Shown: positions 1 through 32,000 of the stretch, piece by piece
How the letters are laid out: every line of letters begins with the position of its first letter
How positions within the stretch are numbered: position 1 is the first letter of the stretch
Assembly: GCA_020160975.1 (NCBI GenBank)
Contig: JAIUPJ010000001.1
Coordinates: forward strand, 780,001 to 812,000
DNA from: Candidatus Saccharimonadota bacterium
Lineage (GTDB): Bacteria; Patescibacteriota; Saccharimonadia; Saccharimonadales; Saccharimonadaceae
DNA length: 32,000 nt
Direction: 5' to 3'
Translations under genes and position numbers: made by a program
The notes under the pieces: generated by a model
Told to the model about the DNA's origin: nothing
The model's input: only the letters and a program-made list of their open reading frames with translations
Databases searched by the model: none

Positions 1-1166
1 CGCACGTCAAGGGCGATCACATCGAGATTGTCGGCGTGGGCCGTGCTCATCAGGAGCTGGCAGATATGCATCAGGGAGCAATTGCTGATATCGCTGGCGT
101 GGTGCGCAACTGCGAAACCGCACTGGCGCAGGCCGAAGAACAAGCGGGTTTGCAGGCAAAAAAAGCCGTTATTGGTATCGCAGGCGAGCTCGTCAAGGGT
201 GTTACCAATACGATTCGCTACCGTCGGCCGCAGCCCGATCGTCCGCTTGACGAGTCAGAAATGGAATTTATCATCGAGAAGGTGCAAGACCGAGCAGCGA
301 CCAAAGCGCAAAAACAAATTGCGCTCGAGACTGGCAACGATGATGTGGAGGTAAAGCTCGTCAACTCGGCACTTGTCAGTATCCATATCGATGGCTACAA
401 AGTTAGCAATCCGATTGGGTTCCAGGGCAAAGATGTCGCCGTGCAGATCTATACGGCGTTTGCACCGATGGTGCACATCGGGGCGCTCGAGCGAGTAGCG
501 GATGAGTTGGCGCTAGAGCTTGTCGCTGTGGCGGCCGAGCCGTTCGCCGTCAGCCGCAGTGTCCTTGGTACAGATGCCAACAGTAATTTCACGGCAATTC
601 TGGCGGATGTTGGCGGTGGCACAACTGATATCGCGGTGGTCAATGATGGTGGCGTCGAGGGTACCAAGATGTTTGGGATCGGTGGGCGCAGTTTCACCAA
701 CACCATCGCCAACGAAATGAATATCAGTTACGAAGACGCTGAAAAACTCAAAGTCAACATCGATGATGAAAAGGTCAAAGAGTCAGTCAAAAAGGATGTT
801 GCCGCTGCCACAGACAAAACCCTCGAAGTGTGGCTGGCTGGTGTTGAGCTGGCACTGAGCGAATTTGACTCAGTTGATCACTTGCCTCCACGCATCCTTC
901 TCTGTGGTGGCGGTGCTAGTTTGCGGCAGCTGGTTGACGCTCTGAGCGACCGCGAGTGGTACAAAGAACTACCATTTACCAAGCGGCCGAGTGTCCAGCA
1001 TATCAAACCGAGTGATGTCATCGGTATTGTCGATCCCAGCGGCAAAGCAGCAGGACACACGTACATTACAGCGATGGGCCTGTTGAGGGTTGGCTATGAT
1101 ACAATGATAGGCACAAGCGATGTCGATTCTCTCAAAGAAAAACTGAATCGAATGCTCCGAATCTAA
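1..1166 (+). CDS. ftsA: Cell division protein FtsA (actin-like ATPase), 5'-truncated by window edge
   Basis: The frame is open from nt 3 (HVKGDHIEIVGVG...), so the GTG at 36 in the ORF track is internal and the true N-terminus lies upstream. Actin/HSP70-fold motifs are present (IGIAGELV, ADVGGGTTDIAVV, LLCGGGASL). The short amphipathic C-terminal tail (SLKEKLNRMLRI) resembles the FtsA membrane-targeting helix. A PilM-type ATPase is not fully excluded. Confidence 0.85.
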   Translation, partial: HVKGDHIEIVGVGRAHQELADMHQGAIADIAGVVRNCETALAQAEEQAGLQAKKAVIGIAGELVKGVTNTIRYRRPQPDRPLDESEMEFIIEKVQDRAATKAQKQIALETGNDDVEVKLVNSALVSIHIDGYKVSNPIGFQGKDVAVQIYTAFAPMVHIGALERVADELALELVAVAAEPFAVSRSVLGTDANSNFTAILADVGGGTTDIAVVNDGGVEGTKMFGIGGRSFTNTIANEMNISYEDAEKLKVNIDDEKVKESVKKDVAAATDKTLEVWLAGVELALSEFDSVDHLPPRILLCGGGASLRQLVDALSDREWYKELPFTKRPSVQHIKPSDVIGIVDPSGKAAGHTYITAMGLLRVGYDTMIGTSDVDSLKEKLNRMLRI

Positions 1167-1168
1167 GC

Positions 1169-2803
1169 ATGCAAAAAGACGTACTATATATCGATGTCGA
1201 AGACGATATTACCGCAATCATCGGTAAAGTTAAAGAGGCCAAGCATCATATCGTCGCCCTCGTTCCGCCAAAACGGATTGGCGCAATTCAGAGTGCGGTC
1301 AACCTCAAGCTGGTGCATCGTGCCGCCGAGCAGGCCAACAAACGACTGGTGATTATTAGCAATAATGCTGCGCTCATGGCATTGGCAGGCTCGGCTGGGA
1401 TTCCCGTGGCCAAAAATCTGCAGAGCAAACCCGAGCTAGCAGAGGTAGCTGCGCTAGATATTGATGACGGCGAGGATATCATCGATGGGGCAGATGTTCC
1501 TGCGCTCGAAGCAACGGAAGAAGTCGTTGACCCGGAAGATGAGTCTGTCGCGACAGTCAGCAAGCCAGCATCGTCCAAAAAAGCTACCACCGTCTCAGTT
1601 TCTAGTCTGGGCGCCACGGCGCTCGCTGCCAAGGACAAGGTCAAGATTCCAAATTTCGATACCTTTCGCAAGAAATTATTTATCGGCCTCACGGCACTCG
1701 CCCTTTTAATCGGTTTTCTGGTATGGGCGATCGTTTTTGCGCCGAGCGCGCGTATTGTCATCACGGCACGGACGACCGATGCCGCACTCAACAGTAATGT
1801 AACGTTCAGCCCAGCGCTTGCCACTGATCTCAAGGCAGGCACGATTAAGTCAGAGGTCAAGACATTGAAAAAGGACGTCTCGATACCGCTTGCCGCAACG
1901 GGCAAAAAGGATGTAGGGACAAAAGCGACGGGTACGGTGAAGTTTGTGCCGACGAGTCCGATGGTGTTTCTAAACGGCGCCACGATTCCTGCAGGTACTT
2001 CAGTCACGGCTTCCGGTGGGTCAGTCTATACGACCGATGCAGCTGTGGTGTTTGATTCCGATGCACCGGCAAGTAGTTTGGCGGCAGGTAAAACCGTGGC
2101 GGTAACAGCAGCTGCAAATGGCGCAAGCTATAACGGTGCAACTGGTTCAGCCAGCGGGCCAAGTGGATTCTCGACAACATTTACTACACCGACCTCTGGC
2201 GGTACCGACAAGACGATTACTGTCGTCCAGCAAAGTGATGTTGACAAGGTATCGGGCGACATCCTCAAGAGTGGTGAAGCTGAGGCCGCCAAAGCTGAGC
2301 TGAAAAAGCAATTCGCTGATAGCTTTATTGTGCTTGACGCTAGTTTTGCTTCTGATACCAGCGCGGTGAAGCCCACTCCTGCTGTCGACGCAGAATCTAC
2401 CGATGGCAAAGGTGTATTGGCTGGGCCAGTGACATTCACACTGGTAGCAATCGCAAAATCCGAGGCCGGGAAGTATCTTGACGCCTACTTTGCTCAACAG
2501 ATCGACGGCAAGAGTGACCAAAAAGTCTACAGCAACGGACTTTCGGCGGTGTCGCTCACGAACATTTCGGCAAAGGACGGTAATTACCAGGGAAATATCT
2601 CAACAAATGGCAAGCTTGGCCCAAAAATTGATGAGGTTGCGCTCAAAGAATTTATCAAGGGCAAACGATTTGGCGATATTCAAACACACGTTCAGAGTAT
2701 CAGCGGGGTCGAGAATGTTGACGTAAAGATGTCGCCGTTTTGGGTCAGCTCAGCGCCAAATGACACCAGTCGCATCGCAATTGAGTTTAAAGTGAATGAC
2801 TAG
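1169..2803 (+). CDS. Hypothetical single-pass membrane protein in the ftsA-ruvX-mltG operon (function unknown)
   Basis: This 544-aa ORF starts 2 nt after the ftsA stop (TAAGCATG) and overlaps ruvX by 8 nt, so it is translationally coupled. It has a ~170-aa N-terminal cytoplasmic domain, an acidic linker, one TM helix (LFIGLTALALLIGFLVWAIVFA) and a ~350-aa T/S/A/V-rich ectodomain. I recognise no family by eye. Confidence 0.85.
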   Translation: MQKDVLYIDVEDDITAIIGKVKEAKHHIVALVPPKRIGAIQSAVNLKLVHRAAEQANKRLVIISNNAALMALAGSAGIPVAKNLQSKPELAEVAALDIDDGEDIIDGADVPALEATEEVVDPEDESVATVSKPASSKKATTVSVSSLGATALAAKDKVKIPNFDTFRKKLFIGLTALALLIGFLVWAIVFAPSARIVITARTTDAALNSNVTFSPALATDLKAGTIKSEVKTLKKDVSIPLAATGKKDVGTKATGTVKFVPTSPMVFLNGATIPAGTSVTASGGSVYTTDAAVVFDSDAPASSLAAGKTVAVTAAANGASYNGATGSASGPSGFSTTFTTPTSGGTDKTITVVQQSDVDKVSGDILKSGEAEAAKAELKKQFADSFIVLDASFASDTSAVKPTPAVDAESTDGKGVLAGPVTFTLVAIAKSEAGKYLDAYFAQQIDGKSDQKVYSNGLSAVSLTNISAKDGNYQGNISTNGKLGPKIDEVALKEFIKGKRFGDIQTHVQSISGVENVDVKMSPFWVSSAPNDTSRIAIEFKVND

Positions 2804-3200
2804 CTCGCAGATGATTCTTGCGCTCGATGTCGGAGAAAAACGTATCGGTGTCGCGCTGGCTGATACAGCGATAAAAATCGCGATTACGTATGATACTATC
2901 TCTGTTGATGGCGATGAAGACAAGGCGCTTGCTCGCATCATTTCTCTCGAGAACATCGACCGTATCGTCGTGGGATACCCACGAAACCAGTCTGGCGAGC
3001 CAACGGCCCAAACTGCATTTGTCGAAACATTCACCGAGCGACTACATTCATTTGGGCTGCCGATTGACTATCAGGACGAATCTTTGACCAGCGTCAAGGC
3101 CGAAGAACTGCTAAAATCCCAGAAGAAACCGTATCAAAAAGCCGACATCGACTCACTAGCGGCGAGTTTGATTCTGCAGGATTATTTGGAGTTACAGTGA
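2796..3200 (+). CDS. ruvX: Holliday-junction-resolvase-like nuclease RuvX/YqgF
   Basis: N-terminal ILALDVGEKRIGVALAD matches the YqgF/RuvX catalytic motif (LGxDxGxKRIGVA). Size is 134 aa, with a C-terminal DSxAAxxILQxYL motif. The start could instead be the ATG at 2811. Confidence 0.9.
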   Translation: MTSSQMILALDVGEKRIGVALADTAIKIAITYDTISVDGDEDKALARIISLENIDRIVVGYPRNQSGEPTAQTAFVETFTERLHSFGLPIDYQDESLTSVKAEELLKSQKKPYQKADIDSLAASLILQDYLELQ

Positions 3201-4483
3201 TGGATGGCTTTAAACGACCAAAGCGCACTGCCGCTACACCGACTACACGTAGGGTTGCTGCCGTTCCGGCGATCTCTCCGCGTCCTCAGCCGGCTCTTGA
3301 GAGTGAACAGCAGCCAGCGACTGCATTGTCTGAGGAGCCATTGCCGCGCGATGCCACTCCTGTTACCCGCACATATTCGCGTTTGCGCCGACGAGGCTGG
3401 TTTTTCTGGATTGGGGGATTAATTGTCGCTGCGCTATTTATACTAGGCACGGGGGGTATCTGGTACCAACAGCAACTTCAGCCAGTTGATCCAGCCGATG
3501 ACTCGAAAGTTCGTTTTGAGGTAAAAGAAGGAACGAGCTTTGCGCGGGTGAGCAGCCAATTGAGCGAGCGCGGCCTCATTCGCAGTCAATTTGCTTTCGA
3601 TCTCTACGCGCGTCTCAATGACAAGCACAATATTCAGGCTAGTACCTGCAACCTCAAGAAATCAGAGTCGACGGCTGAGATTCTCGATCACCTCACAAAA
3701 GGTTGCCATGATTTTGTCTCCGTGACGTTTTACCCTGGGGCTACCATCGAAAAGCCCCTCTACAAGTCACCAAGTGCAACGATTGATCAGGAAAAAATGT
3801 ATATCAAAGGTGTGCTGTTGTCAGCTGGCTATAGCCCAGCCGATATCGAGGCCGCATTGAAGAAGTCTTACAGTGGACCGCTCTTTGCAGATAAGCCCCC
3901 TGGCACCTCGCTCGAGGGATATGTTTTTGGCGAAACCTACTACGTCGACAAGTCCGCCACAGCTGCTGAAGTACTACAAGAAACATTCACCCAGATGGAA
4001 AGCGTGGTAGAGCGCAATGATCTCGTAAGCAAATTTAAGGCGCAAGGACTCACGCTCTATCAAGGAATCACCATGGCCTCTATCGTCCAGCGAGAGCTTA
4101 ACTGCGAAGGCAAGCCGACGGAGGAACGCAAAAATCGCTGCTATGGCTACCAGCAATCAATTGCACAGGTGTTCCTAAAGCGCTACAAAGAAGGGATTTC
4201 GCTTGGTTCTGATGTGACCTTTATTTATGCTGCCGACAAAATGGGAGTCACACCAACGGTCGATCTTGAATCCCCCTACAACACGCGTAATCGCGTCGGA
4301 CTGCCGCCAGGGCCGATTGCCTCACCTGGTGAGCTAGCCCTGCAAGCGGTGGCCAACCCGAGTAACACAGACTACCTGTTCTTTATTGCTGGGGATGACG
4401 GGTTGATCTATTTTGCAAATGACGTCGCAGGCCACGAGGCCAACATCAAGAACCACTGCCAGGTCCTCTGTAGCGAACTGTAG
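3197..4483 (+). CDS. mltG: Endolytic murein transglycosylase MltG (YceG-like)
   Basis: The GTG start overlaps the ruvX stop (GTGA). There is an N-terminal TM anchor (WFFWIGGLIVAALFILGTGGIW). The C-terminal YceG signature is GLPPGPIASPGELALQAVANP...DYLFFIAGDDGLIYFANDVAGHEANI. ruvX-mltG adjacency is common in Gram-positive bacteria. Confidence 0.9.
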   Translation: MMDGFKRPKRTAATPTTRRVAAVPAISPRPQPALESEQQPATALSEEPLPRDATPVTRTYSRLRRRGWFFWIGGLIVAALFILGTGGIWYQQQLQPVDPADDSKVRFEVKEGTSFARVSSQLSERGLIRSQFAFDLYARLNDKHNIQASTCNLKKSESTAEILDHLTKGCHDFVSVTFYPGATIEKPLYKSPSATIDQEKMYIKGVLLSAGYSPADIEAALKKSYSGPLFADKPPGTSLEGYVFGETYYVDKSATAAEVLQETFTQMESVVERNDLVSKFKAQGLTLYQGITMASIVQRELNCEGKPTEERKNRCYGYQQSIAQVFLKRYKEGISLGSDVTFIYAADKMGVTPTVDLESPYNTRNRVGLPPGPIASPGELALQAVANPSNTDYLFFIAGDDGLIYFANDVAGHEANIKNHCQVLCSEL

Positions 4484-4623
4484 CAGTGGGTGTGAGCCAT
4501 ACCAAAATCTGAATCTCAAAACCCTTCATTCACGCCATACGGTGCCTGCACCCAAGGTACAACGCACTTGGCATAGAAGAGGGTGTAGGGTAAGGGGTTT
4601 TGATACTTAATGATACCAAAGCG

Positions 4624-4652
4624 TTGACTTTTTGACACAAAAAGGCTAGTAT
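4624..4652 (+). promoter_or_regulatory. Putative sigma70-type promoter for the LysM-CHAP gene (TTGACT-17-TAGTAT)
   Basis: TTGACT at 4624-4629, a 17-nt spacer, then TAGTAT at 4647-4652. This implies a ~250-nt 5' leader before the ATG at 4910. Confidence 0.45.
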
Positions 4653-4909
4653 ACGAGAAGCACATTGACACGATAGAATTCGCACTACCACAGGTAGCGA
4701 GGATTCGGGTGTGGAAATTAACAGTTTCAAAAGTGCCTACCTTTATAAGTCGTACGAACGCCGAAATTCACTTTCTTTTATCAATATTACGTAAACCAAG
4801 GTCGACACGCGCGTTCTTTCCCTGCTATAGTGCCGGGAAGTTAAGACAAAACAGGTAGTCGTGCCTCCAGCAATGAGGGCACAGGAGAACGATTATTCGT
4901 AATCAATCC

Positions 4910-6103
4910 ATGGCTCAGGATACCGCAAGAGCCGCAACAATTGAATGTTCATCTGACGATATTCGTCGCTCTGTTCGTAACACACATCACCGCGGATCGG
5001 TTTCGTGGTCAACTATTTCCTCATATTTTGGGGTTTTTCTGCTGATATCATCTTTGGTAGCGATTAGTTACAATCCTCCAATTAAAACACCTGCTGCCAA
5101 CGCACCTGGTGCGACTGCTGTTGCTCAAGCGACACCGCTCAAGGCCGCCAAAGACACTTCTGTTGACCAGCTCATGGCCGCCAACATCGCTGCGGTGGTA
5201 TCTGAGAGTGCCGATATGCCAATTGCCAACAACGCTTCGACGCTGTCGCAGTCACTAACGGTCGAAAGTCTCCTGGCGCAGACCGACACCAACACCATCA
5301 GCAAGCCACAAATTGTCCAGCCGGCGGCAGACAGTCGTACGGCTATCAAATATACGACCGTTGCAGGCGACACCATACCTGCTCTTGCGCAAGAGTACGG
5401 CGTCTCAGCGCAGACGATTAAATGGGCGAATAGCTTGACTTCTGATGCACTCGAGCCTGGCAAAGAAATCTCAATTCCACCAGTTGACGGAGTAGTTTAC
5501 ACCGTGAAAGCGGGTGATACTATCGATTCAATCGCGGCCAAATACAAGGCCGACAAAGACCGTCTGGTAGCCTTTAACGACCTCGAGTTAACTGGTGCGC
5601 TTGCTCCAGGGGCGCAGATAACTATTCCAGGTGGTGATCTGCCCGAAAACGAACGTCCGGGTTATGTAGCGCCTCGCGCTACAACCACCACGACGCGCAA
5701 CACAACAGGGACTGGGACCTATTCTGGCGGCTTTAGCTCTGGCTGGCTAGCTGGTGCGTCTGCGGGCAATCGCTATGGCCTTGGCCAGTGTACTTGGTAT
5801 GCCTACGAGCGTCGTATGCAACTCGGTAGCCCAATTGGTAGTTTCTGGGGCAACGCAAATACCTGGGCATACTCGGGCGCGGCCGCAGGGTTCTTAGTTG
5901 ATGGTAACCCTGCTCCGGGCGCGATTATGCAAAACGGCGGTGGGTATGGCCACGTCGCTATCGTTGAAGCGGTCAATCCCGGTGTCTCTGTCACAATTAG
6001 CGAGATGAATGGCTATCGTTTTGGCGGCGGCTGGAATCGCGTTGGTCACGGAGATATTTCGTGGGGTGAAGCGGTGAGTGGCATGTACCGATATATTCAT
6101 TAA
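4910..6103 (+). CDS. Secreted peptidoglycan hydrolase, 2x LysM + C-terminal CHAP domain
   Basis: N-terminal TM/signal anchor (YFGVFLLISSLVAISY). Two LysM repeats (YTTVAGDTIPALAQEYGVSAQTIKWANSL; YTVKAGDTIDSIAAKYKADKDRLVAFNDL). CHAP-type Cys/His region (GQCTWYAYERR ... GGGYGHVAIVEAV). The start codon is uncertain (see findings). Confidence 0.9.
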   Translation: MAQDTARAATIECSSDDIRRSVRNTHHRGSVSWSTISSYFGVFLLISSLVAISYNPPIKTPAANAPGATAVAQATPLKAAKDTSVDQLMAANIAAVVSESADMPIANNASTLSQSLTVESLLAQTDTNTISKPQIVQPAADSRTAIKYTTVAGDTIPALAQEYGVSAQTIKWANSLTSDALEPGKEISIPPVDGVVYTVKAGDTIDSIAAKYKADKDRLVAFNDLELTGALAPGAQITIPGGDLPENERPGYVAPRATTTTTRNTTGTGTYSGGFSSGWLAGASAGNRYGLGQCTWYAYERRMQLGSPIGSFWGNANTWAYSGAAAGFLVDGNPAPGAIMQNGGGYGHVAIVEAVNPGVSVTISEMNGYRFGGGWNRVGHGDISWGEAVSGMYRYIH

Positions 6104-6136
6104 ATATGAGACAAAACACCGTTCTTTCTCATCGAG

Positions 6137-6170
6137 CCGAGGAGCGATAGCTTCTCGGTTTGCTCTTTTC
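6137..6170 (+). terminator. Intrinsic terminator after the LysM-CHAP gene
   Basis: An 8-bp stem (6137-6144 / 6151-6158, one G-U pair) with a 6-nt loop is followed by the T-rich tail TTTGCTCTTTTC. Confidence 0.6.
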
Positions 6171-6220
6171 TACGAAAAGAGAAAAGAAGGGATTTGAGAT
6201 TGCTTTGCCAAAAGCAAATG

Positions 6221-6279
6221 AAAAACCCGCCCCAGCCGGGGACTCGCACTACCAAGTATCTGGTCTCGTGCGAGTCCCC
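6221..6279 (-). terminator. Terminator region of the GC-rich 111-aa gene
   Basis: A 12-bp GC-rich stem GGGGACTCGCAC/GTGCGAGTCCCC (6238-6249 / 6268-6279) lies just after the stop codon (6291-6293). On the minus strand it is followed by CCCCGGCUGGGGCGGG and a U5 run (6221-6225). Confidence 0.55.
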
Positions 6280-6290
6280 GCGGGTGCGGG

Positions 6291-6626
6291 TCAGAGCGCC
6301 AGGTTGGGCGCCCACTCGGTGTCGTTGGCCGGCAACGGACAGACCGTGCCGAGCCGGATCGCGCGAATCGTGAACTGGCTGTTCTCCAGCGCGGCCAGCT
6401 TGACCCATGTGGGTCGCATGACCTGGAAGTAGGGCAGGTGCACCGTGAAGATCTTCACGATGACCTGCTTGCGCAGACCACCAACTTTCACGTTGAAGAG
6501 GACATTCACGATCTCACCGCCGGGATCCTTGACGATCTCATCGGCCATGCAAACACCCTCGATCTCCATCTGCTGGATCTCCAGAGCGCTGATGCGTGAG
6601 TCGACCGATACGATGTTTTGTGCCAT
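6291..6626 (-). CDS. Hypothetical 111-aa protein, compositionally foreign (GC-rich, GC3-biased)
   Basis: It has its own near-consensus promoter (6689-6717), a strong SD (AAAGGAGAA) 4 nt before the ATG, and its own terminator. Almost every third codon position I read is G/C, unlike neighbouring genes. No signal peptide, TM helix or recognisable motif. Confidence 0.7.
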   Translation of the reverse strand: MAQNIVSVDSRISALEIQQMEIEGVCMADEIVKDPGGEIVNVLFNVKVGGLRKQVIVKIFTVHLPYFQVMRPTWVKLAALENSQFTIRAIRLGTVCPLPANDTEWAPNLAL

Positions 6627-6688
6627 GGCATTCTCCTTTGGAGTTCCGATTGCTCGTGACCATCACGCGCAAATACCATGAAAGATAT

Positions 6689-6717
6689 ATTATAGCAAAT
6701 TTGACCATAAAAGTCAA
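6689..6717 (-). promoter_or_regulatory. Near-consensus promoter (TTGACT-17-TGcTATAAT) for the GC-rich 111-aa gene
   Basis: Read on the minus strand: TTGACT (6712-6717), 17-nt spacer, TATAAT (6689-6694), preceded by an extended -10 TG. The leader is ~55 nt and carries the SD. Confidence 0.65.
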
Positions 6718-6729
6718 CAATGGTACGAT
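6701..6729 (+). promoter_or_regulatory. Promoter for obg (TTGACC-17-TGgTACGAT), leaderless-type spacing
   Basis: TTGACC at 6701-6706, 17-nt spacer, TACGAT at 6724-6729 with TG at 6721-6722. The -10 box ends 9 nt before the obg ATG (6739) and there is no SD. It overlaps the divergent minus-strand promoter. Confidence 0.55.
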
Positions 6730-6738
6730 AGGTAGAGT

Positions 6739-8031
6739 ATGTTTGTCGACACAGCAAAAGTCACAGTCCAAGCGGGTAAAGGCGGCGATGGAGCCGTCAG
6801 TTTTCGTCATGAAATTTATGTCGACAAGGGTGGGCCAGATGGTGGCGACGGCGGACGTGGCGGCGACGTCATCTTTCAGGCGACGGAAAACCTCAACACG
6901 CTGCTCGACTTTCGCTACAAGCCCGAGCTAAAGGCTAGCGATGGCCAGGCTGGCAGCAAGCGCAAAAAAGCCGGGCGTAGCGGCAAGGATTTCATCGTGA
7001 AAGTCCCGCTAGGTACACTAGTCAAGCGTGACGGCGAGACGATCGCTGACTTGACCGAAAATGGCCAAGAAATCGTGATTGCCAAGGGTGGGGACGGCGG
7101 CTTTGGCAACGCGCACTTCAAATCCAGTACTCGCCAGGCTCCAAAAATCGCCGAGCTCGGCGAAATGGGCGATGCCTTTGAGGCCGAGCTTGAGCTGAAA
7201 CTGCTGGCCGATGTCGGGCTGGTGGGCTTCCCAAACGCCGGTAAATCAACATTTCTCTCTGTGGTCAGCAACGCCAAGCCAGAAATCGCCGACTATGCCT
7301 TTACCACACTGACGCCAAACCTAGGGGTTGCAGATATCGACAGCAGCAGCCTACTCATCGCAGACATCCCAGGGTTGATCGAGGGAGCGAGCGAGGGCAA
7401 AGGCCTGGGCGACGCATTCCTGCGCCATGTCGAGCGTACCGCGGTGTTGCTTCACCTCATCGACGTCTATAGCGACGATGTCGCCAAGAGCTACCAGACT
7501 ATCCGGGAAGAGCTTCAGAAATACAGTCCAGAGCTGGCAACTCGACCAGAGGTTGTCGCACTCACGAAGTGCGAAGGACTTGATGACGATATCGTTGCTA
7601 TGCAGCGCGACGAACTCAGCAAGGTGCTGCCGAAAGACACGCCTGTATTTACGATTTCAGCTGCCGCTCACAAAGGACTCACAGAGGTGCTCAGAGCACT
7701 CCAGGCAAAGGTAAGCGAAGTGCGAGCGGTTCAAGCTCTCGAGACTCCAGAGGAAGACGATGAAACCACTGTCATTACTCTCGGTGAAGACCAGCTTTCA
7801 AATCATTGGGAAGTGATATTCGATCAAGAGTTGCAAATCTACCAGGTGTCTGGTGAAAAGATCGAGAAATTTGCTCGTCGCACTAATTATGATAACTACG
7901 AAACTCTCAATCGCCTCCGCGATATCATGCGAAAGCTCGGGATTTATCATGAGTTGACGCGTCAAGGCGCGACGGGTGAGAGCTTGATAAAAATCGGCGA
8001 TTCACCAGAATTTACACTGGTTGAGCAATAG
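6739..8031 (+). CDS. obg: GTPase Obg/CgtA
   Basis: Glycine-rich Obg fold (VQAGKGGDGAVSFRHEIYVDKGGPDGGDGGRGGDVIF). G1 motif GFPNAGKST and G3 motif DIPGLIEGA. The C-terminal OCT-type domain ends ...IKIGDSPEFTLVEQ. Confidence 0.97.
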   Translation: MFVDTAKVTVQAGKGGDGAVSFRHEIYVDKGGPDGGDGGRGGDVIFQATENLNTLLDFRYKPELKASDGQAGSKRKKAGRSGKDFIVKVPLGTLVKRDGETIADLTENGQEIVIAKGGDGGFGNAHFKSSTRQAPKIAELGEMGDAFEAELELKLLADVGLVGFPNAGKSTFLSVVSNAKPEIADYAFTTLTPNLGVADIDSSSLLIADIPGLIEGASEGKGLGDAFLRHVERTAVLLHLIDVYSDDVAKSYQTIREELQKYSPELATRPEVVALTKCEGLDDDIVAMQRDELSKVLPKDTPVFTISAAAHKGLTEVLRALQAKVSEVRAVQALETPEEDDETTVITLGEDQLSNHWEVIFDQELQIYQVSGEKIEKFARRTNYDNYETLNRLRDIMRKLGIYHELTRQGATGESLIKIGDSPEFTLVEQ

Positions 8032-8078
8032 CCTACTACTGTTATCTTGACTTTTTTAAACGAAAATTATAAAAAGCA

Positions 8079-8107
8079 TTGACATATAATAAATAATGTG
8101 ATACAAT
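8079..8107 (+). promoter_or_regulatory. Near-consensus sigma70 promoter (TTGACA-17-TGaTACAAT) of the ORF-free unit
   Basis: TTGACA at 8079-8084, 17-nt spacer, TACAAT at 8102-8107, with extended -10 TG at 8099-8100 and AT-rich upstream sequence. No CDS follows for ~670 nt. Confidence 0.65.
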
Positions 8108-8113
8108 GCAATT

Positions 8114-8758
8114 ACGTCACTGAGCAGAGGCGATCGCTTCGCTCATGCTGGCACACCTTAACATGTCAGAGAGAAAGTAAGGATGTTCTTGCGGCTACAA
8201 AGGTATGAAACAGTTCATAGCTTTGTAGCCGTAGGAACACGCGGTTCCGCACACGGATGGTGAAAAATGATTTTTGTTGAAAGGGCAGACGTGCACACGT
8301 CGGGCTTCACCTAGATGCAATCACGAAAAAAGCATCGCAACACTCACTCGCCTTTTGCGAAAGGAATTACTAGTGCGATTCTCTAGCTAATCTAGCGCTG
8401 GTCTCGGCGCGCGCACAAAACGAGACGTTCGTCTGATCCGCGCAAGGATCCTGTGCTTGTGGGACGCGTGCTCATCGTAGTTGAAAGAGACTGTACCTTC
8501 GATATCAATCGAAGCGATGTGTCTTGAATAAACAACGAACACACGCATGTGCTTCTTTTGCACCCATGGGGACAATCACGTGATTGATCCGACACAGTAA
8601 CAACTGAATATGCTTTACGCTTGATGCCTGATGCAGTGGGGCGGAAGTTTGGGATAGATCCCGGCTGTGCAGTATCTGCACGCGACTTCCGCCCCACGTC
8701 GGGCACTTACACTCTCTGACATGTTATATTCTACTTCGCACCCAGCAGGGTGTTTTTT
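8114..8758 (+). ncRNA. Candidate large structured noncoding RNA (or giant structured leader of sbcB), family unknown
   Basis: It is bounded by the promoter at 8079-8107 and the terminator at 8739-8758, with no plus-strand ORF >=60 aa inside. Long-range helix: 8159-8173 pairs with 8712-8726 (15 perfect bp), plus 8177-8181 with 8706-8710 (5 bp). Extended hairpin 8192-8231 (11+6 bp). Three-way junction closed by a 13-bp stem (8636-8648 / 8685-8697). Further perfect hairpins at 8121-8145, 8234-8248, 8259-8311, 8314-8336, 8401-8426, 8435-8450, 8497-8514 and 8573-8586. Confidence 0.45.
8739..8758 (+). terminator. Intrinsic terminator ending the ORF-free unit, 21 nt upstream of sbcB
   Basis: CACCC-AGCA-GGGTG hairpin (8739-8752) followed by T6 (8753-8758). 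Confidence 0.6.
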
Positions 8759-8779
8759 GATATCTGCTAGACTAGAGGT

Positions 8780-10195
8780 ATGGCACAAACCTTTTTCTTC
8801 TACGACCTCGAAACCAGCGGCCTCTCTGCTCGTGAAGATCGCATCATGCAGTTTGCAGGCCAGCGCACTGACATGGAGCTCAATCCTATCGGGGAACCGT
8901 ATAACCTGCTGGTGGCACTCAACGACGACACTTTGCCGAGTCCGGATGCGTTGATGGTGACAGGCATTAGCCCGCAAAAGACACTTGACGAAGGCTACAC
9001 CGAAGCGCAGTTTGCCAAAATACTCCAAGAAGAAATATTTACGGAAGATACGATAACGGTCGGCTTCAATAGTGTGCGATTTGACGATGAGTTCGTACGT
9101 CATCTTTTCTGGCGGAACTTTTACGACCCATACTCGTGGACATGGCGTGACGGTCGTTCGCGTTGGGATTTGCTCGACGTTGTGCGCATGACGCGCGCGC
9201 TCAGACCTGACGGCATAGAGTGGCCGGTTGATAGTGAAGGCAAAGCCACGAATCGTCTCGAGCTGATCACAAAAGCCAACGGTGTGTCACATGCAAATGC
9301 CCACGATGCGCTGAGTGATGTGGTGGCATTGATTGATGTCGCAAAGCTAATCAAGCAGAAGCAACCTCAATTGTTTGACTATCTATTGTCAATGCGTGAC
9401 AAAAAAGCTGTGCAAAAGCTGGTTAATCTCGATAGCAAGCAGCCATTTGTGTATGTCAGTGGCCGCTATGGCAGCGAGTGGAACAAGGCCACCATTGGTT
9501 TTCCGTTGACCAGCGCGCCGAACGGCAATGTAGTGGTATATGATCTGCGCTACGAGCCTACCCAATTTGTTGGGTTGAGCGACAAAGACCTGGCAGCAAA
9601 AATCTTCGCAACATGGGAGGAGCGCAAGGCTGATGATTTCGTCCAGCTGCCAACAAAAGTTCTGCAGTACAACCGCTGTCCGGCCGTGGCGCCGCTTGGC
9701 GTGCTATCGAGTGACGACGGGTGGCAGCGAATTGGACTGGACGAGTCGACTATCAAAAAGCATATGAGCATATTGCTTGCGCACCCAGAATTTGCCGAGC
9801 GCCTGCGGAGCCTCTATGAGCGAAAGAGGGACTATCCGGCAGCAAGCGACCCAGAGGCGCAGCTCTACGATGGCTTTCTGGCAGACCGTGATGCACTACG
9901 GGTTGAGGCGGTTAGAAATGCCAGTGAAAATGAGCTGGCAGACTTTCATCCTGATTTTGCCGATGAGCGACTGCCGTCGTTGCTGTTGCATTACAAGGCC
10001 AGGAATTTCCCCCGTACACTCACCGAAGCCGAAGTTGCCGTATGGGAAGAATGGCGAACAGCACGAATTAATCGCCAATTACCTGGTTTTATGAAATCGC
10101 TCCAACGTATTGCTACGACCGCAGATGAGTCAAAACAGTTTATGCTTGAAGAACTAAAACTCTGGCTTGAATCAGTCATGCCAAGTGAAGACTAG
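8780..10195 (+). CDS. sbcB: Exodeoxyribonuclease I (SbcB, DEDDh 3'-5' ssDNA exonuclease)
   Basis: N-terminal FFFYDLETSGL (ExoI motif), GFNSVRFDDEF (ExoII) and HDALSDV (ExoIII with His). At 471 aa it has ExoI-type C-terminal domains. Confidence 0.9.
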   Translation: MAQTFFFYDLETSGLSAREDRIMQFAGQRTDMELNPIGEPYNLLVALNDDTLPSPDALMVTGISPQKTLDEGYTEAQFAKILQEEIFTEDTITVGFNSVRFDDEFVRHLFWRNFYDPYSWTWRDGRSRWDLLDVVRMTRALRPDGIEWPVDSEGKATNRLELITKANGVSHANAHDALSDVVALIDVAKLIKQKQPQLFDYLLSMRDKKAVQKLVNLDSKQPFVYVSGRYGSEWNKATIGFPLTSAPNGNVVVYDLRYEPTQFVGLSDKDLAAKIFATWEERKADDFVQLPTKVLQYNRCPAVAPLGVLSSDDGWQRIGLDESTIKKHMSILLAHPEFAERLRSLYERKRDYPAASDPEAQLYDGFLADRDALRVEAVRNASENELADFHPDFADERLPSLLLHYKARNFPRTLTEAEVAVWEEWRTARINRQLPGFMKSLQRIATTADESKQFMLEELKLWLESVMPSED

Positions 10196-10293
10196 TCGAC
10201 AACGGACCATCGTGCAAGGCGCAAGAGTGAATCAATCCAGGGTATGAACATCTGGGTCTACTCCAGTGTTCATTAAGGAAGGATTGGCCTTTC

Positions 10294-10569
10294 CTAAATG
10301 TGGCTATAGCGGCGTCGCGGCATGCGTCGCTGCTTGGCGCTTGCCTTCGTCTTGCGGCGTTCATTCATGAGTGTTTCGGCGTACCATGTCACCAGCAGGC
10401 TGATCATTGCGCAGTACACTGCCATCATCAACCAAAACGGCATAGCCGTTCCAGTCCCGGGTATAGAGCCCACAAGAATCAACCCCAAGAGGGCATTTGT
10501 GACCTTTGCTTGGGTAAGCAAAAGCATACTGATGAGAATAATAATACTGACGATAATTCTTCGCTTCAT
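10294..10569 (-). CDS. Hypothetical small membrane protein (91 aa)
   Basis: AAGAGG SD upstream of the ATG. Three hydrophobic helices and a strongly basic C-terminal tail (RRKTKASAKQRRMPRRR). The overlapping plus-strand ORFs look spurious. Confidence 0.55.
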   Translation of the reverse strand: MKRRIIVSIIILISMLLLTQAKVTNALLGLILVGSIPGTGTAMPFWLMMAVYCAMISLLVTWYAETLMNERRKTKASAKQRRMPRRRYSHI

Positions 10570-10682
10570 GAAATACCTCTTTAGTATTAGCGCATTATAT
10601 CACAAAATACTTTAAAAATCAATACCATTTTGTAATAATCTTAATCATCGGAGTGAATCTAGATTTTTTTAGTGTTTTGCGG

Positions 10683-10688
10683 TACAAT
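10683..10688 (+). promoter_or_regulatory. -10 box (TACAAT) 8 nt upstream of the uvrA ATG, leaderless-type
   Basis: TACAAT at 10683-10688 with the ATG at 10697. There is no SD in between, and only a weak -35 (TAGATT at 10660-10665). Confidence 0.4.
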
Positions 10689-10696
10689 ATCAAGCC

Positions 10697-13507
10697 ATGT
10701 CAGAGTTTATTCGTGTACAGGGGGCAAGGGAGCACAACCTCAAAAATATCGACGTCGAGATACCGCGCGATAAGTTTGTGGTGGTGACTGGGCTTTCTGG
10801 GAGCGGCAAATCAAGCCTCGTGTTTGATACGATTTATGCCGAAGGCCAGCGCCGCTATGTCGAGAGCCTCAGTAGCTACGCTCGACAGTTTCTTGGCATA
10901 ATGGACAAGCCCGATGTCGATAGTATAGACGGGCTCAGTCCGGCGATCTCGATCGACCAAAAGTCCACCAGTCGTAATCCTCGCAGTACGGTCGCAACCG
11001 TCACGGAGATTTATGACTATTTGCGCCTCCTTTATGCGCGTATCGGTGTGCCGCATTGTCCTGCTTGCGGCAAGCCGGTTCATCGCCGTACCGCCCAGGC
11101 GATTATCGATGAAATCATGAAGTTGCCTGAGGGCGCAAAACTGATGGTATTGGCACCAATTGTGAATCAAAAGAAGGGCGAGTTTGCCCATGTGCCTGAG
11201 CAGTACGCACGCACAGGATTTGCCCGTGCTCGTGTCGACGGTGTCGTCTATGCCTTGGATGAATTTCCCGAGCTGCAGAAGAATTTCAAACATGATATTG
11301 AGATTGTTGTCGATCGTATCGTTATGAAACCAGATGTGGTGAGCCGTGTCACGCAGTCGGTCGAGCAGTCACTCGAAATCGCCAGCGGCGTAGTACAGTT
11401 GCTGGACGTCGATAGCGGGGAACTCCACACCTTTAGTCAGCGCTACGCCTGTGTCGATCATCCTGGAGAGGATATCCCCGAGCTTGAACCACGGCTGTTT
11501 AGCTTTAATGCGCCGCAAGGTGCCTGTCCGGTTTGCACCGGTCTTGGCAGCCGGCTCGAAGTCGATCCTGATTTAGTATTTAATCCGAACCTGACGATTG
11601 CTGAAGGTGCGATTCGCCCGTACAATCGAGTAAATTCTGATGCATGGTACATGAAACGTCTTTCGGTTGTGGCCGACGAGCATGGGTTCAGCGTGCAAGT
11701 GCCAGTCAAGCAGTTGAGGCAAGAAGATCTCGAGAAAGTGCTCTACGGCACAGGAAATCAAAAGTACCGCGTACAGTTGAGCGGCGGCCGGTTCTACGAC
11801 TCGACCTACGAGGGGGTCATTCCGAACCTGGAGAGACGACACAAAGAAACGGATAGCGAATTCATGCGCCGGGATATCGAACGGTTTATGCGCGAACGCT
11901 CCTGCACGGCTTGTAAGGGTCAGCGACTCAAGCCGGTTGTGTTGGCCGTAACGGTGCATGATCTGTCGATCATGGACATTTGCAATCTCGGCGTTGATGA
12001 CGCGATTGATTTGTTTAACAATCTCAAACTTACTGATGACGAACTATTTATCGCTCGACAGATTATGAAAGAAATCATGGCGCGACTTGGTTTCATGAGC
12101 AATGTTGGATTGACGTATCTGGAGCTTTCACGAGCAGCAAACACCCTGAGCGGCGGCGAAGCGCAGCGTATACGACTGGCGACACAAATTGGTTCGGGGC
12201 TACAAGGCGTGCTGTACGTGCTCGATGAGCCATCGATTGGGCTCCATCAGCGCGATAACGACCGTTTGATTGGTACGTTGAAACATCTGCGTGATCTCGG
12301 CAACTCAGTGCTAGTAGTGGAACACGACGAAGATACGATCAAACATGCCGACTACCTGGTGGATGTTGGGCCTGGTGCCGGGGTGCATGGTGGGCAAATT
12401 GTGGCCCATGGCACGCCCGATCAAGTTGCCAAAAATCCTGATAGCATCACCGGCCGATTTATGTCAGGCGCAGAGAAGATCGAAGTGCCAAAAAAGCGTC
12501 GCAACATCGCGAAAGATCGCAAGCTAATCATCCGTGGAGCGCGTGAAAATAATCTCAAAAATATCGACGTCGAATTTCCACTTGGTGTCATGACACTCGT
12601 CACCGGTGTGAGCGGCAGCGGCAAATCAACACTCGTCAACGACATCTTGGCGAAAGAACTTTCAGCACGACTTCATAGAGCTCAGGAAGTGCCTGGTGCG
12701 CATGAAAATATCGAAGGCATTGAGCACCTCGATAAAGCGATCATCATTGATCAATCAGCAATTGGCCGTACGCCGCGTAGCAACCCGGCGACATATACTG
12801 GCGTCTTTACGCCGATTCGTGAGCTATTTGCGGGTACCCCTGAGGCGAATATTCGCGGCTACAAGGCTGGGCGATTTAGTTTCAATGTAAAGGGGGGACG
12901 CTGCGAAAATTGTCAGGGTGATGGCGTGATCAAGATCGAGATGCATTTCCTGCCCGACGTCTATATTCAATGTCCTGAGTGTCACGGCAAGCGCTATAAC
13001 CGTGAGGCGCTCGAGATCAAGTACAAGGGCAAGACAATTAGCGATATCCTCGACATGACGGTCGAGCAAGCCTGTGAGTTCTTTGAGAACGTCCCTGCAA
13101 TTCACCGTAAGCTCGATACTATCAACGAAGTGGGTCTGGGGTATATCAAGCTTGGCCAGCCAGCCACGACATTTAGTGGTGGAGAAGCGCAGCGTATCAA
13201 GCTTGCAAGTGAACTAGCGCGCCGAAGCACCGGCAAGACGCTCTATATTCTTGATGAACCAACGACCGGACTACACACGGCGGACGTCAAGAAGCTTTTA
13301 GAAATTTTGCAGAAGTTGGTTGAAGGCGGCAACAGCATGATTATTATCGAGCACAATCTCGAGGTGATCAAATGCGCCGACCATATTATCGACATGGGCC
13401 CCGAAGGCGGTCAAGGTGGTGGCATGGTGATTGCCAGTGGCACACCTGAAGAAATAACAAAAGTTCCTGCGAGCTTTACCGGGAAATACCTTAAAGAATT
13501 GCTCTAG
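10697..13507 (+). CDS. uvrA: Excinuclease ABC subunit A (UvrA)
   Basis: Two ABC modules: Walker [11 protein letters not shown] and [10 protein letters not shown], and signature LSGGEAQRI twice. Zinc-finger cysteines are [13 protein letters not shown] and CENCQGDG...CPECHGKRY. Length 936 aa. Confidence 0.98.
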
Positions 13508-13519
13508 CTACATGAGAAT

Positions 13520-13548
13520 GCCCCTGCGCCAGTAGCTGGCGCAGGGGC
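13520..13548. terminator. 13-bp GC-rich hairpin between convergent uvrA and dedA-family genes (no U-tract)
   Basis: GCCCCTGCGCCAG (13520-13532), loop TAG, CTGGCGCAGGGGC (13536-13548). It sits 13 nt after the uvrA stop. Neither strand has a U-run, so terminator function is uncertain. Confidence 0.45.
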
Positions 13549-13741
13549 GAGGAGTCAGACGCAGTCTCGCGAGCTGACGCGGCAGTGTACGCCGCATCTG
13601 CATGCAGGGCACGTACAGGCGCAACCATCCTCTTCTTCATCGGCCACGGGACCGATCGGAATCTTTCGCACGAGAGATTACTTTCTCGAATGCGAATCTA
13701 GATACTACAGTACAGTATTATCTATGCAAACGGACAAGCAA

Positions 13742-14428
13742 CTAAAGATTGTTGCGGCGTCCAAAGACGATTTGCAATTCGCGTTTTGTGCCCGACCAGA
13801 AACTCGCTCGCTTTTCTTTGGTGCGCAGCGCATGCCATAGCATCGGTGAAATACTGAGAAAGATGATAATCAGCGCGGCAATTTCGACATTGATACCCAG
13901 ATCATGGAGCAGTCTACCAGCAAAATACCCTAGATAGGTAAAGCTGTATGTCCAAGTGAAGGCGCCGATGATGTTGTAGGGCAGAAACTGTCGGTACGGC
14001 ATCTTGCTGACGCCGGCGACAATCGGCACAAACGTACGGATGATCGGCACGAAGCATGCTAGGACAATTGCAACCGGGCCGTGTTGTTCATAGAATTTTT
14101 CCGTGCGAACCAGATTTTCTTTGCGAAACAGTCGAGAATTTTTGCGATCAAATAGTTTGCGACCGACTTTTTTGCCAAAGAAGTACCCGGTCTGCTGTCC
14201 CGCGAATGCGCAAACAAAGAGCAAAAAAGCAAACAGGTGAATGCTGATATGGCCGAACGACCCAATGCCTTGTTGGACAAGAAACCCTGCAGTAAATAGC
14301 AGGCTGTCGCCAGGCAAGAAAAAGCCAATCAATAGCCCTGATTCGGCGTAGATAACAGCTAGCACGGCGAGTACACCAAGACCAGTAATCAGATTGAGCA
14401 ACGCTTCCATTACCCCTGATTGTAACAT
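13742..14428 (-). CDS. DedA/VTT-family membrane protein
   Basis: DedA signature YAESGLLIGFFLPGDSLLFTAGF, several TM helices, and the typical ...GRKLFDRKNSRLF loop. The start may be the second ATG at 14410 (MEALLNL...). Confidence 0.88.
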   Translation of the reverse strand: MLQSGVMEALLNLITGLGVLAVLAVIYAESGLLIGFFLPGDSLLFTAGFLVQQGIGSFGHISIHLFAFLLFVCAFAGQQTGYFFGKKVGRKLFDRKNSRLFRKENLVRTEKFYEQHGPVAIVLACFVPIIRTFVPIVAGVSKMPYRQFLPYNIIGAFTWTYSFTYLGYFAGRLLHDLGINVEIAALIIIFLSISPMLWHALRTKEKRASFWSGTKRELQIVFGRRNNL

Positions 14429-14453
14429 ATATCACAGGTTGGGATGAGCGGTT

Positions 14454-14462
14454 TGCTATAAT
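14454..14462 (+). promoter_or_regulatory. Extended -10 promoter (TGcTATAAT) for rplY
   Basis: TGCTATAAT at 14454-14462. The ~40-nt leader contains a strong SD (GAAAGGAGAG) before the ATG at 14508. Confidence 0.5.
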
Positions 14463-14507
14463 AAGTAGTACTGGATAACTCCGTAAACGTATCCTGAAAG
14501 GAGAGAG

Positions 14508-15239
14508 ATGGGAGATAAAGTAAGTCTTAAAGTTGAGGCTCGTGAGCTTCAGGGAAAGAAAGTGCGGACACTGCGTCGGCAAGGTCTGACGCCGGGTGTG
14601 GTATATGGTGCTGATATGGAACCAATGGCAATCCAAGCGGATGCACTAGAAGTACGCAAAGTTGTTAGCACCGCCGGTAAGCACACGCCCGTGAACCTGA
14701 CTGGCAGCAAGCGTCGTATTGCCATGATCAAAGATGTTGATTTCGACCCAACCAAACATGGCGTCGTGCGCCATATTGCATTTCATGCTGTGCGTGCTGA
14801 CGAACCTGTCACGACAACTGTCGCAATTCGCTTAGTTGGCGAAGGCGAGAGTGAGGCTGAAAAAGCCGGACTGATCGTCCTACAGGCACTCGACAAGATC
14901 GAGATCAAGGCGTTGCCGATGGAGCTACCTGAGGCGCTCGAAGTTTCAATTGTTGATCTTAAGGAAGCGGGCGACCGTGTAACGGTCGGCGATATTACAC
15001 TTCCTGCTGGCGTCGAACTGGTTGAGCACAACGACGGTCATGTCGAAGAAGATGAAGACGAAGAGAAGCCGAAGATTACCGACCTGATGGTCGCGAGTGT
15101 TTGGGAGCCGGCTGCGCTGCAGGCTGCTAATGAGGCTGCTGCTGGTGATGCCGAAGATGAGACGAATGTCGAGGTAGCGGGCACCGAAGGTGAGGATGCC
15201 TCGACCGAGAACGAAAAGACTGAAGCGAAAGCTGAATAG
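14508..15239 (+). CDS. rplY: 50S ribosomal protein L25 / general stress protein Ctc (long form)
   Basis: N-terminal L25 motif (LRRQGLTPGVVYG), a second beta-barrel domain, and an acidic C-terminal extension typical of Ctc-type L25. Confidence 0.9.
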   Translation: MGDKVSLKVEARELQGKKVRTLRRQGLTPGVVYGADMEPMAIQADALEVRKVVSTAGKHTPVNLTGSKRRIAMIKDVDFDPTKHGVVRHIAFHAVRADEPVTTTVAIRLVGEGESEAEKAGLIVLQALDKIEIKALPMELPEALEVSIVDLKEAGDRVTVGDITLPAGVELVEHNDGHVEEDEDEEKPKITDLMVASVWEPAALQAANEAAAGDAEDETNVEVAGTEGEDASTENEKTEAKAE

Positions 15240-15256
15240 AGACTCTCCTCGTACTG

Positions 15257-15297
15257 AAATCTGTCGCATGTATATATACATGCGACAGATTTTTATT
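15257..15297. terminator. Bidirectional intrinsic terminator shared by rplY (+) and the ABC exporter (-)
   Basis: A perfect 15-16 bp palindromic hairpin (15257-15272 / 15277-15292, loop TATA) is flanked by an A-run and a T-run. It abuts the ABC exporter stop codon (15293-15295). Confidence 0.8.
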
Positions 15298-17044
15298 CTT
15301 CGATAAATCCTCCTGATTGGTGGTTCCAGAGTTTGGCGTAGGTGCCGTTTTGTGCAAGAAGTTGCTTGTGACTACCGTCTTCGACAATCTTGCCGTGGTC
15401 GAGCACGATGATGCGGTCGAGCTTGGCGATGGTGGATAGACGGTGGGCGATGACGATGCTCGTGCGATCTTTCATCAGAGTTTCGAGACTTTGCTGAATC
15501 AATTTCTCCGACTCGCTATCGAGTGCGCTGGTTGCCTCGTCCAGCACGAGAATTGGTGCATCCTTGAGAATAGCGCGCGCAATCGCAATACGCTGTCGCT
15601 GCCCACCGCTTAGCTTCACGCCACGTTCACCAACGAGCGTATCGAGCCCTTGCGGCAGATTCTCAATAAACTCCCAGGCATTGGCTTTTTTGGCGGCTTC
15701 GGTGATTTCGGCTTCGGTTGCATCTGGCTTGCCGTAGGCGATATTTTCGGACAATGGACGATGGAACAATACTGATTCTTGCGGTACATAGGCGATAGAC
15801 TGACGCAGGCTCTCCTGTGTTACCTTCGCAATGTCTTGCCCATCGATCACAATTTTTCCGCTATCAATATCGGAGAAGCGTAGAAGTAGACTAGTGAAGG
15901 TCGTTTTGCCTGAACCACTATGACCGACAAGCCCCACTCGTTGACCGGGCTTGATGTGGAGGGAAAAGGCATCAAAAACATGCTCACCCTTACCCTTGTC
16001 GTGGGTGAAGTCAATGGACTCGAATGCTATATCACCAGCAGTTGGCGACAGTCTTCGAGAGGTATGGTCAGTGAGTGCATAGTCACTCCCCAGTATTTCT
16101 ACCATGTCGTACGAGTCGCCCATGATGCGGTTATAATTACGCATGATGTTGTTCATTTCCCATAACTGTCGCGAGACCGTGAGCGTAAAGGTGAGGAGAA
16201 GATATACAGTACCGATTGAAATGAAACGGTGTTCGCTGGCATACACAGCCGCAATGATTGCGCCACCACTTACGACGACGAGTAAGCTCGAATAAACAGT
16301 ACTGACTTTTAGAAAGCCCCACATCGATGCTAGAGAAGTACCTCGCCACGTGTTGGCGTGTAGCTTGCTACGCGTGAACTCAGTTTTCTCATTGCCAAAT
16401 GCCTTTACTGCGACGATGTTGCTCACCATATCTGCCAGGTAGCCGCTTAGCTTGGTCGAAGCTTGTGCTTCGCGGGTATTGAGCTCACGCATAAAACTAG
16501 AGCCGCGGTACACTGCGATTGCAAAGACGATAGTTACCGCCAAGATAAATAATGCGTAGGGAAGAAAATAAAAACTGCTAATGATGACGGTGGCGATGAT
16601 CGTTACAAGCACAGGAGTTGCTTGCCAAATGATGGTATCCCAGAATCGCTCAAACCCACCAGTCAGCTTATTTGTCTGACTCACAAGCGATCCGCCAAAT
16701 CGATTGGCGTGGAAGTTCAGACTTTCGTGAGAGAGTTTTTTGAATACGTCAGTATAGATGTCGCGTTGTGCACTAACTTGAAAAGACCATGTTACATAAA
16801 GAGCAAGTCGCCAGAAGATAACCTCGCCAAGTAGTTGAGTCACAATATACCAGACAATAACTGGCCATGTGTTTGCCACCGTGGCGTCGCCAGCCTGGAT
16901 AAGGTTGAACACGTGAGAGAGTAGCAATGGGCCGGCGAACGCATTGCTGAGTACCGCAAGCACTGGAAACAATACGGCAAGAAAACGCCGAATTTTGTAG
17001 GGCTTAGAATAGTGCCAAAATAATTTGAGGGTATTTTTTTGCAT
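15293..17044 (-). CDS. ABC exporter, fused permease/ATPase (MsbA/type I exporter-like)
   Basis: N-terminal 6-TM domain. Walker A GHSGSGKTT, signature LSGGQRQRIAIARA, Walker B ILVLDEATSALD. Strong SD (AAAGGAGG). Confidence 0.93.
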   Translation of the reverse strand: MQKNTLKLFWHYSKPYKIRRFLAVLFPVLAVLSNAFAGPLLLSHVFNLIQAGDATVANTWPVIVWYIVTQLLGEVIFWRLALYVTWSFQVSAQRDIYTDVFKKLSHESLNFHANRFGGSLVSQTNKLTGGFERFWDTIIWQATPVLVTIIATVIISSFYFLPYALFILAVTIVFAIAVYRGSSFMRELNTREAQASTKLSGYLADMVSNIVAVKAFGNEKTEFTRSKLHANTWRGTSLASMWGFLKVSTVYSSLLVVVSGGAIIAAVYASEHRFISIGTVYLLLTFTLTVSRQLWEMNNIMRNYNRIMGDSYDMVEILGSDYALTDHTSRRLSPTAGDIAFESIDFTHDKGKGEHVFDAFSLHIKPGQRVGLVGHSGSGKTTFTSLLLRFSDIDSGKIVIDGQDIAKVTQESLRQSIAYVPQESVLFHRPLSENIAYGKPDATEAEITEAAKKANAWEFIENLPQGLDTLVGERGVKLSGGQRQRIAIARAILKDAPILVLDEATSALDSESEKLIQQSLETLMKDRTSIVIAHRLSTIAKLDRIIVLDHGKIVEDGSHKQLLAQNGTYAKLWNHQSGGFIEE

Positions 17045-17207
17045 GAGCCTCCTTTAGGGATATCTGCATAAATTAACGGTTGCTTGGTGTTTATTTCGCC
17101 AGCGGTCTAGCTCGTCAAGACGTCCGCGAGTAGAGGAACCACGAATGGTTCATAGTAGTACTAGTTTACTACAGGGTTTTATGAGAGTGCAATAGGATAA
17201 TCATTTT

Positions 17208-17236
17208 ATTATAGCAAATTCTATAAAATTTGTCAA
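17208..17236 (-). promoter_or_regulatory. Consensus promoter (TTGACA-17-TATAAT) for the ABC exporter
   Basis: Read on the minus strand: TTGACA (17231-17236), 17-nt spacer, TATAAT (17208-17213). This implies a ~155-nt leader. Its -35 overlaps the -35 of the divergent plus-strand promoter. Confidence 0.65.
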
Positions 17237-17258
17237 ATATAACAAAATACCCTATACT
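17230..17258 (+). promoter_or_regulatory. Promoter (TTGTCA-17-TATACT) for the 81-aa ORF, leaderless-type
   Basis: TTGTCA at 17230-17235, 17-nt spacer, TATACT at 17253-17258. The ATG at 17265 is 6 nt after the -10 box, with no SD. Confidence 0.55.
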
Positions 17259-17264
17259 ACACTT

Positions 17265-17510
17265 ATGCTTATACTACATATCATTATCGCGATCTCAAGC
17301 TTCTTGCTGGCAGCCGGCCTGCTCGTGAAGCCAGAACAAAAAGTATTGACTATTAATTACGGACTCATTGGTGCAACAATTGCCACGGGAACGTTGCTCG
17401 TAGTGCAAGGCTACAGTGCCCTGCATGTCTGTTCTGCTGGGCTGTTCTATACACTTGCGATGATTGCGCTCACTATGGTTGTACGCCGACGGCTTGCGCT
17501 AAGCGTTTAG
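17265..17510 (+). CDS. Hypothetical small membrane protein (81 aa, ~3 TM)
   Basis: Hydrophobic throughout, with three predicted helices. A promoter sits immediately upstream. No recognisable family. Confidence 0.5.
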   Translation: MLILHIIIAISSFLLAAGLLVKPEQKVLTINYGLIGATIATGTLLVVQGYSALHVCSAGLFYTLAMIALTMVVRRRLALSV

Positions 17511-17547
17511 ATATCGCACTCACATTTCGAGCTGATATAGTGTCGGT

Positions 17548-17901
17548 ATGGCGATGCGAACAATTAACAAAATCAAAGTAGCCCGTGTCTATCCATATTA
17601 TGTGGCAAAAGTAGAGAAAAAGGAACACACTGAGCAGGAGCTGCACAAAGTTATTTTCTGGCTGACGGGGCATGATGAAACCAGCTTTGCAAAGGCGCTG
17701 GCCGACGATCTCACGTTCGAGGACTTTTTCGATAGCGCTCCGCATATGAACCCGAATCGTTCGCTCATCACTGGTGTAATTTGTGGTGTTCGGGTAGAAG
17801 AAATCGACGATCGCATCACCCGAGAAGGGCGGTACCTAGACAAATTGGTCGACGAGCTCGCTAAGGGTAAGTCGATGGACAAGATATTGCGCAAACCATA
17901 G
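17548..17901 (+). CDS. DUF2200-family protein
   Basis: From memory, the sequence pattern matches DUF2200 proteins: VYPYYVAKVEKK..T..EL..VI.WLTG, then NPNRSLITGVICGVRVEEI and YLDKLVDELAKGKSMDKILRK. Confidence 0.75.
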   Translation: MAMRTINKIKVARVYPYYVAKVEKKEHTEQELHKVIFWLTGHDETSFAKALADDLTFEDFFDSAPHMNPNRSLITGVICGVRVEEIDDRITREGRYLDKLVDELAKGKSMDKILRKP

Positions 17902-17965
17902 ACAAAGCAAAGATTCCAACAGATTAGTAGTCTATTACCTGCATTCCTAACCGTCGTAGATTTTA

Positions 17966-18001
17966 CTAACAAAACTTGGACGTCCGTCAAGATTTTGTTA
18001 G
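17966..18001 (+). terminator. Long hairpin after the DUF2200 gene (terminator-like)
   Basis: CTAACAAAA/TTTTGTTAG (17966-17974 / 17993-18001) extends inward by ~6 more bp. The U-run forms part of the 3' arm. Confidence 0.45.
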
Positions 18002-18038
18002 ATGATATAATAGGAGAAAATTGAGGATTTTGGAAGAG

Positions 18039-18950
18039 ATGCAAAAAATATTACTCTACTATAAATTCACGCCGATTGCTGACCCGGAGGCTGTGAAGTT
18101 GTGGCAAAAGACACTGTGCGATTCACTTGGCCTGAAGGGGCGAATCTTGGTGAGCCGCCATGGGCTGAATGGTACGGTTGGTGGTGATATCGAGGCTTGC
18201 AAAGCCTATATCAAAGCTACGAAACAGTACGCGCCGTTCAAAGATATCGTGTGGAAGTGGAGTGACGGCACTGGCGAGGACTTTCCTCGCATGAGCGTCA
18301 AGGTGCGACGTGAGTTGGTAGGATTTAAGAATAGCGACGATGAATTTGATGTCAATATGGACGGCGTGATTGGCGGCGGCAAGCACCTCAAGCCAGAGCA
18401 AGTCAACGAGATGGTAGAGAAGTATGGTGACGATGTGGTGTTTTTTGATGGTCGAAACGAGCATGAAGCGCGTATCGGCAGATTCAAGAATGCTGTGGTG
18501 CCAAATACCAATACCAGTCGTGATTTCATCGCCGAACTTGAAAGTGACAAGTATGATGATCTCAAAAACAAAAAGATCATCACCTACTGTACGGGGGGTA
18601 TCCGCTGCGAAGTGATTTCAAGCATGATGAAAAAACGCGGCTTCAACGAAGTCTACCAAATTGATGGGGGTATCGTAAAATATGGTGAAAAATATGGTGA
18701 TGATGGGTTGTGGGAAGGTAGTTTGCGTGTGTTTGACAATCGCATGACGATCGACTTTAGTGACCATGCCAAAACAATTGGCGAGTGCACGCACTGCAAG
18801 GGCAAGACCAGTAATTTTGAAAACTGTGCCTACGCACAGTGCAATGACCTCGTGCTAATTTGTGAGGATTGCAAGAAAAATCCTGAGCTGCTGTATCATT
18901 CTGAGAACTGCAGAAATCAGGCTACGGAAAGGAAGTTGCAAACGGTATAA
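18039..18950 (+). CDS. trhO: tRNA uridine(34) hydroxylase TrhO (UPF0176 rhodanese-domain protein)
   Basis: N-terminus [14 protein letters not shown]...[16 protein letters not shown]. Rhodanese active-site loop YCTGGIRCE. Cys-rich C-terminus. The ORF track starts at TTG 18021. I prefer ATG 18039 by N-terminal similarity to homologues. An extended -10 (TGATATAAT, 18003-18011) lies just upstream. Confidence 0.85.
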
Positions 18951-19213
18951 TGAAGGATCTCGAAAAACAAATCGCTCGTATCGAGCAGCGAAATAAGCAA
19001 GTAGAGCAGAACAAAGCATGGGAAACGAGCTGGACTCGGAGGATATCGATTGCGCTACTCACCTATGTGGTTGTGTGGATGTATTTACAATTTGTCGTGC
19101 ATGTCGATCCATGGATAAATGCGATCATTCCTACTGCGGGTTTCTTGATGTCCACATTGACGCTCACATTCATTAAGTCTGTATGGATTGATAAAATGCG
19201 TCACGAAAAATAG
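18950..19213 (+). CDS. Hypothetical small membrane protein (87 aa)
   Basis: The start overlaps the trhO stop (TAATG), implying translational coupling. It has a charged N-terminal helix followed by two TM helices. Confidence 0.55.
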   Translation: MKDLEKQIARIEQRNKQVEQNKAWETSWTRRISIALLTYVVVWMYLQFVVHVDPWINAIIPTAGFLMSTLTLTFIKSVWIDKMRHEK

Positions 19214-19278
19214 CGGCCAAGCCGGCGCTGACAGAGTTAGATTAGCCTATAAGCCATCGCGTAAGAGAAGGAGGCAGC

Positions 19279-19548
19279 GTGAATCGTATTAAAAGGTTGC
19301 TATTTCAAGACAATACTGGCAAGTATATCGTTGTGCAGCCACCGAATCTGCCGGTGTATATTATGTTGGTGGGGATTATTGGCAGTAATCTTTTTGTCAA
19401 CGGCAAAGCACATACATTCTTTGACTTACTGTTCTTTGGCGCAGCATTCTTGTGGGCGTATCTAGAAATTCGCTTTGGAGAAGCAGGCGTCCGACGGATC
19501 ATGGGAACGATCGTCATGATTGGTTTGTTTGTCTCGCGACTCGCATAA
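19279..19548 (+). CDS. Hypothetical small membrane protein (89 aa)
   Basis: GTG start preceded by a strong SD (GAAGGAGG). Three hydrophobic segments. Confidence 0.5.
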   Translation: MNRIKRLLFQDNTGKYIVVQPPNLPVYIMLVGIIGSNLFVNGKAHTFFDLLFFGAAFLWAYLEIRFGEAGVRRIMGTIVMIGLFVSRLA

Positions 19549-19560
19549 GCCGATAGTGTA

Positions 19561-20775
19561 CTAAAGTTTCGCTGCAACTTGCTCCATTACATTGATCAGC
19601 TTCGTACTTTCAATTGTGGTAATGTTGGTTTCGGCGTCTTCGCTCGCAAAGCGCATGGTCGCGACATAGTTTCCTTTTTTGATAGTGATTTTTGTTGCAT
19701 AACGACCTTTTGAGATCATCGCGTCATCAGCAGATGGAACAATGGCATCCTCGGTTTTTGTTTCGGTGCTGCGAGAATAGTATGCAATTGCAATAGGTAC
19801 CGTCTTTGCATAATACACAGTCAGTGTAGATTCTGCTCCGGGAGTAGAGCCGGAACCTATACTGGTGCGCGTGCATTCATTTGAAATTGGGACGACTAAC
19901 CCGTTTGACGTTTTTTCTGGGCTGCTATCAAAGTTGGTTGAAGTTTGCTTGACTACAGCAGAAGGGGTCGCTGGTGCAACAAGTGCATTCAGGTGCCTAC
20001 GAGTGAAAAGTTGACAAGGTTCTTTTAGTGCGACTTTGTCTCCTATCGTTGATGCGCCAAGGATAGCACCGGTTTGTTTTTGAGCAGATCTATTGGTAAT
20101 GTTTTTTGTAATGATCGTAAGTGCTTGCTTTGTCTTATCTGCAGCTCGATCATCGGGCGATGTATCCACGAGATAACTTGTGAAAAGCCCGCCATATTTG
20201 AGAGTGTAGATCGCTGAATCTTTGTGGATATAGTAGACTCCTTGTTCGGGATCAAAAAGAACAGGTAGCGGATGACCTTTCACTTCTTCAGACGGCTTAC
20301 GATCTGACATGGCCTGAGCTTGGCTGCGTGAAGTGCGAACCATTTCAATCGTTTGGCGCGCAGCTTCTTCTTCTGCGGGGGTGAGGTTACCCTCCGTAAG
20401 ACGTTGTCTCGCTTCTGACTCAAGTCGATCCATCTCTTCGAGCGCGCCTACAGACTCGTTGACAGATCGGCTTTTCCAGTCGAGCGCAGCGAGTTGGGTC
20501 GAAGGAAAATAATTTGCTGATAGTTTCACAATACTGTCAGCTGTGTCTCCTAATTCATATTCGCAGCCAAGCTCACCGATTTTTAGCGATGTGTTCAGCG
20601 AAGTTTGAGGTGAACGTGACGACGAGTAAGGCTTGTTTAGGAGTGACACAACAAGCCAGATAAGGCCGCACACGACAAGTAACCCTACGACCGAAGTGGC
20701 AAGGGTAATTAACAGTTTGTTTGACCGAGAAGAAGGTGCGGGGTCGTGAATGGGAGGGTGAGTCGAATTGTCCAT
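19561..20775 (-). CDS. Hypothetical membrane-anchored extracytoplasmic protein (404 aa)
   Basis: Short cytoplasmic N-terminus, one TM helix (LLITLATSVVGLLVVCGLIWLVVSLL), then a ~350-aa ectodomain with four Cys. I recognise no family. Confidence 0.75.
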   Translation of the reverse strand: MDNSTHPPIHDPAPSSRSNKLLITLATSVVGLLVVCGLIWLVVSLLNKPYSSSRSPQTSLNTSLKIGELGCEYELGDTADSIVKLSANYFPSTQLAALDWKSRSVNESVGALEEMDRLESEARQRLTEGNLTPAEEEAARQTIEMVRTSRSQAQAMSDRKPSEEVKGHPLPVLFDPEQGVYYIHKDSAIYTLKYGGLFTSYLVDTSPDDRAADKTKQALTIITKNITNRSAQKQTGAILGASTIGDKVALKEPCQLFTRRHLNALVAPATPSAVVKQTSTNFDSSPEKTSNGLVVPISNECTRTSIGSGSTPGAESTLTVYYAKTVPIAIAYYSRSTETKTEDAIVPSADDAMISKGRYATKITIKKGNYVATMRFASEDAETNITTIESTKLINVMEQVAAKL

Positions 20776-20894
20776 GGCCCTAATTGTAGAAGTTTGAGGT
20801 TTTTAATTCGTAGTTTATTTCACCATAGCGAAGTAGGCGGTTCGCGATTTTCTCTATTGTTTCGTATACTAGATGATAGAGAAAGTGAGAAAAT

Positions 20895-21230
20895 ATGGCA
20901 TTATACAATACGACAACACGCGCTGAGTTTGAAGATAAAGTGCTAAACAATGAGAAAACAGTACTGGTTGATTTTTGGGCAGAATGGTGCCCACCATGCC
21001 GAGCGATGGCGCCGATATTGCATGATGTCGCCGAGGCGATGGACAAGGACGTTGACATCGTCAAGGTCAATATTGAAGATGGTGTAGATAACGCAGCACT
21101 GGCGGGTGAATATGAGATTCGTAGTATTCCGAACATGCATGTATTTAAAGGGGGCAAGTCAGTTGATCAAGTAGTGGGTATGGTGCCACGACCCGCACTC
21201 GAAGATATTCTAAATAAGCAGATTAAATAA
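20895..21230 (+). CDS. trxA: Thioredoxin (CPPC active-site variant)
   Basis: VLVDFWAEWCPPCR active-site region, a cis-Pro region (SIPNMHVFKGG), 111 aa. Confidence 0.92.
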   Translation: MALYNTTTRAEFEDKVLNNEKTVLVDFWAEWCPPCRAMAPILHDVAEAMDKDVDIVKVNIEDGVDNAALAGEYEIRSIPNMHVFKGGKSVDQVVGMVPRPALEDILNKQIK

Positions 21231-21237
21231 TACGTTA

Positions 21238-23550
21238 ATGGCACACGCATCAACTCGGAACAAATGGTGGAGAGTGTTTATACCCGCGGCATTGCTATTG
21301 GTCTGGCTGGCATTGGCTGGGGTAGGTGGTCCGTATTTTGGAAAAATTGATCAAGTATCGAGCAATGACCTGTCGACATTCCTTCCAAAAAATGCCGAAT
21401 CAACCAAGGTGAAAGACGAGCTTGCAAAGTTCCAAACCTCAGGGACTATTCCGGCAATTGTTGTGTTTGAGTCTGATGCCTCGCTGACCGACACTCAGAA
21501 ATCTCAGCTTATGACAGCGCGAGATAACATGCAGAAAACAGGAGTAGTGATGGGTGAGGTGTCGCAGCCGGTGTACTCAGATGACGGTAAAGGCGGGTTT
21601 GTGTTGGTACCGATCGATAGTGATACAAAATTCGCACCGGTGATCACCAAGCTACAGGATGCAGTAAAGCAGTCGGATATATCGATGCGTTCAGCGTTCA
21701 CTGGCCCCGCTATGTTCGCAAGAGATCTCAACAAAGCGTTTGCAGGTATCGATGGGACCTTGCTCGTGGTGGCGCTTGCCGTTGTGTTTTTAATTTTGCT
21801 CGTGGTATATCGTTCTCCGGTGCTGCCCATCGTGACGCTTATGAGTGCGATAGCAGCACTCGCGAGTGCGATTTTTGTCGTCTGGCACTTGGCAAATGCA
21901 GGAGTGATGCAGCTAAACGGGCAGGTGCAAGGTATATTATTTATTTTGGTGATTGGTGCAGCTACTGACTACGCACTACTCTATATATCTCGCTACCGCG
22001 AAGAGCTCACTCTTCACGAGAGCGCTTGGGATGCGACACAAGCAGCGCTCAAGGCGTCATGGGAGCCAATTGTTGCGGCAGGCGGCACGGTTATCCTCGG
22101 GCTCCTTTGTTTGCTAGTATCCGACCTTGGCTCAAACAAGGCACTTGGCCCTGTGGGTGGGGTAGGGATCGCTTTTGCAATTGCTTCGGCGCTGACGTTC
22201 CTGCCGGCAGCCTTACTGCTGTTTGGCCGTCGTGCATTTTGGCCGCGTCGTCCACGTTATATGCCTGGCAAAGGTCACGGTGACTACCATGATAACCATC
22301 CGGTTTGGACAAAGGTAGGTCGCTTAGTCGGTAAGCACCCAAGACGACTATGGGTCGGTATTTCAATTTTACTGATTGCGTGCTGCGTGTATATACCCCA
22401 GCTCAGGGCGCAGGGCGTCTCACAACAAGACTTGATTGTAGGTAAGTCTGAAGCTCGTGATGGTCAGATACTGCTAGACAGGCATTTTCCTGGTGGCTCA
22501 GGTTCACCGGCATTTATCCTTGTTCCAGAATCGCAGCAAGTTGCAGTTGTGAAGCAGCTCGAAACAGACTATGGTGTCGACTCAGTAAGCGTCCTCACAA
22601 GTGACAAGACCAGGACATCGATGCTGGTTGGTCGCTCAGAAATAAAATTGAGACAGCAAATAAGGGAAAAAATCGCGGCATCTCGCCAGGAGCAGCTGGA
22701 TACGATTCGTACAAAAATAGAAGCTGAAATGGCAGGTGCACCAGCAGAATATATTGAACAATTCTATCAACAGGCTATCGCGGCAGTACCTTCAGTCGAT
22801 AGTATTGCCGCAAGCGCCTATCCGTTTAAGGACCTACAGCCAAAAGTGGTTGACGGGCAAGTAGTGTTACAGGCTACGCTCAAAGATCCTGCGAGCTCAG
22901 TTCAGGCACGCGAGACGATTTCACGACTTCGGGCGACGATTCAACCGACTCATCCAGAAGTTATCTTTGGCGGTGTGAGTGCAGTCCAGCTCGATACCAA
23001 CACCGCATCGACACATGACTTAAAGATAATTATTCCATTGATTCTCCTGGCTATTACTAGTGTATTGATGCTACTCCTCAGGTCGGTTGTAGCACCACTC
23101 ATACTACTCGCCACGACGGTTGTCTCGTTCGGTGCGACACTAGGCGTTGCGGCTTTTCTGTTTAATAATGTCTGGCACTTTCCTGGCGCAGATCCATCAG
23201 TGATTATCTTCGGGTTTGTATTTTTGGTGGCTCTCGGTATTGATTACAATATCTTCCTGATGACGAGAGTTCGCGAAGAAACAATAAGGCTTGGTGTGCG
23301 ACAAGGAACGCTCAAAGCACTCGTTGTAACTGGCGGAGTGATTACGAGTGCGGGCGTAGTATTGGCATCTACTTTTGCGGCGCTGTATGTAATTCCAATC
23401 TTGTTCCTGGCGCAAATCGCCTTTATTGTGTCGTTCGGCGTCTTGCTTGATACACTTATTATTCGCTCGCTGCTTGTACCCTCGCTAACGTTAGAGATCG
23501 GTAAAAAAATGTGGTGGCCATCGCGAATATCGAAAAAAGGAAAGCGGTAA
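21238..23550 (+). CDS. MMPL-family (RND superfamily) membrane transporter
   Basis: Two 6-TM bundles, each ending in the MMPL motif (GAATDYALLYISRYREE; LGIDYNIFLMTRVREE), separated by large extracytoplasmic domains. Length 770 aa. Confidence 0.92.
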   Translation: MAHASTRNKWWRVFIPAALLLVWLALAGVGGPYFGKIDQVSSNDLSTFLPKNAESTKVKDELAKFQTSGTIPAIVVFESDASLTDTQKSQLMTARDNMQKTGVVMGEVSQPVYSDDGKGGFVLVPIDSDTKFAPVITKLQDAVKQSDISMRSAFTGPAMFARDLNKAFAGIDGTLLVVALAVVFLILLVVYRSPVLPIVTLMSAIAALASAIFVVWHLANAGVMQLNGQVQGILFILVIGAATDYALLYISRYREELTLHESAWDATQAALKASWEPIVAAGGTVILGLLCLLVSDLGSNKALGPVGGVGIAFAIASALTFLPAALLLFGRRAFWPRRPRYMPGKGHGDYHDNHPVWTKVGRLVGKHPRRLWVGISILLIACCVYIPQLRAQGVSQQDLIVGKSEARDGQILLDRHFPGGSGSPAFILVPESQQVAVVKQLETDYGVDSVSVLTSDKTRTSMLVGRSEIKLRQQIREKIAASRQEQLDTIRTKIEAEMAGAPAEYIEQFYQQAIAAVPSVDSIAASAYPFKDLQPKVVDGQVVLQATLKDPASSVQARETISRLRATIQPTHPEVIFGGVSAVQLDTNTASTHDLKIIIPLILLAITSVLMLLLRSVVAPLILLATTVVSFGATLGVAAFLFNNVWHFPGADPSVIIFGFVFLVALGIDYNIFLMTRVREETIRLGVRQGTLKALVVTGGVITSAGVVLASTFAALYVIPILFLAQIAFIVSFGVLLDTLIIRSLLVPSLTLEIGKKMWWPSRISKKGKR

Positions 23551-23649
23551 CGAACATACTCTCGCGGCCACCCCGCTTTGCAAAAAGATGATGGTACGGA
23601 ATGTTATGCCTGTTCGCAAGCTTAACGAGCTCGGGGCGCAATAGCGCGG

Positions 23650-23655
23650 TATAAT
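23650..23655 (+). promoter_or_regulatory. -10 box (TATAAT) 6 nt upstream of the uvrC GTG, leaderless-type
   Basis: TATAAT at 23650-23655 with the GTG at 23662. No usable SD spacing and no clear -35. Confidence 0.35.
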
Positions 23656-23661
23656 AAAAAG

Positions 23662-25215
23662 GTGAACAAAGCGCTTGAGGCAAAACTGAAAGAACTCCCC
23701 TATACCCCAGGGGTCTACTTCCACAAATCTGAGACGGGCGAGATTATTTATGTTGGCAAGGCAGCGGTGCTCAAAAATCGCGTCCGCCAATATTTTCAAT
23801 CGAAAAAAGATTTTGATGCCAAGACCCTGGCGCTCGTGAGTGAGATTGTCGATACCGATTGGGTAGAAACAGAGAGCGAAATTGATGCACTATTTCTCGA
23901 GAGTGAGATGGTCAAGCGCTATATGCCGCGCTACAACATCCTTTTGCGAGACGACAAGTCGCAAACGTTTGTGCGCATCGACATGAAGAGCGAGTGGCCT
24001 CACGTCAGTTTCACGCGTAATCCAGCAGACGATTCGGCGACATATATTGGTCCGTTCTATAACGGTTATGCTGTCAAAAAAGCACTGCGATACTTACGCA
24101 AAGTATTTCCCTACTACACAAAGGCTCCAACCGATCGAAAAGCCAATTTGGATGTCCATCTGGGACTGAGCCCACGCCCTGACGTAACGAGTTTTGAATA
24201 CAAAGCAAATCTAAAGAAGTTGATGCAATATATCAAAGGTGGCCGCGTAAAGATAACGACCGAGATTGAAAAGGAGATGAAACGTGCCGCAAAGTCGCAG
24301 GAATTCGAGCGAGCTGCCGAATTGCGTAACAAGCTGACGCATTTGAAGGAGCTACAGCGGCGCATTATGTTTGGCGACAAGGAATTCCTGGATATCAGCA
24401 AGGACAAGGCGCTGCTCCAGTTGAAAGAGCTATTGGGGCTCGACGAAGTGCCGGCACGTGTGGAAGGTTACGATATTAGTCATATGAGCGGCGAACATGT
24501 GGTTGCTAGTATGGTTGTGTTCACGAATGGAGTAAGTGATCGTAGCAATTACCGCAAATTCAAAATGCGCTATCAGCGCAATGACGATGTTGCCAATATG
24601 AGAGAGGTGATTGCGCGTCGGTTTAGTGATAAGAATATCAAGGCGTGGGGTGTGCCAAATGTTGTCCTCGTGGATGGGGGCAAAGCGCAATTGGCAGCTG
24701 CGATTGATGTGATCCAACAGCAAGGCTACTCTATACCGGCCATTGGTATTGCTAAGCGTGAGGAAGAGCTGATACTTGCCAAAGCAGGTTCAATCAAAAA
24801 TGATGAGTATATCAAACAGCTCCAGGCGAGTCATTCACCAGGAATTGCGGTGCTGGAAGAGACTGCATACTTTATCGTTAACCTCCATGTTGGTCGACTC
24901 AATGCAGGCGGGCACTCAAGAAATCTACGCGGCGGAGATAGTCAAAGCCCCTATGATGAGCTGCTAAAATTTTTCCAGCGGATTCGTGACGAATCGCATC
25001 GGTTTGCGGTGAGTTATCATACAACGCTCAAGCGCCATAGCGCGACAAAGAGCACTCTCGATGATATTCCCGGCATTGGGCCAGTCACACGAAAAATACT
25101 CATAAAAAAATTTGGCAGCGTCCGCGCAATTTCTGGTGCGAGCGAGCAAGCGATTGCGGATGCTGTTGGCACGAAGAAGGCGCGGGCGATTGTCGCCGCA
25201 CTGAGCGAGAAGTGA
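23662..25215 (+). CDS. uvrC: Excinuclease ABC subunit C (UvrC), compact 517-aa form
   Basis: GIY-YIG domain (PGVYFHKSETGEIIYVGKAAVLKNRVRQYF), UVR domain (EMKRAAKSQEFERAAELRNKLTHLKEL), and C-terminal (HhH)2 (LDDIPGIGPVTRKILIKKFGS). Confidence 0.93.
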   Translation: MNKALEAKLKELPYTPGVYFHKSETGEIIYVGKAAVLKNRVRQYFQSKKDFDAKTLALVSEIVDTDWVETESEIDALFLESEMVKRYMPRYNILLRDDKSQTFVRIDMKSEWPHVSFTRNPADDSATYIGPFYNGYAVKKALRYLRKVFPYYTKAPTDRKANLDVHLGLSPRPDVTSFEYKANLKKLMQYIKGGRVKITTEIEKEMKRAAKSQEFERAAELRNKLTHLKELQRRIMFGDKEFLDISKDKALLQLKELLGLDEVPARVEGYDISHMSGEHVVASMVVFTNGVSDRSNYRKFKMRYQRNDDVANMREVIARRFSDKNIKAWGVPNVVLVDGGKAQLAAAIDVIQQQGYSIPAIGIAKREEELILAKAGSIKNDEYIKQLQASHSPGIAVLEETAYFIVNLHVGRLNAGGHSRNLRGGDSQSPYDELLKFFQRIRDESHRFAVSYHTTLKRHSATKSTLDDIPGIGPVTRKILIKKFGSVRAISGASEQAIADAVGTKKARAIVAALSEK

Positions 25216-25221
25216 TATAGT
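25213..25221 (+). promoter_or_regulatory. Extended -10 promoter (TGaTATAGT) 6 nt upstream of the pilin ATG
   Basis: TGATATAGT at 25213-25221 overlaps the uvrC stop codon. The ATG is at 25228 and there is no SD. Confidence 0.45.
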
Positions 25222-25227
25222 AAGCAT

Positions 25228-25599
25228 ATGCAGAATAGGAAGCACGCTTTTACTATTGTCGAGCTACTGGTAGTCATCACTGTTATCGCTGCGCTTGCTG
25301 GCTTGACTATTTTTTCGTTCGGTAGTTGGCGGCTACGGACTGCGCAAACAGAAATGAAGAACGAGCTCAACACCGCTGCAGCTACACTGAAAAGTTATCG
25401 CAATTTTAATAACATCTATCCCGCAACATTAGCAGGCATCCCGTACACCCCGAGTACAGGAGTGACCCTCACATATATCTTACGTTCTGGGGGCGCGTCA
25501 TACTGTCTTAATGCGGGGAGTGTAGCGGTACCGAGCGCACCGCACTGGTATGTTGACTCGAATAACGGTATGGCTCCGACGACAACCAGTTGTTCATAA
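25228..25599 (+). CDS. Type IV pilin / pseudopilin (prepilin-type N-terminal cleavage-methylation domain)
   Basis: Class III signal MQNRKHA|FTIVELLVVITVIAALAGL with Glu at +5. C-terminal Cys pair (YCLNAG...TTSCS) typical of the pilin D-region. Length 123 aa. Confidence 0.8.
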   Translation: MQNRKHAFTIVELLVVITVIAALAGLTIFSFGSWRLRTAQTEMKNELNTAAATLKSYRNFNNIYPATLAGIPYTPSTGVTLTYILRSGGASYCLNAGSVAVPSAPHWYVDSNNGMAPTTTSCS

Positions 25600-25601
25600 C
25601 G

Positions 25602-25607
25602 TATAAT
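25602..25607 (+). promoter_or_regulatory. -10 box (TATAAT) 8 nt upstream of the aminopeptidase ATG, leaderless-type
   Basis: TATAAT at 25602-25607 with the ATG at 25616 and no SD. Confidence 0.4.
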
Positions 25608-25615
25608 TGTAAGCT

Positions 25616-26800
25616 ATGGATACTGTTAGCAGGCGCAATACGCTCATCGCATCGCTCAAAGGGGGGCTGGTGGTTGCTACTGCCTACGATGCTGTGCAGT
25701 TATCGGGCGATATGGCCGCGCCGTTTTTACAAGAATCTGGGTTTTATTGGCTGACTTCACTTGATAAGCCAGGATGGAAAGTGATTATCGACGGGTCGCG
25801 TCACCACACCACACTGGTGCGGCCGCACCGAACGGATATCGAAAAAGTCTTTGATGGGGATATCAGCGATGACGTTGTCAAGAAACTAGCGCAGGCCGAC
25901 GAAATTATCTCGGCTCAGGACTTTGAAGCGCGCTTGCGTCAGCTGGCACGCAAGCACACAGTGGTCTCTACTATCTCTCCAAAGCACGACTATCATTTTG
26001 TTTCAAATCCGGCCTCATCAAGCCTAGAGGCATTGCTCAGACGAATTTTCGCACATGTCGATGACTGCAGCGCAAAAGTAGCCGAACTAAAGGCAATCAA
26101 AAGCGACGAAGAGCTGGCGGTGATGCGTAAGTCGGTTGCGCTGACACGGCATGCGTTTGAAGAAATTCGACATAATTTAGCAACCTACCATCATGAATAC
26201 GAGATTGAAGCCGATATGACAAAAATGTTCCGCTTTAAAAACGCCCACCATGCGTATGATCCTATCGTTGCTTCTGGGGAAAATGCCGTCACGCTTCACT
26301 ATATCGAAAACATCAGTCGTCTCCACAAGACAAAACCGATCTTGATCGATGTTGGTGCACGCGTTGGTGGTTACGCAGCGGACATTACTCGGACGTATTG
26401 TGTGGCTCCAAGCCGACGTGTGCGGGAAATCCATGGTGCAGTGGAAAAAGCGCATCACGACATCATTGCATTGCTCGGTCCCAACCTGGTAGTCAGCGAC
26501 TACATGCAGCAGGTTGACGCAATCATGAAGCGCGCCCTAACTGAATTAGGCCTGCTCGTCGACAAAAGTGATCACGAGACATATCGGAAGTACTTCCCGC
26601 ATGCTATCAGCCACGGTCTCGGTATTGATGTGCACGATAGTCTGGGTAGCCCTCGTTATTTCAGGCCAGGAATGGTGTTGACTGTCGAGCCAGGAATTTA
26701 TATCCCAGAAGAGGGGATCGGTGTTCGCATTGAAGACGATATTCTGATTACCGAGACCGGTCACGAAAACCTCAGCCGAGGGCTTTCAACTGCACTTTAG
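25616..26800 (+). CDS. Xaa-Pro aminopeptidase (M24B family)
   Basis: Pita-bread fold metal ligand regions: LIDVGARVGGYAADITRT, HGLGIDVHD, and VEPGIYIPEEGIGVRIEDDILITETG. Confidence 0.9.
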   Translation: MDTVSRRNTLIASLKGGLVVATAYDAVQLSGDMAAPFLQESGFYWLTSLDKPGWKVIIDGSRHHTTLVRPHRTDIEKVFDGDISDDVVKKLAQADEIISAQDFEARLRQLARKHTVVSTISPKHDYHFVSNPASSSLEALLRRIFAHVDDCSAKVAELKAIKSDEELAVMRKSVALTRHAFEEIRHNLATYHHEYEIEADMTKMFRFKNAHHAYDPIVASGENAVTLHYIENISRLHKTKPILIDVGARVGGYAADITRTYCVAPSRRVREIHGAVEKAHHDIIALLGPNLVVSDYMQQVDAIMKRALTELGLLVDKSDHETYRKYFPHAISHGLGIDVHDSLGSPRYFRPGMVLTVEPGIYIPEEGIGVRIEDDILITETGHENLSRGLSTAL

Positions 26801-26842
26801 CCCTAGCTTTTTGGGCGGTCAATCGGTATACTACAAGGTAGT

Positions 26843-27238
26843 ATGAAACGACAATTTTTCGTGTTCATCATCCGCTGGATTTTGAACTCGTTTGGACTAT
26901 GGGTTGCGGTGCGTATCTTTGGTACTGGGTACAGTGGCGCAGAGATTGATGCTAACGTAGGGGCGTTTTTATTGGCAGGATTGATTTTTTCGGTTGTGAA
27001 TGGAATTTTACGCCCCGCTGTGATCATTCTAGCTCTTCCAGCGATTCTTGTCACTCTGGGACTTTTTACTATTATTGTGAATGGCCTTATGGTGTATATT
27101 TCGCTCAAGCTCAGCCCGGGGTTGCAGATGACGTTTTGGCACTCAGTTCTTACCGGATTGGTGCTCAGTCTGGTAAACTATATTGTAAGCAGCGCGCTTG
27201 AATTAGAATATATGCGCGTCCGTGAGGAGAACAAGTAA
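26843..27238 (+). CDS. Phage-holin-4_2 / YvlD-like family 4-TM membrane protein
   Basis: The pattern RWILNSFGLWVA...NGILRPAVIILALPAILVTLGLFTIIVNGLMVYI matches the YvlD/PF04020-type family by eye. Confidence 0.75.
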   Translation: MKRQFFVFIIRWILNSFGLWVAVRIFGTGYSGAEIDANVGAFLLAGLIFSVVNGILRPAVIILALPAILVTLGLFTIIVNGLMVYISLKLSPGLQMTFWHSVLTGLVLSLVNYIVSSALELEYMRVREENK

Positions 27239-27466
27239 ATGAACAATGTCTTAATGGCAATTACCATCGGATCAGCAGTGCTGTTGATTGTTGCGATTCT
27301 TTTGCAGCAACGTGGCGCGAGTCTCGGCGCGGGATTTGGTGGCAGTAGCGAGCTATATACGACCCGGCGTGGTCTCGACAAAAACCTATTTGAAGTGACA
27401 ATCTTTTTAGCGATCACATTTGTTTTGTCTATTCTCGTTGGTATTATTTTGCCAAATATAACATAG
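27239..27466 (+). CDS. secG: Preprotein translocase subunit SecG
   Basis: 75 aa with two TM helices flanking the SecG loop (LLQQRGASLGAGFGGSSELY). The start immediately follows the upstream stop codon. Confidence 0.8.
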   Translation: MNNVLMAITIGSAVLLIVAILLQQRGASLGAGFGGSSELYTTRRGLDKNLFEVTIFLAITFVLSILVGIILPNIT

Positions 27467-27479
27467 GGCCTGAGCGCTT

Positions 27480-29276
27480 GTGGATGATGATAAAGTAGGG
27501 TGGAAAAAGTTCAAACGCATTCAGCTTGATAGAAAGCAACTACTTCGTCGGGCAAAAAAAATGGAAGGCGCAACACAACGCCACGCTCACAGATTCGTCA
27601 TTCGTCGGCTCGACAATATCAAATCTGTTTCTCGAGAGATTACGACGTGGCTGCTGCTGGTAGGTGCCATCATTGTCGGCATAGGCGTGCAGCTGTATTG
27701 GGGTCAGACTGGCTATATGACAGATGCAGCCGCTAGGGGCGGTACGTACGTCGAAGGCGTTGTTGGCTCAATCGAGACACTCAATCCACTATTTGCGTCA
27801 ACTAATTCAGAGGCATCGCTGAGTCGTTTGATGTTTTCGTCGCTATATAACTATGATGAGACAGGGTCACTACGCCAAGATCTTGCAACGGGCATGAAAA
27901 TCGACGAAACCAACAAAATCTACACCGTTACGATCAGAGATAATGTCAAATGGCACGATAACACGCCACTCACAGCGCGTGATATCGCCTTCACGCTGGA
28001 GCTAGTGAAGAATCCGGCAGTACGCTCTCCGCTACGCGTGAACTGGCTTGATGTGTCGGTAAAAGTAGTCGACAACAAGACAGTGCAGTTTATTCTACCG
28101 GCAACCTATGCGGCATTTCCTTATGCTTTGACGTTCCCTGTACTCCCCGAGCATCTTCTCAAGGACATTGCACCTGGTGCGGTGCGTGAAAGTGCCTATA
28201 GTCAGAGCCCGGTAGGGAGTGGCCCGTTTCGTTTTCGGCTGCTGCAACAGCCCGATGTCGTGAGCCAGCACAAGGTTGTTCACCTGGTAGCAAATAGCAA
28301 GTATTATGCTGGGGCGCCAAAGCTGTCACGGTTTGAGATCCATGCGTACCAAAACGGCGCTGCCATGATAAAAGCTCTCAAGTCTGGTGAGCTAAGCGGA
28401 GCAAGCGATGTCTCACCCCTCCATTTATCGGAAGTTGATTCATCACACTACGACCGAACAGCTGCCGCACAGGACAACGGTGTTTACCTGCTGCTCAATC
28501 AAAACAACCCGCTTCTCAAAGAACAGGCGGTCAGAAAAGCGCTGCAGGTAGGCACAGACGCCGGTGCAGTGCGCCAGGCGATCGGCGGTGATCAACTCGC
28601 ATTGGACCTACCTCTGCTGAATACCCATCTGACGGGTGCGGACATTCCTCATGCTCCATTGTTTGACCAAACGCGTGCAAAAGGCATGCTAGACGAAGCG
28701 GGGTGGAAATCTGTAGGAGACCACCGCGAAAAAGACGGCAAGAAGCTCGAGGTTACGATCACGAGCATCAAAGATAGCGAATATGAAAAGGCTGTAGAAA
28801 CCGTAGAGAAGCAGTGGCGACAACTAGGTATCCTGACACATCATCGGATCATTGATACGTCGGGTGCGGCATCGACGTTTGTGCAGGATGTGCTGCAAAC
28901 GCGTAATTTCGAGGTATTGCTGTATGAGCTTGCGATCGGTGCAGACCCTGATGTGTACGCGTATTGGCATTCTTCGCAGATTGGTCAGACTGGCTATAAT
29001 TTTACTAGCTACACAAATAAGACCGTCGATGCAAATCTCGCTAGTGCGCGATCACGCCTAGAGCCTGAGCTGCGTAATGCTAAGTACAAACAGTTCGTGA
29101 AGCAATGGCTTGAGGATGTACCGGCGATCGGTCTCTATCAGCCTGTTATGGAATATGTCACAAACGATAACGTTAGTGCATTGGGCCAAGACAGTGTTTT
29201 GGTGAATGCAGCGGATCGCTATGCAAATGTTCAGTACTGGACGGTTGCCAAGACAAGTGTCTATGAGACGCCATAG
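27480..29276 (+). CDS. Peptide/nickel-type ABC substrate-binding protein (family 5), TM-anchored, no adjacent permease/ATPase
   Basis: Basic N-terminal extension plus a TM anchor (WLLLVGAIIVGIGVQLYW), then an SBP_bac_5-like body (YTVTIRDNVKWHDNTPLTARDIAFT...). The GTG start is uncertain. Confidence 0.88.
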   Translation: MDDDKVGWKKFKRIQLDRKQLLRRAKKMEGATQRHAHRFVIRRLDNIKSVSREITTWLLLVGAIIVGIGVQLYWGQTGYMTDAAARGGTYVEGVVGSIETLNPLFASTNSEASLSRLMFSSLYNYDETGSLRQDLATGMKIDETNKIYTVTIRDNVKWHDNTPLTARDIAFTLELVKNPAVRSPLRVNWLDVSVKVVDNKTVQFILPATYAAFPYALTFPVLPEHLLKDIAPGAVRESAYSQSPVGSGPFRFRLLQQPDVVSQHKVVHLVANSKYYAGAPKLSRFEIHAYQNGAAMIKALKSGELSGASDVSPLHLSEVDSSHYDRTAAAQDNGVYLLLNQNNPLLKEQAVRKALQVGTDAGAVRQAIGGDQLALDLPLLNTHLTGADIPHAPLFDQTRAKGMLDEAGWKSVGDHREKDGKKLEVTITSIKDSEYEKAVETVEKQWRQLGILTHHRIIDTSGAASTFVQDVLQTRNFEVLLYELAIGADPDVYAYWHSSQIGQTGYNFTSYTNKTVDANLASARSRLEPELRNAKYKQFVKQWLEDVPAIGLYQPVMEYVTNDNVSALGQDSVLVNAADRYANVQYWTVAKTSVYETP

Positions 29277-29583
29277 GCTTCTCCGCCAAATTACGTGCAA
29301 TTTGTAGGCTGGAGGTTCTACCCGAGTATGAGCACATAATAAAAATACGAGCAAATGCTCATCTTTCTGTCGTGGTGCACCTCTGCAATCTATCGTAGAA
29401 CCAGATTGTCCCAAGTTTGTGCTTGATGCAGTCCAATCTAATCGATCTAGGCATCGGGTATTAAACGGAAATGTCGTTATATCCGGAACAGAAGCCGGTG
29501 GGGTCGGCACCATGCTCACTACCTATAATTCAGCTTTTACTGAATTCAGTTTTACAAAAGCATTTATCTCTAGTGTGAAAGTA

Positions 29584-29612
29584 TTGACAACCCCAACCAT
29601 AACCATAATAAT
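29584..29612 (+). promoter_or_regulatory. Putative promoter (TTGACA-16/17-TAATAA/AATAAT) for the propeller surface protein
   Basis: TTGACA at 29584-29589 with an AT-rich -10 region at 29606-29612. An SD (AGGGAG) lies 10 nt before the ATG at 29680. Confidence 0.45.
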
Positions 29613-29679
29613 GAAAAGCAATTGTTTGATGGGAGCAGACAAAAAGTGAGAGACAACTAAATAGAGGGAGTAGAAGTGC

Positions 29680-31341
29680 ATGAGGGCGTTCGCATCCAAG
29701 TTCGGGGTGAATACTAAAAAGCATACACAGGCCAAATTGTGGCAACGCATAGCAACGCTACTAACAGCGTTTGTTGTGATGAGTAGCGCGCTGGCGCAGG
29801 TAGCACAGGCGGCGCCAGGTGATTACGTGTGGCAGAAGGCGGGGACGAATCTGAGCGGAGACCAGAGCTACTGGCAATCCACCGCCATCTCCAGCGACGG
29901 CACGAAACTCGCGGCGGTCGTGTCGGGCGGCTTCATCTACACCTCGTCCGACTCCGGCGCTACCTGGACGGAGCGCACCGCCGCCGGCTCGCGTTACTGG
30001 CAATCCATCGCCATCTCCAGCGACGGCAGCAAGCTCGCGGCGGTTGTGTCGGGCGGCTTCATCTACACCTCATCCGACTCCGGCGCTACCTGGACGGAGC
30101 GCACCGCCGCCGGCTCGCGTGGCTGGCAATCCATCGCCAGCTCCAGCGACGGCACGAAGCTCGCCGCGGTTGACTATGGCGGCTTCGTCTACACCTCATC
30201 CGATTCCGGTGCCACCTGGACGGAGCAAACCGCCGCCGGCTCGCGTTACTGGTACTCCATTGCCAGCTCTAGCGACGGCAGCAAGCTCGCCGCGGTCGTG
30301 TCGGGCGGCTCCGTCTACACCTCATCCGATTCCGGTGCCACCTGGACGGAGCAAACCGCCGCCGGCTCGCGTAGCTGGTACTCCATCGCTAGCTCCAGCG
30401 ACGGCAGCAAGCTCGCCGCGGTCGTTTGGGGCGGCTCCGTCTACACTTCGTCCGATTCCGGCGCCACTTGGACGGAGCAAACCGTCGCCGGCTCGCGTGA
30501 CTGGCAATCCATCGCCAGCTCTAGCGACGGCAGCAAGCTCGCGGCGGTCGTCTATGGCGGCTCCCTCTACACCTCATCAAATTCCGGCGCCACCTGGAAG
30601 CAAGAGACCCCGCCGAGCCGTAGCTGGATGTCTGTCGTGATGTCTACTGACGGGTCCAGGCTGGCAGTGGCAGCCGAAGCTGGCAACATCTACCTCGCCA
30701 GCAAGGAGGGTCCCGCCACCGCCACAGTCGCTATGCCTAGCCTCCCAGCCGGCAGCAAGGATGTCACGGCAGCTCCAGCCATCGCCGGTGCTAGTCTTTC
30801 CGCTACTTCCATGAGCTGCTACACGCTGGCACCAGGTACCACTACAACCTATGGCCCCGACAGCCTCACCGTGCCGGAGCAGGGTGTCAACCTATTGGGC
30901 GGCATCGGCTTCAAGCTGACCTGCACCGACACTGGCGGCACCGCCAACACGGCCGTCACCCTGGGAACCGCATACAATGATGCCTCTGCACTCCGCGTCT
31001 ACAAACGCAGCGGCACCGGCCCACTCGTTGACATCACAGAACAGGTTACCATCCAAAACGAGACCGTGGCTGGCGCCACTAAGACGGTCATCCGCTACAA
31101 CCTGGTCGACGGCGGCAGCCTTGACGAAGACGGCACAGCCGACGGCACCATCACTGACCCCATCTACATCGGCGTGATGAACAGTGCAGCAACGACCACT
31201 CCAGGAGCGGCAGGCGGCTCGCTCGCCAGCACCGGCTTGAATGTTTATGTGCTCCTTGCTCTTGCTGCCACGTTACTCACGAGTGCAACCGTAATCTGGC
31301 GTAAAAGCGTTAAGATACCAAAACGCGAATCGTTTAGATAA
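29680..31341 (+). CDS. Sortase-anchored (LAxTG) surface protein with 7-blade BNR/Asp-box beta-propeller
   Basis: Signal peptide (...SSALAQVAQA|AP). Seven ~42-aa blades each carry SSDGxKLAAV plus the Asp-box SSDSGATW. There is a ~190-aa C-terminal domain. The sorting signal is LASTG (31222-31236), a hydrophobic helix and a basic tail (RKSVKIPKRESFR). The gene is strongly GC-rich with GC3-biased codons. Confidence 0.85.
   Translation: MRAFASKFGVNTKKHTQAKLWQRIATLLTAFVVMSSALAQVAQAAPGDYVWQKAGTNLSGDQSYWQSTAISSDGTKLAAVVSGGFIYTSSDSGATWTERTAAGSRYWQSIAISSDGSKLAAVVSGGFIYTSSDSGATWTERTAAGSRGWQSIASSSDGTKLAAVDYGGFVYTSSDSGATWTEQTAAGSRYWYSIASSSDGSKLAAVVSGGSVYTSSDSGATWTEQTAAGSRSWYSIASSSDGSKLAAVVWGGSVYTSSDSGATWTEQTVAGSRDWQSIASSSDGSKLAAVVYGGSLYTSSNSGATWKQETPPSRSWMSVVMSTDGSRLAVAAEAGNIYLASKEGPATATVAMPSLPAGSKDVTAAPAIAGASLSATSMSCYTLAPGTTTTYGPDSLTVPEQGVNLLGGIGFKLTCTDTGGTANTAVTLGTAYNDASALRVYKRSGTGPLVDITEQVTIQNETVAGATKTVIRYNLVDGGSLDEDGTADGTITDPIYIGVMNSAATTTPGAAGGSLASTGLNVYVLLALAATLLTSATVIWRKSVKIPKRESFR
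29869..30711 (+). repeat. In-frame 126-bp tandem repeats (6 near-identical units + 1 degenerate)
   Basis: Units start at 29869, 29995, 30121, 30247, 30373 and 30499 (the last is 123 bp). A degenerate seventh unit spans 30622-30711. Units 1 and 2 differ at only a handful of nucleotides. Confidence 0.9.
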
Positions 31342-31376
31342 ATAGATGCATCCAGGTAGTTACAACAAAACAGTAC

Positions 31377-31408
31377 ATAACACCCCCAGAATGATCTGGG
31401 GGTGTTAT
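31377..31408. terminator. 14-bp perfect hairpin after the surface-protein gene
   Basis: ATAACACCCCCAGA (31377-31390), loop ATGA, TCTGGGGGTGTTAT (31395-31408). A U-rich run follows only on the minus strand (GUACUGUUUUGUUG). Confidence 0.55.
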
Positions 31409-31420
31409 AGCAATATGACC

Positions 31421-31479
31421 GTGAAAACAAAAAAGTGCTCCACACTGGATCTCATAGGTCTCGTTTGTGGAACACTTTT
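31421..31479 (-). terminator. Intrinsic terminator downstream of tRNA-Leu (minus strand)
   Basis: 13-bp stem with one mismatch (31431-31443 / 31467-31479). On the minus strand it is followed by UUUUUUGUUUUC (31421-31434). Confidence 0.6.
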
Positions 31480-31496
31480 ATACCTGTTGTTCAATT

Positions 31497-31584
31497 TGGT
31501 GCACTGAAGAGGACTTGAACCTCCACGATCGCAATGATCACTAGCCCCTCAAGCTAGCGCGTCTACCAATTCCGCCACCAGTGC
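31497..31584 (-). tRNA. tRNA-Leu (anticodon GAG), CCA encoded
   Basis: Cloverleaf folded by hand: acceptor GCACTGG/TCAGTGC, D-arm GCGGAATTGGTAGACGC, anticodon stem-loop CTAGC-TTGAGGG-GCTAG, a 15-nt long variable arm, T-arm GGAGG-TTCAAGT-CCTCT, and ACCA at the 3' end. Confidence 0.93.
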
Positions 31585-31721
31585 ATATATTATTAAGGTT
31601 ATCTTTTTCGTAGCAGGTACCTTATTATTCTGAGTGCTCTGTGAATATGGGCGGAATTAGTAGACGCAACATCTACAATTTTTTCTGGCGCTGCTTCGCA
31701 GCGACCCGCCACCAGTGCATA
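31559..31721. repeat. tRNA-Leu 5'-half fragment repeats (16-bp direct repeat + 18-bp inverted repeat)
   Basis: The direct repeat CCGCCACCAGTGCATA occurs at 31572-31587 (tRNA nt 1-13 plus 3 nt of flank) and again at 31706-31721. The inverted repeat is GGCGGAATTAGTAGACGC at 31650-31667 (plus strand) versus tRNA nt 9-26 at 31559-31576 (17/18 match). Confidence 0.75.
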
Positions 31722-31793
31722 AGAATATTAATGGTGTACGATCTTTTTGATTATACGAGAGATAGTTACATTTGTAAATAACAGAGAGGGCCA

Positions 31794-31802
31794 TGGTATA
31801 AT
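31794..31802 (+). promoter_or_regulatory. Extended -10 promoter (TGgTATAAT) for tRNA-Cys
   Basis: TGGTATAAT at 31794-31802. The tRNA 5' end is at 31812. Confidence 0.5.
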
Positions 31803-31811
31803 TATTGATGT

Positions 31812-31885
31812 GGCGCGTTGGCGGAGCAGTTACGCAGCGGTCTGCAAAACCGCGTAGACGGGTGCGACTCCCGTACGTGCCTCCA
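31812..31885 (+). tRNA. tRNA-Cys (anticodon GCA), CCA encoded, atypical D-loop/T-loop
   Basis: Acceptor GGCGCGT/ACGTGCC, 3-bp D-stem GCG/CGC as in other tRNA-Cys, anticodon stem-loop GCGGT-CTGCAAA-ACCGC, T-arm ACGGG-TGCGACT-CCCGT, then TCCA. The D-loop reads AGCAGTT (A where G18 is expected) and the T-loop reads TGC (G where U55 is expected). Confidence 0.85.
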
Positions 31886-31897
31886 TGCAGATAATAA

Positions 31898-31927
31898 GGA
31901 GGGGTTGACCCCTCCGCTTTATTTCTT
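31898..31927 (+). terminator. Intrinsic terminator after tRNA-Cys (possibly bidirectional)
   Basis: GGAGGGG-TTGA-CCCCTCC (31898-31915) is followed by GCTTTATTTCTT. On the minus strand the same hairpin is followed by UUAUUAUC. Confidence 0.7.
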
Positions 31928-32000
31928 AAGTAGATTCATAAATAAGCCTGACACGTTTCTCGACCCCTGAATTTCATGATTGAAAGCATAGCTTTGATCG

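Follow-up and report, generated by a model that had tools for sequence, protein, structure and literature searches.

Organization of the obg–sbcB interval

The window analyzed here is a stretch of 32,000 nucleotides from a member of the Saccharibacteria. The obg ORF ends at position 8031 and sbcB starts at 8780, which leaves a gap of 748 nt. Plus-strand ORFs within this gap are at most 38 aa long; the exception, at 8667..8954, enters sbcB out of frame. A preliminary description of this DNA had given the same gap and the same plus-strand ORF content, but it had missed three minus-strand ORFs of 62, 104, and 162 aa. None of these three matches a Pfam family, and a search of 5.8 billion proteins returned no homologue of the 104-aa ORF.

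A sigma-70-type promoter is predicted on the plus strand at 8079–8107 (TTGACA, 17 nt, TG-n-TACAAT), with 11 of the 12 consensus positions matching. Transcription would start at about 8114. At the other end, an intrinsic terminator (GCACCC-AGCA-GGGTGT and then T6) is predicted at 8738–8758, with its stem at 8738–8753 directly followed by the T run. Both signals had been proposed before and were recovered here. Adjacent to the terminator and outside the transcript, a putative extended −10 element of sbcB (TG-c-TAGACT, 8765–8773) ends 6 nt 5′ of the ATG at 8780. On sequence grounds, we consider it fairly probable that an independent gene of ~645 nt lies roughly at 8114–8758 on the plus strand, with its predicted own promoter and terminator. 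We refer to its product as the obg–sbcB RNA.

Predicted fold of the window copy

The minimum free energy (MFE) of 8114–8758 is −261.5 kcal/mol, compared with −196.8 ± 6.0 kcal/mol for shuffled sequences (z = −10.75). The minus strand of the same segment also folds well (z = −8.7). The predicted fold begins with a 5′ hairpin, P1 (8116–8152), which appears in the MFE folds. It is followed by the long-range closing helix P2, in which 8159–8173 pairs with 8712–8726 over 15 bp with 100% complementarity. A 5-bp extension of this helix, GTAAG (8177–8181) with CTTAC (8706–8710), was recovered in the MFE fold, and the complete arms thus span 8159–8181 and 8706–8726. P3 (8184–8239) is a long, near-perfect hairpin with 26-nt arms (8184–8209 and 8214–8239) that are 88% complementary.

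Between P3 and the 3′ domain lies a strongly structured interior (8240–8635), which is hypervariable and cannot be aligned with other alleles. The 3′ domain (8636–8697) consists of a G-rich stem (GTGGGGCGGAAGT / ACTTCCGCCCCAC; 8636–8648 with 8685–8697) of 13 bp and 100% complementarity, which closes a three-way junction with two small hairpins. The helices drawn in the preliminary description are therefore largely reproduced: the closing helix with its extension and the 3′ stem were found as drawn, the hairpin placed at 8192–8231 sits inside the longer P3, and the eight further short hairpins are present in the MFE fold. All copies of the window allele are at least 99.3% identical. They differ at no more than five positions, and the four to five substitutions do not preserve interior MFE pairs.

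Homologues and shared architecture

At least 12 homologues of the obg–sbcB RNA were found in other Saccharibacteria. The same architecture occurs in L091, L011, L115, L121, and the partial locus L109, as well as in L012, L058, L083, L065, L080 (two tandem copies), L081, L085, and L088. All family features were found in the window and 12 further loci. We propose to define the family by its own promoter, P1, the long-range P2, the long hairpin P3 right after the 5′ arm of P2, a G-rich stem that immediately precedes the 3′ arm of P2, a terminator no more than 30 nt away, and a location in the obg–sbcB interval.

A TTGACA/extended −10 pair is found upstream of nearly every homologue; in L083 the −35 element is weaker (CTTGCA). 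A hairpin at the P1 position is present in 13/13 members. Its sequence is partly conserved, with ..GAGGTG..CCCTGATCGGTAC in the more distant members. P2 comprises 12–21 bp across the 13 members, and in every member its 5′ arm is directly followed by a P3 counterpart, a hairpin of 18–26 bp with a different sequence. Within these hairpins, mismatches are chiefly G·U when read on the plus strand. The G-rich 3′ stem has 11–21 bp in all members except L012, where the best stem has 7 bp. The terminator follows 6–30 nt beyond P2 in all members. Each of the 13 members is far more stable than its shuffles, with z-scores from −4.7 to −14.7.

The members keep the RNA beside obg, beside sbcB, or beside both, while SbcB is only 67% identical across the carriers; as only obg/sbcB-linked loci were sampled, the apparent fixed position may partly reflect sampling. 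In L065, L085, and L088, the RNA adjoins sbcB although obg is not upstream, and in L011, L115, and L012 other genes intervene between the RNA and sbcB. The RNA is absent in L107, L094 retains only P1 and the terminator, and most of the 80 sampled species lack it. Hence, the RNA is dispensable. The obg–sbcB spacer itself is an insertion hot spot with assorted cargo.

Searches against known RNA families

Neither 8079–8758 nor its homologues match an Rfam family at the gathering score, a search that the preliminary description had named as a test of its reading. With Rfam 15 at E ≤ 10, 8079–8758 gave only chance hairpin matches of 12–19 bits against cut-offs of 49–104. No matches were obtained for the 13 homologous loci, and two of these loci searched at E ≤ 5 returned chance-level hairpins only. 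Over all these searches, the chance matches had E-values of 0.08–5 and scored far under the gathering score of the family concerned. OLE, GOLLD, ROOL, raiA, RNase P, 6S, SRP, and group I/II introns were thus rejected as candidates, none of them giving a covariance-model match in Rfam 15. RNase P RNA is universal and essential and has conserved P4 core sequences. Its model gave no match at E ≤ 10, and the obg–sbcB RNA is absent or decayed in the close relatives L107 and L094. The reported absence of a tmRNA holds as well. The only genes that ARAGORN detects in the window are tRNA-Leu and tRNA-Cys at its far end; in the 13 homologous loci, it detects neither a tRNA nor a tmRNA.

BLASTN of the RNA against phage and plasmid collections gave no match. 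The conserved 18-mer GATCGGTACATTGACAAG had a single match in viral contigs, which lies inside a phage ORF and is attributed to chance. The 19-mer of the terminator matched 12 metagenomic loci; none of them has further similarity or an obg or sbcB gene, so these matches are also due to chance. In the literature, we found no described large RNA of Saccharibacteria or the candidate phyla radiation (CPR) at obg/sbcB. It is reasonably likely that the family was previously undescribed and that, as far as sampled, it is confined to a subset of the Saccharibacteria.

Compensatory changes and strand of selection

MAFFT combined with RNAalifold predicted 0 pairs for P1, and the alignments of P1 and of the spliced frame were too poor. 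For P2, the arms were instead put into register by anchoring on motifs, and cognate arms were compared with non-cognate ones. Cognate P2 arms of the 13 members pair over 12–21 bp, whereas non-cognate arms pair over a mean of 6.9 bp. In the register alignment, 87.8% of the cells are paired versus 62.8% in shuffles, and 0/500 shuffles reach the observed score. Both sides have changed in 10 of the 13 pairs. For the 3′ stem, RNAalifold with five members gave 11 bp. In five of these pairs both partners have changed, and no pair other than the outermost one is broken. The terminator is conserved in relatives with one compensatory pair. The preliminary description had named compensatory changes as a test of its helices, and they are present in the closing helix and in the 13-bp 3′ stem.

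P2, P3, and the 3′ stem of the 13 members together contain 656 Watson–Crick pairs, 40 G·U pairs on the plus strand, and 9 A·C mismatches (40 versus 9, one-sided binomial p ~5e-6). This wobble spectrum is strand-specific, which indicates selection on the plus-strand RNA. Folding energy alone is not decisive for the strand, as the minus strand is equally or more stable in 4/13 members; the G·U versus A·C counts decided it. Judged from these pairing patterns, the conserved frame (P1, P2, P3, and the 3′ stem) is maintained by compensatory change on the plus-strand RNA.

Hypervariable interior and allele exchange

The length of the interior ranges from 196 to 727 nt, and the interiors of the members have no significant similarity to one another. 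L121 is a strain of the same species as the window, with 98.4% identity over sbcB and the region downstream and 94.7% over obg. Homology between the two ends at 8175 and restarts at 8710, which corresponds to the P2 arms. In between, L121 carries the allele of L091, a different species, with 13 differences in 471 nt, while the flanks of L091 are merely 80–85% identical to those of L121. Likewise, L080b and L116 have near-identical flanks and a replaced centre of 190 nt. These genome comparisons reveal that the interior is hypervariable and that strains, and also species, have exchanged it. Inserts derived from the actinobacterial host were also considered for the GC-rich interiors. This idea is unsupported; the sole homologue of the L080b ORF has the same arrangement upstream of sbcB.

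Ribosome-binding signals and the putative sbcB promoter

We defined a strict SD-ATG site as AGGAG or GGAGG with an ATG 3–8 nt later. Such sites occur in 5/13 interiors, compared with 1.1 expected; 2/1000 shuffles reach this number, and the minus-strand control gave one. The first sites are found 77–158 nt into the interior, just 3′ of P3, and the motif CAGGAG(A/G)AAAnCCATG is conserved in L080b, L057, L058, L091, and L012. In the window, a weak SD-like GGTGA (8259–8263) precedes an ATG at 8267, which opens an ORF of 15 codons (8267–8314; translation MIFVERADVHTSGFT); the strict pattern is not matched here. Since many members have an SD-ATG site beyond P3, ribosomes may load on the RNA. Some members may have a dual function, with the peptide itself unconserved.

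The motif TGnTAnnnT occurs within 50 nt upstream of sbcB in 55/80 species. In 50/80 species, including genomes without the RNA, the distance from its end to the sbcB ATG is exactly 6 nt. As an extended −10 element at this distance implies a leaderless message, sbcB is probably transcribed from its own promoter-like element as a leaderless mRNA.

Alternative explanations

The ribosome-binding signals allow the RNA to be read as a structured mRNA, in which the frame serves as 5′ and 3′ UTRs and clamps and stabilizes the message for a small, fast-evolving peptide or a secreted protein. The peptide product would then be the functional part, as in type I toxin mRNAs with long-range pairing between their 5′ and 3′ parts. 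Beyond the excess of strict sites, their position, and their shared motif, this reading is favored by the ORF of L080b, the 108-aa product of which has a signal peptide. A homologue with 49% identity is found at the same position in the L116–L120 contigs, the flanks of which are near-identical to those of L080. The shortest member, L012, contains little besides P3, the SD-ATG, and a 3′ hairpin. However, the ORFs that follow the SD-ATG sites range from 4 to 108 codons and have no common sequence. L091 and L121 (MQFM*) and L011 (MTLL*) have ORFs of only four codons, and the L091 allele is nevertheless 97% conserved across species with flanks of 80–85% identity. In L012, the ORF has no stop within the transcript and reads through the terminator. 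The window copy has the weak GGTGA with a 3-nt spacing to the ATG, a hydrophilic ORF of 15 aa, and then 400 nt of strongly structured sequence. No peptide of any member is hydrophobic in the manner of toxins. We therefore consider a structured mRNA rather unlikely. The alternative offered in the preliminary description, an exceptionally large cis-regulatory leader, would be an attenuator governing read-through into sbcB. In the window and nine other members, the terminator shares the strand of sbcB and precedes its ATG by 20–60 nt, and the RNA remains beside sbcB in the three loci without an upstream obg, which fits such a role. Against it, sbcB has its own predicted extended −10 even where the obg–sbcB spacing is 22–50 nt, genes intervene between the RNA and sbcB in three lineages, and L080 carries the RNA in two tandem copies. 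In all folds, the interior is closed off by P2 and thereby kept apart from the terminator, which leaves no antiterminator that would be obvious, and a hypervariable sensor domain would be unexpected for a ligand-binding leader. The leader is disfavored by the −10 element and the intervening genes, and we regard it as very improbable; the obg–sbcB RNA is probably not a leader of sbcB.

Two further explanations dispense with a functional RNA. The segment could be a DNA-level element, for instance a non-autonomous transposon (MITE), a stretch capable of inversion, or a cassette for recombination, with the P2 arms bound by a protein and the RNA fold incidental. It is bounded by perfect inverted repeats of 15 bp, the breakpoints of allele replacement coincide with these P2-arm repeats, and L094 has kept P1 and the terminator while all between is missing. 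The repeat's outer portion (TTGACAAG) retains its sequence even in members that leave it unpaired, e.g., in L085 and L088, and the insertion hot spot would also suit such an element. The helix mismatches, however, are strand-biased, which is unexpected for DNA palindromes, and the SD-ATG sites are on the plus strand. The window allele is co-linear and in one orientation in 10/10 assemblies. The 32-kb window contains no second copy, no target-site duplication was found, and no gene for a transposase, integrase, or invertase is present in the window. The promoter and terminator are conserved together with the element, and its single conserved genomic interval across species with 67%-identical SbcB fits vertical descent. 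A DNA-level element thus appears improbable. As for a decayed pseudogene or a non-functional spacer that folds well by chance, it could be argued that the RNA is missing from most Saccharibacteria, that it is decayed in L094, and that the hot spot holds assorted cargo. Yet none of the nine ORFs on both strands has a Pfam match, the 104-aa minus-strand ORF lacks a protein homologue, and neither Pfam nor protein searches aligned the homologous loci to a protein-coding gene. The architecture, the promoter, and the terminator are conserved with compensatory changes in 13 members, and z-scores between −5 and −15 place these members far outside the shuffled range. We give chance or decay hardly any weight. 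The main reading of the preliminary description, an undescribed large structured RNA, is hence supported by the lack of an Rfam match, of a tRNA or tmRNA, and of a protein gene, and by the compensatory changes.

Proposed role and significance

Our best guess is a stable, trans-acting RNA, in which the frame protects and presents a diversifying core. The frame would hide both ends of the RNA and could thereby make it long-lived and abundant. The variable interior would be the working part and would be under diversifying selection, as in loci of phage, host, or kin conflict or interaction. The lengths of P2 and P3 would suffice for cleavage by RNase III, and the core may therefore be released by processing. 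By analogy, a cut in P2 and P3 by RNase III might free the core as rRNA is freed from its flanking stems. No partner protein or target of the obg–sbcB RNA was found.

A more specific version, which we put forward as a speculation and consider unlikely as it stands, is an RNA “variable cassette.” Here, a nuclease-resistant frame would display, or release through RNase III cleavage at P2/P3, a hypervariable structured RNA payload that is under diversifying selection and horizontally traded among Saccharibacteria. In some lineages, the payload might consist of RNA plus a hypervariable secreted peptide. We know of no bacterial RNA family with such a mode of action. Saccharibacteria that carry the RNA are pictured as epibiotic bacteria with very small genomes. 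If this is correct, the cassette would determine, at the RNA level, how the cell interacts with phage, the actinobacterial host, or kin.

It is rare for a new family of large structured RNAs to be found in bacteria, and OLE, GOLLD, ROOL, raiA, and HEARO each opened new structural or mechanistic biology. Members of the candidate phyla radiation have tiny genomes with scarce non-coding DNA. That 300–850 nt are kept behind a near-consensus promoter in such genomes therefore argues for a function. The mix of features is unusual: a covarying frame is combined with a core that resists alignment among strains, with allele exchange across species, and with a ribosome-binding signal that is conserved without a conserved peptide. 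This combination points to diversifying selection on an RNA. Some Saccharibacteria are now cultivable and transformable, which makes this idea testable. As side results, two features of the locus are cleanly testable: the promoter from which sbcB is probably transcribed without a leader, and the hot spot of recombination in the obg–sbcB spacer.

Comparison with known systems

Like riboswitch and T-box leaders, the obg–sbcB RNA has a promoter, a structured RNA, an intrinsic terminator, and a downstream gene on the same strand. Unlike in these leaders, the gene downstream probably lacks a leader and has a promoter-like element of its own, the interior is unconserved, and tandem copies and intervening genes occur. 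The type I toxin mRNAs of hok (with its “fbi” pairing) and of Helicobacter aapA resemble it in that a long-range clamp, here P2, holds together the 5′ and 3′ portions of a strongly folded transcript and in that many members have an SD-ATG and a short ORF. The obg–sbcB RNA differs from them by the absence of a conserved or hydrophobic peptide, has no identified antisense RNA gene, and is 2–4 times larger.

As in retron msr-msd, a structured RNA that includes a long variable hairpin is enclosed by a1/a2-like inverted repeats, and the diversity among strains is high. In contrast to retrons, there is no reverse transcriptase adjoining the RNA or elsewhere in the 32-kb window, where none of the large ORFs has an RT domain; the neighbors are Obg and exonuclease I, and retron ncRNAs are far smaller. 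With rRNA precursor stems and 23S intervening sequences, it shares near-perfect helices that flank a large interior, but it has no rRNA context. P2 (15–21 bp) and P3 (20–26 bp) have the size of RNase III substrates, as rRNA processing stems do; this analogy is one of mechanism only.

In general layout, the RNA resembles the large “ornate” bacterial ncRNAs OLE, GOLLD, ROOL, raiA, and HEARO, whose functions are known in part at best: a length of 300–850 nt with many helices, a stand-alone gene with its predicted own promoter and terminator, a narrow phylogenetic range, and discovery via an extended intergenic region devoid of ORFs. Where the preliminary description likened the RNA to OLE, GOLLD, and ROOL, the likeness does not extend beyond size. 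The obg–sbcB RNA has no link to prophages or tRNAs. The published consensus structures of OLE, GOLLD, ROOL, raiA, and HEARO have conserved cores, whereas in the obg–sbcB RNA the core is hypervariable and exchanged, and it is the peripheral frame alone that is conserved.

Identification of the candidate RNA gene

All elements of the candidate structured RNA gene (about 8114-8758, + strand) listed in the preliminary description were recovered. The gap that holds it extends from the obg stop at 8031 to the sbcB start at 8780. A promoter of the form TTGACA-17-TG-n-TACAAT was located by consensus match at 8079-8107 (+), and the terminator at 8738-8753 (+) leads into a T run. Between them, the long-range clamp P2 pairs 8159-8173 with 8712-8726 (15 bp) and the 3' stem pairs 8636-8648 with 8685-8697 (13 bp), both with perfect complementarity on the plus strand. 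The complementary 26-nt arms of P3 form the hairpin 8184-8239 (+). The predicted fold of 8114-8758 reaches -261.5 kcal/mol, compared with -196.8 ± 6.0 kcal/mol for dinucleotide shuffles (z = -10.75); for the minus strand, z is -8.7.

As had been proposed, the gap holds no credible plus-strand ORF (≤ 38 aa) and the region matches no known RNA family, with no Rfam family match at gathering thresholds and only chance hairpin matches at E ≤ 10. Minus-strand ORFs of 62-162 aa are present in the gap. None of them matched Pfam, and the 104-aa ORF had no homologue among 5.8 billion proteins. The 13 homologous loci matched no Rfam family either, ARAGORN detected no tRNA-like or tmRNA gene in the RNA region or in these loci, and phage and plasmid collections contained nothing similar to the RNA. 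Just 5' of the G-rich 3' stem, the heptamer GCTTGAT occurs twice in the window (8619-8634) and at least four times at the contig end of the related locus L109 (L109:1-30). This repeat may be a slippage-prone tract.

The source of the window is a member of the Saccharibacteria (TM7). Rfam places the TM7-specific lysM-TM7 motif (78.9 bits) at 4735-4887 (+), directly 5' of the LysM-CHAP hydrolase gene (4910-6103), and the MDR-NUDIX motif (68.3 bits) at 17096-17156 (-), upstream of an ABC transporter gene (15293-17044, -). The SbcB relatives are annotated as Candidatus Saccharimonas or Saccharibacteria. Housekeeping neighbours encode a PilM/FtsA-like protein, YceG, the LysM-CHAP hydrolase, Obg, exonuclease I, UvrA, a VTT-domain protein, L25, ABC and MMPL transporters, and UvrC. 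A 553-aa ORF (29680-31341) with BNR/Asp-box repeat matches contains six tandem 126-nt (42-codon) repeats at 29743-30672.

Homologues and shared architecture

With SbcB as the handle, we sampled the sbcB neighbourhood of 80 Saccharibacteria species and several metagenomic relatives; all homologues were drawn from obg/sbcB-linked DNA. The obg-sbcB linkage is widely kept in this sample, with spacers of 22 nt to 2.8 kb, and the majority of the long spacers contain ORFs. Sequence searches recovered close relatives only (loci L091, L011, L115 and L121, and a 3' fragment in L109/L110). Distant members were sought in two ways, by folding the spacers free of ORFs and by a scan for long-range inverted repeats with a terminator behind them; these added L012, L058, L083, L065, L081, L085, L088 and a tandem pair in L080. 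L057, which contains Ns, is a probable member.

The RNA is carried by 10-11 of the 80 species. It is absent in Nanosynbacter-type genomes (obg-sbcB gaps of 22-58 nt), and other sequence takes its place in L107. In L094, a remnant (2055-2180) keeps a degenerate P1 and the terminator, while P2, P3 and the interior are deleted and the promoter is degenerate (-35 CTGACA, no clear -10). Upstream of the RNA in L065, L088 and L085, obg is missing, and linkage there is to sbcB, not to obg. The genes 5' of the RNA in L065 (624-1142) and L088 (10-804) resemble those for type IV pilins, with GFTIVEL... motifs at the N-terminus; the upstream ORFs in L085 (24-2097) are uncharacterised.

All 13 members, including the window copy, share one order of elements. 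The promoter (TTGACA and extended -10) is followed by the 5' hairpin P1 with the partly conserved GAGGTG...CCCTGATCGGTAC and by the 5' arm of the long-range P2 clamp (12-21 bp), which has the conserved start ATTGACAAG or ATTAACATG. Immediately 3' of this arm lies P3, a near-perfect hairpin of 18-26 bp, and then the interior (196-727 nt). A G-rich stem, GGTGGGG...CCCCACC, of 11-21 bp (only 7 bp in L012) precedes the P2 3' arm, a pyrimidine-rich linker of 6-30 nt and the terminator. The G-rich stem closes a three-way junction in the window, L091, L115 and L109. In every member, the fold is far more stable than its shuffles (z -4.7 to -14.7).

Evidence for selection on the plus-strand RNA

Cognate P2 arms form 12-21 consecutive bp, compared with a mean of 6.9 over 154 non-cognate combinations. 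The helix alignments are structure-based, with the P2 register anchored on the conserved 5' motif. In this alignment, 87.8% of the cells are paired vs 62.8% with shuffled partners (0 of 500 shuffles as high), a percentage that is inflated, unlike pair-type diversity, by taking the 3' segments in helix register. Slid controls are only 20-38% paired. The preliminary description had suggested a covariation check, and compensatory changes are found in P2 and in the 3' stem: 10 of 13 P2 pairs changed on both sides (covariation score 0.753 vs 0.227; reached by none of 500 shuffles), and for the 3' domain RNAalifold, run on five close members, gave a stem of 11 bp in which five pairs are compensatory and the outermost alone is broken. 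It also predicted the terminator with one compensatory pair. For the interior helices of the window allele, the near-identical copies compared gave no comparative support.

Summed across the members for P2, P3 and the 3' stem, we counted 656 Watson-Crick pairs and, as transition-type departures read on the plus strand, 40 G·U vs 9 A·C (one-sided binomial p ~5e-6, calculated from the counts). DNA palindromes and protein-binding inverted repeats are expected to have a symmetric mismatch spectrum. Set against this expectation, the asymmetry indicates selection on the plus-strand RNA, and the mismatch spectrum is the decisive test. Between L080b (one of the two L080 copies) and L116, all three substitutions within helices are C-to-U and create G·U pairs.

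A hypervariable, exchanged interior

No significant similarity was found between the interiors of members, and some P3 arms retain traces of common ancestry (such as GCTACA(A/G), shared by the window, L065 and L080b). The window's species also includes L121, which is 98.4% identical to the window along 4.2 kb of sbcB and the sequence 3' of it and 94.7% identical along obg. L121 carries the L091 allele of the RNA (13 differences in 471 nt), although the L091 flanking genes are only 80-85% identical to those of L121. Homology between the window and L121 ends at 8175 and restarts at 8710, at the P2 arms. Likewise, the flanks of L080b and L116 are identical over 255 nt (5') and about 200 nt (3'), with a wholly different 190-nt centre between them. 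L085 contains a duplicated module inside the RNA. Loci under diversifying or balancing selection typically show highly divergent alleles that segregate within species and are shared between them, and the allele pattern suggests such selection here.

Alternative explanations

A role as sbcB leader is disfavoured, as sbcB has its own conserved extended -10 (TG 8765-8766, TAGACT 8768-8773, +; consensus match). The motif TGnTAnnnT lies within 50 nt 5' of sbcB in 55 of 80 species and in 50 of 80 ends exactly 6 nt before the ATG (mostly TGCTATACT; loci L011-L090 surveyed), a spacing also found where obg is just 22-50 nt away. This position implies that sbcB is transcribed from a promoter of its own into a leaderless mRNA, with the start placed by consensus rather than mapped. 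An attenuator is also unlikely because genes intervene between the RNA and sbcB in L011, L115 and L012, the RNA is in tandem in L080 and the interior is not conserved.

A mobile or invertible DNA element is likewise disfavoured. The window allele is co-linear in 10 of 10 assemblies, the genomic interval does not change even between deeply diverged carriers (SbcB identity 67-100%), no recombinase gene lies nearby and no reverse transcriptase, integrase or transposase is among the genes of the 32-kb window. The strand-biased mismatches in P2, P3 and the 3' stem also speak against it. The 32-kb window holds no second copy, copy number being judged there and in obg/sbcB-linked loci, which leaves some room for multi-copy occurrence.

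The obg-sbcB spacer (L011-L123) is itself an insertion hot spot of 22 nt to 2.8 kb with lineage-dependent cargo: a DUF350 and glutathionylspermidine-synthase-like module (L011, L092-L094, L107), a bAvd-like four-helix-bundle gene (L112-L114), 310-350-aa ORFs, and a 160-aa ORF (L109, L115). Between obg and the DUF350 gene, L107:1622-2208 is an ORF-free and extremely structured stretch of 587 nt (plus strand, z = -9.4; minus strand, z = -10.5). A long helix joins its 5' and 3' ends, and it shows no similarity to the obg-sbcB RNA. The hot spot may thus contain another structured element, to which L011:757-1056 may be related. L061, another Saccharibacteria species, has two perfect inverted repeats 5' of obg, one nested in the other (27 bp, 1046-1072/1536-1562; 35 bp, 1155-1189/1357-1391).

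An mRNA or dual-function transcript stays in play through a Shine-Dalgarno (SD)-ATG signal. CAGGAG(A/G)AAAnCCATG or a close variant lies 3' of P3 in many members. A strict SD followed by ATG is present in 5 of 13 interiors vs 1.1 expected (reached by 2 of 1000 shuffles; minus-strand control 1), and the first sites all lie 77-158 nt into the interior. The ORFs that follow range from 4 codons (MQFM*, MTLL*) to 108 codons and share no sequence; in L012, the frame reads through the terminator. Only the L080b ORF looks like a real protein, with a signal peptide, a conserved C-terminus and a 49%-identical homologue at the same position in related contigs. This secreted protein of 108-111 aa lies inside the RNA frame (L080:2512-2838, L116:511-846); the two types have identical signal peptides and C-terminal 25 residues, and the central ~190 nt are wholly replaced. 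A peptide-centred function fits poorly with the degenerate signal of the window allele (GGTGA 8259-8263, ATG 8267, 15 codons). We treat SD-ATG as an unexplained family feature.

Proposed working of the RNA

Comparison across loci, at the level of sequence, shows an independent transcription unit whose frame has been preserved through compensatory change in the plus strand. P1, the P2 clamp and the terminator hairpin would hide both RNA ends, which together with the near-consensus promoter should give a long-lived RNA. Ribosome loading at SD-ATG may stabilise or remodel it. The interior is probably the working part, diversifying under selection by a partner that itself changes (for example phage, the host or competing strains). 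P2 and P3 appear long enough for RNase III cleavage; hence, the interior may be released, much as rRNAs are released from their flanking stems.
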